From contig CBDCWC010000003.1 in the NCBI GenBank assembly GCA_965223295.1, positions 384,001 through 448,000 on the forward strand: a stretch of 64,000 bases of DNA. Direction: 5' to 3'. Origin of the DNA: Nitrospirales bacterium (lineage in GTDB: Bacteria > Nitrospirota > Nitrospiria > Nitrospirales > UBA8639). The translations under genes were made by a program, and so were the position numbers. Shown here one piece after another: positions 1 through 64,000 of the stretch. Within the stretch, counting starts at the first letter, position 1. Each line of letters begins with the position of its first letter. A model generated the notes under the pieces. It was not told the origin of the DNA and did not search any database. It saw nothing but the letters and a program-made list of their open reading frames with translations.

Positions 1-426
1 GCTGCTGCTGTGTATGTTGGACATGGTCGTCCTGTTGGCTGGGTGGGATATCGGGGAACCCGCATTCATCATCTTGCAGGGAGTGTTGGGGAACCTTTAG
101 GAGCACTCATATCTCTTTGTTGTCGTACGGCCAGTCGAAAACGTGTAGGTCTATCGTTCTCAGAAGCAGTACCGATGCAGGGTATTGCTGGTTCTGCTTT
201 TGGCTCAGTCACAGACACGCTGCATATAAATAATACTCGCTGGGCAGTACGAATCTGTGCAGCTCTTAAACGCGGTGCAACGCATATAGGGGAATTAATA
301 GTAAATGCACTACCTTTTGACTCAGAAGTAGTTAATGAATACCGTCTCTTAGGTGACCCTGTGGCTCCACTTTTCGGAGCTTCGCAGGCGGTTCAACGGG
401 CGCAGACAATTAAAGTTGCTCACTAA
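1..426 (+). CDS. C25 (gingipain-like) family cysteine peptidase domain protein, 5'-partial
   Basis: Frame is open from base 1. YVGHG (catalytic His region), SLCCRT (Cys) and terminal YRLLGDP match the C25 signature. Confidence 0.65.
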   Translation, partial: AAAVYVGHGRPVGWVGYRGTRIHHLAGSVGEPLGALISLCCRTASRKRVGLSFSEAVPMQGIAGSAFGSVTDTLHINNTRWAVRICAALKRGATHIGELIVNALPFDSEVVNEYRLLGDPVAPLFGASQAVQRAQTIKVAH

Positions 427-461
427 AATGCTGCTATGAGACAACCTGGTATGCCGACACT

Positions 462-725
462 ATGAATTCTCTAAATTGTAGAGACCGTGAGGAAGTTCTT
501 GCTCTATTGGTGCGTGAAATGAGAGAAGTGAAAAGTGAATTACCCGAAACAATCGAAATGGACATGAATTTCGTCATAGATCTTGGGCTTGATTCTATTG
601 ATCTAGCCGAATATGTGGCCAGAATCGAACAGACTTTTGGGATACAGGTCTCAGATGATGAATGGAAGAGCCTAGCTTCTCTAAGAATTGTGGTCGAATA
701 CGTCGAGAAACGGCTGTCTGAGTGA
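462..725 (+). CDS. Acyl carrier protein
   Basis: 87 aa acidic protein with DLGLDSIDL phosphopantetheine-attachment motif. Confidence 0.93.
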   Translation: MNSLNCRDREEVLALLVREMREVKSELPETIEMDMNFVIDLGLDSIDLAEYVARIEQTFGIQVSDDEWKSLASLRIVVEYVEKRLSE

Positions 726-1855
726 ATGTAGTGATTACAGGCCTGGGTGCCATAACTCCACTTGGGGACACTCCAAATGTCCTTTGGGAATCTTTGCTAG
801 CGAAGAAATGTGCAACACGCGAATGGCCAGATTTAAAACAAGAAGGGTTTCGCAGTACTGCTGCCTGTCGAATTCAAAGTCTAGAGGAAAAAATACAAGG
901 CCGTGGTCGGCAGATGGCCATTTTGGCAGCCATGCAAGCAATCAACCATTCAAAACTGAAGCTCCGAGAAGATGTTGGAATATTTATTGGAAGCACGATG
1001 GGTGAAAGCGAAGCATTTGAGAAAGCAGCTGAAGGGCACTCTCTGGTTCTGGAAGATGCTGTTGCCAGCGCTTTCCCAAAAGCAGTTCAGGCCGCACTAC
1101 AGATTAAAGGTCCACTCCGGGCATATGGAACAGGATGTGCCGCTGGCAATTATGCCATAGGAGCTGCAGCCGACGCAGTCAGACACGGAATGGTTAAGGC
1201 TGCAATAGCAGGTGGAGTCGAACCTTTTTCACGGATCGCAATGGTAGGCTTCAGCCGATCCCGGGCGATGTCAGACGACTTTTGCCGTCCCTTTGATCAC
1301 CAGCGTCGAGGTATGCAGTTGGGAGAGGCTGCTGCGTTTGTTGTTCTAGAGTTGGAAGACGAGGCAAGGCAACGCAATGCGCTTCCCTTAGCTACGGTCC
1401 AATCCTTGGGTCTATCATGTGATGCATACCATCCTACTGCTCCCAAACCTGATGGAGCAGGGATGGCAACAGCGATGTACCAAGCATGTCACTTGGGCGG
1501 AATAGATCCGCGAGAGGTAGATTGGATCTGCGCTCATGGGAGTGGAACCCAAACTTCTGATTCAGCAGAAGCTCGAGCGATAGAGACCGTCTTTTCTCAT
1601 AAACCCGCCGTTTCAGCTATCAAAGGTGCCCTTGGCCATTCACTTGGCGCATCGACGGCTGTGGAGACTATTGTTACTGCGCTGGCCTTGCGCTACAGAA
1701 TCCTCCCTCCAACAGTCAATCTCCAAAAGATTGATCCAGAGATGAATCTAAATATTATTCAAGAAACCTGCTTAGCTTCAGATTTGAAATGGGCACTTAA
1801 TTGCGGCTATGCCTTTGGTGGAATAAATTCTGCTCTCTTGATGGGGCAAGCATGA
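722..1855 (+). CDS. Beta-ketoacyl-ACP synthase (FabF/type II PKS KS-like)
   Basis: VVITGLG start; GTGCAAG (Cys), AHGSGT and LGHSLG (His) triad; AFGGIN end; GTGA overlap with the ACP gene. Confidence 0.93.
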   Translation: MNVVITGLGAITPLGDTPNVLWESLLAKKCATREWPDLKQEGFRSTAACRIQSLEEKIQGRGRQMAILAAMQAINHSKLKLREDVGIFIGSTMGESEAFEKAAEGHSLVLEDAVASAFPKAVQAALQIKGPLRAYGTGCAAGNYAIGAAADAVRHGMVKAAIAGGVEPFSRIAMVGFSRSRAMSDDFCRPFDHQRRGMQLGEAAAFVVLELEDEARQRNALPLATVQSLGLSCDAYHPTAPKPDGAGMATAMYQACHLGGIDPREVDWICAHGSGTQTSDSAEARAIETVFSHKPAVSAIKGALGHSLGASTAVETIVTALALRYRILPPTVNLQKIDPEMNLNIIQETCLASDLKWALNCGYAFGGINSALLMGQA

Positions 1856-2475
1856 TGCAAGCTTGGATTGCAAATTGGGGCAAAAATAATTGCGAAAAGA
1901 TGCATTTCCCAAAGGCAGCTGATTGGATAGTGGAACAAGTAAAACTCTTGCTACCCAAGCCCCATATCCCAACTCGAACAGGTATTTATGTTGCTACTGA
2001 AGATGTTGGCGCGGAAGCTTCCCAAGGAATGTGGGCCGAATGTTTACAACAAGGAGCTGGTTTCGCAAATCCACGAACTTTCCCTTGGACACTTTCCAGC
2101 AGCATAGCTAGTCATATAGCTATCAATTTGAATATTCAAGGAGCAAGTTACACGATCATAGGGAAAAGTCGTGTAGTAGGCGATATTCTTCAACATGCCT
2201 TGCACGATTTATCCTTCAGAGGTATAGATTGTGCATTACTTGTTGGTTTGGAAATACTTAATAGGACATGTTTCGCAGGAATTTGTTTAACACAATCAAC
2301 TACCCGTCAATCACCTTTACAATTTGAATGGCATAATGAATGTAAGAGTGCTTTTCAAGAAAACGAATCAGCTGCAGAATTATTTGCCAATATATGTTTA
2401 TCGTTAGACAAGAATTGTCCACTTCATTTTGTTAATCCAGAATTAGGATGTATCTTGATCAACCAACGCACTTAA
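1852..2475 (+). CDS. Ketosynthase N-terminal-like / chain-length-factor-like protein
   Basis: NPRTFPWTLSSSIASHIAINLNIQG matches the KS N-domain and lacks the catalytic Cys; ATGA overlap at 1852. Confidence 0.7.
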   Translation: MMQAWIANWGKNNCEKMHFPKAADWIVEQVKLLLPKPHIPTRTGIYVATEDVGAEASQGMWAECLQQGAGFANPRTFPWTLSSSIASHIAINLNIQGASYTIIGKSRVVGDILQHALHDLSFRGIDCALLVGLEILNRTCFAGICLTQSTTRQSPLQFEWHNECKSAFQENESAAELFANICLSLDKNCPLHFVNPELGCILINQRT

Positions 2476-2786
2476 GCAAACTCGAATCTGGAGGAATTGG
2501 TCCGAATTTTTCTGTTCTAGACCAATGTCAATCATTCACTCGCTAGCTGAATTCTTTAAAATACGTGGAAGCCTATGATTTCAATCAAGACGCTATTCTC
2601 GCTCCGCGAATGCGGGATTAGATGAGATAGCAGGTTGGGAACCGACTCTCCCTTTTTGTCCCGTGTGCCCATCCACTCGCACACACCATCATGAAACAAG
2701 AGGCTGACCCGATCCGCGACCAAGGGGCCGGGCATACCGCCGCCGGCAAGGTCAACGCTCGCTTGTCGGACAGCAACATCTGGGGA

Positions 2787-2835
2787 TGAATCCTCAAAGA
2801 GGTCTTTGATATGTGGCGATTCTCTCAAAAAGGCC
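2787..2835 (+). repeat. 49-bp direct repeat, copy 1 (pairs with 8241-8289)
   Basis: tgaatcctcaaagaggtctttgatatgtggcgattctctcaaaaaggcc; 43/49 identical to copy 2. Confidence 0.85.
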
Positions 2836-2936
2836 GTGTAAAATTCCTATTCCCAACCCCTTTCCATTTTTTGTGGGAGAACATCGGGCTCCCCCACCAC
2901 CTTCGAAAACCACGCCAGCTCATCAAGACTAACTTT

Positions 2937-3300
2937 GGTTGTGTCGCAACAAGTGCTCGAAGACGACGCAATAGCTATTAACCATCGATGTCCCACTACA
3001 AAATGCGTAGAACGGTTCAGTGAGAGTTGGCTTCTTTGTCCCTAGTGTGTACATCTCCACATTCTTAATCATCACCATGACTTCCATTCCCGCTAATGTT
3101 CGTTGGGCTGCATAACAGTCCTCAAATCTCAACATCGTCCGAGTGAGCCGTTTTCTAGGTCAGTAGTTTTGTTCGACAATATTGTTCAGGTATTCGCATT
3201 GGGGGATTCTTATCCGGTTTTAATAGTCTCTATTAACCTGCCGAAGGCCCACATAGATTGGGCTCACATTGATCAATTTCGACCAGCCTTATGATGTCAT
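2937..3300 (-). mobile_element. IS6-family transposase remnant
   Basis: Minus strand reads YLNNIVEQNY*PRKRLTRTMLRFEDCYAAQRTLAGMEVMVMIK (IS6 C-terminus with internal stop); IS6-like terminal repeat ggttgtgtcgcaa at 2937-2949. The 3300 boundary is approximate. Confidence 0.8.
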
Positions 3301-3406
3301 TTTACTAAATCGATTTCCTAAAAAAGTGTAAGTCGGCCTTGGCATCTCTTATCGCATCATTATCGAACCCTCCACCAGACGCCCGACTTGCTACCTGAAG
3401 ATCAAT

Positions 3407-3448
3407 TTGTATCTGAATAGATAAAAATTGTATCTAAAAAGATACGAA
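3407..3448. promoter_or_regulatory. Tandem dyad sites, putative enhancer (UAS) for a sigma54 activator
   Basis: ttgtatctgaatagataaaaa and ttgtatctaaaaagatacgaa, 21-bp period, each TATCT-N4-AGATA; about 105-145 bp upstream of the -24 box. Confidence 0.6.
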
Positions 3449-3551
3449 TTTATGGTGCACATTTTGCTTTTCGTCTTCTTCTAGTTACCCGTGTTCCAAT
3501 ATTTTCAAGGCCATGAAACATTCTGAATACAGTTTTTCATTGTTCGCCGGC

Positions 3552-3568
3552 TTGGTATAAGTTCTGCA
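3552..3568 (+). promoter_or_regulatory. Putative sigma54 (-24/-12) promoter of the RiPP-like locus
   Basis: TTGGTATAAGTTCTGCA, exact GG-N10-GC spacing. Confidence 0.65.
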
Positions 3569-3741
3569 CGTTAAAAGGATCATCTGTTTCCTTCTTTATG
3601 CAAAAGAAAGAAGGGTTCGTGCAAATAGCCCGAAGTATTGTTTCTGATTTTCTAACCTAATTTCCTTTCCAAGACATAATATTTTGTAAATTTTCTCAAA
3701 AAACAATTTTTACATTACCACTTCACTAAAAGGAGGGAGTC

Positions 3742-4272
3742 ATGGACAAAGAATCACAAGAAATCCTAAAGCGAGTCGAGGAGCGATTGACGCGATTAGA
3801 GGCAAGCGCCACAGCGGGCCCAGCGGCAGGCGGATTCGGAGCACCTGGTGGTACGGTAGTTGATCCTGCCCCATGGGGGCCGGGCGGTGGGTTTGTTCCA
3901 CGATGGCCAGTTCCCAATCCAATAGCCGATCCTGCCCCTTGGTGGCCGGGTGGTGGGTTTATTCCACCGCGATGGCCAGTTCCCAATCCAGTAGCCGATC
4001 CCGCCCCATGGCCTCCTGGTGGGTTTGTCCCACGGTGGCCAGTTCCCCCTATTGTGGCTGATCCCGCACCATGGGGTGGCGGCTTTGGCGGCGGCACAAT
4101 TACTCGTCCGCCGATCGGTTCAATCGGTGATCCTCCCCCCATGGACTTGGGCCGGTTAAATCTTGCACAACTTGAATCATCCATGCATTCGATTAATGCT
4201 GAAAAAGCCCGTCTCGACTCCTTGGAGAAACTAATTAACAATCAAATCGGGAAACTCAAGAATCCAGGCTAA
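3742..4272 (+). CDS. Putative multi-core RiPP precursor with DPAPW/PRWPVP repeats and coiled-coil termini
   Basis: Strong RBS (aaggagggag). DPAPW at aa 41, 63, 86 and 107, DPPPM at aa 130. Directly upstream of two radical SAM genes. Confidence 0.8.
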   Translation: MDKESQEILKRVEERLTRLEASATAGPAAGGFGAPGGTVVDPAPWGPGGGFVPRWPVPNPIADPAPWWPGGGFIPPRWPVPNPVADPAPWPPGGFVPRWPVPPIVADPAPWGGGFGGGTITRPPIGSIGDPPPMDLGRLNLAQLESSMHSINAEKARLDSLEKLINNQIGKLKNPG

Positions 4273-4292
4273 CATCCACACGGAGATTCGGC

Positions 4293-4322
4293 TCAGGGCT
4301 CTATCTTCTTGATAGAGCCTGA
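4293..4322 (+). terminator. Stem-loop between precursor and maturase genes
   Basis: tcag(g)gctctatc-ttctt-gatagagcctga; no U-tract. Confidence 0.55.
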
Positions 4323-4449
4323 TCCAACATTGCAACTGGAGAGACTCGAGTAAATCTTTCACATACGCACGCTAGAGACACATGTTCATGTGAAACCGCC
4401 GTATACTTAAGTGATTTGATGACCTGTAAGGGAAAGGGATAGGTGTGCT

Positions 4450-6129
4450 ATGCCAACTATGGCGCAAAATCATACGACTAAATCGCGAAAAGTGCTTCTC
4501 ATCGGCTTCCAGGACCAAGACAATCTCGGGTTGCGTTATCTGATGTCTAACATCAATGCTTCGCATCATCAGGCCAGCATCATGACCTACGGTTCCGACC
4601 CTGATCGGATCCTAGAACGAATCCGCCAAGATGAGCCCGATGTCGTCGGATTCTCGCTTATCTTTCAGTATATGGCGCCAGACTTTAGTCAGGTGATCAA
4701 AGCGTTGCGGGAAAAGGGCGTCACTGCACATATCACCATAGGCGGGCACTACGCCAGCTTCGAGCCCAAGGAGATTCTCCGGCAGACTCCTGAACTCAAT
4801 TCCGTGGTCCGATTCGATGGTGAGACCACCCTTGTCAAACTGTTGGATAGCTTGGCCGTTGGCACAGATTGGCGAACCCTTCCGGGGATCGCATTTCGTT
4901 CGGACAACGGCGAAATCACGACTACCCCTCTCGCTCAACCCGTTGAGGACTTGGATACCCTACCCTGGCCAGATCGACAGTCGATAAATTATGAAGGGCA
5001 TTGCATGCCCACGGCTTCAATTCTCGGAAGCCGGGGATGCCCATGGGACTGCTCGTTTTGCAGTATCCGCCCTTTTTACGAGGAACAAGGAGGGAAGCTC
5101 CGTCGTCTACGCAAACCCAGAGCTGTGGTTGACGAAATGATTGATCTCCATAAAAATCGAGGAGTCCCGATTTTCTTATTTCAGGACGATGATTTCCTCG
5201 CAGGAGGAAAGCGAGCGAAACAATGGGCAGTAGACATTGCAGACATCCTCGCAGCCGAGGGTCTAAACGGGGAGATCGCGTTCAAAATCAGTTGCCGCTC
5301 GGACGAAATCGACGAATCGATCATCGAGCAATTAATGAAAGGTGGGCTCACGCACGTGTATATGGGTGTGGAGTCGGGAGACGAACAAGGCCTCCTCAAC
5401 ATGAGCAAGCGGCTAAAACCAGAAGCGCATTTAGAAGCTGGTCGAATCCTAAAGCGTTTGGGGCTATCCTACGACTTCGGCTTCATGTTGATCGATCCCT
5501 ACACAACCTTCGACAGCATTCGCACGAACATCGATTTCTTAGAGGCCTTCATTGGGGACGGCTGGTCGGTCGCGCCATTCTGCCGGATGCTGCCCTATGC
5601 CGGAACACCAATCAAGCGTAAGCTTGAGCAAGAAGGCCGATTGACAGGTACACCATTTGAGCCGGACTACAAACTTCTCGATCCAAAGCTAGATCTGTTT
5701 TACGATTGGATGGTCGAGGCATTTTACGAACGTAATTTCACCAACCAGGGATTGTGCCACATTCTCCGTGGATTACTATTTGAGGCACACCTGCGATTGT
5801 CGACCCGGAACCGAGTGAACGACGCGCAACGCGCCTACATTCACCACCTGACAGCCGTCTGCAACCGGGTTGCATGCTACACACTTCGTTCAGCCATAGA
5901 TTATATTGAGGCCACACCTCTGTCGGAGCTTAAACAGGATCGCCACTATCTAGACGGTTTGGCCGTGCATGAGAAAGAACAGGAAATGAGGCTAAATAAC
6001 GAAGTGGCACAGTACTATGAGTGGGTCCACCAAGATTTCAGCCAGGTACCGGGCCCAGTAGGCAGCTTCGAAAACTCCTGGACGTTTCACAATAATGACC
6101 GTGAAGCGGAAGGAGTGGGAGCAGCCTAA
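4450..6129 (+). CDS. B12-binding domain radical SAM protein (class B methyltransferase-like)
   Basis: N-terminal B12-type domain (NLGLRYL, PDVVGFS, IGGHYAS); SRGCPWDCSFC motif; FQDDDF; MGVESG. Confidence 0.92.
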   Translation: MPTMAQNHTTKSRKVLLIGFQDQDNLGLRYLMSNINASHHQASIMTYGSDPDRILERIRQDEPDVVGFSLIFQYMAPDFSQVIKALREKGVTAHITIGGHYASFEPKEILRQTPELNSVVRFDGETTLVKLLDSLAVGTDWRTLPGIAFRSDNGEITTTPLAQPVEDLDTLPWPDRQSINYEGHCMPTASILGSRGCPWDCSFCSIRPFYEEQGGKLRRLRKPRAVVDEMIDLHKNRGVPIFLFQDDDFLAGGKRAKQWAVDIADILAAEGLNGEIAFKISCRSDEIDESIIEQLMKGGLTHVYMGVESGDEQGLLNMSKRLKPEAHLEAGRILKRLGLSYDFGFMLIDPYTTFDSIRTNIDFLEAFIGDGWSVAPFCRMLPYAGTPIKRKLEQEGRLTGTPFEPDYKLLDPKLDLFYDWMVEAFYERNFTNQGLCHILRGLLFEAHLRLSTRNRVNDAQRAYIHHLTAVCNRVACYTLRSAIDYIEATPLSELKQDRHYLDGLAVHEKEQEMRLNNEVAQYYEWVHQDFSQVPGPVGSFENSWTFHNNDREAEGVGAA

Positions 6130-6210
6130 TGATTCACAATCGTAACCTTCACAGCCGTAACCATATCCACACCAGTAGTTGTCTCATATACTGAGAAATA
6201 CTCACTATCG

Positions 6211-8193
6211 ATGGACGTCCTTCTTGTTTCAATGCCTTTTGCTGAAGTCCAACGGCCTTCCATCGCCTTGGGCTTGCTGCAAGCAACACTGAAGGGATCA
6301 ACTATCACAAGCGAAGTGGTATACGGCAATATCAGATTTGCCGAGTCGATTGGTATAGTGGCGTACCAGGCCATGCAATCGACCCCTACTGATCATCTGC
6401 TCGGGGAATGGTGTTTCGCGGGTGAACTGTTTCGTGAATGCTGGGAACGAGACGAGGAGTACTTAGACCTTGTCCTCAATGTGCGATGCTTCGGTTTTCC
6501 GGCTGAGCTCGAACAACGAAAGGACCTGATACGCTGGGTGCGTGTCCAGAGTACCTCCTACATCGACTCTCTGGCCATGGACATCGTCGCTCGCGAACCC
6601 CGGATCGTTGGATGCAGCTCCGTGTTCCAGCAGCATTGCGCCTCCCTGGCATTACTTAAGCGAATTCGCGAATTGAGCCCAAAAACAGTCACCTTGATGG
6701 GAGGTGCCAATTGTGAAGATGAAATGGGTATCGAAACGCTGAAAATGTTCCCCTGGATAGATTGCGTTGTCTCGGGCGAAAGCGACCACATTTTCTCAGA
6801 GTTATGTCATTTCTTGCTAAATCATGGCCGTAACGTAGACCCTACCGCCCTCCCTTATGGTGCAATACTCCAATCACAGTACAAGCAAAATGGAGAATAC
6901 ACACCAAACACAGGGCCAATACCACGCCCTGTTATCAGTAATCTGGACAGCTTGCCAATACCAGACTACGAATCCTACTTCGCGACCCTCCGTGCGTCAA
7001 CGATTTCGGGAATGGTCAAGCCCGGCTTACTAGCCGAGAGCTCACGCGGTTGTTGGTGGGGTGAAAGATCCCATTGTACATTTTGTGGGTTAAACGGTAC
7101 AGGGATGGGTTTCCGCTCGAAATCACCAAAGCGAATACTCAGCGAGTTGGCCGAACTCACCAGGCGTTATGAAATACACAATGTCCAGTTCGTGGACAAC
7201 ATTCTCGATATGTCCTATCTCAAAACAGTACTGCCATCGTTGGCCGAACTAGATAACCCTTATTCGTTGTTCTACGAGACTAAAGCGAATCTTAAGAGGG
7301 ACCATGTTCAGCTTCTAGCAGACGCAGGCGTGCGATGGATTCAACCTGGCATTGAAAGTCTCAATGATGATCTCCTACGCCTCATTGGAAAAGGTAATTC
7401 TTCTGCCATGAACCTTCAACTCTTGAAGTGGTCCCGTGAGTATGGCATCGACGCATCTTGGAACATGCTTAGCGATATCCCAGGCGGATCAGATATCTGG
7501 TATAAAGAGATGGCAGAATGGTTGCCGGCAATCTTCCATCTACAACCACCAACTGGATTAATTCGAATACGATACGACCGTTTTAGTCCATACCACAAAA
7601 CTCCCCAAGCGTACGGATTGACACTCGTACCAAGTCGTGCCTATCAGTATGTCTACCCATTTCCCCCCGATACATTGATGCGACTGGCGTACTCATTCGA
7701 AAACCACAACCAGGCCGAACATATTCACCGTAGCGTACAAAACCAGCCTGGCCAACAAAAACTTCAGACTGTCATTGAAGAATGGAACGCAAATTGGAAT
7801 TCTTCTCGACCAATACTCCATGTCCATGACGAAGGCACGAAGCTTCGGGTCATTGACACACGCTCCTCTACCCGTGATACCTATTGGACCGCAGGAGAGA
7901 TGGAGGCGTCAGTGTATCGCTTGTGCGACACAGCCCAAACATCCCAAACATTGCTAAAGCAACTGTCCATGCAGTATGAAAGTGAGGTCTCATTCAACGA
8001 CATACAACCAGCAATCGACACCTTATGCAGGGCCCGAGTATTATTGCCCATCAGCGGAAAACTACTGGGTATCGGAATCAACCAACAACAGGTGAAAACG
8101 CAGCCCACATCATCGACGAGAAGTTCGGATGCGCAAACCGTGTATAACTCACAAACACAGCCATTGGTGAGAATCGAACCTGTTACTACGTAA
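6211..8193 (+). CDS. RiPP maturation radical SAM C-methyltransferase (TIGR03975-like)
   Basis: SMPFAEVQRPSIALGLL, LLGEWCF, GGANCE, SRGCWWGERSHCTFCGLN (Cx7Cx2C), YETKANL, IQPGIES, RYDRFSPY. Confidence 0.9.
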   Translation: MDVLLVSMPFAEVQRPSIALGLLQATLKGSTITSEVVYGNIRFAESIGIVAYQAMQSTPTDHLLGEWCFAGELFRECWERDEEYLDLVLNVRCFGFPAELEQRKDLIRWVRVQSTSYIDSLAMDIVAREPRIVGCSSVFQQHCASLALLKRIRELSPKTVTLMGGANCEDEMGIETLKMFPWIDCVVSGESDHIFSELCHFLLNHGRNVDPTALPYGAILQSQYKQNGEYTPNTGPIPRPVISNLDSLPIPDYESYFATLRASTISGMVKPGLLAESSRGCWWGERSHCTFCGLNGTGMGFRSKSPKRILSELAELTRRYEIHNVQFVDNILDMSYLKTVLPSLAELDNPYSLFYETKANLKRDHVQLLADAGVRWIQPGIESLNDDLLRLIGKGNSSAMNLQLLKWSREYGIDASWNMLSDIPGGSDIWYKEMAEWLPAIFHLQPPTGLIRIRYDRFSPYHKTPQAYGLTLVPSRAYQYVYPFPPDTLMRLAYSFENHNQAEHIHRSVQNQPGQQKLQTVIEEWNANWNSSRPILHVHDEGTKLRVIDTRSSTRDTYWTAGEMEASVYRLCDTAQTSQTLLKQLSMQYESEVSFNDIQPAIDTLCRARVLLPISGKLLGIGINQQQVKTQPTSSTRSSDAQTVYNSQTQPLVRIEPVTT

Positions 8194-8240
8194 AGTTGAA
8201 AAACAAAGATCCCCTGGCAAGACCACGGGGAATCGCAAGT

Positions 8241-8289
8241 TGAATCCTCGATGAGGTCTTTGGTCCTTGGCGATTCTCTCAAAAAGGCC
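8241..8289 (+). repeat. 49-bp direct repeat, copy 2
   Basis: tgaatcctcgatgaggtctttggtccttggcgattctctcaaaaaggcc. Confidence 0.85.
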
Positions 8290-8418
8290 TTTTACAACTC
8301 CCATTCCTGGATGACAAAGGCAGGAAAATCGAATGAGGAGGAAAAACATCAAGACAAAAGAGGCCGCAGACTATCGTTGGTTATCACCCACCGCTCTCAC
8401 GCTTTACTATCCCCTAAA

Positions 8419-8637
8419 AGAGCCGGTGAATAATTTGTGCGGATTGCCTAAAATGGTCTTCAGAAGACTATCATCAACAGGAGAGAACTGGTCAAAATTG
8501 CATCCAGTAAAGCCGCACCTATTTTGATGAGCGGAGCATAAGCTGAGCACGGGAAAATAGCGAGAACGCTACTGGCGGCCTTTGTAGCTTATCGAGTTAC
8601 TCGGGCGGAGTAGGCAACGGCTTTTTTCAACATTTCT
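8419..8637 (+). mobile_element. Degenerate copy of the ~190-bp MITE with a nested ~38-bp insert
   Basis: tgagcacgggaaaatagcgagaacgct...cggcttttttcaaca matches the MITE 3' half; the 5' half is diverged. Confidence 0.6.
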
Positions 8638-9405
8638 TTATGGAGAGGCGGTAATGCGGCTTTTGATCTCATCAAAGGTGGCTTTGGGAATGACATTTTT
8701 AGCCACAAGTTCTCCGCGCAAGCGATAAGGGCGATTCGACACCACTTCTTCAGCCACTTCACGGCTCAATCCTAGTGATAACACCAAATCACTGACGGAA
8801 GCCTGATTGATATTCACTAAATTTGTCGCCACTTTCGGTAGTTTAGGTAAAGTAGCCACCTTTGGTGCTTTGGGTTTAGAAGGTAAGGCAACCTTTGAGG
8901 AGACAGGTGATGAGAGTTTTGGCTTCGAAGCTACAGCATTACGCTTCGTTGACCCAGAGGATGAGGACAGCCCTTCTCTACCCGTAGGATTATTGGACTC
9001 TTTGAGTTCCTTTTTATAGCGCAAGACGGTCTTTTTCAGAGCTGCATTTTGTGACTTCACCTTCTGGTATTGGGCGGTGATCACGCGCAACTTCGCGCTG
9101 AGTTGGGATTTTTCCTGATCTATTTCCCTTTCTCGTGTCTCAAGAAGAGTCTGCTCATTACTCCGCCCCTCTTTTACGCGTTGCAATTCCGCGGTCATCA
9201 TTTCCAAATCTGTAGAAATTTTTTCGTTCAAACCCTTGAGATTTCGGACTTGTTCTTCAAGTGCTTCCTGATGCATCCGCCCCTTTTCTAACTCGGCTTT
9301 AGCCGATTCCATATCAGCCACTGAAGCCTCATAGGTACTTTTCGACACCATACACCCGGGCAGTCCAAGAATCAGCATGATGGCTATCGCAACCCACCTT
9401 GTCAT
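8638..9405 (-). CDS. Lipoprotein with coiled coil and C-terminal helix-hairpin-helix (ComEA-like) domain
   Basis: Signal peptide ending LPGC; long heptad region; VNINQASVSDL...NRPY HhH signature. Confidence 0.7.
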   Translation of the reverse strand: MTRWVAIAIMLILGLPGCMVSKSTYEASVADMESAKAELEKGRMHQEALEEQVRNLKGLNEKISTDLEMMTAELQRVKEGRSNEQTLLETREREIDQEKSQLSAKLRVITAQYQKVKSQNAALKKTVLRYKKELKESNNPTGREGLSSSSGSTKRNAVASKPKLSSPVSSKVALPSKPKAPKVATLPKLPKVATNLVNINQASVSDLVLSLGLSREVAEEVVSNRPYRLRGELVAKNVIPKATFDEIKSRITASP

Positions 9406-9605
9406 ATCGACCTCCTCATATCTCTGAACACAGAATAGTCATCCATGAGCATTCAACCTACTTTCAGGTCAGGACTTCGAAACGTCACCTATAACATAAT
9501 GATGTATTGTATCTAGAAGGTTATGTCAAGCCAACAGTTATCAAGAAGCGTGAGGCACTACAAACACGTCTTTCTCTTCCATCCTTACTTCTTACTTTTC
9601 ACGTT

Positions 9606-10400
9606 TTACCCCTCGACATACCATTGAGGCTGTCGATCCCTGAGTAAATCATTATATGGATTGATGTGTTTATTACGAGCCTCATCCACCACGATTTCAC
9701 ATGTATACAATTCCTGTTCGGTTCGCGAGGCCCGATGCACAATTTGACCATTCGGAGCCACAATTTCACTCCATCCAATAAATGACAAGGCTTCTTTGTT
9801 CCCTCGCTGTTCTTTACCGACTCGGTTGGCGGTAATTGCAAACACCCGATTTTCTAAGCATCGGGTGACCATGGCATCGGGACAATGGGGTAACACAAGA
9901 TTACTGGGATGGCAAAGAATATCGGCCCCTTTGAGAGCTAAGGTTCGAGCTGCCTCGGGATAAAACCAATCAAAACAGACCAAGAGCCCGACTTTTGCCT
10001 GACCAATGTCCCACACATGAAATCCCGTATTGCCAGGAGCAAACCAGAGGGTCTCTTCAAAAAATAGGTGGGTTTTTCGATAGGTTCCCAGATACCCTTT
10101 TGGACCAATTAACACTGCCGAATTATACACACAGTCTTGCCCCCGCTCAGCCAGCCCTACAACAACATGCAGCGCCCGGCTCCCGATCGCCTGCTCAAGA
10201 CGTTGACAGATGGAGCCAGAAGGAACATCTTCCGCCAATTCCCAGGCTTCTTCGTGAGAAACAAATTGGTATCCTGACAGTGCCAGTTCAGGAAGGACCA
10301 AGAGATCCCCTTGGAATGAATGGATAGCCTCGACTATTAATTCCAGATTCTGCTGAATCTCGCCAAACTGCGGAGCAAATTGGAAAAATCCTACTTTCAT
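9606..10400 (-). CDS. Carbon-nitrogen hydrolase (nitrilase superfamily)
   Basis: LVLPEL, YRKTHL, VCFDW (E-K-C triad); start set at MKVGFFQ. Confidence 0.92.
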   Translation of the reverse strand: MKVGFFQFAPQFGEIQQNLELIVEAIHSFQGDLLVLPELALSGYQFVSHEEAWELAEDVPSGSICQRLEQAIGSRALHVVVGLAERGQDCVYNSAVLIGPKGYLGTYRKTHLFFEETLWFAPGNTGFHVWDIGQAKVGLLVCFDWFYPEAARTLALKGADILCHPSNLVLPHCPDAMVTRCLENRVFAITANRVGKEQRGNKEALSFIGWSEIVAPNGQIVHRASRTEQELYTCEIVVDEARNKHINPYNDLLRDRQPQWYVEG

Positions 10401-10427
10401 AGTTGCAACAGATTCACATTCACTCAC

Positions 10428-10459
10428 AAAAAAAGCGGGTAGAGTTTCCCCTACCCGCC
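10428..10459 (-). terminator. Rho-independent terminator after smbP
   Basis: Minus strand gcgggtag-gggaaact-ctacccgc followed by T7. Confidence 0.75.
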
Positions 10460-10487
10460 TTTCCAGCAATATTCAAAGTTTAACCAA

Positions 10488-10844
10488 TCAATGAACCTCT
10501 TTCATATGCATCACGGCACTCTGAGCGTGCTTTGTTCCAACTTCTGCATGCCCTGCCTTACCATGAGTCACGGCTTCCATCAGCTCATGCACCCCTTCAT
10601 CCAAATGAGGATTCTTCACCTCTTTTTGTGCCGCTTGCGCATGGGTTAAGGCTTCTTGCGCATGCTCCACCAAGGCATCGGCATGCCCCTGTCCTCCATG
10701 TTCTGCCGCGCCTTCGGCATGGGCAATGGCTTCAGCTACATGAGGATTTCCATCAGCAAAGGCCGCGCTCCCCCATGTTCCGACCGTGAGTAATGCCAAC
10801 ATGCCCAACAAACCAATACTTTTCACCAATACTTCAATACGCAT
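10488..10844 (-). CDS. smbP: Small metal-binding protein SmbP-like (periplasmic, His-rich)
   Basis: Signal peptide; His recurring about every 7 residues (HVAEAIAHAEGAAEHGGQGHADALVEHAQEALTHA). Confidence 0.85.
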   Translation of the reverse strand: MRIEVLVKSIGLLGMLALLTVGTWGSAAFADGNPHVAEAIAHAEGAAEHGGQGHADALVEHAQEALTHAQAAQKEVKNPHLDEGVHELMEAVTHGKAGHAEVGTKHAQSAVMHMKEVH

Positions 10845-10924
10845 CTCTAACCTCCTTTTATGTTATAAAAAACCCTAAGAACACTCGTACCCCTTTTCTA
10901 TCCTCTCATGCAGTCTGAATACTT

Positions 10925-11809
10925 TCAAGATGCTTTCATCGGCTCAGCATTGTTCACTTTATGGAGAAGCTTCACATCTTTCTCTGCTGGAGCCGCAAAA
11001 TCTCTCGACCATTCCCACCAAGAACCAGGATAGGTTTTGACCTGGTCAAACCCCACATAGCGCAAGAGACAATAGACCCACGCAGCCCTCACTCCCCCAA
11101 GACAATAGGTAATGATTTCTTGATCTTCTCGCAAACCATGTTCTTCAAAAATTTGTCGAACCTGTTCGGCAGGTTTGACGGTTGCATCTCGTTGAAGAAA
11201 TTGATTCCAGGAAATATTGATAGCCGATGGAATATGTCCGGCCCGCGGCAACCCATCAATCTCTTTCCCAGCATATTCTTCAACGCTGCGGGCATCAAGA
11301 ATCACCGTATTGAGATGTTGCCCCTTCACAATTTTTTTTAAGGCATCCTTATTGATAATAAGCTCTGGATTTGGATTGGCTGTAAAATCCCCCACGGACT
11401 TTTTCATCACATCATGCTCAAAGGGCCGTTGTTCCGCAATCCATTTTACCCAGCCACCATCTAAAATTCGAACGCTCGGATGCCCCAAATACTGCAACAT
11501 CCAAAACATTCGCCCTTCATCTCCCCAGTTATCAAAGGGGTTCGAATAGATCACAACATCACTATCCTGATTAATACCCAGATTCCGAAGCCGTTGTTCC
11601 AGTTGTGATACATCCGGATTCAACACACCTTTGGCCACAGACGAAGGATCGCTGTACTCATGCCACGTACTATGCACCGCTCCTGGAATATGCGAAGAAT
11701 AGGCCGCCCGACCTCGGACATCAATGAGCACTAACCCCTCACGTCCTAAATTTTGAGATAATGTTTCGGAATCAATGAAAAAATTTTGTGTCGCGATCAT
11801 AACCGTCAT
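10925..11809 (-). CDS. Tandem-rhodanese sulfurtransferase (SseA/TST-like)
   Basis: HIPGAVH, ILDGG, LDARS..EY, GHIPSA, YCLGGVRA active loop, YPGSWWEW. Confidence 0.92.
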   Translation of the reverse strand: MTVMIATQNFFIDSETLSQNLGREGLVLIDVRGRAAYSSHIPGAVHSTWHEYSDPSSVAKGVLNPDVSQLEQRLRNLGINQDSDVVIYSNPFDNWGDEGRMFWMLQYLGHPSVRILDGGWVKWIAEQRPFEHDVMKKSVGDFTANPNPELIINKDALKKIVKGQHLNTVILDARSVEEYAGKEIDGLPRAGHIPSAINISWNQFLQRDATVKPAEQVRQIFEEHGLREDQEIITYCLGGVRAAWVYCLLRYVGFDQVKTYPGSWWEWSRDFAAPAEKDVKLLHKVNNAEPMKAS

Positions 11810-11816
11810 ATACCTT

Positions 11817-13148
11817 TTATGAATGAAGTGAAGACATCCGTATCAGATTTTCGGAGGAACTATCCTCGGGAGACACCGCACAACCCACCCGCGGATCAAC
11901 CTCTTGATCCTCTAACGTAGCGGATAACGCCGGACCTAGTGGAAACTCTCGTTCATACACCGTAAACACATAGGGATCATCGGCGGTTAGACTATATTGA
12001 TCCTCCAGCATCTGATGTTGATCATCCGTCAAAATATGATACCGGATTCTAGCCTGTACGCTCCACCCTTTCTCACCTTTAGGCACTTTATAGGCAAAGG
12101 TATAGTCTCGACTGGCTAACGGGAGAAGACGGTTATCATACACCTCGACGATGACTGGTTGCCAGAGGATCCAACGACCCATCGTATCTGCCTGTTGATG
12201 GACGACAGTCCCCTGTGGATTACGGACCATAAATTCAACAGTAAAATGCCGATCCGGATCACCGGTCGGGATCTTATGTCCCGCACCTGCGTTGATAAGA
12301 GTCAGCGTAAAACTGACCTCTTCCCCGGGATTCGGCGCCGGAGGATCAGCCTGCACCTGAACCGCCACAGCCCGCTTGACCATGTCAGGATCGTGCCCAC
12401 CTCGCCAAAGATGCCGTCGGCCAAATCGAATAGGGCTGCCCTTAGCCACCGGACGTTTCACCTCAGGCATATGACAATTCTGACAAATCAACCCTTTCTC
12501 CTTCATAAAAAACGTCCCCTCATATTCGGAGAACGTCCCGCAAGGACCTACGGCATAAAACTGTGTCGGACCAGAAACCACGCTATGGCATCGATAACAG
12601 ACCTGTGTCGTTCGGAAAGACGGATCAAATTGCGTGGGGTGGGGAGCTGCCGAATCATCATAGGGACCCAGGATTTTCCCATCTCGAACATGACAGGCCG
12701 CACAAGTCACCCCTTCCTGTTGATATTCCGGATCGTAGCGATAGTTAGGAATTTCAAAGGCCTTTTCCACACGATCATTGGGAATATCCTGTATCAGCGT
12801 CGGCTGTTGGTTTTCCAAGGGAGTATGACAATTCAAACAGACCCAAATATTGTTATCTTTCTTCCAATAGGCCTGAAAAAATGGATCCTTATAGGCTTGG
12901 GCATGAATGCTAGACTTCCACTCCTGATAAATTTCTTCATGACATTCTCCACATTCTTCCGCTTTGAGACTTTGCAGGCCGATAGGCACCTGCTGATAGG
13001 GAATGGCATGAGCATAATCATCACGTAAGCCAAAAATCACAACGGGGCGCACTTCCGTGTAAAAATAATAGCCCCCAATTCCTACAACCAGAAAGAGGAA
13101 CAGCCACATCCTCACGCGCCAGGATCGTTTAGGCTTCATGGGCCTCAA
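11817..13148 (-). CDS. Membrane-anchored multiheme cytochrome c (c554-like), 5 CxxCH
   Basis: CGECH, CLNCH, CAACH, CYRCH, CQNCH; N-terminal TM; GHKIPTGD. Confidence 0.9.
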   Translation of the reverse strand: MRPMKPKRSWRVRMWLFLFLVVGIGGYYFYTEVRPVVIFGLRDDYAHAIPYQQVPIGLQSLKAEECGECHEEIYQEWKSSIHAQAYKDPFFQAYWKKDNNIWVCLNCHTPLENQQPTLIQDIPNDRVEKAFEIPNYRYDPEYQQEGVTCAACHVRDGKILGPYDDSAAPHPTQFDPSFRTTQVCYRCHSVVSGPTQFYAVGPCGTFSEYEGTFFMKEKGLICQNCHMPEVKRPVAKGSPIRFGRRHLWRGGHDPDMVKRAVAVQVQADPPAPNPGEEVSFTLTLINAGAGHKIPTGDPDRHFTVEFMVRNPQGTVVHQQADTMGRWILWQPVIVEVYDNRLLPLASRDYTFAYKVPKGEKGWSVQARIRYHILTDDQHQMLEDQYSLTADDPYVFTVYEREFPLGPALSATLEDQEVDPRVGCAVSPEDSSSENLIRMSSLHS

Positions 13149-14089
13149 ATCTCAAGCAACTCCTGAATGTGCTGATCGACCGATCCGGCCAAAGCTTGTA
13201 AATGATAGCCTCCCTCTAAACAAGCCAAAAGACGTCCCCCAGAGAAATTCTTGGCAATCGAAGCCACAATCGTTGTGAGATCTTTATAGCCCTGTCTTGT
13301 CAGATTCATACTGGCAAGGGGATCATCCCGATGAGCGTCAAACCCAGCTGAAATCACCACGAATTCAGGCTGAAATGCCTCGGCCGCTGGGACCAACACG
13401 TTCTGAAACACTGCGCCATACTCCTCATTTCCCTGTCCTCCTGAGAGAGGCACATTAATGGTGAAGCCTTTGCCCTTTCCATGACCAGTTTCCTTGGCAT
13501 ACCCAGTTCCAGGATAAAAGGGAAATTGATGTGTGCTAAAAAACAAAACCGTCTCATCATTGTAGAAAGCATGTTGTGTCCCATTTCCATGATGCACATC
13601 CCAATCCACAATTAAGATGCGCTGCAGACCATGTTGTTGCTGTATATACCGGGCCGCAACCGCCACCGTGTTCAAAAAACAAAATCCCATCGCACGATCA
13701 GCCTCGGCATGATGCCCGGGCGGGCGGGCTGCACAAAACGCTTGATCAATCTCGTGGTTCATTATGGCATCAACCGCAGCCAGCGCACCGCCAGTCGCCA
13801 GATACGCCGCGTCCAAGGTGCCTGGAGACATCGTCGTGTCCGGATCTAAGGACGTATAGCCATCATGAGGAGAACGTCTTTCTAGACTATCGAGATAGGA
13901 CGGAGCATGAATGTGTTCAATCCACTGCCGTTCAGCTCGGCGAGGTGTTAGTTGATATAAACGAGACCAAGTCCCGGAGGATTGTAACTGAGCACAAATG
14001 GCGCGAAGCCGCTCGGGCGCCTCAGGATGGCCACGCCCCATTTCGTGGCCCAAATACCGAGGATCATACACAAAACCGACACGTCCCAT
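13145..14089 (-). CDS. Histone deacetylase family (AcuC/AphA-like) amidohydrolase
   Basis: HPEAPERL, RPPGHHA, MGFC, DWDVHHGNGTQ, SAGFDAH, LEGGY. Confidence 0.95.
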   Translation of the reverse strand: MGRVGFVYDPRYLGHEMGRGHPEAPERLRAICAQLQSSGTWSRLYQLTPRRAERQWIEHIHAPSYLDSLERRSPHDGYTSLDPDTTMSPGTLDAAYLATGGALAAVDAIMNHEIDQAFCAARPPGHHAEADRAMGFCFLNTVAVAARYIQQQHGLQRILIVDWDVHHGNGTQHAFYNDETVLFFSTHQFPFYPGTGYAKETGHGKGKGFTINVPLSGGQGNEEYGAVFQNVLVPAAEAFQPEFVVISAGFDAHRDDPLASMNLTRQGYKDLTTIVASIAKNFSGGRLLACLEGGYHLQALAGSVDQHIQELLEI

Positions 14090-14289
14090 GGCTACGAAAT
14101 CTGAAGGTTCACAATCACAACATGAATGGGGAAACAATCAACACATGCCCGATTTTTGACTGGACTTTAGGAAGGAAAATCGTGCTGAATCCTACCATAG
14201 CCTCTGTTCTTAGACAACGCATTCAGGGACATGATAGGGTGATGGTTCTTCATCAAAACTAGAGGTATTCTGTCAGAAAACAATCCGTT

Positions 14290-14607
14290 ATGGCGAATCC
14301 CAAAATCGAACAATTCAAGAAAGTTTTGCAGCTTGACCCCAAGGACGAAACTCTTTGGTTTGGATTAGGGAAAGCCTATATGAGCGAAAAAAATTGGGGA
14401 GAAGCCATTCCCGCCCTGGAACAATGCATTCAGGTCAGATCTGACTATTCCGCAGCATTCTATGCTTTGGCCCAGTCACTCCAACAACAAAACGAGTATG
14501 AGAAATGTCGGTCCGTATGCACCGACGGTATCGCCGTCGCGACAACCAATGGCGACTTGCTTGTTATTAAAAATTTGGAAGAACTGCGAAACTCGCTTCC
14601 CTCCTGA
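14290..14607 (+). CDS. Small TPR protein
   Basis: Two TPR-like motifs (LWFGLGKAY, YSAAFYALAQSL). Confidence 0.85.
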   Translation: MANPKIEQFKKVLQLDPKDETLWFGLGKAYMSEKNWGEAIPALEQCIQVRSDYSAAFYALAQSLQQQNEYEKCRSVCTDGIAVATTNGDLLVIKNLEELRNSLPS

Positions 14608-14661
14608 TCACTGCTCGAAAGAGTTTCCAGTCCAAAGAGAACAGCTTCCATCTCATCTAAA

Positions 14662-14851
14662 GCGAGCGTTGAATAATGAGGTATCAAAGGCCATGGTTCG
14701 TCAGATAGCCCTTGGCGATCAACAACGTCGGGTCGGCTCAAAAAATTCCGTCCAGCAAGGCCACAGCCATTTTTGCGCGCGGAGCGTACTGGCACGACGT
14801 GAGCACGGAAAAATGGCGAGAACGCCACTGACGGCTTTTTTCAACAGACCC
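14662..14851 (+). mobile_element. ~190-bp MITE, TSD CTAAA
   Basis: gcgagcgttgaataa...tttttcaacagaccc flanked by ctaaa on both sides. Confidence 0.88.
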
Positions 14852-15613
14852 CTAAAGCATATTCTCGATCATTTGAATTTCTCTTGCCGGCATCTTAAAC
14901 CGCGCAAATGCATTGTGAGCAAGGAGCCGCACCCGAGGATACCTGGGTGTTCCTGAGGAACGCGTGACATAGGAGACTTGGTGAATTCGTATGGCATTCT
15001 GGGCAATCTGCGCCGGAGCATTCCACAGAGTTAACAACACTGCGCTCAATTGCGGCACTTCGGCTAATACTCCAACCAGCATGCCGGTTAAACGCTGAAG
15101 ATCCAAAGAACAAATATCTCGCCTGGAAACAGCCTTCTCCATAATATCTGGAACACTCACAGCCAAGAGGACTGGTGCACAATATTTTTCCAATTGTTTC
15201 GCCTTTTCACTCATACGAGCTACCAAACGTTTCACCAAGGCCTGCTCAAAGAACTCATCGAATTCATCATCTTTTTCGTCACGCAGAATAGCCTGAGATC
15301 TCTTCACTGAACCCTGCGTCGATTGAATAACCGTCACTTCTACAAAGAGTCGGTGTCCATCGACATAGCATTCTAAATCAGCGGTCCTGCCACTTGATGC
15401 TTTTAAAAAAGACAATGAAAATCCCGCCTCAGCCAGGAAAGAGGCGGTTTGAATTTCTGCCTGCGCCGATGTACTCTGCCCTGAGGGGAACTGACTGATT
15501 TGCGCCCACAAGTCAGCGAGCCGATTCTGGCTATCTCCATCAGGACAACATCCCATCAATCTCTGCCACTGGTCATGAACAGGCAAAAGATAGCCTGAAA
15601 GGTTTTCGTTCAT
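14852..15613 (-). CDS. Hypothetical protein (possible restriction-endonuclease-like fold)
   Basis: 253 aa ORF with RBS (aggagg); TADLECYVDGHRLFVEVT is PD-(D/E)xK-like, a weak hint. Confidence 0.6.
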   Translation of the reverse strand: MNENLSGYLLPVHDQWQRLMGCCPDGDSQNRLADLWAQISQFPSGQSTSAQAEIQTASFLAEAGFSLSFLKASSGRTADLECYVDGHRLFVEVTVIQSTQGSVKRSQAILRDEKDDEFDEFFEQALVKRLVARMSEKAKQLEKYCAPVLLAVSVPDIMEKAVSRRDICSLDLQRLTGMLVGVLAEVPQLSAVLLTLWNAPAQIAQNAIRIHQVSYVTRSSGTPRYPRVRLLAHNAFARFKMPAREIQMIENML

Positions 15614-15741
15614 GAAAGAGAGTCCTCCTTGATTACCTGTACAAGCATACCAAGAACTGAAAAAACCTGGCTATCTTCAAAGCAGAATGAGAGGAAACAA
15701 AGAATGGACGCAGAATGGGAGAAACAGATTCTGTTGACAAA

Positions 15742-15932
15742 GGGAGTGTTGAATAATGATGATATCAAGAGTCATATTTCGCCAGGAAGCCCTTGGCGAT
15801 CAACCGCGTCGGGTCGGTTCAAAAAAATCCGTCCAGCAAGGCCACAGCCATGTTTGCGCGCGGAACGTACTGGTATGACGTGAGCACGGAAAAAGGGGGA
15901 GAACGCCGCTGACGGCTTTTTTCAACAGACCC
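15742..15932 (+). mobile_element. ~190-bp MITE, TSD ACAAA
   Basis: gggagtgttgaataa...ttttcaacagaccc flanked by acaaa on both sides. Confidence 0.88.
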
Positions 15933-16040
15933 ACAAAATAAGAAACCCGTCTTTATGGCAACGGCCTACTAGTTCTCTGACTCGAGTTTTGTCATACGAG
16001 GCCTGCGAAGATGGCCAGCCACAGGCTTGAGCAGTTTTTC

Positions 16041-16472
16041 CTAGTCGCGTGAGCGCTGAATGGTCTGATAAATCACTTCCAATAATTTTTCCAGCTCTAC
16101 GCTCTTCGTAAACACCTGACAGACTCCTTCGCGTTGAACTTCATCAACATTGAACGCACCAGTATAGGCCGTCAACAAAATGATCGGCACGGAAGGACGC
16201 CGTTGGCGAATATGTTTCGCCGTCTCTACGCCATTGAGACCCGACATTTTATAATCCAAAATGACGACGTCGGCCAAAACCATTGTATGGGCTTGTTCAA
16301 TGATTGACTCCCCTGATTCAAACTCATGAACCTCGAACCCTTTTCGCCGCAAACGCCTCGCCAAACTGGTCCGCACAACCTGGTCATCATCGACAATACA
16401 GAGATGATGCCGGGACTGTTGATTACGGCCCAGCTTACCGGAAAGATGCTCGGGATTATTGCTCACAGACAC
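16041..16472 (-). CDS. Single-domain response regulator (receiver)
   Basis: IVDDD, ILDYKM (phospho-Asp), LLTAY, FTK. Confidence 0.88.
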   Translation of the reverse strand: MSVSNNPEHLSGKLGRNQQSRHHLCIVDDDQVVRTSLARRLRRKGFEVHEFESGESIIEQAHTMVLADVVILDYKMSGLNGVETAKHIRQRRPSVPIILLTAYTGAFNVDEVQREGVCQVFTKSVELEKLLEVIYQTIQRSRD

Positions 16473-16552
16473 CGATGTAGAGTGAAGAAAAAAAGAAAGG
16501 CAGAGACCACCTTGAAAGCACGCATTACATTCACGACTAGAATGTAACTTTA

Positions 16553-18109
16553 TTAGCGTTCTCGCTTGATTCCCAGCTTTTTTAAACGGCTCCTGAGAGT
16601 GCTAGGATTCAAGCCAAGCTGCTTGGCGGCTCCTAACGGTCCATCAATACGCCATTCACAGACTTTCAGGGCTTCTTGTATCCGAGACCGTTCCATGTCC
16701 TTCAAGTTGGTCGACGTACTGCTTACTACACGAGAGGAATGGCTCGGGAAAAAGGCATCATCAATCGTGAGCAAGTCTGAATTCGAAAGGATCATGGCCC
16801 GTTCAATAATATTTTTTAACTCCCTAATATTACCCGGCCAATGATACTCCAACAATTTTTGTAAGGAAGCGTCATCAATATCCTGGCAAGGGCGCTTGAA
16901 TTCCAGCCGGTTTTTTTCCATGAAATGTCGAACCAGTAAAGGAATATCTTGCGGCCGCTCACGAAGCGGTGGGACTTCAATGGGAAAAACGTGCAGTCGG
17001 TAAAATAAATCTGAACGAAATCGCCCTTCTTCCATGGCTTTACTCAATTCAGCGTTCGTCGCAGCAATAATTCTGACATCCACTTCCAAACTCTGAACAC
17101 TTCCCACCCGTTCAATAATTCCATCCTGCAGCACCCGCAATAATTTGGCCTGAGCTTCTAGAGGCATTTCTCCAATTTCATCTAAAAATAAGGCTCCCCC
17201 ATTGGCCAGTTCAAATTTCCCTGGTCTTAGCTGTTCCGCTCCAGTAAATGCTCCCTTTTCATGCCCAAACAATTCACTTTCCACCAATCCAGAGGGGAGT
17301 GACGCACAGTTAACCCGAACAAAAGGCTTTTCATGTCTCGGGCTTAACTCGTGGATGAACCGGGCTAGTAATTCTTTACCCGTTCCCGTTTCACCGGTGA
17401 TGAGAACCGAAGTATTGGTCGGAGCTACGGCTTGTGCTAACTCTATGATATTTTTAACCTTTTGGCTCTTTCCAATCATCGCCCCAAAATCATGCGAAAT
17501 TTTTATCTCTTCAAGTAAATAGGCATTTTCGCGGGCAAGCTTATCTCGTAAACGGCGAATTTCTTCATAGGCTTGCACATGATCAATTGCTAGTGCGATT
17601 TGTTTGGCTACCTGAGCCAAAAATTCCACGTTCTCTGGATCTGGCTTTCCAGACTCAACACTGCCGATGTTCAGAGAACCAAGACAGCTGTCACCAACCA
17701 TCAGTGGAAGGTTGATCATGCGCCCTAAGCCTTCTTCCCGATAATATGCATCCTCTAAAAACATTTGTTCTTGTTGAATATGGGGACGGATGTGTATTTG
17801 GCGATTGGCATACACCCAACCCATCGCACTACCTTCACGTGGAATGACCGCATCGCACTTCAAACGTACGATAGGCATGCTGGTCTCAACGGCATAAAAT
17901 CGAAAGGCATCAATATCTGCATGATAGAGAGTGATCCCTGCGCGCTCCCAGGAAACTATTTGTTTAATATGACCGGCAATAGCTTTCCAGAGACTTTCCG
18001 TGTCTTGCTGAAAATTGAGGACATTCGTGACCTCAAGTAGCGTTCGATAAAAGGTTTGTTTGTGAGGATTAATGGACTTGCCTGATAAGGAAGGAATATT
18101 CAATGACAC
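16553..18109 (-). CDS. GAF-domain sigma54-dependent activator (FhlA/NifA-like)
   Basis: GAF N-domain; GETGTGKE; ESELFGHEKGAFTGA; LFLDEIGE; WPGNIREL; Fis-type HTH. Confidence 0.95.
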   Translation of the reverse strand: MSLNIPSLSGKSINPHKQTFYRTLLEVTNVLNFQQDTESLWKAIAGHIKQIVSWERAGITLYHADIDAFRFYAVETSMPIVRLKCDAVIPREGSAMGWVYANRQIHIRPHIQQEQMFLEDAYYREEGLGRMINLPLMVGDSCLGSLNIGSVESGKPDPENVEFLAQVAKQIALAIDHVQAYEEIRRLRDKLARENAYLLEEIKISHDFGAMIGKSQKVKNIIELAQAVAPTNTSVLITGETGTGKELLARFIHELSPRHEKPFVRVNCASLPSGLVESELFGHEKGAFTGAEQLRPGKFELANGGALFLDEIGEMPLEAQAKLLRVLQDGIIERVGSVQSLEVDVRIIAATNAELSKAMEEGRFRSDLFYRLHVFPIEVPPLRERPQDIPLLVRHFMEKNRLEFKRPCQDIDDASLQKLLEYHWPGNIRELKNIIERAMILSNSDLLTIDDAFFPSHSSRVVSSTSTNLKDMERSRIQEALKVCEWRIDGPLGAAKQLGLNPSTLRSRLKKLGIKRER

Positions 18110-18402
18110 CTACTCTTTCCCGGCCAAAATTTGATAATCATCATGCTTGGATTCCACCGCAAAACAAAAGCAAAATTGATACCGTTACTAATTTATAGTT
18201 TTTCTTCTAAATTTTGGTATCAACAATACACTTTAAGTTGATTGTCGCGGTTTTATGTATTTTTCCTTGATATTTCCATAGTATTCACTTAAATATCACA
18301 CAATTCTTTATATATAGATTTCTAGAAAATTGTCTACGTGTGAAATTGCACATTAAGATATGTGTGAATTCGCACTTCTTGTTTCTTGAATATTCTTTAG
18401 AC

Positions 18403-18439
18403 AAAAAAGCAGGGGGCGACGGGTGTCGCCCCCTGCTTT
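18403..18439 (-). terminator. Rho-independent terminator after nxrB
   Basis: 15-bp perfect stem aaagcagggggcgac/gtcgccccctgcttt with T-run on the minus strand. Confidence 0.9.
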
Positions 18440-18466
18440 CTCCTCAACGGTGCCCGTCGGCTCCGC

Positions 18467-19756
18467 TTACAGCCAGTTCACCCGTTCGGCCGGACGGATG
18501 TAAATCGGCTCTTCCACTTGCTGCCGCACCGCTTCCTTGCCCGACTTGTTGAAGCCCAATACCGTGTCGTTATACATCTCAAACTTCCGACCGTGAATTT
18601 GGGTCTCAAACACTTTCGGCCCCGGAATGACGTCATACCGGAAGATGATCTGTTGGCTCGCTCGCCATAACTGCAGCACCGCCAACAATTCCCGGCTCGG
18701 CACCAAATACTTCTCAATGGCATTGTCCACCCCCGGCCCAAACATCTGCCGGATGTAGCCCCGCGGCGCTTGCCGCGGCGGAATGTAATACCCATTGGGC
18801 TCCGTGCCCCATTGCGGGTACAACGGCAACGCCACTTGTTCCACCCGAATCGCATAATACAATGGATTCCAGCGGTCTTCCGCCCATAACCCGTCATCGC
18901 CCACTTTGACGAGCCCTTGCAGACGGATCTTGCCCACGCACGCCGCCATACACCGCGTTTCCATCGGCTCCCCACCCGTCAGCGGATCTTTGCCCTCTAC
19001 CCGCGGATAGCAGGCAATACACTTCTCACTGACCCGGGTGGTCCCCCGATACATCGGCTTTTTGAACGGACATTGCTCCACACATTTTTTGTACCCCCGG
19101 CACCGGTTTTGGTCAATTAAGACAATCCCGTCCTCCGGCCGCTTGTAGATGGCCTTTCTTGGACAGGCCGCCAAACAGCCCGGATAGGTACAGTGGTTAC
19201 AGATGCGTTGCAGATAGAAGAAGTACGTTTCATGCTCCGGCAAGCTGCTGCCGGTCATTTTCCAGGGTTCTTCTTTCGTGAACCCCGTCTTATCCACGCC
19301 TTCGACAATGGCCCGCATCGACGTCGCCGTGTCTTCGTAGATGTTCACGAAGCGCCATTCTTGGTCCGTCGGGATGTACCCAATGGCCGCTTGGCCGATT
19401 TTGGCCCCCGCGTCAAAGATCGTCATCCCTTCAAACACCCCATACGGCGCATGGTGCTTGCGGCCCACCCGCACATTCCACACCTGCCCGCCAGGATTGA
19501 CTTGCTCAATCAACTGCGTGATTTTCACATCATAGAACTGTGGGTAGCCCCCATAGGGCTTCGTTTCCACATTGTTCCACCACATGTATTCCTGCCCTTT
19601 GCTGAATAGCCACGTCGACTTATCCGCCATCGAACAGGTTTGACACGCTAAACACCGATTGATGTTGAACACAAATGCAAATTGCCATTTCGGATGCCGC
19701 TCCTCATACGGATACAGCATCTTCCGGCCTAAGTGCCAATTATAGACTTCTGGCAT
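18467..19756 (-). CDS. nxrB: Nitrite oxidoreductase beta subunit (Nitrospira type)
   Basis: 429 aa; MPEVYNWHLGR, NINRCLACQTCSMAD, YMWWNNVETKPYGGYP, CNHCTYPGCLAACP Fe-S motifs. Confidence 0.97.
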   Translation of the reverse strand: MPEVYNWHLGRKMLYPYEERHPKWQFAFVFNINRCLACQTCSMADKSTWLFSKGQEYMWWNNVETKPYGGYPQFYDVKITQLIEQVNPGGQVWNVRVGRKHHAPYGVFEGMTIFDAGAKIGQAAIGYIPTDQEWRFVNIYEDTATSMRAIVEGVDKTGFTKEEPWKMTGSSLPEHETYFFYLQRICNHCTYPGCLAACPRKAIYKRPEDGIVLIDQNRCRGYKKCVEQCPFKKPMYRGTTRVSEKCIACYPRVEGKDPLTGGEPMETRCMAACVGKIRLQGLVKVGDDGLWAEDRWNPLYYAIRVEQVALPLYPQWGTEPNGYYIPPRQAPRGYIRQMFGPGVDNAIEKYLVPSRELLAVLQLWRASQQIIFRYDVIPGPKVFETQIHGRKFEMYNDTVLGFNKSGKEAVRQQVEEPIYIRPAERVNWL

Positions 19757-19836
19757 GGTAGTGATTCCTCCATTTGGTTATAGATGCATTCAGCATAATT
19801 AATTTGGTTACCAGATAATTCATTTTAAGATTAAAG

Positions 19837-19905
19837 GGAGGCTGGGGGGAGGTGTAAGCAATGTTTCTTTCCAGACGTCAATCAAGAAAAGAACCCCCAG
19901 CCTCC
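19837..19905. promoter_or_regulatory. nxrA-nxrB intergenic stem-loop
   Basis: 12-bp inverted repeat ggaggctggggg / cccccagcctcc. Confidence 0.55.
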
Positions 19906-19918
19906 AAATCATGATAAT

Positions 19919-22900
19919 TTACACTTTAATCTTAATGTGGTCGCCTTTGAGCCATTTCACCATGAACTCATTTTCCTGCCCCGGCGTAAACCCGGTCCGG
20001 ACCGGCTCCCACGGACCCCGGCCGCCAATGCCGCCGTCTTCCGCCTTGGTAATCCGGATGAGACATTCTTTCGGCACCGTATTGACCGCATGGTTGTCCA
20101 CTTGGTACCCAAATTTAAATTTCCACGCCACCGCATGTTTGCCTGGCAGCGAGTCGAGTTGCTGAATTGGCATCAGCCAGTCCCGCGTAAAGGCCTGTTG
20201 CGCCCCATACCGGAAGTTCGATTGATACCCCGTGTCCATGGCAATCGCCCGCCCGTCCGGCCGCGTTTCATGCCCTTTCACGGATTTGGCCGTGGCCACA
20301 TAGGGCGCATGTTTGGCCATCGTCACATGGTACGGATAGGCCGGGTTGTACTTCGCCCGGATCATCAACCGCGCCACCTTGTAATACGGGTCACTGGGCT
20401 TCCACCCCCGATACGGCCGATCCACCGGGTTCCCATCCACGTAGACATAGTCCCCGTCGTTGATGCCCCGATCTTTGGCCGCTTGCGGGTTGATATGGAT
20501 TTGATGTTCCCCGACCCCTGGCGTCCGCTTATCCATCCGATACGCATCCCCAAAGTTCGACTCATACATCTGCACCCAGTCATTCACCGACCATTGACTA
20601 TGCACCCGATGCCGCGTCTTCGGCGTGACACAATAGAACTGATACCCCTTCTCCCATAACGGATTGGAGTAGCGCTTGATTTCCTGCCACGGCAACTTGA
20701 TGTTCCGAATGGTCTTATCATCATGATGTTGCGCCGTGATCGGCACCCCATAGTCATCCGGCCGCACATACGGATTCGACGACATGATCGCATTGGGCAA
20801 GTACGGCGTCGCTTCCGTCCCTTCCCGATGCGAAATGAGGTTTTCCCCGTACTCAATGGCTTCCGGCTCCACCCGGTAATTCTCATACCGGCCCGTCCGC
20901 GTCCATTGCGGCTTCGACTCGTTGGTTTCTTCCCAGAACGGATGGCGCGGATACGTCCGGCACATCACCATCCAGCCCTTCTCTGACTTCAACATCGTGT
21001 CCACACTGTAGCCATACCCCGTGGTGCTGGCATCCAACAACCGCTGCACATACACATCCACCCGGTTGTCATAGACAAACTTGAAGTAATCCCGGAACCG
21101 CCCGTCGCCCGTCATTTCGGTCAACTTGGCCGCCACCCCGGCTACCGTATCCAGATCGTTCCGCGTGTCATATAAGGGCCGGATGCCCCCCTTCCACACT
21201 TGGAACCAGGGATTCGACACCGTCGCCGTATGCTCTGGATAGGTGAACTCCATCCACGTATTCACCCCAAACGCCACGTCATTATGATTGACGTCCGAGG
21301 TCATTTCCACATCTTGCGTCACCAACGTTTCAATGTGCGGATCCACGTTCTTCACCATGTCATAATGGTGTTTGGCGTTGTTCAACACATTCACATTGGC
21401 CACCCACCGGAATTTACTGGGGGTGGGCATATGCGTCTTCCCCGTAAACACCCGCCGGCCATACTTCGGCGTATTGACAATCAACGCCGTATCCCCATGG
21501 TTCCAATAGGCCACTTCTTCGCCATAATAGTAGCCTTTGACATGGATCTCTTTGCCATGCACCGTTGGATCCGTGGTGATCTTAAAGGGGTTCTCCCCCG
21601 TATGCGTCCCGAGCCCGCCGCCGCCCCATGGCGTGGCGTTCCAGATCCCCGCTTTATAGTTACCGGCCCAGGTATGCTGCCCCGTGCCGAATTTCCCCAC
21701 ATTCCCCGTCACAATCAACACCATCGCCGCGCCACGCGCGATAATGGTTTGATGGAAATAGTGGTTGGTGCCTTCCCCGTTGTGAATGGCCGCCGGCTTG
21801 ATCGTCCCCGAATCCCGCGCCCACCGCACAATCAGGTCCTTCGGCGCCCGATTGATTTGATGCACCGTATCCAAGTCATAGTCCTGCAGATGCACCTGAT
21901 ACATTTGCATCACCGGCATCACGTCCACCTCCCGGTTGTTCAACAACTTCACCCGGTAGGTCCCCGTCAACGCTGAGTCAATGCCGCTCTTGCGATAATG
22001 CCAGCCCACCAATTCCCGATGAATCGGCACCGCCTGATTCTTGTTCAGATCCCACACCATAAAGCCCCCCAACCGGGCCAGCTTCGCAGGATCCAACGTT
22101 TGCATTTTCCCTGAATAACTCTTACTGAAGTCCGGGAGTTGATAGTCTTTGATCACTTCCCGGGGGTCCAAGTACTGCAACGTATCCGTCCGCACCAACA
22201 ACGGCATGTCCGTGTACGCTTGACAAAAATCATGGTCATACATGTTTTCATCAAAGATGATTTTACAGGCCCCTAAAAACAAGGCCCCGTCTGTCTGTGG
22301 CCGCACTGGAATCCAGTAGTCTGCCCGATAGGCCGTCGGGTTATATTCCGGCGTGATCACCACCACCCGGGCCCCCCGCTCAATGCTCTCGAGCTTCCAA
22401 TGCGCCTCCGGCATCTTGTTTTCCACGAAGTTCTTCCCCCAGCTGGTGTTCAGCTTCGAGAACCGCATGTCATTCATGTCCACATCCGAGGCTTGCACGC
22501 CGTTCCAGAACGGATGCGCGGGGTTTTGATCCCCATGCCACGTATAATTCGACCAATACCGGCCCCCTTGCGCTTGGTCCGGCTTGACTTTGCGAATGTA
22601 GGTATCCAGCAACGCCCCGCAGCCCCCATTCATCCGGGTGATCCCCATTTTCCCAATCACCCCCAAAATGGGCATCCCCGCCCGGAACTTAAAGCAGCGC
22701 GTGGCCGCCCCTTTGCTCATCTCAATCATTTCCGGTGGATAGCCTTGCTCCCGCATCCGACGGGCTCCCGCTTCCCCCGAATACCGCTCGGCGATGATGA
22801 TCATCGCTTTGGCCAGGTACGTAAACGCCGTATCCCAGCTCACCCGCAACATGTCATCCAAGTACCGCGCGTTAAACTTATATTTCGTCATCACCGCCGG

Positions 22901-23356
22901 CGTAAACTCCGGACTGCCGGCATCCATCCAGGCCTTCCAGCCCCGCCGCATCAACGGCCCTTTCAGCCGATACGGCCCATACACCCGCCGATGCATCGTG
23001 AACCCCTTCAGACACATCCGCGGATTATGCGCAAACGTCCCCCGGTTGCCGTAGAGATCTTCGTAGGTTTGATGGTCGTAGTTTTGCTCCACCCGCATGA
23101 CCACCCCGTTGCGCACAAACGCCCGGATTCGGCAGGCATGCGTGTCATTCGGGGAACAACACCACGTAAACGAGCTGTCATAGCGATATTGATCGTGATA
23201 CACCCGCTCCCAGGACCGGTCGGGATACTCCCCCAGGGGATTGCCCACTTCGATGACCGGCTGCAGCGCCGTCAAGGCCAGCGCCTTGTCCGCTAAGGCC
23301 ACCGCCGCTACCGTGCCGGCGGAGACCTTTAAAAATTGCCGTCTAGAAAGAAACAT
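19919..23356 (-). CDS. nxrA: Nitrite oxidoreductase alpha subunit (periplasmic, Tat-exported Mo enzyme)
   Basis: 1145 aa; SRRQFLK twin-Arg; CSPNDTHAC Fe-S motif; NYTWHGD; adjacent to nxrB. Confidence 0.97.
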   Translation of the reverse strand: MFLSRRQFLKVSAGTVAAVALADKALALTALQPVIEVGNPLGEYPDRSWERVYHDQYRYDSSFTWCCSPNDTHACRIRAFVRNGVVMRVEQNYDHQTYEDLYGNRGTFAHNPRMCLKGFTMHRRVYGPYRLKGPLMRRGWKAWMDAGSPEFTPAVMTKYKFNARYLDDMLRVSWDTAFTYLAKAMIIIAERYSGEAGARRMREQGYPPEMIEMSKGAATRCFKFRAGMPILGVIGKMGITRMNGGCGALLDTYIRKVKPDQAQGGRYWSNYTWHGDQNPAHPFWNGVQASDVDMNDMRFSKLNTSWGKNFVENKMPEAHWKLESIERGARVVVITPEYNPTAYRADYWIPVRPQTDGALFLGACKIIFDENMYDHDFCQAYTDMPLLVRTDTLQYLDPREVIKDYQLPDFSKSYSGKMQTLDPAKLARLGGFMVWDLNKNQAVPIHRELVGWHYRKSGIDSALTGTYRVKLLNNREVDVMPVMQMYQVHLQDYDLDTVHQINRAPKDLIVRWARDSGTIKPAAIHNGEGTNHYFHQTIIARGAAMVLIVTGNVGKFGTGQHTWAGNYKAGIWNATPWGGGGLGTHTGENPFKITTDPTVHGKEIHVKGYYYGEEVAYWNHGDTALIVNTPKYGRRVFTGKTHMPTPSKFRWVANVNVLNNAKHHYDMVKNVDPHIETLVTQDVEMTSDVNHNDVAFGVNTWMEFTYPEHTATVSNPWFQVWKGGIRPLYDTRNDLDTVAGVAAKLTEMTGDGRFRDYFKFVYDNRVDVYVQRLLDASTTGYGYSVDTMLKSEKGWMVMCRTYPRHPFWEETNESKPQWTRTGRYENYRVEPEAIEYGENLISHREGTEATPYLPNAIMSSNPYVRPDDYGVPITAQHHDDKTIRNIKLPWQEIKRYSNPLWEKGYQFYCVTPKTRHRVHSQWSVNDWVQMYESNFGDAYRMDKRTPGVGEHQIHINPQAAKDRGINDGDYVYVDGNPVDRPYRGWKPSDPYYKVARLMIRAKYNPAYPYHVTMAKHAPYVATAKSVKGHETRPDGRAIAMDTGYQSNFRYGAQQAFTRDWLMPIQQLDSLPGKHAVAWKFKFGYQVDNHAVNTVPKECLIRITKAEDGGIGGRGPWEPVRTGFTPGQENEFMVKWLKGDHIKIKV

Positions 23357-23537
23357 TGAGAATACCTCCTTTTAAAAAATTCTCACATGAGAAAATAAAA
23401 GACCATCTCTCATTGCGACAGGCTCCCCCTGTCGTGCTTCTTCAACCTCCCTCCATCCTTAATGGACGATAAAAGTGAACAATTTATAAAAACGAGACAC
23501 ATATCCTATCTAGGCAAAAAATTCCCATGGAACATTG

Positions 23538-23554
23538 TGCAATCCGTATTCCCC
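23538..23554 (-). promoter_or_regulatory. Putative sigma54 promoter of nxrAB
   Basis: Minus strand GG-AATACGGATT-GC-A. Upstream: IHF-like tatcaataacata (23581-23593) and perfect palindrome tcgaaatttcga (23653-23664). Confidence 0.55.
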
Positions 23555-23705
23555 AAAAACATAAACATGGAAAATACTTGTATGTTATTGATATTTCATA
23601 GAATTTAATGCACGTACCTGAACGTTCCTCCATATAGCGAAACATAGAAACATCGAAATTTCGAGGATGCCGGCAAGGTGTCATTGGAATTTCAAGGCCT
23701 ATAAA

Positions 23706-23722
23706 TTAGGGGTCAGACTCGA
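23706..23722 (+). repeat. Half-copy of transposase-associated repeat
   Basis: ttaggggtcagactcga, same as the arms at 24494 and 58027. Confidence 0.85.
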
Positions 23723-23784
23723 CTTTATTTCAGGTTCTTGATATATTCCAGCCACAAAACTCTAGTTTACAAGAAAGAGCTTCT

Positions 23785-24477
23785 ATGGCCCGCTTACCCC
23801 GTTTTTTTGTGCCCGGCATTCCCCTTCATATCATTCAACGGGGAAATAATCGCGGAGCGCTGTTTCATCACATTAATGACTACAATGTCTATCGTGAATG
23901 GCTGCAAGAAGCAGCTCAATCACATGGTTGCGCCATTCATGCCTATGTCTTAATGACCAATCATGTGCATCTCCTACTTACGCCAACACATCAAGATAGT
24001 TTGCCAAAGACTTTTCAGTCGTTAGGCCGCCGCTACGTTCAGTATTTCAACGCCACGCACCAACGCACAGGAACGCTTTGGGAAGGACGCTATCGGGCCA
24101 CGTTAATTGAAAGTGAGGCCTATCTTTTAACCTGCTGCCGGTACATTGAGCTCAATCCCGTTCGGGCCGAAATGGTCAGACGTCCTCGTGACTATCGATG
24201 GTCCAGCTATCATTATCATGCTGAAGGAAAACCAGATCCCCTTCTCACCCCTCACAGCCTCTACCAACGCCTCGGCAGCACAACGACTGCGCGACAACAA
24301 GCCTATCGAGCCCTCTTTCGCCAGCATTTAAGCGGAGAAACGTTAGACACCATTCGAGAGGCCACCAACAAGGCCTGGGTATTGGGGACTGAAAAATTCA
24401 AAGATCGCCTGGCCAAGAAACTTGATCGCCGCGTGGCACCTTTGCCGCGAGGCCGGCCCTCATTAGAAAAAGATTAA
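23785..24477 (+). CDS. Y1 HUH transposase (IS200/REP-associated tyrosine transposase, RAYT-like)
   Basis: HIIQRGNNR, AYVLMTNHVHLL (HUH), LWEGRY, RYIELNPVRA (Tyr), YRWSSY. Confidence 0.92.
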   Translation: MARLPRFFVPGIPLHIIQRGNNRGALFHHINDYNVYREWLQEAAQSHGCAIHAYVLMTNHVHLLLTPTHQDSLPKTFQSLGRRYVQYFNATHQRTGTLWEGRYRATLIESEAYLLTCCRYIELNPVRAEMVRRPRDYRWSSYHYHAEGKPDPLLTPHSLYQRLGSTTTARQQAYRALFRQHLSGETLDTIREATNKAWVLGTEKFKDRLAKKLDRRVAPLPRGRPSLEKD

Positions 24478-24493
24478 TCCCCCTGACTTAACA

Positions 24494-24534
24494 TTAGGGG
24501 TCAGACTCGAATTTAATTCGAGTCTGACCCCTAA
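24494..24534. repeat. 41-bp palindrome (20-bp perfect arms), REPIN-like
   Basis: ttaggggtcagactcgaatt-t-aattcgagtctgacccctaa. Confidence 0.92.
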
Positions 24535-24559
24535 AATGCCCCTAAAGGATTCTTCCTGT

Positions 24560-25306
24560 TTAGGTTTCAGGGGAGCCTGCAGGACGTTTGAGCTCCTCCA
24601 GTGTGACATGTTTCGGGAGAAGGACCGGGAAGACGATGCCGATAGGGTCACCTCGATGAATCGTGATCGGTTCTTGGGAGGGAATCTCTAATTGCAGCAG
24701 GAAGTTTGTCACAAATGCATCATAGTCAGGAAGAAAGTCATAGAGATTGGGAGTGGTTTTATACTCTTGCGTTTTGATGCCTTCCCAAATAGAAAATGGA
24801 CGCTGAGGGAGATGATAGAAATGATTGGGAATATCTTTCATCATCATACCCAACTGTTTCGGGTAATAAAACCGAAGACCGCAGCATAACTTGGGAAATC
24901 CGCTGTTGAGAATACTATCCACATACATTCCAGAAAAGGATTTGTACCCCAACAGCCGTTCTTCAGGAAGAATAGGAGGCGATTGCCATTCAAACCCTTT
25001 TCCCGCACGGCGAATCCGGCAATCCGCTGGTGAGCGAATAAGCCAACCATACTGCCCGATAAATCGCACAGGGCCACAGTCATCAGGAATGACCTTGTAC
25101 CCACTGCCAGCGAGCTGACGTTGCTCGTCAAGAGACATCCCCGTCATCATAGGTCGATGCGGATGAAAATCTAGCTTTAATCGTTCAGGAGCAAAGGCCG
25201 TGGAATATTCCCGCTCCCAATACATCGTCCACTTCATCTCTGTATTTCCAGGTCGTTCGTTCATAAAAATGCCCATCCCATTAAGGGGAAGCACATCTCT
25301 TGTCAT
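24560..25306 (-). CDS. Hypothetical protein (dUTPase-fold/DUF6065-like, weak)
   Basis: ATGA overlap with the upstream gene; GWLIRSP and ITIHRGDPIGIVFPV motifs. Confidence 0.55.
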   Translation of the reverse strand: MTRDVLPLNGMGIFMNERPGNTEMKWTMYWEREYSTAFAPERLKLDFHPHRPMMTGMSLDEQRQLAGSGYKVIPDDCGPVRFIGQYGWLIRSPADCRIRRAGKGFEWQSPPILPEERLLGYKSFSGMYVDSILNSGFPKLCCGLRFYYPKQLGMMMKDIPNHFYHLPQRPFSIWEGIKTQEYKTTPNLYDFLPDYDAFVTNFLLQLEIPSQEPITIHRGDPIGIVFPVLLPKHVTLEELKRPAGSPET

Positions 25307-25926
25307 TGAGCCGCAGAGACTTCGCCTCGCTTTATCATCCAAGCCACCTCAGCCACACGCTTGCCCAGGGCCCAGGCCTCCGCTTTTTCCGTATCGTTAA
25401 TGCCTGGGCTTTCACCTTCAGTAGTCGCGGAGGCCCCGAACGCTCCACCATCACTTACCACAATCATCTGATTCCCCAACATTGCGGCTAAAATGGTTAA
25501 CATCGTGACTTCTTTGCCACTGGAAACTTGCCCTCCGGTGGCAAACGCCGCCCCGACCTTATTTCGCATTTTAAATTCGGGAAACACACCAAACTCAAAT
25601 TGCCAGCGATCAAAAAAACTTTTCACCTCACCAGACATATTGGACCAATACACCGGCGACCCGACCACTACGGCATCACTACCGAATAACAGATCTGCCG
25701 TGACATTTCCTACCGCATGTAGCAACACGCGCGTACCAGGAACAGCCTCGGCTCCAGCCACCACACTCTGAGCCATCGTTTGAGTATTGCCCGACAAGGA
25801 ATGATACGCGACGAGAACCTGAAGAGTGTCCGACTGAGACTGGACTTGGGCTGAAACCTGTGAACATCCAAGGCTCAGGACAATCAACCCTAGAAACAAC
25901 CACAGAACTGGTGGAGTGCGCATCAA
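25303..25926 (-). CDS. WrbA/flavodoxin-family NAD(P)H oxidoreductase with N-terminal signal peptide
   Basis: YHSLSGNT, GSPVYW, KVGAAFATGG. Confidence 0.9.
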   Translation of the reverse strand: MMRTPPVLWLFLGLIVLSLGCSQVSAQVQSQSDTLQVLVAYHSLSGNTQTMAQSVVAGAEAVPGTRVLLHAVGNVTADLLFGSDAVVVGSPVYWSNMSGEVKSFFDRWQFEFGVFPEFKMRNKVGAAFATGGQVSSGKEVTMLTILAAMLGNQMIVVSDGGAFGASATTEGESPGINDTEKAEAWALGKRVAEVAWMIKRGEVSAAQ

Positions 25927-26001
25927 AATTCAGAAGAGCCAGAAGAAGGAACCACACGAAGACTCATGGCACAAGGAAGGATGGACAAAAAAATACTGAA
26001 T

Positions 26002-26188
26002 GGCCCTGTTGAAAAAAGCCGCCAGCGGCGTTCTCGCCATTGTTCTGTGCTCACGTACTGCCAGGACGCTCCGTACGCAAAAATGGCTGTGGCCTTGCTG
26101 GACGACATTTTTGAACAGCCCTGAGGCTGATGATGGCAACCCGCTTCGGGGCGAAATATGGCCCTTGTCTTCATTAATCAACACTCCC
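26002..26188 (-). mobile_element. ~190-bp MITE, TSD TGAAT
   Basis: ggccctgttgaaaaa...aatcaacactccc flanked by tgaat on both sides. Confidence 0.88.
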
Positions 26189-26202
26189 TGAATAACAAAA
26201 TG

Positions 26203-26391
26203 TTACTGCCGTCCCACTTCTTCATCAATATGTTCTTCTACGGAAACATGTGTTAACGCCCCGCGATAATCACACTTATGACACCGCACACGAAACTCTT
26301 CCAACCACCGCTCCTGCACAAAATGTTGGTGGCACTTCGGGCACGCAAAGACCCCCTTCACATAATGCACTTGCTTCTTATATTTCATCAC
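26203..26391 (-). CDS. Small zinc-ribbon protein
   Basis: CPKC and CHKC pairs; RBS gagggg. Confidence 0.7.
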   Translation of the reverse strand: MMKYKKQVHYVKGVFACPKCHQHFVQERWLEEFRVRCHKCDYRGALTHVSVEEHIDEEVGRQ

Positions 26392-26519
26392 CCAACCCCC
26401 TCAAAAAATAGAATGAATACCAACAGTTAGCCTGCCATACCCCTTTTCTCAATTGCAACTTCTACTATCTTGAACATACCCAAAACGAGTTCGATAGGCT
26501 GATAACTCTGCATTTCCTC

Positions 26520-26697
26520 TCAATAATACTGGATACTCAATCTCGTAGATCGCCAACTTGAAGTCCATCGCCAACCCAATGCTGAACCGCCATCGCCCCC
26601 TTCCTATCAAAACCATGCGGTAAAAGCTATCTCAGAGACCATCAATCCTCTTCTACGTCCCGAACAACCAATAGCCATAGTCGATTTACCTCCCTAA
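26520..26697 (+). pseudogene. Uma2-family (DUF820) endonuclease 3' fragment
   Basis: YWILNLVDRQLEVHRQP...IAIVDL, no intact start. Confidence 0.7.
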
Positions 26698-26774
26698 TCC
26701 TCTCTCAGATGAACCCATCAAAAACAACTCCTATCAAGACCGTCATAATAGGTTCCTGATACCTTATTACGCAT

Positions 26775-26888
26775 ATGCTGACTCCTGATCTCGAAGCCAG
26801 GTGCCGGTAAATGACCCAAGAACGGGATAAGGGGGCTCTCGAATGGTCAAAAGCCACGGTCAAAGAAACTTTAGATGAATCGCGGTGA
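26775..26888 (+). pseudogene. Antitoxin remnant upstream of PemK/MazF pseudogene
   Basis: PDLEARCR*MTQERDKGALEWSKAT resembles an antitoxin C-terminus and overlaps the toxin start. Confidence 0.5.
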
Positions 26889-27200
26889 AATGTGGTGAGT
26901 GAATTTTGAGCCAATTATCGGTGGCCAAATTTGAAAAAAACGACCTGCCATCATTCATAGTAACGATATCTCGAATAAATACCTCAACCGAGTTCAAGTT
27001 GCTCCAGTGACAAGTAACATTGAACGTGTCTATCCAAGTGAAGCGTATATCACCGTCCAAGGTCACCAGAGCAAAGCGATGGGTGACCAATTGACAACAT
27101 TCAGCAAACTACGGTTAACGAGTCTAATCGGACGATTGTCCGAACATGATCGCCGAACTGTCGAACGAGTGGCCAAATTCACCTGGGGTTTTGGAGCGAG
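26875..27200 (+). pseudogene. PemK/MazF toxin pseudogene
   Basis: MNRGEMW*VNFEPIIGGQI*KKRPAII...VAPVTS...DQLTT with two in-frame stops. Confidence 0.85.
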
Positions 27201-27596
27201 GCATAGACGCCTTATCTATTCAATCATGGGGCAATCACAAACACTTACCGAAAAGCCATGTGCAATCCAAAATCAGTAATGCTTCCTCATGACATTCTAG
27301 GACCTGTTGAATATTTATGGGAAAAGGTATTCTGTTAATGTCATGTATGTAAAATTTAATAAATACTAATAGCTAGACTAATTTGCCCAATTGTACCTCA
27401 AAACGCTTTAGCTTTGAGCCCAAGATCAATACCTCCACCCAAAAACAAAAAGAGCCTCGCACAGAATATGCGAAGTTCTTCACTCATATAGAAATCTCAT
27501 AGATTCAGACCCAGATAATCACAGAAAACCTTGCCGAATTCAAACCAGGTTTTTCCCTATCAGCATCCATGCCGACAAAAGGCATTCATAAGGAGT

Positions 27597-29067
27597 CTAC
27601 GGACACTCCAAGCCCAGCGCATACGTCCCGAACTCGTTAGGTCATTCGCTCTCACCTTGATGACATAGGTCCCACTCTCCGGCAAGGTAACCTCCCGCTG
27701 CGTCGGGCCAAACGACGAGGTCACTTGCACTCCGGTGGGAGAGAAAACAAAAGCCTGTGGGAAAGGAGCCCCAGCGAACCCCGTATCTGCCAGCGTGATC
27801 GCCACCACCTGACCCGCCTGCCCACTGAAGGTAAACTCTTCCTCTTCACCAGCTATATCAATGGACCCTGACACTAAATCCCCACATTGCAGACTGGCGC
27901 CCGTGGGGGTATTAATCACAATAGTATCTGGGACACTATCAATCGTCCCATCATTGACGATGAGTTGCACCACGTACGTTCCCGGTAGATCCGCCACAAA
28001 GGTGAGATTCACAAGCGTCGGATCCGAAAGGGTGGCATTGCTCCCTGCTGGTTTCGTGGTCAGCGACCAGGCAAAGGTGAGCGGATCATTGTCCGCATCG
28101 CTTGAGCTGCTCCCATCCAATTGCACCGTATCGTCTACTTGTACGTTTTGATTCGACCCTGCCTCAGCCACTGGACGTAAGTTTTCGGTATCTATTACGA
28201 CCGTATCGGGCAGACTGTCCTCCGTCCCGTCATTGACGATCAGTTGCGCCACATACATCCCTGGCAGATCCGCCACAAACGTTGGCATCACCGCCGTCGG
28301 GTCAGACAAGGTGGCCGCGCTCCCCGCCGGGACCGTGGTCAGAGACCATTGAAACGTCAACGGATCGCCATCTACATCACTCGACCCACTCCCATCCAAC
28401 GTCACTGTGTTGCCCACATCTACCATGGACTGATCTGGACCGGCATCGGCCACAGGCGCCGTGTTGCCGGTCGTGATGACAACTTCCTCCGGCAAACTAT
28501 CTTCCTGGCTATCATTCACAATCAGCTGGAACTTATATTCTCCTGGAACATTGGCGAAAAACGTTGGCATAACAGTGGACTGATCCGACAGCACTGCGGC
28601 GCCTCCAGAAGGCTGAGAGGTAATCTGCCATTTAAATGTCAAGGGGTCCCCATCCGGATCGTTCGACCCACTCCCATCCAACGCCACCGTGTCACCAACT
28701 CCCACGGTCTGATCTGGGCCCGCATTGGCAATGGGTTTTCTATTGGAGGCTTCACAGGCGTTCGGTCAACCGGGAATCCAGACTGCCCGAAAGCTTCCGT
28801 GACAAAATTGACGTCGGTCATATCAATAATGCCACTGTCATCCGTGTCCGCACAAAGACATAGAGGATTGGCAGATAGGTCAGCACCAAAACAACTTCCG
28901 ACAATAGACGTATCCAATATATTCACAGTTCCGTCATTATTCAGGTCAGGATCAGGGGCAAGGGCAAGCAATGTCGAGGGCCAGACCACCACCAGTAAGA
29001 CCAGGAAAAGACTGGCAAAAGCTTTACTCAGCGTTTTCAAAGAATCCTGATTTACATTTCTGACCAT
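27597..29067 (-). CDS. Secreted dockerin + 3x PKD/Ig-like + PPC-like domain protein, two apparent frameshifts (~28745, ~27625)
   Basis: Signal peptide; DLNNDGTVNILD and DTDDSGIIDMTD Ca-binding pair; three P(I/V)AxAGxxQ...LDGSxSxDxDxDPLT repeats; the shifted frame ends TYALGLECP*. Confidence 0.75.
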
Positions 29068-29154
29068 GGTGCACCCCCCAATATCGAAGAAGACGGTTAC
29101 CCAATACGATATGAAAAAAGTTTAATAAGTACTACTTTTCTTCTGAAAACACCA

Positions 29155-29194
29155 AGGGCCATTTCTCAATAACTTTTACTGAAGAAATGGCCCT
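29155..29194 (-). terminator. Hairpin (possible attenuator) ahead of the dockerin-PKD gene
   Basis: 12-bp stem agggccatttct/agaaatggccct, then tggtgttttc on the minus strand. Confidence 0.55.
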
Positions 29195-29322
29195 CGGGCG
29201 CTCTTGGCGCAAATAGGCTCGAGAATTGGTTGAGTCTTAATTAGACCTCCGATAAGTCAAATAGCTAGCACGGTCATTCCCTTGTTATTTTGAACTCTCT
29301 TTTGCTTGGCTAAGATCTGCGT

Positions 29323-29967
29323 TTATTTACTGCCCATTGGACGGAAGGGCGTCCCCTTCATAAAGCGTCGCCCCACCAGCAATCCCCCGAGCCCAGTGGC
29401 CAACAACACAATCGTTCCGGGTTCTGGAACTACTGGTTGCCCATCTTGCCCATCTGTCACGATAATTTTTCCATTTTGCAGTGTGTCTGGGACAACTTCA
29501 AATACCTCCCCAGGTCCAGTTGTTCCAGCTAAAACGACATCATTTAATGTGAGGTCCGACATGCCCAAACCCTCTGCAGTGAATATAATACTGGCTAAGG
29601 GGAGCATGTCATCATTAGAAGGGGTAGACAAGGCCGTCAAATCAAATTCAACATCTGGCGGAATTGTATTCACCGTTGCAGTCGAGAATTCCCCAAACTG
29701 GCCAGTTAAGAACCCTCCAGAAGCCACACTGTTGGCATTCACAATAGTCGAGACAAAATCTAGATCGAATTCAAAGCCTTGAAGCGTATCTGTCAGTTCG
29801 GACACCACAACATTTGCAGTAATAGAATCTCCATTCACTATTGTCGCTGCGGGTTGGATCCCCGGTGCTCCTAGATCAAAATCAACCGATACTGAAACCG
29901 CCTCCGCCTCCAGACTTGCCCCGAAAAATACAGAAGCAACCACCAGACTCATCATCAATTTTTTCAT
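29323..29967 (-). CDS. PEP-CTERM sorted protein with cohesin-like domain
   Basis: Signal peptide; LQGFEFDLDF...VNANSVASGGFL...LASIIFTA..G.SDLTL cohesin-like strands; VPEPGTIVLLATGLGGLLVGRR sorting signal. Confidence 0.82.
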   Translation of the reverse strand: MKKLMMSLVVASVFFGASLEAEAVSVSVDFDLGAPGIQPAATIVNGDSITANVVVSELTDTLQGFEFDLDFVSTIVNANSVASGGFLTGQFGEFSTATVNTIPPDVEFDLTALSTPSNDDMLPLASIIFTAEGLGMSDLTLNDVVLAGTTGPGEVFEVVPDTLQNGKIIVTDGQDGQPVVPEPGTIVLLATGLGGLLVGRRFMKGTPFRPMGSK

Positions 29968-30013
29968 AAGACCCTCCATCATCACTTGTATGACTCGTTA
30001 GGTGGACTCGTTA

Positions 30014-30193
30014 TCACACCCCCAATGATTGTTCCCCATCCAAATTTCTGAAAATAAGATTTCCCTCTTTAGATTTCACTTCAAATCGCAACTTGCATTT
30101 TTCGCATTTCATTTCTAGAACCACAAATTCTCCGCATCCTTTAAACCGGCCACATCGTGGGCATCGAATATCGTGGGTAAAGAGATTTTGCAT
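30014..30193 (-). CDS. Com-family (phage Mu Com-like) zinc-finger regulator
   Basis: DIRCPRCGR...LEMKCEKCK, 59 aa. Confidence 0.65.
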   Translation of the reverse strand: MQNLFTHDIRCPRCGRFKGCGEFVVLEMKCEKCKLRFEVKSKEGNLIFRNLDGEQSLGV

Positions 30194-30442
30194 AGTCCTT
30201 ACAGACCATACCCCTAGCACTTTCTTATAAAGCGGGACAAGGTGACTATGTTCCGTTTTCCTTCTAATAGTTGAGATATTTTAACTAACAGACCCCACTG
30301 TCCTTGATAGCTTCATGTAGGGAAAATCCTACCCTCCTAAAATTCATGAAAAATGTCGAGCCATTTCTAATGGAACGTCGTAAAAGGAGAAATTTCTCAT
30401 ACACAAACAGCTGTACTCCAAACCTCGGCGAACTTCAGTATA

Positions 30443-30825
30443 GTCCTCATTGATACATCGGCATGGATTGTTTTTTTTCAAACCAGGGCATTCTCCAGCG
30501 AAATCTTCGGTCACCAGTCTTCTGGATGAACAAAGGGGTATATTAGTCGGAGTTGTTTTGAGCGAACTGATCCAAGGCGCCGGGTCATCTCAAGGGCGAA
30601 AGGACCTTCAAGATACGTTAATTGCCTTGCCATATTTGGAAATGACACCACATACTTGGCTGCTGACCGGTGAAATGGAAGTCAGTTGCGAAGGAAAGGG
30701 ATGACTGTGGGCATGCCTGATTTAATTGTTGCAACCTTACTCAAGAATACGATTGCCAGGTATATGGTTCGGATTCCGACTTTCGACGAATCCCTAACCT
30801 CTCGTTGTACTCCCCTTCAAAATAA
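30443..30825 (+). pseudogene. VapC/PIN toxin pseudogene
   Basis: VLIDTSAWI, VVLSELIQG, LRRKG..VGMPDLIVA, DSDFRRIPNL across several frameshifts. Confidence 0.8.
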
Positions 30826-30881
30826 CCTATGGACCAGAGGTTTCTAGGATGAATGCCTACCAATACTAATTTATTTCTGAT

Positions 30882-30939
30882 TCCGCTGTTTGCGGGGGAA
30901 ATAGGCGTCGTGGACTTTTTTGAGACGGGTGTATTCGAC
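30882..30939 (-). repeat. Duplicate of the xerD 3' end (att-like)
   Basis: 54/58 identical to 31788-31845. Confidence 0.9.
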
Positions 30940-30962
30940 AGAAATCTCTGATTGAATTGCTG

Positions 30963-31292
30963 TCATGAGACAGTGCTGCGAGGACGGCGTGCGTTGGACC
31001 GCGAGAGTCGGTTGGTTCTTGCTGGTGGAGCAGGCTCAGCTTTCTCACCTAACCACACTTTGATCAAAGACTGGTAGGGAACATCACGCCGATTGGCTTC
31101 GACTTTAATTTTCTCTAGCAACGAGAGTGGGAGGCGCAAAGAAATGGCCTGGGTGGACGGCTTCAGGTTGGGGAACCTCACATTCTTCGCCTGCGTCCAA
31201 TCAAGATATTCTGCTGAATTGTGGCTCTCCCAAAATACCCGCTCTTCAGCTTCGGTTTTAAACTTCGGAATTGTTTTGCGTTTTTTCTTCAT
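30963..31292 (-). CDS. BrnA/CopG-family antitoxin
   Basis: IPKFKTEAEERVFWESH, ISLRLP, VPYQSLIKVWL. Confidence 0.88.
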   Translation of the reverse strand: MKKKRKTIPKFKTEAEERVFWESHNSAEYLDWTQAKNVRFPNLKPSTQAISLRLPLSLLEKIKVEANRRDVPYQSLIKVWLGEKAEPAPPARTNRLSRSNARRPRSTVS

Positions 31293-31575
31293 AGATCCTC
31301 CGTTCCGTTCGGTGCATCGCACGCGCCGAGATCACTCGAATTTTTCGCCCTCCAAACCTCAATGTGAACGTGATATGCAGCAAACGGCCCTCATTGGTTT
31401 TACCAAGGATGTGAAATCGTAGCTCTGCCTCACTGTGCTTGACATCTGGGACTTGGATAACCGGCACATTAAAGAATACTTGCTCAGCCTCAACTTGTGT
31501 CACTCCATGTTTATCCTCACTCTTTCGGGCATTGGCCGCATCCCAATCGAAGCCATCAACATTCCGAAAATCCAT
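31258..31575 (-). CDS. BrnT family toxin
   Basis: FDWDAANARKSEDKHGV, HSEAELR, IRVISAR. Confidence 0.92.
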   Translation of the reverse strand: MDFRNVDGFDWDAANARKSEDKHGVTQVEAEQVFFNVPVIQVPDVKHSEAELRFHILGKTNEGRLLHITFTLRFGGRKIRVISARAMHRTERRIYEEKTQNNSEV

Positions 31576-31767
31576 TATTTTTGTATATTACTATAATATA
31601 CATATTCAATCAAGATTGTCATAACTAACCTTTTTTAAAGACTAGGCTGGGAAACTTACCCTCTCCAAGACGAGGACATCAGCAACCCCGCGCTCTCCAT
31701 TAGATACAAGACTCAAGGACCTACAGAGTTTCGATAAACTTTCTGCAGATTCAGGAATGCCTATTTC

Positions 31768-32751
31768 CTATTTATTTTCGATTCTACTCCGCTGTTTGCG
31801 GGGGAAATAGGCGTTGTGGACTTTTTTGAGACGGGCATGTTCGACGTGGGTATAGATTTGGGTAGTGGCAATGCTGGCATGGCCTAGCATGGTTTGCACG
31901 GATCGAAGATCTGCCCCATGATCCAACAAATGCGTGGCAAACGAATGGCGTAGCATATGGGGTGAAATGGGTTTCGTGATACCGGCGCGAGCAGCACGGG
32001 ATTTTAAAATGCTCCAAAAACATTGTCGGCTCATAGCCCGACCCAAACGTGTAAGGAAAAGCGCGGGGGAATGACGATTTTTCAAATACTGAGGACGACT
32101 CATCTGAACATAGTCGGACACTAAATCTCGAGCTTTTTGACCAATAGGTACAATACGCTGTTTCTCACGCTTTCCTGTCGCCTGCAAAAATCCCACCTCC
32201 AAATTCAGGTCAGCCACTTCTAAATTGACCAACTCCGAGACACGAAGACCCGTCGCATACAGGAGTTCAACCATGGCAGCATCACGTCGATCATCCCGAT
32301 GATTGATCGACGGAAGTTGAAGCAAGCGAGTAACTTCAGCTTCTGTGAGCAATTTAGGGAGTTGTGCCCACTGCTTCGGTGTGCCTTTTAACAATCCCCC
32401 TACTGTGTGACCTTTTTCCATCGACACATGTTTATAAAAACCCCGGACAGCAGCCATACAACGCGCAATAGAGGAAGACGATAAACCCGAAGATTTCAGG
32501 CTACCCAGAAATTGAATCCACAGAGGTTTGGTCAATGCTTGAAAATCAGCAATACCTTCTTGTTGAAAAAAATCTATGAGTTTTCTCAAATCCCGGCGAT
32601 AAGCCGCCAACGTATTGGTGGCACACCCGCTTTCGACTTGCAGTATCGTGAGATAATTATTCAGCAATTCTTGCATGTGATTTTGAGAAAAAGGAGTCTC
32701 TTCAAGACACTGAGTGAAAGACTTCGGTTCTGCTGCGGCCTTATTTGACAA
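31768..32751 (-). CDS. xerD: Tyrosine recombinase XerD
   Basis: NTLAAYRRDL, LYATGLRVSEL, SPHMLRHSFATHLL, LGHASIATTQIY; start uncertain. Confidence 0.92.
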   Translation of the reverse strand: MSNKAAAEPKSFTQCLEETPFSQNHMQELLNNYLTILQVESGCATNTLAAYRRDLRKLIDFFQQEGIADFQALTKPLWIQFLGSLKSSGLSSSSIARCMAAVRGFYKHVSMEKGHTVGGLLKGTPKQWAQLPKLLTEAEVTRLLQLPSINHRDDRRDAAMVELLYATGLRVSELVNLEVADLNLEVGFLQATGKREKQRIVPIGQKARDLVSDYVQMSRPQYLKNRHSPALFLTRLGRAMSRQCFWSILKSRAARAGITKPISPHMLRHSFATHLLDHGADLRSVQTMLGHASIATTQIYTHVEHARLKKVHNAYFPRKQRSRIENK

Positions 32752-32841
32752 AATTTTTAATGTTCTCCTATTTAGGTAAGCCTACTTCCTGATATAATAA
32801 TCTGTAATGACATTCAACGCACCCCTATCAACAGCATAATC

Positions 32842-34818
32842 TTGAGCAACCACCGATTTTTTCTCACCGTTGTCCCTAAGTTTCTCTTCGGTATCCTGCA
32901 TCTTCCTCGAAATCTTTTGAGATGCGTGTCGGCCTGTGTCCTAGTCACTTTTCTTTGCCTAGGGTTGATGCCCACACTTACGACCCCACTTCTCTCTGTG
33001 GCCGCGGAAACCTCTCCAGCAACTATGCTTGAACAAGCAAAAGCCCGATTGAACGCAAATAAACTCACCAACGCCCTCGAAATACTAGAGGAGCTCATTG
33101 ACTCCCTCCCACCTCCGACGATTCTCCAAGAAGCCTATCTCTTACAGGCCACTGCGCTCAAGAAAGATAACCAACATCCTGAAGCGCTCAGCGTCCTAAA
33201 GCAGTTGCTGGAAGAATTTCCGTTTTCGCCAGCCTCAAACTCTGCGCGGGTACTCATGGCTGAGCTGTACCTCGAACTCAAAGACCCCGAGCAGGCGCTC
33301 ACCCAACTATACCTGGCTTTGGACTATGCGGCCGATCAAGAGCTACGCCGGAACCTGTTTCAACTCATCCGACAGGCAGAACTGGACAATAACAATCCCC
33401 TGGGCGCTGTAAAGGCCGCATTGAATGAAATGACACTCGTCGAGCCTTCCGAACGTCTGGAACTCGAGCAACTAACGCAATCCCTGATTCTTCAAGAATT
33501 AAATGAAGAAGACCTCGAAGAGTTGTTGGAAAGCCATGCCACTCGATATCCGGGAGATATTGCAAGCATTCGACTGATTGAAATTCATACGTCCCGGGGA
33601 GATGAAGTCCTGGCGGAACGGGACATTCGTGGGTTTTTGAAACGCTTTCCTACACATCCCTATGCCGAAACCGCAATGGCCCTGCTTCAATCATTTATTC
33701 AAAAAATCAAAGTCCATCAACATATTCTCGGCGTGGCCTTACCTTTTTCCGGACCTATGAAACGCTATGGAACGGATTTACTGCATGGCATCCGGCTGGC
33801 CCTGGACATCGCCAAAGAAGAATGGGGGCTCACCTCCGTCGGACTCGTCGTGAAAGACACCACAATGCTCAATTCTCCATTACGCGTTGAGATGCAACAA
33901 TTGCTCAATGAATTCCAACCCCGCGCGATCATTGGACCACTATTGACCAGAGAAATTCGCAACTTGGGACGTCTCCCAGATGACTATGCCACTCCATTTA
34001 TTACCCCTTCGTCCACCCTACTCAACGTCAGGCAATATGGGTCGTTTTGGTTCAATACCGCGATGACGTCTTCCGTACAGGCCAAACGTCTCGTGGAATA
34101 CGCTGTCATGAAATTAGACTATCATCGTTTTTGTATCATCTATCCACAGACAGCGTATGGCCGGGAACTGGCCGACATGTTTAGCAAAGAAGTGCTGCAT
34201 TCTGGTGGAGAGATTATTGCCGCCGAAGGATATGATGAAGACCAAAGGGATATTGGGGAACAATTGCGTCGAATCAAGGCCAAAGATTTAACCCTCTATG
34301 GCCTTGAAGAACCCGAAGAAACGCTCACCGGAGAAGAGCGCCTTGTCTATACACCCGGCTTTGATGCCGTCTTTCTTCCCGGCCAATCAGTGCAATTGGC
34401 CATGATCGCCGCGCAACTGGCCTTTTTTGATATGAATGTTCCAATTCTTGGCAGTAATAGCTGGCATACGCCGGAGTTGTTTCGATGGGCAAAACAAGAT
34501 CTCAATGGCAGTATTTTTGTGGATGGATTTTTTCTCAATAGCCCGGATCCGAGTGTCCAGATGTTCATCCAACGCTACCGCGCCCGCTACCAGACCGATC
34601 CCTCCCTTTTCGCCGTGCAGGCCTTCGACGCCGCCACGCTGGTTCTCGAAACTCTTCGTAAGGGCGCACAATCTGGACAAGATGTCTGGGATCAACTGGT
34701 CAGACGCTCAGACCTACCCGCCTTAAGTGGCTTTGCCTCCTTTAGCTCAGCGGGAACCCTGAACCGCCGTCTCTATCTGCTGGAGGTCAATAATCTGACC
34801 TTCACGCAACTGAATTAA
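32842..34818 (+). CDS. TPR + LppC/LpoA-like periplasmic binding-fold protein (PBP activator-like)
   Basis: TPR-like N-half; GVALPFSG, AIIGPL, FDAVFLP. Confidence 0.75.
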   Translation: MSNHRFFLTVVPKFLFGILHLPRNLLRCVSACVLVTFLCLGLMPTLTTPLLSVAAETSPATMLEQAKARLNANKLTNALEILEELIDSLPPPTILQEAYLLQATALKKDNQHPEALSVLKQLLEEFPFSPASNSARVLMAELYLELKDPEQALTQLYLALDYAADQELRRNLFQLIRQAELDNNNPLGAVKAALNEMTLVEPSERLELEQLTQSLILQELNEEDLEELLESHATRYPGDIASIRLIEIHTSRGDEVLAERDIRGFLKRFPTHPYAETAMALLQSFIQKIKVHQHILGVALPFSGPMKRYGTDLLHGIRLALDIAKEEWGLTSVGLVVKDTTMLNSPLRVEMQQLLNEFQPRAIIGPLLTREIRNLGRLPDDYATPFITPSSTLLNVRQYGSFWFNTAMTSSVQAKRLVEYAVMKLDYHRFCIIYPQTAYGRELADMFSKEVLHSGGEIIAAEGYDEDQRDIGEQLRRIKAKDLTLYGLEEPEETLTGEERLVYTPGFDAVFLPGQSVQLAMIAAQLAFFDMNVPILGSNSWHTPELFRWAKQDLNGSIFVDGFFLNSPDPSVQMFIQRYRARYQTDPSLFAVQAFDAATLVLETLRKGAQSGQDVWDQLVRRSDLPALSGFASFSSAGTLNRRLYLLEVNNLTFTQLN

Positions 34819-34823
34819 ATCCG

Positions 34824-35537
34824 ATGGACTCTATCGCTTCGTTCCTTCATACATTGTCGTATATGCTTGTGCCTCTGTTAGCGGCGGTGGTGCTTCATGA
34901 ATATGCCCATGGATGGGTGGCCAATTTTTTCGGAGATCACACGGCAAAGTCACTGGGAAGACTCACCATCAATCCCATTCCTCACATTGATCCCTGGGGC
35001 AGTATCTTGGTCCCGTTGCTGCTCTCTCTTGTTCCAGGCGGCGTCATTTTCGGATGGGCCAAACCAGTCCCCATTAATCCAAACCAACTCCACAATCCAC
35101 GTCGGGACATGGCCTTTGTGGCAATCGCAGGCCCGCTCATGAATTTATTCTTAGCCATCCTCAGTGGCCTCATACTCAGCTTGATCTTATTTGTAGACCC
35201 TACCATTCAAGACAATTGGCCCCCACAACCTGGAACAGCGCCTCGAGAAGATTTACTCGGTATGTTACTCGTACCCTTAGCCGCCATGGCACTATCATCC
35301 ATCATCGTAAATATCGTTCTCCTGTCGTTCAATCTTCTTCCCTTTCCACCATTAGATGGCAGCCGGGTATTACGAAGTATGCTTTCTCCTCAACGAGCAC
35401 TTCTCTTGAACCGACTCGAACCCTATGGCATGCTTATAATCTTTGGCCTGCTCATGTTAGATTCCCGCATCCCGATAATTAGCTCATTTATCTTTTTTAT
35501 GTTTCGCCTCATTGGCCAACCTTTTTTGCCAACCTAA
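34824..35537 (+). CDS. Site-2 protease (M50)
   Basis: HEYAH, AGPLMN, FNLLPFPPLDGS. Confidence 0.95.
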   Translation: MDSIASFLHTLSYMLVPLLAAVVLHEYAHGWVANFFGDHTAKSLGRLTINPIPHIDPWGSILVPLLLSLVPGGVIFGWAKPVPINPNQLHNPRRDMAFVAIAGPLMNLFLAILSGLILSLILFVDPTIQDNWPPQPGTAPREDLLGMLLVPLAAMALSSIIVNIVLLSFNLLPFPPLDGSRVLRSMLSPQRALLLNRLEPYGMLIIFGLLMLDSRIPIISSFIFFMFRLIGQPFLPT

Positions 35538-35567
35538 GGCATTCTTTTTCAGAGGAAGATTACACTC

Positions 35568-36548
35568 ATGACGACACGCGTACTGAGCGGCATGCAACCC
35601 AGCGGACTCATGCACCTTGGCAATTTGCTTGGGGCCTTAGAAAATTGGAAGACGCTTCAAGCCCAGCATGACTGTTTTTTTTTCGTGGCTGACTGGCATG
35701 CCCTTTCGACAAACTACGCCGATACGAGCCGGCTCAAAGAGTTTACCCAAGAATTACTCATCGACTGGCTTGCCGCTGGCATCGATCCCAATCGAGCCAC
35801 GGTGTTTATCCAATCACAAGTTCCTGAACATGCGATTTTGCATTTACTCTTCTCCATGATCATTCCCATTCCCTGGTTGGAGCGCAATCCTACTTACAAG
35901 GAAAAACAAGAAGAAATCACCGAAAAAGATCTGTCGACCTATGGATTCTTAGGATACCCCGTCCTTCAAGCTGCAGACATTCTGCTATACAAACCCAACC
36001 TTGTTCCAGTCGGAAAAGATCAGCTTCCACATTTAGAACTGACCCGGGAAGTAGGCCGTCGATTTAATAGTTTATACAAACCGGTGTTTTCCGACCCCAA
36101 AGAATATTTGACACAATTCCCCAAAGTACTCGGGACAGATGGGCGGAAGATGAGTAAGAGTTACCACAATACGATTAATCTCTCCGACACCGAACCCACC
36201 CTCCGCCAAAAACTCAAAACCATGGTGACCGACCCCGCTCGAGTACGCCGGACCGATAAGGGCAATCCTGAAGTCTGCCCGGTTTACGACTTTCACAAGA
36301 TCTTTTCTTCCACCGAGGTCACCTCACAAATTGACAACGATTGCCGGACAGCCGCGATCGGATGCATCGACTGCAAACGACAAGTGGGAGATACCATCGT
36401 CCAACGCTTTTCGCCGATGTGGGAAACCCGTGAAAAAATTTCCGCTGACCCTACGCATACTCGTGAAGTCGTTGAAGAGGGACGCAAACGGGCGTCGGCC
36501 GTAGCCAAAGAAACAATGACCGAAGTCAACGAAGCAATGAACATCTGA
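35568..36548 (+). CDS. trpS: Tryptophan--tRNA ligase
   Basis: SGMQPSG, HLGN, YPVLQAADIL, KMSKS. Confidence 0.98.
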   Translation: MTTRVLSGMQPSGLMHLGNLLGALENWKTLQAQHDCFFFVADWHALSTNYADTSRLKEFTQELLIDWLAAGIDPNRATVFIQSQVPEHAILHLLFSMIIPIPWLERNPTYKEKQEEITEKDLSTYGFLGYPVLQAADILLYKPNLVPVGKDQLPHLELTREVGRRFNSLYKPVFSDPKEYLTQFPKVLGTDGRKMSKSYHNTINLSDTEPTLRQKLKTMVTDPARVRRTDKGNPEVCPVYDFHKIFSSTEVTSQIDNDCRTAAIGCIDCKRQVGDTIVQRFSPMWETREKISADPTHTREVVEEGRKRASAVAKETMTEVNEAMNI

Positions 36549-36637
36549 GTAATCTTCCCGCTACATTTCTTGACAGGACTTAGACCCATCGCTACTATGA
36601 AGAATTGTCTATTTTCTGTTATCTACACCTATATTGA

Positions 36638-37657
<1,020 letters not shown>

Positions 37658-37728
37658 TTCACAGCTAATCCGCGGGCCCTTCCAGAGGTCTCGCCCTACT
37701 CCATCTCTCACGGAGGGCAGAGGGAGTC

Positions 37729-38928
37729 ATGAATCTCACAAAACAAACCATTGACCAAGTCGATCTCCGCAATAAACGTGTTCTCATTCGCGTGGACTTT
37801 AACGTCCCGTTAGATGATACGGGTGAAATTACCGACGACTCACGCATTCGGGCGGCACTACCCACCATCAATAGAGCACTGGACCAAGACGCTCTTGTCA
37901 TTCTGTGTTCCCATTTAGGCCGTCCCAAAGGCACGAAAGACCCGGCACTGAGTCTGGCGCCCATCGCCACGCGCCTACGTCGTCTCCTGAATAAGCCCGT
38001 GACATTTACTGAAGATTGCATCGGACCCATCGTGGAATCAGCCGTAAAGAGCGCAAAACCTGGTGATGTTGTGCTCCTAGAGAATTTACGCTTTCATCCA
38101 GGTGAAGAAAAAAATGACGATCAATTCTCCGAACAACTCGCGAATCTTGCAGACGTTTATATCAACGAAGCCTTTGGAACGGCCCATCGCTCGCATGCCT
38201 CTACAGTGGGCATTACTAAATATGTGAAGGTCTCCGCTGCAGGATTTCTCATGAAACGTGAAGTCGAGGCGTTAGAAGGAAGCGTGGAAAATCCTGTTCG
38301 CCCGTTCGTCGCCATTTTAGGAGGGGCAAAGGTTTCGGGAAAAATCGGAGTCATCAAAAATCTAGGCGGAAAGGTTGATAAAGTCATCATCGGCGGCGGC
38401 ATGGCCTTTACCTTTATCAAAGCTCTGGGATTTGAAATCGGCAAATCATTGGTCGAAGACGACATGCTGGATTTAGCCAAACAAATCCTCGAGCAAGCCA
38501 TGGCTGAAAAAATCAAGTTTTATCTCCCTGTGGACTGCGTTGTCGCCGCAAGTATGGAACCTGACGCGGAAACCATGATCACCACTATTCAGGAAATCCC
38601 GCCAGGGTGGTATGGCATGGATATCGGCCCCGCTTCCGTCCGGCTCTTTGGTGAAGCCGTGCAAAATGCCAAAACGATCTTATGGAATGGTCCCATGGGC
38701 GTGTTTGAGCGTGATGCTTTTTCCCGTGGGACATTTGCTCTGGCTCATTCCGTTGCAAATGCCTATGCCAAAAGTATTGTCGGTGGAGGAGATACGGCAT
38801 TAGCAGTACATCGTGCGGGTGAATCGGAAAGCATGGCCTTTATTTCAACAGGTGGGGGCGCAGCGCTCCAACTGCTTGAGGGCAAACACATGCCGGGACT
38901 CGCGGCATTACCCGACCGGCCGTACTAA
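37729..38928 (+). CDS. pgk: Phosphoglycerate kinase
   Basis: RVDFNVP, SHLGRP, LENLRF, GGAKV, STGGGA. Confidence 0.98.
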   Translation: MNLTKQTIDQVDLRNKRVLIRVDFNVPLDDTGEITDDSRIRAALPTINRALDQDALVILCSHLGRPKGTKDPALSLAPIATRLRRLLNKPVTFTEDCIGPIVESAVKSAKPGDVVLLENLRFHPGEEKNDDQFSEQLANLADVYINEAFGTAHRSHASTVGITKYVKVSAAGFLMKREVEALEGSVENPVRPFVAILGGAKVSGKIGVIKNLGGKVDKVIIGGGMAFTFIKALGFEIGKSLVEDDMLDLAKQILEQAMAEKIKFYLPVDCVVAASMEPDAETMITTIQEIPPGWYGMDIGPASVRLFGEAVQNAKTILWNGPMGVFERDAFSRGTFALAHSVANAYAKSIVGGGDTALAVHRAGESESMAFISTGGGAALQLLEGKHMPGLAALPDRPY

Positions 38929-38987
38929 CACATTCTGATTCGACGACAACTTCTTTTTTCCATCTCAATTCTGAGCGAAGGAATTCC

Positions 38988-39737
38988 ATGAAGCGGTTTA
39001 TCGTTGGCAACTGGAAAATGCACAATACCATTACCCAGGCTGAAGCACTTGTTCGAGAAATTCTCGCGATTCACCGGGCGGATTCGTCTATCGAGTTGGC
39101 CGTGGCACCACCCTATGTGGCGCTTCACGCGGTACAAAAGCTCTTGGCTGCCACCCCGATACAATTAGTGGCCCAAAACATGTCCGCAAAAGACGAAGGC
39201 GCATTCACAGGAGAAATTTCGCCTCTCATGCTGAAAGAGCTTGGCTGCTACTATGTGATTATCGGGCATTCAGAACGCCGCCATCTTTTTGGAGAAACAG
39301 ATCAAATCATTAATGAGAAAATTCATGCGGCGCTTCGTCATGATCTGCAACCCATCTTTTGTGTGGGAGAACGCCTGGAAGAACGCGATGCTGGACAGAC
39401 TCAGTTTGTGATTGAACAACAGTTACAAACGGGATTGGCAGGGCTGACAGCCAAAGATGCGAAGAACATGACCATTGCGTATGAACCGGTCTGGGCCATC
39501 GGAACCGGCCGGGCAGCCACCGTGGAACAAGCCACTGAAGTCCATGCGGCAATCCGATCATCGTTAGCAGACACATGGAAGGTGAATACTGACTCCCTGA
39601 GAATCCTCTATGGTGGCAGTGTCTCAGCTGAAAATGCCCCGGCTCTTTTTCAATCTCCTCAAATTAACGGAGCGTTAATCGGGAAAGCTTGTTTGAATTC
39701 TCAATCCTTTGTTAAGATTGCTCAGGCTGCTGCTTAA
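38988..39737 (+). CDS. tpiA: Triosephosphate isomerase
   Basis: GNWKM, GHSERR, AYEPVWAIGTG, YGGSV. Confidence 0.98.
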   Translation: MKRFIVGNWKMHNTITQAEALVREILAIHRADSSIELAVAPPYVALHAVQKLLAATPIQLVAQNMSAKDEGAFTGEISPLMLKELGCYYVIIGHSERRHLFGETDQIINEKIHAALRHDLQPIFCVGERLEERDAGQTQFVIEQQLQTGLAGLTAKDAKNMTIAYEPVWAIGTGRAATVEQATEVHAAIRSSLADTWKVNTDSLRILYGGSVSAENAPALFQSPQINGALIGKACLNSQSFVKIAQAAA

Positions 39738-39773
39738 GATTGACACAAAAATTTCCGAGGACCCAATAAAAAG

Positions 39774-40190
39774 ATGTATACATTAGCCGTCACCATCCAT
39801 CTTATCGTGTGCTTTCTTATGATTGCTTCCATTTTGCTGCAAGCTGGTAAGGGAGCTGAAATTGGAGCATCATTTGGCGGCTCGTCTCAAACGGTCTTTG
39901 GGAGCCGCGGACCTGGAACATTTCTCAGCAAAGTGACCGTCGGTGCAGCCATCCTGTTTATGCTGACTTCATTGGGACTAGGCATACTTTCACGCCAGGC
40001 TACAACCTCGTCCACCGTTATTGATCTTCACCCGACCACCCATCAGGAATCGTCATCCGGCTCAACCACTAAAGAGCCCACGCCGGCAACACCAGACGCC
40101 AACACATCTGAATCTACAGCAACCCCAACTCCAGAAACTTCATCAGAAGCCACTCCAGAGGCCACAAGTCCTACTCCAGATCAGCCATAA
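39774..40190 (+). CDS. secG: Preprotein translocase SecG
   Basis: Two TMs with LLQAGKGA..GASFGG; follows tpiA. Confidence 0.93.
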   Translation: MYTLAVTIHLIVCFLMIASILLQAGKGAEIGASFGGSSQTVFGSRGPGTFLSKVTVGAAILFMLTSLGLGILSRQATTSSTVIDLHPTTHQESSSGSTTKEPTPATPDANTSESTATPTPETSSEATPEATSPTPDQP

Positions 40191-40294
40191 AAACTTCTTC
40201 GCCAGCAGACAGGTCCGCGCGTACTACAAAACGACTTTATTCAGCCTGAAAACCTGACTTCCGACCTGAAAAAGTTAGGGCAATACAGAGAATG

Positions 40295-41209
40295 TTAAAT
40301 AGGAGTGAGCCAATTGGCGTAGGTAGGATCCTCACCTCGGACAATTTTAAAAAAATCGCTTTGTAAGGCTTGGGTAATGGGTCCAGGCTTTCCTTCCCCA
40401 ATCACTCGGTCATCTAGCTCTCTAACCGGCGTGACTTCAGCAGCTGTTCCCGTGAAAAAAACTTCATCGGCCACATACATGGCATCTCGAGTAAACCGTT
40501 CTTCAACCACCGAAATATTTTTAGCACGCGCCAATGCCAGCACAGCATTACGGGTAATCCCATCAAGAATCGAAGTTAATGGAGTGGTCTTCAGCACACC
40601 CTTCGTCACAATAAACACATTTTCACCAGTCCCTTCGGCAACGTAACCTTCAGGGTCAAGGAGAATGCATTCTTCATATCCTGATTTTATGGCTTCCCAT
40701 TTCGCCAGAATAGAGTTCACGTAGTAGCCTGAAACCTTAGCCCGGGTCATGGAGACATTCACGTGATGCCGGGTGAACGAAGAAATTTTGGCTCGAATCC
40801 CTTGCGCCAACGCCTCTTCACCCAAATACGACCCCCATGGCCATGCTGCAATCGACACGCAAGTGGGATTATCCCCGGGGTAAATGCCCATGGCTCCAAT
40901 GCCCACATAGGCAATCGGCCGAATATAGCAAGAAGCCAGCTCATTGACACGAACAGTTTCGATGATCGCGTTGGTGACTTCTTTTTTCGTGAACGGTATG
41001 GGCATCAAGGTAATGTGGGCAGACTCAAACAAACGATCAACATGTTCCTGCAGACGAAAAATAGCCGACCCTTGCTTGCCTTCATAACACCGAATGCCCT
41101 CAAACGCAGCCAAACCATAATGCAGCGAATGCGTGAGAACATGGACGGTTGCCTCATCCCAATCCACAAATTTGCCATCCATCCAAATCTTTTTTGATGC
41201 AGTGACCAT
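40295..41209 (-). CDS. ilvE: Branched-chain amino acid aminotransferase
   Basis: [33 protein letters not shown]. Confidence 0.96.
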
Positions 41210-41383
41210 AGACGAATATTTTCCTAATCTTTTTGAATAAGAATTACCGTTTTCGTACCCGGCCAAATACAAATATGACAGGGTGATTGTTTATGTTTCG
41301 GTGGAGCAGATGGTATACTAAAATCTTGACTTAAATGTAAACATACTGGCAAAATGAATGTTTTGTTAAGGAGTAACCATACC

Positions 41384-41698
41384 ATGTATGCGATCATAGA
41401 AACAGGTGGAAAACAATATCGGGCAGAGCCACAAGGCCTCTTACAAATTGAATCTGTGCCCGGCGATGTGGGAAGCACCGTTGAGTTTGATGCGGTACGG
41501 TTCGTTCAGACCGGTGAAGCTCCCCTCGTTGGCACCCCGACCATTCCACAGGCCTTGGTCAAGGCTGAAATTGTTCGACATGCCCGAACCCGGTCCATGA
41601 CGGTTTTCAAGAAGAAACGCCGCAAAGGCTACCGCCGAACGAGGGGGCACAGACAAGGCTTTACACAAGTACGTATTACAGAGATCGTTACCCCCTAA
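41384..41698 (+). CDS. rplU: 50S ribosomal protein L21
   Basis: MYAIIETGGKQY, GHRQ. Confidence 0.98.
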   Translation: MYAIIETGGKQYRAEPQGLLQIESVPGDVGSTVEFDAVRFVQTGEAPLVGTPTIPQALVKAEIVRHARTRSMTVFKKKRRKGYRRTRGHRQGFTQVRITEIVTP

Positions 41699-41723
41699 AA
41701 TTTTCGCATTGGAGACATAATTC

Positions 41724-41978
41724 ATGGCACATAAAAAAGGTGGTGGATCCTCACGAAATGGACGAGACAGTAACCCGCAATACTTGGGTGTGAAAGCATA
41801 TGCTGGAGAAACGGTTCCTGGCGGCAGTATTTTGGTCAGGCAACGAGGGACAAAATTCTTTCCCGGCACCAATGTTGGCTTGGGAAAAGATTATACCCTG
41901 TTCGCAAAAATCACCGGCACGGTAAAGTTTGAGGGCAGCGCAGCTCGACGCAAGGTCAGCATCTATCCTTCCGCCTAA
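41724..41978 (+). CDS. rpmA: 50S ribosomal protein L27
   Basis: [16 protein letters not shown]. Confidence 0.99.
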
Positions 41979-42033
41979 GCATTCCTTACTCCTTCCTTAG
42001 AACTCTCTTCAGGGCCGGTATGATGGCATTCTC

Positions 42034-43056
42034 ATGTTCATTGATCACGCACGCATATTCGTGAAGGCAGGAGACGGCGGATCGGGGCATTGCAGCTTCC
42101 GCCGAGAGAAATTTGTCCCCCGTGGAGGGCCTAATGGCGGAGACGGCGGCAACGGCGGCCACGTGATTTTTGAAGCGTCAAACCGTGTCTCAACTCTGCT
42201 CGATTTGCGATATCAACGCCACTACCATGCTCAATCTGGAGAACGTGGAGGGAAGTTTAATCGGCATGGTGCCAACGGGGTCAATGCAATAATCCAGGTT
42301 CCTGTGGGAACGTTAGTGAAGGTCGAGGCAACAGGCGAGACCCTTGTCGATCTCATCACTGATGGACAGACCGCCATTGTTGCACACGGTGGAAAAGGTG
42401 GAAAAGGCAATGCCCGTTATGTGACCTCGACCAATCAAGCCCCACGAGATTTTGAACCAGGCACACCTGGGCAAGAACACTGGTTACAATTAGAGTTAAA
42501 ACTCCTCGCCGATGTCGGACTGGTTGGGTTTCCCAATGCAGGCAAATCAACATTGATTTCATCCATCACTTCAGCCCACCCAGAAATAGGGCATTATCCA
42601 TTTACCACGTTACGCCCTCACCTTGGAGTCGTCGAATGGACAGACGATTTATCATTTGTCGTCGCCGATATTCCAGGGTTAATTGAAGGCGCGCACGAAG
42701 GCAAAGGGCTTGGCATTCAATTTCTTAAACATATACAGCGAACGGCTCTCTTACTCTATGTAATTGATATCACTGAATGGATTGAAGAAAGCCCTGTCAC
42801 CACATTGGAAACCTTAAGAAACGAACTACAGGCGTTTGACACCGCTTTACTTGAACGTCCTTTTGCCATTGCTGCGACAAAAATCGACTCCAAAGGCAAT
42901 GGGCAGCACCTCCACACGCTTCAAATGTATTGCGCCAAACAGGACTATCCGTGTTTTCCTCTTTCGGCGGTAACCAAAGAAGGCCTTTCCCCATTGCTCA
43001 CCTACTTAGGACAGACCGTCCTAGAGACTAAGGCATCATGCACCAGCAACTGCTAA
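42034..43056 (+). CDS. obgE: GTPase ObgE
   Basis: GGPNGGDGG, GFPNAGKST, YPFTT, DIPG. Confidence 0.98.
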   Translation: MFIDHARIFVKAGDGGSGHCSFRREKFVPRGGPNGGDGGNGGHVIFEASNRVSTLLDLRYQRHYHAQSGERGGKFNRHGANGVNAIIQVPVGTLVKVEATGETLVDLITDGQTAIVAHGGKGGKGNARYVTSTNQAPRDFEPGTPGQEHWLQLELKLLADVGLVGFPNAGKSTLISSITSAHPEIGHYPFTTLRPHLGVVEWTDDLSFVVADIPGLIEGAHEGKGLGIQFLKHIQRTALLLYVIDITEWIEESPVTTLETLRNELQAFDTALLERPFAIAATKIDSKGNGQHLHTLQMYCAKQDYPCFPLSAVTKEGLSPLLTYLGQTVLETKASCTSNC

Positions 43057-44162
43057 CCACATGCAAACGTGTGGTCGTAAAAATTGGCAGCAGCCTTGTC
43101 GCCTCTTCTGAGGGAGGACTTCACCGAGACCGCATTGCCCGGCTCGCCAAAGAATTTGCTGCGTTACAGTCCAATAATAAAGAACTCGTGATCGTGTCGT
43201 CTGGAGCCATCGTCGCGGGCATTGCACATTTAGAGTTAGACGCATACCCTCAGGAGCTGCCTCTTCGACAGGCCGCCGCCGCAGTGGGACAAAGTCGGTT
43301 ACTCCAAGCCTACGAGACGGCCTTTGAGGAATCAGGACACAAAATCGCCCAAGTCTTACTCACGCATCAAGACTTGGGAGGCCGTCGTCGATTTTTAAAC
43401 GCCCGCCATACACTGACAAAATTGATTCGACTTGGCGTCATTCCGATTATCAACGAAAATGATACCGTTTCAACCGAAGAAATTCGGTTCGGCGACAATG
43501 ATGCTCTGGCTGGACAAATCGCCCATCTCGTCGATGCCGATCTGCTGGTCATCTTGTCGGATGTGAATGGCTTGTATGAAGCTGATCCGCACCTGAATCC
43601 TTCTGCAAAATTCATCTCTTTCATCCCAGCCATCACCAAACACATTGAAAGTTTGGCTGGAGGATCTAGAAGCCAAGCCAGTCGTGGGGGCATGGTTACA
43701 AAAATTCAAGCTGCCAAGCAGGCTGGACGGTTTGGCGTTCCCACACTCCTGCTCAACGGTGAAACACCTCATGCCTTAGGCCAGGCATTAGAAGGAAAGC
43801 CTAGCGGGACATTTTTCGCTTCAAAACAGTCTTCACTCCCGAATCGTAAACAATGGATTGCCTTTACGCTGAGACCCAAGGGAGAGATCATGTTGGACGA
43901 AGGAGCCGTCACAGCACTTGTCCTTCGCGGCAAAAGCTTATTAGCGTCTGGCATTCTCAACGTTAACGGTACATTTCTTAATGGTGACCCTGTCAGTTGC
44001 ACGACAGAAGAAGGCATCGTATTCGCTCAGGGCCTCACCAACTATTCAGCTGAAACTCTCCAACGGATCAAGGGCAAACACACATCAGCCATTCAGCAGC
44101 TCTTGGGAACCCTGGAATATAAAGAAGTCATACATCGTGACAATCTCGCTTTAACACCATAA
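43038..44162 (+). CDS. proB: Glutamate 5-kinase
   Basis: VVKIGSS, INENDTV, FGDND, PUA domain. Confidence 0.97.
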   Translation: MHQQLLTTCKRVVVKIGSSLVASSEGGLHRDRIARLAKEFAALQSNNKELVIVSSGAIVAGIAHLELDAYPQELPLRQAAAAVGQSRLLQAYETAFEESGHKIAQVLLTHQDLGGRRRFLNARHTLTKLIRLGVIPIINENDTVSTEEIRFGDNDALAGQIAHLVDADLLVILSDVNGLYEADPHLNPSAKFISFIPAITKHIESLAGGSRSQASRGGMVTKIQAAKQAGRFGVPTLLLNGETPHALGQALEGKPSGTFFASKQSSLPNRKQWIAFTLRPKGEIMLDEGAVTALVLRGKSLLASGILNVNGTFLNGDPVSCTTEEGIVFAQGLTNYSAETLQRIKGKHTSAIQQLLGTLEYKEVIHRDNLALTP

Positions 44163-44175
44163 AAACATTCAACCC

Positions 44176-44838
44176 ATGTTTGTTGGTCTCCTAGGCGGCA
44201 GTTTCAACCCCATTCACAACGGGCACTTGCACATTGCCAACTCGGTATACAGAACCATGTCACTCGACAAGGTGCTCTTCATTCCTACCGGCGACCCTCC
44301 CCATAAACCCGCCTCATCTTTAGCCCCCGCTCATCATCGAGTAGCCATGGTAAAATTGGCCACGGAAGCCATTGAACATTTTATAGTGGATGACCAGGAA
44401 GCCTTCTCACCGCATATATCCTATAGCATCGATACCGTGACCCGGCTTCAACACACCTTCCCAACCGGAACGAAGCTTGGATTTATCATTGGCCTGGATG
44501 CTTTTCTAGAGTTTGAAAGCTGGAAGCAGGCTACGGAGCTACTTGAAATATGTCAGATGATTGTGTGTTCCAGGCCACAAGCGGCTTTCGTACAACTACG
44601 CAATCTGTCAATTTTGCCGTCTATTCCACAACCTAGCCTCCAGGCCCTTGATGAGGGAACCCATGAGCGCCTGGATATCACGTTGCCCTCAAGAGGTTTG
44701 GTGACTCTATTATCCTTCCTACCCTGTGAGGTGTCAGCCACTGAGATTCGAAACCGAATTGCGCGCAAACAGCCAGTCGAACATTGGTTGCCGCCTTCCG
44801 TGGAGTCCTATATAATTCAGCACGAAGTTTATCCATGA
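44176..44838 (+). CDS. nadD: Nicotinate-nucleotide adenylyltransferase
   Basis: GGSFNPIHNGH, PPHK, SATEIR. Confidence 0.97.
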   Translation: MFVGLLGGSFNPIHNGHLHIANSVYRTMSLDKVLFIPTGDPPHKPASSLAPAHHRVAMVKLATEAIEHFIVDDQEAFSPHISYSIDTVTRLQHTFPTGTKLGFIIGLDAFLEFESWKQATELLEICQMIVCSRPQAAFVQLRNLSILPSIPQPSLQALDEGTHERLDITLPSRGLVTLLSFLPCEVSATEIRNRIARKQPVEHWLPPSVESYIIQHEVYP

Positions 44839-45248
44839 GCCGCACAACCCCACCCAAACCATCCCGTTCCCCGGAACAAGCCATCTTCATCGCACAAGCG
44901 GCTAACGAGAAAAAAGCCGGCGACGTATTGGTGCTAGAAGTTGGAGATCTCACTTCTATTGCTGATTTTTTCATCTTTGCCTCAGGTGAATCGGAACGGC
45001 AGGTACGGGGACTTACCGCATTTATTGAAAAGGAAATGGCTCTGCGATATCACACACATCCCGTCATTGAAGGGAAAGAGACCGCCAACTGGGTACTACT
45101 GGATTATGGGGATATCATCGTCCATATTTTTCGATCTGATATCAGACAGTATTATGCTTTGGAAAAGATGTGGGCCGATGCTCCCCACATTACCGTTCCA
45201 GAATCTGAACAGCCACTTGCGCCCTCACGACAACTCGTCAGCGGATAA
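44835..45248 (+). CDS. rsfS: Ribosome silencing factor
   Basis: WVLLDYGDIIVHIF...YYALEKMW; ATGA overlap with nadD. Confidence 0.95.
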   Translation: MSRTTPPKPSRSPEQAIFIAQAANEKKAGDVLVLEVGDLTSIADFFIFASGESERQVRGLTAFIEKEMALRYHTHPVIEGKETANWVLLDYGDIIVHIFRSDIRQYYALEKMWADAPHITVPESEQPLAPSRQLVSG

Positions 45249-45274
45249 TACGAGACTTACACAGGAGAAGCCCC

Positions 45275-46237
45275 ATGACTTGCTTCCAAGAGTTAGCAGA
45301 TCGGGTCCTCGATGGATCATTACCCACACGTCACGAAGCCTTAGATATACTAGCTACACCTCAAAGCAAACTCTTAGACCTGGTCAATGCCGCCTATAAG
45401 ATTCGGTCACGATATTTTGGCAACACCGTTCGTCTGCAAATGCTCTTGAATGCCAAAAGTGGGGCATGCCAAGAAGATTGCCATTACTGCTCACAATCCA
45501 CAATCTCCGATGCTCCGATTGACCGCTATGCCTTGTTGACACCAGAAAAAATGATGGAAGGCGCTCGCCGCGCCGCAGAGGCCAAAGCCCAACGCTATTG
45601 CATCGTCATTAGCGGCCGTTCACCCTTGCAATCAGAAATCACCCAAATATCCAGCGCTGTCAAAAAAATCAAAAACGAAATCCCCATTCAAATCTGTTGT
45701 TCATTAGGACTACTCAATGGCGAACAAGCTAGTCAGCTAAAAGAGGCCGGTGTGGATCGCATCAATCACAACCTCAACACCAGTGAAACGTTTCATCCGT
45801 CCATTTGCACCACCCATACCTACCAAGATCGACTGGATACGTTAAAGCATGCACGAGCGGCAGGACTGGAACTCTGTAGTGGAGGAATAGTCGGGATGGG
45901 TGAAAAAGATGAAGACTTAGTGGATCTAGCACTCGCGTTGAAAGAAGTTCAACCTGATTCGATCCCACTCAATATGCTCTACCCTGTGGACGGCACACCT
46001 TTTGGGGAAAAAAATGATTTAACCCCAGCCCGGTGTCTCACCATCCTATGCCTCTTCCGCTTTATACACCCACAAACTGAAATTCGCGCCGCAGGTGGAC
46101 GTGAAAAAAACCTTCGTTCGCTCCAACCACTTGCCCTCTATGTGGCCGACTCGCTCTTCGTCGATGGCTATCTCACCACTGGGCCCCGGACTCGCACACC
46201 AAGAAGTTTGGAGCATGATCGATCGGACCTGGGTTAG
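45275..46237 (+). CDS. bioB: Biotin synthase (3' end apparently frameshifted near 46180)
   Basis: CQEDCHYC, NHNLNT, CSGGIVGMGE, GYLTT; the expected PGLAHQEVWSMI continues in another frame. Confidence 0.92.
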   Translation: MTCFQELADRVLDGSLPTRHEALDILATPQSKLLDLVNAAYKIRSRYFGNTVRLQMLLNAKSGACQEDCHYCSQSTISDAPIDRYALLTPEKMMEGARRAAEAKAQRYCIVISGRSPLQSEITQISSAVKKIKNEIPIQICCSLGLLNGEQASQLKEAGVDRINHNLNTSETFHPSICTTHTYQDRLDTLKHARAAGLELCSGGIVGMGEKDEDLVDLALALKEVQPDSIPLNMLYPVDGTPFGEKNDLTPARCLTILCLFRFIHPQTEIRAAGGREKNLRSLQPLALYVADSLFVDGYLTTGPRTRTPRSLEHDRSDLG

Positions 46238-46408
46238 TCCGAGCCCCAGGAATCGTCGTCGAAGTCTATCTCCTGGGAACCGCCAAACTGAAATCAACCA
46301 CCAAGACTCAGACATTCAAGAAATCCCCAACCCGAAACCTGCTCCGCCTAAACCTTTCCTGACATCAATTACTTTCCGAAGCGCCTAGCAACCTTCCTCC
46401 CTTTTGTA

Positions 46409-47458
46409 AGAGGAGGACTTCTTGAGTCGCCAGAGGCGGAAGATATTGTCTCGCCAAGCTCCACACCCATCTATACTGAAGCAAATACCTTGGGCCTTGA
46501 GAAACCCTACAAAGACGAGACTGGTGAACTGACTCCCTTGATCAGTATTCAAGATGTTCGGTGTCCCATATTGAGTGACGGCCTCTGCAACCACCTCATG
46601 ACAGAACTGGACGTCCATGGTAATTGACCTGCGCCAGGCAAGGACGCGGCGCGTAGACCAATCGACCACGGCCACCAAGGAGACAAAGCCTTGGGCCAGC
46701 GGGATATACGTGATATCCATGGCCCAGACCTGGTTCACGCGAGTAATTGCCAGAGATCCCGCAACCAATACGGATACACCTGATGGGTTGGATGGCGCCT
46801 GTGGTTCTGGGCTTGCGATACAGGGCTTCAAACCCCATTGGAGCTTGCCCACATGCTTAGGCCCAACTGTCAGACCTTCCTGTCGCAAGAGCGCTTGAAG
46901 CATCCGGGCTCTAGCAAATGGGAACTCAAGATGCAACTGATCAATCCGATTCATGAGGCACTGGTCCACTTCGGAGATCGGCTTGGGCCGATAATGGAGA
47001 CAACTGCGGCTGATCTCCAGGATCTTCGCCTGTTTGGTTAGTGAAATCTGCTGCGTGCGGGCAATCATCGTTTTGCGCTCAGCATGTCCGCTTTGGTGAG
47101 CGCGTTTTCTAAACAATCATTTTCCTAGGTCAACTCGCCAATCTTCGCATGAAGGTTTTTCACATCAACGGGGGCCGGAGTTGACTCGCTTCCTTCAAAC
47201 ACCCCTGAGGCGCGTTCCAGGAGCAAGGTCTTCCATTGGGTAATTGGATTCGGATGGACATCGAAACGTTGAGCGAGTTCCGCCACTGTCTGCTCGCCCT
47301 TGATGGCGGCCAGGGCCACTTTGGCCTTAAAGACGGGGGAATGGTTCCGCCTAGGTCGTCTGCTCATAACTATGCTCCTTTCATCAGTAGCCGGATCATG
47401 CCACCTTGTGCGGAGCCTATCCTCTTAAGCCCTTGTGCAGTTTCTTGGGACCACCTCT
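46409..47458 (-). mobile_element. Degenerate IS3-family insertion sequence (orfA 47125-47367, broken orfB)
   Basis: RRNHSPVFKAKVALAAIKG HTH; NQVWAMDITY, NTDQGSQFTS, GAWRDN DDE motifs; end sequence gggaccacctct at 47447-47458. Confidence 0.9.
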
Positions 47459-47837
47459 GCCGTATGGTCTGCAACATTCGGCGAGTCGTGCCTTCAGCAA
47501 ACACATCCTCGAGCCGGGCTCCGAGGAGCGTGTGGCCCCCAACGAAATGCCCGTGAACGGGCAGCGGAAAGGCGCAATCGACATAGACACCCTGCGTATT
47601 CCAGAGAAAGATTTTGTGGGGTGCGGAGGGCACGCGATGGTTTGTGGCTCCCAGTTGGTACGCAGGACCGTTCCCGATGAACGAGGTCTCGTGCGAAGAA
47701 CGCAACCTCTTTCGTTCCATCACAACCTCACAATCTTTCTGAATCTCTTCAGCAACATTCCGGGCGAGATGACGCAACGACACCACCGAATCAACACTTC
47801 TGTCAGGAATTGCAGCAGAAGAGTCGAATAATTTCAA
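47459..47837 (-). pseudogene. Hypothetical ORF truncated by the IS3 element
   Basis: ORF 47370-47837 runs into the IS end. Confidence 0.35.
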
Positions 47838-48108
47838 CTCAGATCAAACAAACTGTCGCGTGACAGAAGAAGAACCATCCCCAACAACGATGGGGAGGAG
47901 GACAGGAAAGGAAGAGGCTGGCCAGAGCCTTCAGAGCGGTACCCAGCACATGTCAAGGCAGAACCTTGAGCGGCGTTCAGGAGCTACGACACCTTCCTAC
48001 CCTTCGAAAGGCAGAATGTTCGAACCGTTCCAACGTCGCTTCTCGCAAGGCGTTGAGCCGAGCAACAGAGAGGCGACAAGAGAAGGGAGTCGAAAATAAG
48101 TTCTTTTT

Positions 48109-48156
48109 TATCAATGAGTTGGGATGTGGCACGCCTGGAAGGACTAAGTTCGAATC
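48109..48156 (-). other. tRNA 3'-end fragment with IHF site (att-like scar)
   Basis: Minus strand tccttccaggcgtgCCA (48127-48143) = T-stem/acceptor strand plus CCA; TATCAATGAGTTG (48109-48121) matches WATCAANNNNTTR. Confidence 0.65.
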
Positions 48157-48227
48157 TTCTGTTTGATACTCTTTAAAAATGGAATAGGATCCTCCAAGGC
48201 TCTTCTAGCGATTTGGGAATATAATAT

Positions 48228-48421
48228 GGGTCTGTTGAAAAAAGCCGCCGCCTACTCCGCCGGAGTAACTCAGTAGGCTACGAAGGCCGGGAGCAGCGTT
48301 CCCTTCCCTTCGACAAGCTCAGGGCAGGACTGGACGACATTTTGGAACAGCCCCGATGTTGTTGATGCAAACCGCTTCCGGGCGAAATATGGCTTTTGAT
48401 ATCTTCCTTATTCAAACTCCC
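48228..48421 (-). mobile_element. ~190-bp MITE variant with nested small repeats
   Basis: gggtctgttgaaaaaag...ttattcaaactccc; centre replaced by 48250-48287 and 48306-48328 palindromic units; no TSD. Confidence 0.78.
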
Positions 48422-48502
48422 TTGATAATCACTCGAACTCTAAGTGCGAAGGGCTTTCAAAGAAAATGACTGCGAGGGAAACAGATGAAGAATGAGAAAC
48501 TC

Positions 48503-48895
48503 TTACAAAACAGACTGAAGTCCTAAATGTCGAACCATGGGATCGAAATCTCGATCAGCATAGAGTAAGGGGATATGGTGTTCGATGCAATAGGTCCCAA
48601 TCATCACATCAATAGTCTTTCTGACAGTTACGCCCTGCTTTCGTAATGTCCTGTAATTTTTCGCACTTTTGATGGCCAACGGCCCTCCAAGCATCGACAT
48701 AACAGGGAAGCTCTCAAGCATGCTGTGTGCCTCACGAAACTCTTGGTCTTCCTGAAAACCTTGAAGGATTTCTGTCAAGATCAGATCTCCGAGCAAAATT
48801 TCTTGGGTTCCGAGCAAAGAATCTAAGCCGTCTGTTTCTTTTGAAAGCTTTCCATTAAAGAAATCCACCCAAACTGATGTGTCGACGATGATCAT
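48503..48895 (-). CDS. vapC: VapC/PIN toxin
   Basis: IVDTSVW, EILQG, KTIDVMI, DRDF. Confidence 0.93.
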   Translation of the reverse strand: MIIVDTSVWVDFFNGKLSKETDGLDSLLGTQEILLGDLILTEILQGFQEDQEFREAHSMLESFPVMSMLGGPLAIKSAKNYRTLRKQGVTVRKTIDVMIGTYCIEHHIPLLYADRDFDPMVRHLGLQSVL

Positions 48896-49092
48896 GCTTT
48901 TTTATCAAGTCTCATCGTTTCAAGATTTCCAGTCCATTTGAGTTTTCCACGTCGACGTTTCACTTTCTCTTGGCGTTTTAGCCGAAGGAGAAGCTTTAAG
49001 CCTTCTTCCACCATGCCTTTTTTGGTTTTAATGCCTGTAACCTTTTGAACATCCGCCAGCAATTGATCATCAATGACAATGTTCGTTCGCAT
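48892..49092 (-). CDS. vapB: VapB antitoxin
   Basis: MRTNIVIDDQLL...TKK..VEEGL; ATGA overlap with vapC. Confidence 0.92.
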   Translation of the reverse strand: MRTNIVIDDQLLADVQKVTGIKTKKGMVEEGLKLLLRLKRQEKVKRRRGKLKWTGNLETMRLDKKA

Positions 49093-49577
49093 CGATGCCT
49101 CCAATTATGTGTATAATTTCATTATAGTATACACATATCATGTCCCATCAACAAACTGGCAAAAAACCTTAGCCATCTATACCAAAATCTTCACCTTAAC
49201 GCCGACACTTGCTTCCCGGCTTTCGAGACGAACACCCTAGTCATTTGGCGAACCTTGTCTGACCGCAGCGAGTTGGGACGCACTCCTCCTTCTGTCCATC
49301 CCTCCTCAAGTTGTCAGACTGGACGGCAATGGCTTCAGGTCCTTTTGCCGAAACAAAAGGACTTCGTCTCATGGGGATGAAACTCCGCAATACCAACAGC
49401 CACTGAAACACTGTAGCTGTATAAAGGAATAATCCTTCTTCCAGATCTCAAAAATACAAAAACTCAAGATAGATTCCCGATTAATCATGTCGGGAACGAC
49501 GGTGGGGAAGAATCTTTGCTTAACAAATAGGAGGAAATCTGTTGAATGGGATTCCCTCACTAGGGAGAACCGTATAG

Positions 49578-49840
49578 CTACCTCTCCTGATACACATCTC
49601 GTCTATGCTCCACTTTCACCACCACAATCATAAGCTCCTCGTCTTGAATTTCATACACGACTCGATACACACCCTGTCGCACACGATATCGTTCTTGCCC
49701 CGATAATTTCTCACTTCCCATTGGCCGAAGATCAGCAGCAAGTGCCTTGATACGGATAAGAATTCGAGAAATATCATCTCTAGGGATGGATCGAAAATCT
49801 TTGGCAACTGATTTTTAAATGTCCGCCTATAACTTGCCAT
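49578..49840 (-). pseudogene. RelE/ParE toxin, frameshifted
   Basis: MASY..TFK / SVAKDFRSIP...SEKLSGQERYRVRQGVYRVVYEI...HRRDVY in a shifted frame. Confidence 0.85.
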
Positions 49841-50059
49841 GAGCCTTCAGTTTGTCTAAAAGCTCTTCATAGCTTAGGTAGGCTCAGCAGCACGCTGCTG
49901 AAACGCCGCCAAATCTTCCTGATCTTCAGCCAGCGCTATGCGCACAGCATCATTGACAATCTCAGATACGGATCGGTGGGTATGCACAGCCTTGAGTCAT
50001 AGAGCTGCATGAAGATTTTCATCAAAGTAAAGAGTTGACCGTTTTGAGGTTGTGCCTAT
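49827..50059 (-). pseudogene. CopG/RHH antitoxin pseudogene
   Basis: KRSTLYFDENLHAAL*LKA...SVSEIVNDAVRIALAEDQEDL; internal stop and ATA at the start position. Confidence 0.8.
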
Positions 50060-50164
50060 GGAATTGCTACTTCTTTTAAAATATCATCCTAACACTGTAG
50101 CGCTTTAACGTTAATTTAAAAAAAATGGCTAAGCCGGATGTTGCTAATAAACAGGATAAGGTCC

Positions 50165-50497
50165 CTACTCAATGAGGGCAATGATTTTGGCTCGTACTTC
50201 TGCAAGTTCATCTTGAGAAACCATCCCTTTTCGCTTGGCTTTTCGGCTTCGCCAGTCAACGCTTTTCACCTGATCAGCCAGAACGACGCTTGCTGGATTA
50301 CCGGAAATGAAGACTTCAAACGGGTACTCTTTAATTTGAGTGGTAATAGGACAACAAATCATCAGGCTTGTTTTTTGGTTGTACGCTTTTGGGCTTAGCA
50401 CTAAAGCTGGACGGTGTCCTGCTTGTTCATGACCAGCTTGAGGCGTGAAATTCAACCAGACAATGTCGCCTGCTTGTGGGATGTAATTGGCTGGCAT
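50165..50497 (-). CDS. mazF: MazF endoribonuclease toxin
   Basis: GDIVWLNFTPQAGHEQAGHRPALVLS, CPITT, DQVKSVDW. Confidence 0.96.
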   Translation of the reverse strand: MPANYIPQAGDIVWLNFTPQAGHEQAGHRPALVLSPKAYNQKTSLMICCPITTQIKEYPFEVFISGNPASVVLADQVKSVDWRSRKAKRKGMVSQDELAEVRAKIIALIE

Positions 50498-50739
50498 TAC
50501 CAAGTTTCTTTACCTTGAGGTTCTCCAAAATCTACAGGTCGATGTAGGTTCTTATCCGTTATACCTTTAAGAAGGTTTTTAAGATCGTATTTTTTGGTAT
50601 GAATCGGTTCTATGACGATACATCCTTTCTCTTCCCGAATCATCACTTCTTCTTCAAGATTCAGAGAGGCCGCCTCGAGTACGTGAGAAGGAATGCGAAT
50701 GGCCGCACTGTTACCCCATTTTTTTACTATTGCTTTCAT
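50497..50739 (-). CDS. mazE: MazE/AbrB antitoxin
   Basis: KKWGNSAAIRIP; DFGEPQGKETW. Confidence 0.95.
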   Translation of the reverse strand: MKAIVKKWGNSAAIRIPSHVLEAASLNLEEEVMIREEKGCIVIEPIHTKKYDLKNLLKGITDKNLHRPVDFGEPQGKETW

Positions 50740-50835
50740 CTCAGTCTCCCTAGGTGGTTCAGCCCTATATAGTCATATATCATGGATTCAACAATGTTTC
50801 AACATTGTATACACAACGTTCACCGAAAGGAAAGG

Positions 50836-53410
50836 TCATTCGTAGCGTAGATCTTCTGCGATGGCTTGGCGGCTGACCCATCGTGCGGGAGCCCAGGCTC
50901 CAATCAATGCAGCAGCAAAGGCTACGAGTAAAGCCATCCCGATCGCTTCCCAAGCCAGCGTGTACTGAATAGTCCAGCCGAAGGATTGTTTGTTGATGAC
51001 TTTGATCAGCACCACCGATAAAGCCATACCCACTTCCAATGCCAACCACTGCCCCCAAACCAGCTAAATAACAAGATTCCCACACAATCAAACCTTGGAT
51101 TTGGTGACGACTCGCTCCGACCGCCCTCAATGTTGCCAATTCCCTTCGACGCTCAAGAATCGCGGTAAACAAGGTATTCATGATACCCAGCACGGCGACA
51201 CTTAAGGCAATGAATTCCAACACATAGGTGACGCGAAAGGTACGATCAAAAATATCCAAAATCTCCTGTTTGAGTTCCGCGTTGCTGATTGTCACGATAG
51301 GCATCTGATTCTTTAACGTATCTTCGATCTCCTGTCGAATTGCTGATAAATCTTGCCCTTTCTTTACATACACCGCAAAGACCGTCGCCGCATGCTCTCC
51401 CCATTTCTGCGCAAATAGTCCTTCATCCATTACCACCTTCCCGCCATCAGTCGCATAATCATAAAATATGCCTTTAACGAGAAACATCTCTATTCCTTTT
51501 GGCGTTTTTAATGACAATGAGTCACCCGCACCCATACCTAATCGTTTAGCCAACACTTCAGAAACAATGACCCCATCGTCTGCCACAACCTTGCCTAAGA
51601 TATCTGAAGACCTACCCTCCACAAACAAGTATTGACTGCGTCTAGCGTGGAGACGCATATCTCGTGCGACTAGGGCCACAGGCTGGCTTGCAGTTTCGGC
51701 ATTCATTTCCACATACGGATCCACGGCCTCGACTCCAGGAATCTCTCTCACCTGTGTCACTAGGTGCTGCGAAAGCCCTGTATTCTTACCCGAAGCCTCC
51801 GGTTCTTCTAGCCAAGAGGTAGGCGCAATAATCACATCCGCCATCAGCGTTTGCTCAATCCACAATTCCACCGTCTGTCGAAAACTCTGAATCATGATGC
51901 CCACACCCACTAAGATGGCCAACCCGACGACGATGGCCGCCATGGTGACACTCGTACGGCGAGGATTGCGCCCCATTTGCTCCGCAGCCAAAGCAGGCAA
52001 CAGACTCGAATCTGGCCCAAGCCAATGTTGCCTCAATCGGCAAAACCATTGCGACAACATAGGTCCAGCCGCCGCACCTCCCAGCAACAAACAAAAGGCA
52101 GCCGCATATCCGCCGATCGGAATACCTTGCACCGCGGGCATCTGGCTACATACCCCAGCTCCAATCAACGCAGTCAAGACCACCCATTTGGAGCCTTGGA
52201 CGCCCTGAACCTCTTCAATTTGGGATTGCCCGCCCGCAAGCGCCTGAACGGGAGCCATGGCACTTGCTTCCCGAGCTGGCCGGAGGGCTCCTAACAACGA
52301 CACACCTATCCCCAAACACAGGGCTTCTATCAGTAACGGGATGGGAATGGGACTGGCTAGCAAAGTGGTGATACCATAGAGCTCCCCGACGTTTGCTCCG
52401 ATCATGATGGTCAACCACCGGGCCAGGGCAACTCCAAGCCAACAACCCAAAATGCCACCCGCAGCGCCCAACACCCCCGCTTCCATGAGAAATACTGTAC
52501 TAACGGATTGTCGCTCCATCCCAAGCGAGCGGAGGATCCCGATTTCTTGTCGATGTTGCACGACGGAAAACGCCGTCGTGTTATAGACAAGAAAAATCCC
52601 AACCAATAAGCTGATGCCACTCAGCATTGTCAGATTCATTTGAAAGGCTCGGAGCATGGACTCGACTTGACGATTCCGTCGCGAAGACTGCCTCACCTGA
52701 ATCTTCTCAGGCAGAAGCGCTTGAAGCTCTTGGATGAGCGTAGAGGTTGCAGCGCCAGGTTTCGTGACAATCGCGATATGATGGAGCCTCCCCAAACTGT
52801 TAAACAACCATTGAGCCGAGGCAATGTCCATCAACACCTGATGGTGCACCCCACTGTGGAGGCTCAACGATTCCACAATCTTTCCGACAACCAGATCATG
52901 GACCTCGTTCTGAACCTTGACTGAGAATATTTGTCCTTGACGCACATCGAGTGAGTGCGCGAACTCTTCTCCGACAATCACCGTTCTCGGAGCAAAGATT
53001 CCGTCCCAATCATCATCCTGCCACGCACCACTAGAAGGCTGTACTCCCAAATCATGACCTTGCTCTAAGAGATCCATTCCCCAAATGAGAAGAGATTGTC
53101 CTGAGATAGGACCCTCCTGAATCTCACCTGTCATTTTGAGAATCGGACTGGCTGATTGAATGCCTGGATGTCGTTGAATCTTCTGCAAAATTTTCTCATC
53201 GATGCCATCAGATCCCCCAGAAACAGTTATGGCCGCATCCCCGACCACCGATTCTACGGACTCCTCAAAGGATTGATAAACCTCAGCATTCACCGCCCGA
53301 ATAGCGAGCCACGCAGACACACCAATCGCCACTCCCAGTACAGTTAGTAGGGCTCGGATAGGCCGATGACGCAGATGCTCAATGATGAGAAGAAGGAAAA
53401 CTCTGTACAT
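50836..53410 (-). CDS. FtsX/MacB-like ABC transporter permease (frameshift near 51040)
   Basis: Duplicated MacB-type halves (EIGILRSLG, ELATLRAVG); the true C-terminus VINKQSFGW...AEDLRYE is in ORF 50836-51045. Confidence 0.88.
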
Positions 53411-53482
53411 GGATACGGTTGTCCCAGAAGTGGGGCCTATGTTAAAACGACTACTCAAAAATGCGTGGGATGCTTACGAAAA

Positions 53483-53770
53483 ATGCCCAAAGATACTATT
53501 GAAGAACAGGATTCACTCGAACCCGTCTCAGAAGCCGGCTCTCACGGCCAAACGTTAACGGCTCGACAGAAAGAAATCCTCAGTTTGGTCGCGCAAGGTT
53601 GTACGAACCGGGAAATAGGACAACGATTAGATATTAGTGTACGAACCGTGGAAGTCCATCGATTTAACCTCATGCGTCGTTTACGAGTCAGGAACGTCGC
53701 TCAGCTCCTGAGACAAGCCATTGCGCTCAAGATTCTTCCGAAGGGTCCTTCACTCACCAACGTGTCATAG
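53483..53770 (+). CDS. LuxR-type HTH regulator
   Basis: LTARQKEILSLVAQGCTNREIGQRLDISVRTVEVHR. Confidence 0.92.
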   Translation: MPKDTIEEQDSLEPVSEAGSHGQTLTARQKEILSLVAQGCTNREIGQRLDISVRTVEVHRFNLMRRLRVRNVAQLLRQAIALKILPKGPSLTNVS

Positions 53771-53796
53771 TTTCCTTCGTTTCTTCCATCATCTCC

Positions 53797-54726
53797 TCAC
53801 TCGATTTCCTGAAGTTTTCCGCGACAGGCCAGTAATGATGGATACCCTTTTCGCTCCAGGCACTCAGCCACCTCCCGTACAAGCCGAGTAAACACACCAA
53901 CACCCTCCTCCATCAGAATGGTTCCAATTTGCACCGCAGAGGCTCCACAGAGCACATGCTCAAAGATATCAGTGCCACTCTCTACTCCGCCTGTTCCAAT
54001 GATCGGAATCTGATCACCCCAGATCTTCCAAAATGCTCGCACATTGGCCAATGCGACAGGCTTAATGATGCGCCCACCTAACCCGCCAAATCCTCCCTTG
54101 GGCTTAATCACCACCTGTTCGAGTTCAGAGTCTACAACAAGGGTATTCCCCACGGAATTAATCACGGTGACAAAGGCCACGCCAACTTGTTGCAACACTT
54201 CAGCAATTTTTTGATGGTGAATGGGATCGAAATACGGAGGAAGCTTCACGCCAAAAGGAATGGAGAAAATTTTTTGTATCTCACGCAACAACCGCTCTGT
54301 TTCCTCAAAATCATAGCCAATTTGCGGTTTGCCGTGAATATTGGGACAAGACAAATTCACTTCCACTAAATCAGGGCTTGCGGCGTTGAGGGCTTTTGCT
54401 CCTTCAAGAAAATCGTCAGGTTTGAGCCCTGCCAAACTGGCAACTACTGGTTTTTTAAATCGCTTGAGTTCCGGAATGAGCTGCGCATAGGCCGGATATC
54501 CAAGATTGGGCAGACCCATAGAATTAATCGATCCCCCATCAATCGCCACATACCGCGGGAGAGGATTCCCCTCACGCGCCAGAGGCGTCATCGATTTTGT
54601 CACAATCGCTCCGGCATCCGAATTTCCTAATGCCTCTAGTTCGGCCTGCGTGACACACAAGGCTCCGGAAGCATTCATGAGCCCTACCGGAAAGACCACA
54701 CCTGCAACACGTGTTGAAAGATCCAT
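53797..54726 (-). CDS. pyrD: Dihydroorotate dehydrogenase, class 1A
   Basis: MNASG, INSMGLPN, NLSCPN (catalytic Cys), KLPPYFD, FGGLGG. Confidence 0.93.
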   Translation of the reverse strand: MDLSTRVAGVVFPVGLMNASGALCVTQAELEALGNSDAGAIVTKSMTPLAREGNPLPRYVAIDGGSINSMGLPNLGYPAYAQLIPELKRFKKPVVASLAGLKPDDFLEGAKALNAASPDLVEVNLSCPNIHGKPQIGYDFEETERLLREIQKIFSIPFGVKLPPYFDPIHHQKIAEVLQQVGVAFVTVINSVGNTLVVDSELEQVVIKPKGGFGGLGGRIIKPVALANVRAFWKIWGDQIPIIGTGGVESGTDIFEHVLCGASAVQIGTILMEEGVGVFTRLVREVAECLERKGYPSLLACRGKLQEIE

Positions 54727-54732
54727 CTGTGC

Positions 54733-55395
54733 TTACTCCAACTGTCCATCTCGAATAGTGACTACGCGATCCGCTGCTTGCGCCGCATGTATCGAATGGG
54801 TCGCCAAGAGTACCGTTTGGCCAAACTCTTGGGCACATTGACGAAGTAAGGAGACGATGTGCTTACCCGTCGATTCATCTAAATTTCCGGTCGGTTCATC
54901 AGCTACAATCAATCTCGGGCGATGCACAAATGCACGAGCGATCGCCACGCGTTGTTGTTCGCCTCCAGACAACTCATGCGAACGATGCCCCAGCCGATGC
55001 TCCATCCCAACTTTCTGTAACATCTCCACAACTTGGGTCTTTACGGCAGTACTGACCATGCCCCGAAGACGTAAGGGCAATGCCACATTTTCTTCAATCG
55101 TTAACCCTGGAATAAGATGAAAGGCTTGAAAGACCATCCCAATTTTTTCCCGACGCCACTGGGTCCATTCCTGATCACCAAAAGCCGCACAAGAATACCC
55201 ATCCAACATGATGTCGCCAGAGGTCACCCAATCAAGACCAGCCACTAAATGCAAGAGCGTACTTTTCCCACTCCCACTTGGACCCATAAGCGCACAAAAC
55301 TCACCTTGCGAAATACTAAGGCTCAGGTCCCGTAGAGCCATGATAGGTATCGCATTCCGTCGGTATTCCTTACATACATGCTGACATTGAATCAT
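54733..55395 (-). CDS. ABC transporter ATP-binding protein (LolD/MacB-like)
   Basis: GPSGSGKST, LSGGEQQ, ADEPTGNLD. Confidence 0.96.
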   Translation of the reverse strand: MIQCQHVCKEYRRNAIPIMALRDLSLSISQGEFCALMGPSGSGKSTLLHLVAGLDWVTSGDIMLDGYSCAAFGDQEWTQWRREKIGMVFQAFHLIPGLTIEENVALPLRLRGMVSTAVKTQVVEMLQKVGMEHRLGHRSHELSGGEQQRVAIARAFVHRPRLIVADEPTGNLDESTGKHIVSLLRQCAQEFGQTVLLATHSIHAAQAADRVVTIRDGQLE

Positions 55396-55551
55396 GAAGG
55401 CATCTTTACCACAGACCTACTCTGAGAAAACCATAGTATGGCTCAGGACAGTAGAAGCCCTTTTCGTATATCATACTCATACCTACCCGACCAAGGAGGG
55501 ATCGTAGGTATGTACGTTCCATTGCACCCTCATCCAGCCAACAAGGTCGGC

Positions 55552-56295
55552 ATGAACCAATACTCTTTCCCTCCGTCCCTTCTGAGAAAATGTCTCCACA
55601 CATTATTTCCAGCTAACTGCGCGAGTTGCGATACACGATTATGGGATGATCTTGTTCCATTTATCTGCCAAGCCTGCTGGGAAACGGTTACGAAAATTTC
55701 AGGACCATGCTGTACACATTGCGGTGTCCCATTTCATTCATCTTCTGCCTTACAGCACAGTCCAACCCATACATGCGGATCTTGTCGAACAAAACCCCCA
55801 GCCTTTGCCCAAACCTGGAGTCTCTTCCCCTACCAATCTCCACTCAAGGAAGCGATCGTCTTATTCAAATATCGTGGGAAACGTTCACTGACAAGACCAT
55901 TGTTGCAAGCCATGATTTCTGTGCTACCGACACTACCAACTCTTGATCTACTCATGCCAGTTCCGCTCCATCCACAACGCTTACGCGAACGTGAATATAA
56001 TCAATCAGCCTTATTGGCGCATAGGCTGAGTCAACACCTCAAGATTCCTTTACTTCTATCCTGTCTTCTCCGCACGCGAGCCACTGTGCCGCAAACGTCG
56101 CTCACGAGAAAAGAACGTCTCACAAACCTTCGCAAGGCGTTTGCCATCAGAGATGTCTCTCGCATCAAAGATCAACGCATCCTTTTGATTGACAATGTCT
56201 TCACTACCGGCACCACACTTCATGAATGCGCCAAAACCCTTCGGAAAGCCGGTTCCGGTCCCGTCTATGGGTTAACCTTAGCTCGCATGCTGTAA
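55552..56295 (+). CDS. comF: ComF family protein
   Basis: N-terminal Cys pairs, PVPLH..RLRER.YNQ, LIDNVFTTGTT PRT motif. Confidence 0.9.
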   Translation: MNQYSFPPSLLRKCLHTLFPANCASCDTRLWDDLVPFICQACWETVTKISGPCCTHCGVPFHSSSALQHSPTHTCGSCRTKPPAFAQTWSLFPYQSPLKEAIVLFKYRGKRSLTRPLLQAMISVLPTLPTLDLLMPVPLHPQRLREREYNQSALLAHRLSQHLKIPLLLSCLLRTRATVPQTSLTRKERLTNLRKAFAIRDVSRIKDQRILLIDNVFTTGTTLHECAKTLRKAGSGPVYGLTLARML

Positions 56296-56373
56296 AAACT
56301 TTTTCCCTCTTTTCAATTCACTGGATTTACGGTATATACAGGGTTTATTCAGACCCTCGGGGGCCTCAATCTC

Positions 56374-56724
56374 ATGCCTATCTATGAATTTCTCTGTGAA
56401 GACTGCCGAAAGCACAGTACGTATTTAATTCTTCAGGGCCACTCCTCCACGCTATCCTGCAAGCATTGCAAGAGCCAACAATTGGAACGCATCATGTCAC
56501 GCTTTGCATCCCCAAAATCCGAAGAGGCCCGCATGGAAGCCCTGGCCGATCCCAGTAACTTTGGGGACGTCGATGAAAACGACCCCAAAAGCATGGCTCG
56601 TTTCATGAAAAAGATGGGCAAGGAAATGGGAGAAGACATGGGGGAAGATTTTGAAGAAGCGATGGAATCAATGGGAGAGGGTGGCCAGGAAGAGGACAGT
56701 ATGAGTCTTCCCGATATGGGTTGA
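56374..56724 (+). CDS. FmdB-family zinc ribbon protein
   Basis: MPIYEFLCEDC...CKHC; acidic Met-rich tail. Confidence 0.9.
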   Translation: MPIYEFLCEDCRKHSTYLILQGHSSTLSCKHCKSQQLERIMSRFASPKSEEARMEALADPSNFGDVDENDPKSMARFMKKMGKEMGEDMGEDFEEAMESMGEGGQEEDSMSLPDMG

Positions 56725-56906
56725 AGCAATCGTCATAAGATGTGAAATACCTAGGCAAACAGACGAAATGTCCACACCTACTATAGAAAGTGGTGTCTTA
56801 AAATGGAACACCCAAGGTGGACAACACCACTTGACTTTTTTTCATCTTTGAGTAAGCTACACTGTAGTTTTTAATACCAGTCTTTCCAGAAAAATCGACT
56901 CTAGTC

Positions 56907-57353
56907 ATGAGTAACTTCGCCGGGCAATATTATTGCAAAATCGATGAAAAAGGCCGGTTTGTGGTGCCGACCCATATCAGAGAAGATATCGAGGTCAACG
57001 GCAATAGTCTCATGTTTCTCAAAGGCCAGGATCTGCCAGTCTTAGCCTACACCAAGCCTGAGTGGGATCATTGCCTCCAAAAAGCCAAAGACACACTAGA
57101 TGAAGACCAGCGTCGGCTGTTTATGTATCACATGGTCTCGGAAGCCACACCATCAGAAATGGACCGTGCGGGTCGAATTCTCATTCCTAGCCGGTTACGG
57201 AAACTCATTCCTGTCGATGATGATCAAGAAGTCGTCATTGTCGGCATGTTCCACCGCCTAGAAGTCTGGAACCCTTCGGAATGGCGCCTGTTTGCCCGCA
57301 AGAATGAGGAAGCCTACGAACAAAACCTGGGCAAAATCCAGGGTATCTTATAA
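56907..57353 (+). CDS. mraZ: MraZ-like transcriptional regulator
   Basis: Two AbrB-like halves IDEKGRFVVP / MDRAGRILIP, LEVW. Confidence 0.85.
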   Translation: MSNFAGQYYCKIDEKGRFVVPTHIREDIEVNGNSLMFLKGQDLPVLAYTKPEWDHCLQKAKDTLDEDQRRLFMYHMVSEATPSEMDRAGRILIPSRLRKLIPVDDDQEVVIVGMFHRLEVWNPSEWRLFARKNEEAYEQNLGKIQGIL

Positions 57354-57418
57354 GTCAAAGCGCTTCTGCTTTTACCCTCACTCGTTACACATCCTCTCAT
57401 CCTTTACTCCCTCTACAC

Positions 57419-58009
57419 GTGAGACCTATCCGAATCCCAGTGCTTCCCCAGCTTCAGCGAAGGAAGGGAAAAGGGGGGTTAGTGTTGATCACTCGTCGTT
57501 CCCAAGGGTCCCGAGCTTCTGCCAGTAGACAAGATTGGACAGGGTTAGGCGGCGACACCCTCGCTCCAAACGAACTATTTGTGGTGTTACCTCTACCACC
57601 CAGCATCAACCATCAATATGCTACCGTGAATGGGCGGCGAGTGCTTTCCTCTAAAGGGCGTCACTACAAACATGCTGTGGCAAAACATCTTGAAGCCATC
57701 CTGCACAGATCCCCCTACCGAGCAGATTTTTTTGAAGGTTTAGGGAGACATTCTCTCAGTCTCTCAATACGCTTCTATTTCAAAACAGCGTTGCGGCGAG
57801 ATTTAGACGGTGGGCTCAAAATCACGCAAGACGCCATCTGTCAAGCGATCAGTTTGAATGATAACCGGATCACCGAAATCCATCTGCACAAGGACTTAGA
57901 CACCGACCGCCCCAGAATCGAATGCACTCTGACCCTCCAACAACTTCTCTCCGTGAAACCCAAAACTTCTCGCCGACGGCTCAATGCCGTCCTTCCCCAA
58001 AATCACTAA
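57419..58009 (+). CDS. RusA-family Holliday junction resolvase-like protein
   Basis: LPLPPSIN, RRDLDGGLKITQDA, NDNRI; start uncertain. Confidence 0.82.
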   Translation: MRPIRIPVLPQLQRRKGKGGLVLITRRSQGSRASASRQDWTGLGGDTLAPNELFVVLPLPPSINHQYATVNGRRVLSSKGRHYKHAVAKHLEAILHRSPYRADFFEGLGRHSLSLSIRFYFKTALRRDLDGGLKITQDAICQAISLNDNRITEIHLHKDLDTDRPRIECTLTLQQLLSVKPKTSRRRLNAVLPQNH

Positions 58010-58026
58010 GCTGGCTTATTACTACA

Positions 58027-58110
58027 ATTAGGGGTCAGACTCGAATTAAATGGCGCGGGATGTACCTCATGTGCTCTATGGTTGGAATTAATTCGAGTCT
58101 GACCCCTAAT
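58027..58110. repeat. REPIN-like element, 23-bp inverted arms with 38-bp spacer
   Basis: attaggggtcagactcgaattaa ... ttaattcgagtctgacccctaat; same arms as at the Y1 transposase. Confidence 0.92.
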
Positions 58111-58128
58111 ACAAAAAATTAACGACAT

Positions 58129-58539
58129 TTATCGGGAGGCAAAGGCTCGGGAGAGGGAAGGGAGGATGACAGCCAGCGGATGTTTGAGATTGCGTTTGGG
58201 TTGTTTGGCCAGAGCAGGAAAGTAGAATCCCATTTTGCGTCCTATGCGATGTCGAACCATGCCGGGTAGCCAAATACAGTCGCCAAGATAATGGAGTTTG
58301 ACAGACACCTGAGCATCTACAGATATCGGCGGGACTTGGTCTTTGGTAAATTCAACAAGCATGCCCTGTGTACTGACATTGATCACCCGCCCCTTACAGA
58401 CCACGCCTTGGCCACAGCGAATCACCACCGGCAACACTTGTTTTGGCGTGACCGTTGCGCGTCTGACGGCTCGTCGATCTTTCTGCGGGACAGGAATGGG
58501 ACGGCGGGAATCCGTTTTAAGAAGCGTGGATTGTCTCAT
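58129..58539 (-). CDS. PilZ domain protein
   Basis: DRRAVRR (RxxxR) and NVSTQG (D/NxSxxG). Confidence 0.85.
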   Translation of the reverse strand: MRQSTLLKTDSRRPIPVPQKDRRAVRRATVTPKQVLPVVIRCGQGVVCKGRVINVSTQGMLVEFTKDQVPPISVDAQVSVKLHYLGDCIWLPGMVRHRIGRKMGFYFPALAKQPKRNLKHPLAVILPSLSRAFASR

Positions 58540-58907
58540 GACGATGAGTCCGACGAACCCTGTTCCAGCAATTCAAACACCTTCCAGGCTTCATCTTCAC
58601 TTTGGAACATAGGAATCCATTCATGAATTTCTGTCAATTCGAGGACATCTCGGACAAACCCCATCGGAGCAATAATGCCGAGTTTTCCTCCAATACGCTG
58701 AAAGCGCCGTTGCGCCAGCACCAGCCAACCTAAAGCCGCACTGTCGATAAATGAAACGGCAACCATATTCAACAATACAAACCGATAGCCTTCGGCAATG
58801 GTATAATCAATTCGCTGCTTAAAGTCTTGCCGGGCATGTTGGTCAAAACGGCCCACAAATGTTTCAACGACGGTCTGTTCACTGAGACTGCGTTCTGACA
58901 CGGCCAT
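58536..58907 (-). CDS. STAS domain anti-sigma-factor antagonist
   Basis: GRFD, VSFIDSAALG. Confidence 0.9.
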   Translation of the reverse strand: MAVSERSLSEQTVVETFVGRFDQHARQDFKQRIDYTIAEGYRFVLLNMVAVSFIDSAALGWLVLAQRRFQRIGGKLGIIAPMGFVRDVLELTEIHEWIPMFQSEDEAWKVFELLEQGSSDSSS

Positions 58908-58976
58908 ACATCCCTTTCTTTGATTAGGTCTTCTCCCCTGGTTATCGGCCAGAATCTAGGAACTCTTAACCGTTCG

Positions 58977-59167
58977 GGGTCTGTTGAAAAAAGCCGCCAG
59001 CGGCGTTCTCGCCATTTTTCCGTGCTCACGTAGGACTCGTACGCTCCGCGCGCAAACATGGCTGTGGCCTTGCTGGACGGACTTTTTTGAACAGACCCGA
59101 GGCCTCTGACATATAACACCACAGAGGCTAAATGTGGCCGTTGATATCATCATTATTCAACAGTCCC
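58977..59167 (-). mobile_element. ~190-bp MITE (degenerate TSD gttcg/attca)
   Basis: gggtctgttgaaaaa...ttattcaacagtccc. Confidence 0.88.
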
Positions 59168-59224
59168 ATTCAGAAAGATTTGGACGGGCTCTTCAATACC
59201 GAATACCGGTAAAACGGATAGTGC

Positions 59225-59878
59225 TTACCGGTTGGGAGAGAAACGAATGAGTAAATCATCCGCATATTGGAAAGGCGTATGCTGCTCAGGATGGCTGATA
59301 AACGGTCTCGTGATACGCAGGCGAATGGTGTGAGGACCCGCTTTCACACGATATCGGCCTTCAAAATGATGACGAAGAACTTTTCCATTCTCGATTGGTC
59401 CCATATCATGACTGGCAATAACGTGGTCATCCACGACCCACTCAAAACGGCCACCGGCTAAATTTCGTTTATCTTTTGGTGAATGATAGGTCACTGCGAT
59501 ATGAGCTGAGAGGTCGAGGCGTCCTATTTCGGTCGTGATCTGGACCAACACGCCCCCTCCCTGATCAGCTGCGTTTTCGGGGTCATATTGGACTTGCCCA
59601 ACTTGAAATTTGAGACTCTGAGACTCTTGGCCGTCTTTGAGCATGTCAAACGGAGTAACGATCGGCCAGCCATCTCCACCAATCGTGCCATTGGGCGTCA
59701 CAAACCTTTCCCAGGGAATCTTTTCTCCATGCTCAAAATTTGTCCGACTGAGTGTCGATGCCTCACCGATAGGCACGCTGGCCAGCACCAGAACTGTCCA
59801 TATCCAGGAGACTTTAAAGAAGGCAACCGGCGACAGTCGGTATGGCTTGATCATTTGCGCTCTTCTACGTTGATTCAT
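59225..59878 (-). CDS. Hypothetical exported protein
   Basis: 217 aa ORF with hydrophobic N-segment; beta-rich. Confidence 0.65.
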   Translation of the reverse strand: MNQRRRAQMIKPYRLSPVAFFKVSWIWTVLVLASVPIGEASTLSRTNFEHGEKIPWERFVTPNGTIGGDGWPIVTPFDMLKDGQESQSLKFQVGQVQYDPENAADQGGGVLVQITTEIGRLDLSAHIAVTYHSPKDKRNLAGGRFEWVVDDHVIASHDMGPIENGKVLRHHFEGRYRVKAGPHTIRLRITRPFISHPEQHTPFQYADDLLIRFSPNR

Positions 59879-59981
59879 TGGTCATCTTGGGTTCAGATTG
59901 TGATGTTTTATATAAAATAGGTGTTATTTCGCCAATTTCCACGGTATTATAAAAGGTTTTATCACCAAGGAGCCAATATTC

Positions 59982-61082
59982 ATGTTCACAGTCATGTCTT
60001 CAGTTTTATCGCAAGCAATAACTTATACCATCCTTGTTCTAGGGTTCGGGTTGGGGATTGGAATATCCATCCCTTTTTCGGTAGCGGCCTCTTCTGTCAT
60101 AAACACTCCCGCTGTTCCACTTCAAAAGATTCAACAGGTTCGTGTTGAGACGCTTGCACTCACTGAAAGAGGGTTGCAAGACTCTTCTAGCTTGCACCAG
60201 GTCGTGGGCAAACGTTTAACTCAAGCCGGTTTTACTCCAGTCCATGACGCAAATACTCCTTCAGATGTTGTCGTACGAGTAAAATGCGAAGAACGAAAAA
60301 CGCAGACGGGTCCCAGTCGAAACCGAAAGAGGGGACATGCCTTGTCAACGGCTTCTCGCCTTTGGAAAGGGCCTGCCTGCCGTGTTTCCTATCGATATCA
60401 GGGAAAACCCTCCCGTTGGAGTAGAGAAATACAAGCCCCGTTTGAAGACCCTCTACAGGCAGCCAAGGCTGCTGATGCGTCCAATGCAGGTCAGTATGCC
60501 TTACATGCGTTACAGACCCAACTTGCTCAAGATGAATTTCCCCTGTATCTGGCAGCGGATTGGGGACAAGCCGATCGTCTAATCCAGGTGTTTCAGCAAG
60601 CAGCAGATCAACCGGACCGACGCCGTCTCATTCTTGAATTACTCGGCCCTCTCAGTTCCCCAGCTGCTCTGGCAACCATCAAAGAAGCCTTAACAAACCC
60701 TGAACTGGCCTTGGCCGCAATTGCAGCGCTTGGAGACCAGGGTGAAATAGCCATTTCTTCGTTGATCAATATTTTGAACTCGTCTGAACGCCCTGAACAC
60801 AAACTCGCAGCCCTCAAGTCATTAGGGGAAATTGCCACTCACAGCTCACCTCCCACTCTTTATGATGTGTTTGTCAAACAATTGAAATCCCAAGATCCTC
60901 GCATGCAAGCTATCGCGGTTCGAGGATTGGGACGCTTAGGGGATCTACGAGCGGTCACGCCAATAGAAGCCCTCAATATTCAGGCCTGGTCCAACCCTTC
61001 CACTCATGCCGACATGCAAGCGTTACGGGAAGCCTTAAATTGGAGTCTCTATCAGTTGGACGCCTCTTCTTCATCCCACTGA
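59982..61082 (+). CDS. HEAT-repeat exported protein
   Basis: Signal/TM; repeated AxxxLGxxG helices (AAIAALGDQG, AALKSLGEI, AVRGLGRLGD). Confidence 0.8.
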   Translation: MFTVMSSVLSQAITYTILVLGFGLGIGISIPFSVAASSVINTPAVPLQKIQQVRVETLALTERGLQDSSSLHQVVGKRLTQAGFTPVHDANTPSDVVVRVKCEERKTQTGPSRNRKRGHALSTASRLWKGPACRVSYRYQGKPSRWSREIQAPFEDPLQAAKAADASNAGQYALHALQTQLAQDEFPLYLAADWGQADRLIQVFQQAADQPDRRRLILELLGPLSSPAALATIKEALTNPELALAAIAALGDQGEIAISSLINILNSSERPEHKLAALKSLGEIATHSSPPTLYDVFVKQLKSQDPRMQAIAVRGLGRLGDLRAVTPIEALNIQAWSNPSTHADMQALREALNWSLYQLDASSSSH

Positions 61083-61158
61083 TATGGAACCCAGGGACTG
61101 AGTCCCGAAAGGGACCACACCTCTGCATGCTAAGCAAATATCTCTGTTATTACTTTCG

Positions 61159-61348
61159 GAGACTGTTGAATAATGATGATAGCAACGGCCAAATTTCGTC
61201 TCTACGACGTCACATGTCAGAGGCATCGGGGCTGTTCAAAAAGTTCGTCCAGCAAGGCCACAGCCATGTTTGCGCGCGGAGCGTCCTGGCAGTACGTGAG
61301 CACGGAACAATGGCGAGAATGCCGCTGGCGGATTTTTTCAACAGACCC
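61159..61348 (+). mobile_element. ~190-bp MITE (TSD tttcg/tttca)
   Basis: gagactgttgaataa...tttttcaacagaccc. Confidence 0.88.
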
Positions 61349-61458
61349 TTTCAGGGCACTAGCAGGCATTCCCAGCTTTACTTTTATCATACGCCCGACA
61401 TAGGCTTTTCCTATCGAATTCTTGGGAGGTAGTCTCAACAAGGAACCAACAAAGACCG

Positions 61459-63159
61459 ATGAAACCCACATCACATCGACAAGCCCCAAAACTTTCAGGA
61501 ACATCCGAGGCTCAGAACCTTTCTGCTGAAGCCCATCGTCTTTTCCAAGAAGCTGTCGGCCACCATCAATCTAAACGTCTTCAACAGGCTAAAGCCGGCT
61601 ATGACTACATTCTGGAGCAATTTCCTCATCATGCAGATTCCTTACACCTTCGAGGACTCGTGGCGTATCAACAGGGGCAATATGGGCTTGCACTGCAACT
61701 TATTCACCAGGCTACTTCTCTTGATAAGACCAAACCTCATTACTGGTTTAACTACGCTTTAGTGTTGGAAAAGGAAGAGCGTTGGGAAGAAGCTATCTCC
61801 AGCTATCAAGAAGCCATCCGACTCAAACCTCACTATGTCGAAGCGCTGAATAATGTTGGGAATATCTATCGACAACGGCGGCAATGGGACAGCGCCATTT
61901 CCGCCTATGAAGAGGCCAGGAGACTCAAACCACAATCTGCGGATCTGTTGAATAATTTAGGAGTTGTGTATAAGGAAAAAGGTGACCTCGTTCAAGCTCT
62001 GGCACATTACCAACAGGCCACACATTTCTCTCCTCAACATGCACACGCGCATCATAATACGGGAGTGGTGCTGAAGGACCAAGGGAAACTGAAAGAAGCT
62101 GCGACCGCCTTCAAGCAGGCGTTAACTCTCAACCCTAATTATGCCAACGCCCATTATCACTTAGGGTTAATCTTGCTCTGGCAACAACATACTGCGGAGG
62201 CTCTCGTCTGTTTCCAACATTCGGCAAACCTCACTTATAACCACGGGAAAGGGGTGGCTCCGCCATTTGTGACCAAAGCTCGGCTTAAACATGATGCAGA
62301 ACAACTCGACTACCTTGCAGCTCATCACCTTTCAATAACATTTCCATCAGAATATCAGAATGCCTTGAAAAGCATTGCTGCACGCCGCAATCAAGAAGCC
62401 TCCAACTCCATCTTTGTTCAGCTCACACCAGATGAGCAAAGAACTCTGGCCCCGTCGTTTCATCAATTGTTGTATGTCCGCCAGACTGAAGTTCTTCCTG
62501 GCTCAGCCGTCAATCCTAATCTCGATATCGCCAAAATTGAAGCGCAATATTTCTCTACACAGCCCGAAGCCATGTTTGTAGACAACCTCCTTACCCAAGA
62601 AGCGTTAACCGCATTGCGGGCTTTCTGTTTGGAATCCACCATATGGAAACGCGATTATCAAAATGGTTATATCGGGACCTTTTTGGCCAATGGGTTCGCT
62701 TGCCCGCTTCTCCTCCAAATTGCGGAAGAGTTACGCAGCCGATTTCCCCGCATTTTTCGACACCACCAACTGGTCCAAGCCTGGGCCTTCAAACACGATA
62801 GTGCTTTACGCGGTCTCAACATGCATGCCGATGCTGCCGCCGTCAATGTCAACTTCTGGATTACTCCGGATGAAGCCAACCGGAATATGGAGTCAGGAGG
62901 GCTGGTCGTATGGGATAAGGAAGCCCCAAATGATTGGGACTTTACCGAATATAATGACGATAAGAACAAACACAAAATTCAGGAATTTCTCGAACAAAGT
63001 CATGCCAAACCTATCACCATTCCTCATCGTCAAAACCGCGCAGTCATCTTTAATTCCAATCTCTTTCACGAAACTGATGTCATCGACTTTCATGATAACT
63101 ATGAAAGTCGCCGCATCAACGTCACTCTCCTCTACGGTCACCGCCAAAAGTCCCACTAG
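61459..63159 (+). CDS. TPR protein with C-terminal 2OG-Fe(II) oxygenase-like domain
   Basis: About 7 TPRs; NMHAD (HxD), GGLVVW, NRAVIFNSNLFHET (distal His), RRIN. Confidence 0.8.
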   Translation: MKPTSHRQAPKLSGTSEAQNLSAEAHRLFQEAVGHHQSKRLQQAKAGYDYILEQFPHHADSLHLRGLVAYQQGQYGLALQLIHQATSLDKTKPHYWFNYALVLEKEERWEEAISSYQEAIRLKPHYVEALNNVGNIYRQRRQWDSAISAYEEARRLKPQSADLLNNLGVVYKEKGDLVQALAHYQQATHFSPQHAHAHHNTGVVLKDQGKLKEAATAFKQALTLNPNYANAHYHLGLILLWQQHTAEALVCFQHSANLTYNHGKGVAPPFVTKARLKHDAEQLDYLAAHHLSITFPSEYQNALKSIAARRNQEASNSIFVQLTPDEQRTLAPSFHQLLYVRQTEVLPGSAVNPNLDIAKIEAQYFSTQPEAMFVDNLLTQEALTALRAFCLESTIWKRDYQNGYIGTFLANGFACPLLLQIAEELRSRFPRIFRHHQLVQAWAFKHDSALRGLNMHADAAAVNVNFWITPDEANRNMESGGLVVWDKEAPNDWDFTEYNDDKNKHKIQEFLEQSHAKPITIPHRQNRAVIFNSNLFHETDVIDFHDNYESRRINVTLLYGHRQKSH

Positions 63160-63260
63160 TCTGAATTTTTCAATGGACACGATTCCTACAACACTGTTGT
63201 CTACGGGGTGAAAGAGAACGAAGCAGACACGAATTCAACTGACCCCAAATCCGAGATAAT

Positions 63261-63450
63261 GGGGCTGTTAAAAAAGCTGCCAGCAGCGTTCTCGGCATTT
63301 TTCCGTGCTCACGTCATGCCAGGACGCTCCGCGCGCAAAAATGGCTGCGGCGTTGCTGGACAGTCTTTTTTGAACCGCCCCGAACCTTTTGATGACCCTC
63401 GGCTTCTTGGCGGAACATGACTCTTGATATCATCATTATTCAACACTCCC
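63261..63450 (-). mobile_element. ~190-bp MITE, TSD ATAAT
   Basis: ggggctgttaaaaaa...ttattcaacactccc flanked by ataat on both sides. Confidence 0.88.
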
Positions 63451-63548
63451 ATAATAAAAGGAATACTTATGTGTAGAAACTTAGATTTCATCTCTCTGAC
63501 AATTTTCGATGAAGCCTAAGACAGGAGCCATAGGAATTTGGGGAGCCA

Positions 63549-63626
63549 TGTCATTCCCGCGAAGGCGGGAATCCAGGCTTACGGCAATAGAGGACTGGAT
63601 GCCCGCTTCGTACTGCGGGCATGACA
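63549..63626. repeat. REP doublet (GTCATTCCCGCGAAGGCGGGAATCCA type)
   Basis: tgtcattcccgcgaaggcgggaatccag ... ctggatgcccgcttcgtactgcgggcatgaca inverted pair. Confidence 0.8.
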
Positions 63627-63702
63627 AGAGAAAAACTCTTTAACATGTCAGAGAGCAATGAATCTGACATTGTCTGTCAACTGAAGTGCAAGTTTTTACA
63701 GC

Positions 63703-63999
63703 TTATGGATCAGAGAGACACGCGAGTCTTGCTTCGTCGAATAACTGTTCAAAGAGTTTCCTTCCTTGAAGGTATTGGTCTTCCGCGTCTATCACCTTTT
63801 TTGTCCGTTCCGGCGCTTTCCACGTGGCCTCACTGCAGCGGGTAGCTTTCTCCACGCTGAAGATCCCGCCTCCCGTACAAATCGTTAATTCCCCATAAGC
63901 CTCACGTTCACGGGCCCGAGCTAATTCTATCGTGCGTTGATACGGTATCAGCGCTTCTCGGGCCTTATGAACCCCTTCAAGTGCAGCTCCACAGGAAGA
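63703..63999 (-). CDS. Hypothetical protein, 5'-partial (starts beyond window)
   Basis: 99-codon open frame ending ...EARLACLSDP*. Confidence 0.6.
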   Translation of the reverse strand, partial: SSCGAALEGVHKAREALIPYQRTIELARAREREAYGELTICTGGGIFSVEKATRCSEATWKAPERTKKVIDAEDQYLQGRKLFEQLFDEARLACLSDP

Positions 64000-64000
64000 C

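Follow-up and report, generated by a model that had tools for sequence, protein, structure and literature searches.

A conserved cassette of a motif-repeat protein and two B12 radical SAM enzymes points to an undescribed peptide or protein modification system

In a 64,000-nucleotide stretch of DNA from a Nitrospirales bacterium (the window), the gene for a 176-aa repeat protein, a putative substrate or precursor (3742..4272, + strand), is followed on the same strand by the genes for two B12 radical SAM enzymes, rSAM1 (559 aa; 4450..6129) and rSAM2 (660 aa; 6211..8193). Because in other genomes, too, the repeat protein always stands directly before the same two B12 radical enzymes, the conserved cassette points, on genomic grounds, to an undescribed modification system for a ribosomally made peptide or protein. 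The reading that we favor, with rather better than even confidence, is of a self-contained three-gene modification cassette in which the repeat protein would be the substrate, rSAM2 would C-methylate it, and rSAM1 would carry out a second modification. A sequence-only reading of the window had already proposed a precursor followed by two co-oriented radical SAM genes, and both genes are present in that order and orientation. Positions below are those of the window, and the cassette genes, their parts, and the elements around them are given on the + strand.

Linkage and distribution of the cassette

Linkage was followed in 25 loci, sampled with one genome per species (Acidobacteriota, Nitrospira, Rokubacteria, and others). 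The rSAM1 gene lies directly 3′ of the repeat-protein gene in all 24 loci with downstream DNA (74–79% identity), and rSAM2 comes next in all 23 loci reaching that far (60–66% identity; a contig end interrupts three of these copies, and one is truncated). A test set in advance concerned enzyme homologues lacking a repeat-containing neighbor, and its outcome was the opposite, with linkage kept. The earlier claim that the precursor belongs with its two B12 radical SAM genes as one unit holds strictly (24/24 for rSAM1 and 23/23 for rSAM2). Genome G410 carries another cassette. In one locus (L034), rSAM1 and a precursor with a single motif are kept while rSAM2 is represented by its C-terminal 225 aa only, and therefore the catalytic part of rSAM2 is not always retained.

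Each locus has one precursor copy. When the flanking ORFs were clustered all against all, no other gene turned up in more than 5 of 26 loci, and no conserved protease or exporter emerged from the 26 cassettes. Across 190 non-independent pairs, the identities of the three genes rise and fall together (r 0.79–0.90). Judged by gene order and sequence identity, then, the three are inherited as a set, with no other gene traveling along.

The distribution of the cassette is patchy, and its hosts are scattered soil and nitrifying bacteria. A search of 60 relatives of the window's genome found none, and among 401 sampled genomes of the Acidobacteriota-type phylum it was found in two, the seed genome counted. 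The description of the host as a nitrite oxidizer is plausible from NxrAB-like genes at 18467–23356.

The repeat protein and its motif

The repeat-protein ORF had been described as a 176-aa frame with a ribosome-binding site, three DPAPW units, a fourth DPAPW, and a final DPPPM, and the ORF list, the translation, and the Shine-Dalgarno-like AAAGGAGGGAG (3728..3738), a few bases 5′ of the ATG, bear out each of these elements. A database search returned 213 homologues at E ≤ 0.01, none of which carries a name or description, and the protein matches no family in either Pfam or NCBIfam at E ≤ 0.01. Family members are 145–230 aa long. Between close homologues, the differences fall mostly at the third codon position (for example 4/4/28, 9/4/39, and 14/7/46 at positions 1/2/3), with synonymous changes in excess. 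The 213 homologues and the dominance of third-position differences take the ORF beyond chance, and on this comparative evidence, it is a real gene under purifying selection in the + frame. A chance or nonfunctional open frame in repetitive G+C-rich DNA would be suggested by an overlapping antisense ORF of 171 aa (3726–4241) and by the recurrence of antisense ORFs in 18 of 26 loci. Against this, the + frame is open in 26/26 loci, its non-repetitive ends are conserved, a ribosome-binding site is present, and it is at third positions of the + frame that substitutions cluster, so we consider this explanation very improbable and, as far as sequence comparison goes, effectively refuted.

The protein is built of a repeat region between two conserved ends. 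A conserved N-terminal amphipathic helix (residues 5–22; 3754..3807) with the consensus LKxLEERLTRLEA, in which R15, L16, R18, and E20 are invariant across 26 sequences, is a candidate leader or docking segment. The Pro/Gly/Trp-rich repeat region (3862..4074) comprises three DPAPW-initial units of 21–23 aa, namely, DPAPW...IA at residues 41–62 (22 aa), DPAPW...VA at residues 63–85 (23 aa), and DPAPW...VA at residues 86–106 (21 aa), and then a fourth DPAPW at residues 107–111; DPPPM follows at residues 130–134. Tandem Repeats Finder reports a period of 66 with 2.8 copies over 3862–4047 (82% matches, score 236), a separate repeat search gives 4 copies at 66-nt spacing, and the DNA of the units is 82–87% alike. 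The conserved C-terminal segment (residues 126–170; 4117..4251) runs from GDPPPMD through a heptad-patterned helix, with D130, P131, P133, D135, Q143, L144, H149, A153, R157, L158, and E162 invariant, and is a candidate follower, docking, or oligomerization segment. In the 26-sequence alignment, conservation in the two terminal helices equals or exceeds that in the repeats.

Motif statistics over 121 proteins and 569 instances, for which the D, P, and P were preset by the search pattern, give the family motif P-[VI]-[VAGS]-D-P-[APG]-P-[WFY]. Position −2 is V or I in 544/569 instances and position +4 is W, F, or Y in 443/569. Each of the 121 proteins has 2–6 motifs, most commonly 5, and their central regions contain no Cys or Glu. 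The spacers between motifs are irregular except in the window's own copy, and no conserved cleavage motif flanks the repeat units. The motif had been put forward as one not recognized from any characterized RiPP class, and the literature searched likewise yielded no relevant paper with a DPAPW-type motif.

The two radical SAM enzymes

The first enzyme had been called a B12-binding protein with a CxxxCxxC motif, and rSAM1 indeed matches PF02310 and PF04055 in Pfam and has C197-x3-C201-x2-C204 (GCPWDCSFC, 5038–5061) invariant in its alignment; a helical bundle forms its C terminus. It stays under the cut-off for all 22 NCBIfam families listed, the best matches being BchE (125.4 bits, cut-off 481) and HpnR (119.6, cut-off 650), with ApyD at 103.3 bits (cut-off 750) and TIGR03975 at 58.5 bits (cut-off 281.85). 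Its best 120 homologues are all 73–96% identical, and its conservation (median pairwise identity 0.82) exceeds that of the other two genes; by sequence comparison, rSAM1 belongs to an unnamed and very highly conserved clade. A distant homologue (37% identity) adjoins a family of 74-aa proteins in which the block PGRLVMDPAML is invariant.

The second enzyme, rSAM2, scores 697.6 bits against TIGR03975, "RiPP maturation radical SAM C-methyltransferase" (cut-off 281.85), over model positions 1–604 of 606, and a genome search gives the same score. The earlier suggestion of TIGR03975-type enzymes therefore fits rSAM2 and fails for rSAM1. The predicted Cx7Cx2C is C281-x7-C289-x2-C292 (CWWGERSHCTFC, 7051–7086), whose cysteines are invariant in 112 TIGR03975-type sequences. 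In Pfam, PF04055 matches at 59.9 bits and PF02310 at 19.1 bits, below its cut-off of 32.1. No representative outside the cassette clade exceeds 47% identity to rSAM2. PoyB and PoyC of the proteusin polytheonamide and BotRMT1-3 of bottromycin are B12 radical SAM C-methyltransferases filed under TIGR03975. Like them, rSAM2 is a full-length TIGR03975 enzyme with the invariant Cx7Cx2C, encoded beside a ribosomal substrate, here a putative one.

The AF2 models (pLDDT 81.2 for rSAM1 and 93.3 for rSAM2) show the B12 plus radical-SAM fold in both enzymes. Foldseek matches rSAM1 to OxsB, its nearest solved fold, and to TsrM and CysS, the dehydratase AprD4 also being among the matches of rSAM1, and it matches rSAM2 to OxsB, TsrM, TokK, CysS, and MgmA. 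MgmA (PDB 9ccb, by title a methyl-coenzyme M reductase glutamine methylase) is a structural match of both cassette enzymes and acts on a folded protein, which goes on to function in its modified form. It is only a distant relative (E 1.8e-10 to rSAM1, no sequence match to rSAM2), and unlike its substrate, the putative substrate of the cassette is a small dedicated repeat protein in the same operon.

A C-terminal RiPP recognition element (RRE) had also been proposed for rSAM2. The AF2 secondary structure predicts a winged-helix (beta3-alpha3) domain at about residues 535–620 (7813..8070), with strands at 536–540, 545–549, and 558–561 and helices at 563–571, 578–588, and 595–607. The PqqD family PF05402 matches rSAM2 below threshold (E 0.071, 13.9 bits, cut-off 23.4) and matches 3 of 14 isolated C-terminal segments, all again below threshold (best E 0.0031). 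On these isolated domains, PqqD is the sole recurring Pfam family, each other family matching one member; among 70 full-length rSAM2-family members, Fe-ADH matches 7 and PqqD 5 (sub-threshold). A profile search against PDB sequences found nothing relevant. By its predicted topology, the domain may be called RRE-like, the PqqD matches being sub-threshold throughout, and rSAM1 has no such domain.

Proposed chemistry and relation to known systems

In the mechanism that we propose, rSAM2 would hold the repeat protein through its RRE-like domain and, using methylcobalamin and a 5′-deoxyadenosyl radical, probably C-methylate each P-[VI]-[VA]-D-P-A-P-W motif at an unactivated side-chain carbon. The likeliest target would be the Val/Ile at position −2 to the Asp, which is nearly invariant, or else a proline of the motif. 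On the same motif, rSAM1 would make a second, different radical modification, which could be a further methylation or else a rearrangement or cross-link that adds no methyl group; that rSAM1 methylates is a guess because OxsB is not a methyltransferase. The number of motifs per protein would set the count of modified sites per molecule. With no linked protease or exporter and with both terminal helices conserved, the product may stay a modified protein or large fragment, or housekeeping functions may process it.

The chemistry could also differ, with the repeat protein as substrate but one or both enzymes non-methylating, so that a Trp/Pro cross-link, a ring contraction or rearrangement, or an epimerization would define the class instead of C-methylation. 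We regard this as possible without favoring it. The failure of rSAM1 to fit any methyltransferase equivalog, OxsB as best structural match with AprD4 also among the matches, the frequent aromatic residue at motif position +4, and the unusual conservation of rSAM1 all speak for it, but rSAM2 scores high in a family named for C-methylation, and TsrM, TokK, CysS, and MgmA, methyltransferases by PDB title, are structurally close to both enzymes.

The conserved terminal helices would fit a structural or scaffolding protein as well as a substrate. The repeat protein would then be a scaffold, chaperone, or regulator, and the substrate of the enzymes would be a lipid or small molecule, as, for example, in hopanoid- or tetrapyrrole-like chemistry. 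That BchE and HpnR are the best NCBIfam matches of rSAM1, that the coiled-coil-like ends are the most conserved parts of the repeat protein, and that an ACP and a ketosynthase lie upstream of the cassette in the window would all agree with this. We consider it improbable: both NCBIfam scores are far under cut-off, the ACP and ketosynthase are found beside the cassette in 0 of 25 other loci, the family of rSAM2 modifies peptides and the enzyme has the predicted RRE-like domain, and a near-invariant 8-residue motif in variable copy number has the look of an iteratively modified substrate.

With its co-encoded precursor-like protein and enzymes, the cassette appears to belong among B12 radical-SAM RiPP-like systems. 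The earlier label of a multi-core RiPP is uncertain, since the cassette has no protease or exporter linked to it and its repeats are no better conserved than the terminal helices. As a classical multi-core RiPP, the protein would have an N-terminal leader and a C-terminal follower, and its modified DPAPW cores would be cut by unlinked proteases and exported as small bioactive peptides, which is conceivable but clearly the lesser prospect beside the modification cassette that we favor. In its favor, multi-core precursors typically vary in repeat number and show recent internal duplication, as seen here, rSAM2 is a TIGR03975 enzyme with a predicted RRE-like domain, and there is precedent in TvgA/TvgB, where, in the excerpts of PMC9062424, a TVGG motif is repeated and every copy is modified by a radical SAM enzyme to give poly-cyclopropylglycine. 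TvgA and the cassette precursor share a short motif repeated several times. Weighing against the multi-core reading are the missing protease and exporter, both of which the Tvg and Mpc clusters have by the same excerpts and those of PMC10849626, the irregular spacers and lack of a conserved cleavage motif at the units, and the single precursor copy per locus.

The excerpts also set the two published systems apart from the cassette. TvgB came to light through the mapping of IPR023867, which is not a family of B12 enzymes, and its cluster also has Fe/2OG oxidase and peptidase/transporter genes (PMC9062424, in part); the cassette instead has DPAPW, B12 enzymes, and no conserved peptidase or transporter. 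The clavusporin mpc cluster encodes the precursor MpcA, the B12-rSAM MpcB, the DUF5825 protein MpcC, an S9 peptidase, and a transporter, and it places multiple C-methyls on Val/Ile/Thr/Pro of a hydrophobic ribosomal peptide with leader and follower; the product is non-antibiotic and physiological (PMC10849626, in part). The mpc cluster and the cassette both pair a B12 radical SAM enzyme with a ribosomal peptide substrate (putative in the cassette), but in these excerpts, Mpc clusters are reported only from Actinobacteria with precursors of 33–39 aa, in contrast to two B12 enzymes and a 145- to 230-aa repeat protein. A clavusporin-type assignment was rejected, the DUF5825/S9 peptidase/transporter set described there not being conserved and no fourth gene occurring in more than 5 of 26 loci by ORF clustering.

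A proteusin assignment was ruled out as well: the precursor has no match to a nitrile-hydratase-like (NHLP) or Nif11-like leader (0 NCBIfam and 0 Pfam families), no epimerase is conserved, and only three genes are. Unlike the proteusin and bottromycin systems, the cassette has no conserved epimerase, YcaO, protease, or exporter and has a second, unrelated B12 radical SAM enzyme as an obligate partner.

More tentatively, the cassette might represent a new class of repeat proteins, made on ribosomes and modified by B12 radical SAM enzymes, in which rSAM1 would catalyze an undescribed V-x-D-P-A transformation and the product would be an intact, heavily modified protein held by terminal coiled-coil helices, not a cleaved antibiotic peptide. 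If so, V-x-D-P-A recognition would be a wider rule for the rSAM1 clade, since the PGRLVMDPAML family beside the distant homologue would extend it across that clade.

Around the cassette genes, a hairpin lies just past the repeat-protein stop codon (4293..4322; nine G-C-rich pairs plus three, loop TTCTT, no T-run) and may be an attenuator or processing site; similarly strong hairpins stand at the same place in only some loci (L017, L019, L024, L029, and L035). A dispersed repeat of about 70–130 nt, with at least five copies on the same contig and strand, brackets the cassette. Its left copy (2787..2853) and right copy (8241..8307) are 84% identical and 5454 bp apart, and the right copy, 48 nt past the rSAM2 stop codon, holds a 7-pair stem followed by a T-run.

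The repeat protein and its family

The putative substrate of the cassette is a repeat protein of 176 aa, encoded at 3742-4272 (+) with AAAGGAGGGAG a few bases 5′ of its ORF. A heptad-patterned segment near the N terminus (ILKRVEERLTRLEA, residues 5-22) is followed by three units of 22, 23, and 21 aa with DPAPW at each start and then by a fourth DPAPW (residues 41-111), and a DPPPM (residues 130-134) runs into a second heptad-patterned segment. The repeat is also visible in the DNA, where Tandem Repeats Finder reports a period of 66 with 2.8 copies and 82% matches and a separate repeat search finds four copies spaced 66 nt apart. The sequence-only reading had described a DPAPW-repeat ORF beside two B12 radical SAM genes, and this description is confirmed by the ORF, the tandem repeat, the motifs, and the 213 relatives that a database search returned at E<=0.01. 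Among the 120 matches listed of these 213, none carries a Pfam domain and any name given is "hypothetical protein"; a protein atlas gave one unnamed Acidobacteriota cluster, the query's own (score 0.87), and nothing else.

An alignment of 26 repeat proteins has a conserved N-terminal helix in which R15, L16, R18, and E20 are invariant, a middle part made of [VI][VA]DPAPW motifs in variable number, and, most conserved of the three, a C-terminal block with 11 invariant residues from D130 to E162. Over 121 proteins the motif reads P-[VI]-[VAGS]-D-P-[APG]-P-[WFY] and occurs 2-6 times per protein, most often five, with Val or Ile at position -2 in 544 of 569 instances; the motif is short and near-invariant, and its copy number varies. 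The central region of the same 121 proteins is 21% Pro and 17% Gly, lacks Cys and Glu, and has almost no Lys. Differences between close homologues at codon positions 1/2/3 number, in three examples, 4/4/28, 9/4/39, and 14/7/46, and the changed codons of the closest homologue pair are 24 synonymous and 7 non-synonymous. Because of this third-position excess, we take the + frame to be under purifying selection, and the overlapping antisense ORF at 3726-4241 is therefore a by-product. From these sequence comparisons, we conclude that the repeat protein represents a genuine family that is widely distributed and has no name.

Sequence and folding place a hairpin at 4293-4322, 3′ of the repeat-protein stop codon. 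We rejected a conserved attenuator at this position as a family feature, since the hairpin is strong in some loci only. About 300 bp 5′ of the gene, inside an A+T-rich 1.27-kb gap, two tandem TTGTATCT-N5-AGATA palindromes 21 bp apart (3407-3448) may be an operator.

Two B12 radical SAM enzymes

The first enzyme gene, for rSAM1 (559 aa; 4450-6129, +), encodes PF02310 and PF04055 domains; its CxxxCxxC motif (C197, C201, C204) does not vary across 29 sequences, and the rSAM1 clade comprises at least 120 close database clusters. The second, for rSAM2 (660 aa; 6211-8193, +), has Cx7Cx2C cysteines that are invariant in 112 family sequences. The sequence-only reading had taken both for cobalamin radical SAM enzymes. 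In profile searches, rSAM2 scores 697.6 bits on TIGR03975, far above the cut-off of 281.85, whereas rSAM1 reaches the curated cut-off of none of the 22 NCBIfam families that it touches, the best being BchE (125 bits against 481), HpnR (120 against 650), and ApyD (103 against 750). By profile score, rSAM2 is thus a member of a family named for peptide C-methylation. The closest families are the TIGR03975 methyltransferases of the proteusin and bottromycin pathways; the repeat protein does not have their leaders and the cassette does not have their other genes.

The AF2 model of rSAM1 (pLDDT 81.2) combines a Rossmann domain with a barrel, carries a helical bundle (H412-526) at the C terminus, and lacks a winged helix; its top match among solved structures is OxsB (TM 0.67), followed by TsrM, CysS, TokK, AprD4, and MgmA. 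The model of rSAM2 (pLDDT 93.3) matches the same B12 enzymes, while a search of PDB sequences with rSAM2 gave no match at E<=0.001. As modeled, both enzymes show B12 and radical-SAM folds.

The proposal of an RRE at the C terminus of the second enzyme is supported by the predicted structure but not by profile matches at threshold. Residues 536-607 of rSAM2 are predicted by AF2 to form three strands and then three helices, which is the RRE-type topology. The sole Pfam match on this C-terminal segment is PqqD, which is sub-threshold (E 0.071) and recurs in 3/14 C-terminal segments and 5/70 full-length family members; a profile of the domain found nothing above chance level among PDB sequences, and no PqqD family member was found in the window's own genome. 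From its modeled fold, the domain is likely an RRE. When rSAM2 and the repeat protein were modeled as a complex, the score was 0.01 (mark 0.32), which weighs neither for nor against docking.

The window's genome encodes another TIGR03975 paralogue on contig 3 at 1098034-1099854 (locus L010, 7930-9876), which scores 622.8 bits and shares 34% identity with rSAM2. Its gene stands directly 3′ of one for a pterin-4a-carbinolamine dehydratase, and we found no DPA-type or other recognisable precursor peptide nearby.

Linkage across genomes and a proposed pathway

A scan of contigs with one genome per species yielded 25 loci, labelled Pyrinomonadaceae, other Acidobacteriota, Candidatus Angelobacter, Terriglobia, Thermoanaerobaculia, Bryobacterales, Solibacteraceae, Nitrospira, and Rokubacteria, and two further MAGs bear the labels Alphaproteobacteria and Clostridia. 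In all 24 loci whose DNA continues past the repeat-protein gene, rSAM1 lies 3′ of it and is 74-79% identical to the enzyme in the window (in L016 the contig ends at the precursor, which places it outside this count). rSAM2 is present in 23/23 loci that extend beyond rSAM1, at 60-66% identity, a count that leaves out L029, which ends inside rSAM1; three loci are cut by contig ends. An independent search added a further complete cassette, in genome G410, with a 145-aa precursor carrying two motifs. Repeat ORFs therefore do stand beside enzyme homologues elsewhere, in 24 loci plus G410, the opposite of the outcome that the sequence-only reading had named as refuting, and the three-gene linkage is obligate. 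The one variant, the Bryobacterales locus L034 (7941-8321, 8387-10066, 10165-10842), has a precursor with a single VVDPPPW, an intact rSAM1, and, in place of a full rSAM2, a 225-aa ORF equivalent to its residues 405-634, the RRE-like domain included; judged from sequence, this could be decay, or the RRE-like domain could serve rSAM1.

When all flanking ORFs were clustered, no fourth conserved gene emerged; any other flanking gene occurs in at most 5/26 loci, and those that recur do so among close relatives. The same clustering over 26 loci found no protease or transporter conserved with the cassette. The interpretation as a RiPP system is partly supported: the three-gene association is very strong, while the chemistry is putative and the status of a "classical RiPP" only possible.

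Across 20 cassettes the precursor has a median pairwise identity of 0.61, compared with 0.82 in rSAM1 (minimum 0.74) and 0.69 in rSAM2, and the distances of the three genes co-vary (r 0.79-0.90 over 190 non-independent pairs). The window's cassette is no nearer to the Nitrospira-labelled L013 than to Acidobacteriota or Rokubacteria cassettes. A search of 60 genomes related to the window's, 36 from the same genus, did not find the precursor, and rSAM1 orthologues occur in 2/401 sampled genomes of the Acidobacteriota-type phylum, seed genome counted. From these results, we conclude that the cassette is a rare unit that is horizontally transferred and inherited as a block.

More distant rSAM1 homologues differ in context. 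One in G099 (41-43% identity) has no DPA-type peptide nearby. Another in G230 (37% identical; L043 5985-7628, -) directly follows a 74-aa ORF (L043 7654-7878, -) with four database relatives and an invariant PGRLVMDPAML block, which resembles the PGGxVVDPAPW that opens the repeat region of the repeat protein. Compared as profiles, the 74-aa protein and the precursor family showed no significant similarity (probability 0.6%), so the resemblance is a lead only; as a weak lead, with genomic context for one protein, the pair may be a sister system with a common V-x-D-P-A recognition motif.

Some of the most demanding reactions in peptide chemistry fall to B12-dependent radical SAM enzymes, whose known peptide substrates are few. 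We propose that the repeat protein would be the substrate of both enzymes. rSAM2 would dock via its winged-helix domain on one conserved helix of the repeat protein and C-methylate each motif, with the Val/Ile at position -2 or a proline as candidate sites. rSAM1, the more conserved enzyme and the one without an RRE, would add a second modification, either methylation or OxsB-like non-methylating chemistry. Because the protease and exporter are missing and the coiled-coil-like ends are highly conserved, the product could be either a peptide released by cleavage or the modified protein left intact, and we lean slightly toward the intact protein.

The cassette is minimal, self-contained, and portable: a TIGR03975 enzyme is joined by an enzyme from another B12 clade that has no name and by a putative substrate whose family is likewise unnamed. 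Its hosts are hard-to-culture soil Acidobacteriota, Rokubacteria, and Nitrospira. A function for it would cover a large enzyme clade mis-annotated as "BchE-like/YgiQ", and it could bring to light a novel change to a Pro/Trp-rich motif, or a modified protein that serves the physiology of nitrifiers and soil bacteria. The searched literature holds no description of the motif or cassette, although supplementary tables of BGC surveys could list it as an unclassified cluster. Clavusporins carry multiple C-methylations on a hydrophobic peptide with leader and follower; their clusters, reported only from Actinobacteria, include a peptidase and a transporter as well as a DUF5825 partner (PMC10849626). 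The logic of a C-methylated peptide with leader and follower is the same as proposed here, whereas partner genes and host range differ. TvgA/TvgB likewise has a repeated-motif substrate, but TvgB comes from a different radical SAM family and the cluster has additional export and peptidase genes (PMC9062424).

Surroundings in the window

A dispersed repeat of ~70-130 nt is present in at least five copies on one strand of one contig, at 2787-2853 and 8241-8307 in the window and at 379391, 1184553, and 1185938 on contig 3 of the same genome. The two window copies are direct, 5454 bp apart, and bracket the cassette. Within the repeat, a 7-pair stem (GGTCTTT/AAAGGCC) precedes a T-run, so the repeat may be an intergenic element that bears a terminator, or else a scar left by recombination; a tRNA or Rfam RNA was ruled out, as neither matched.

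Upstream lie an acyl carrier protein gene (462-725, +), a FabF-like ketosynthase gene below equivalog cut-offs (722-1855, +), and a 224-aa ORF without any family that overlaps the ketosynthase gene (1801-2475, +). A search of 40 genomes from the same genus did not find the 224-aa ORF, so an empty site could not be defined among relatives and the three genes form a second accessory unit beside the cassette. The acyl carrier protein and ketosynthase were rejected as cassette members, being absent from all 25 other loci.

Further downstream are genes for type II DMSO-reductase-family beta (429 aa; 18467-19756, -) and alpha (1145 aa; 19919-23356, -) subunits, adjoined by a sigma-54 activator gene (16553-18109, -), all three below NCBIfam cut-offs. 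The subunits at 18467-23356 are consistent in sequence with a Nitrospira-type nitrite oxidoreductase, NxrAB, which agrees with the description of the host as a nitrite oxidizer, but with subunit scores that fall short of family assignment.

A nitrilase/C-N hydrolase-like gene lies on the opposite strand downstream of the cassette both here (9606-10469, -) and in L012 (13131-13931, -), at 35% identity; found in 2/26 loci only, it is probably a coincidence. The 118-aa product of 10488-10844 (-), which starts like a signal peptide and has a repetitive His/Ala/Glu-rich body, looks like a small periplasmic metal-binding protein.
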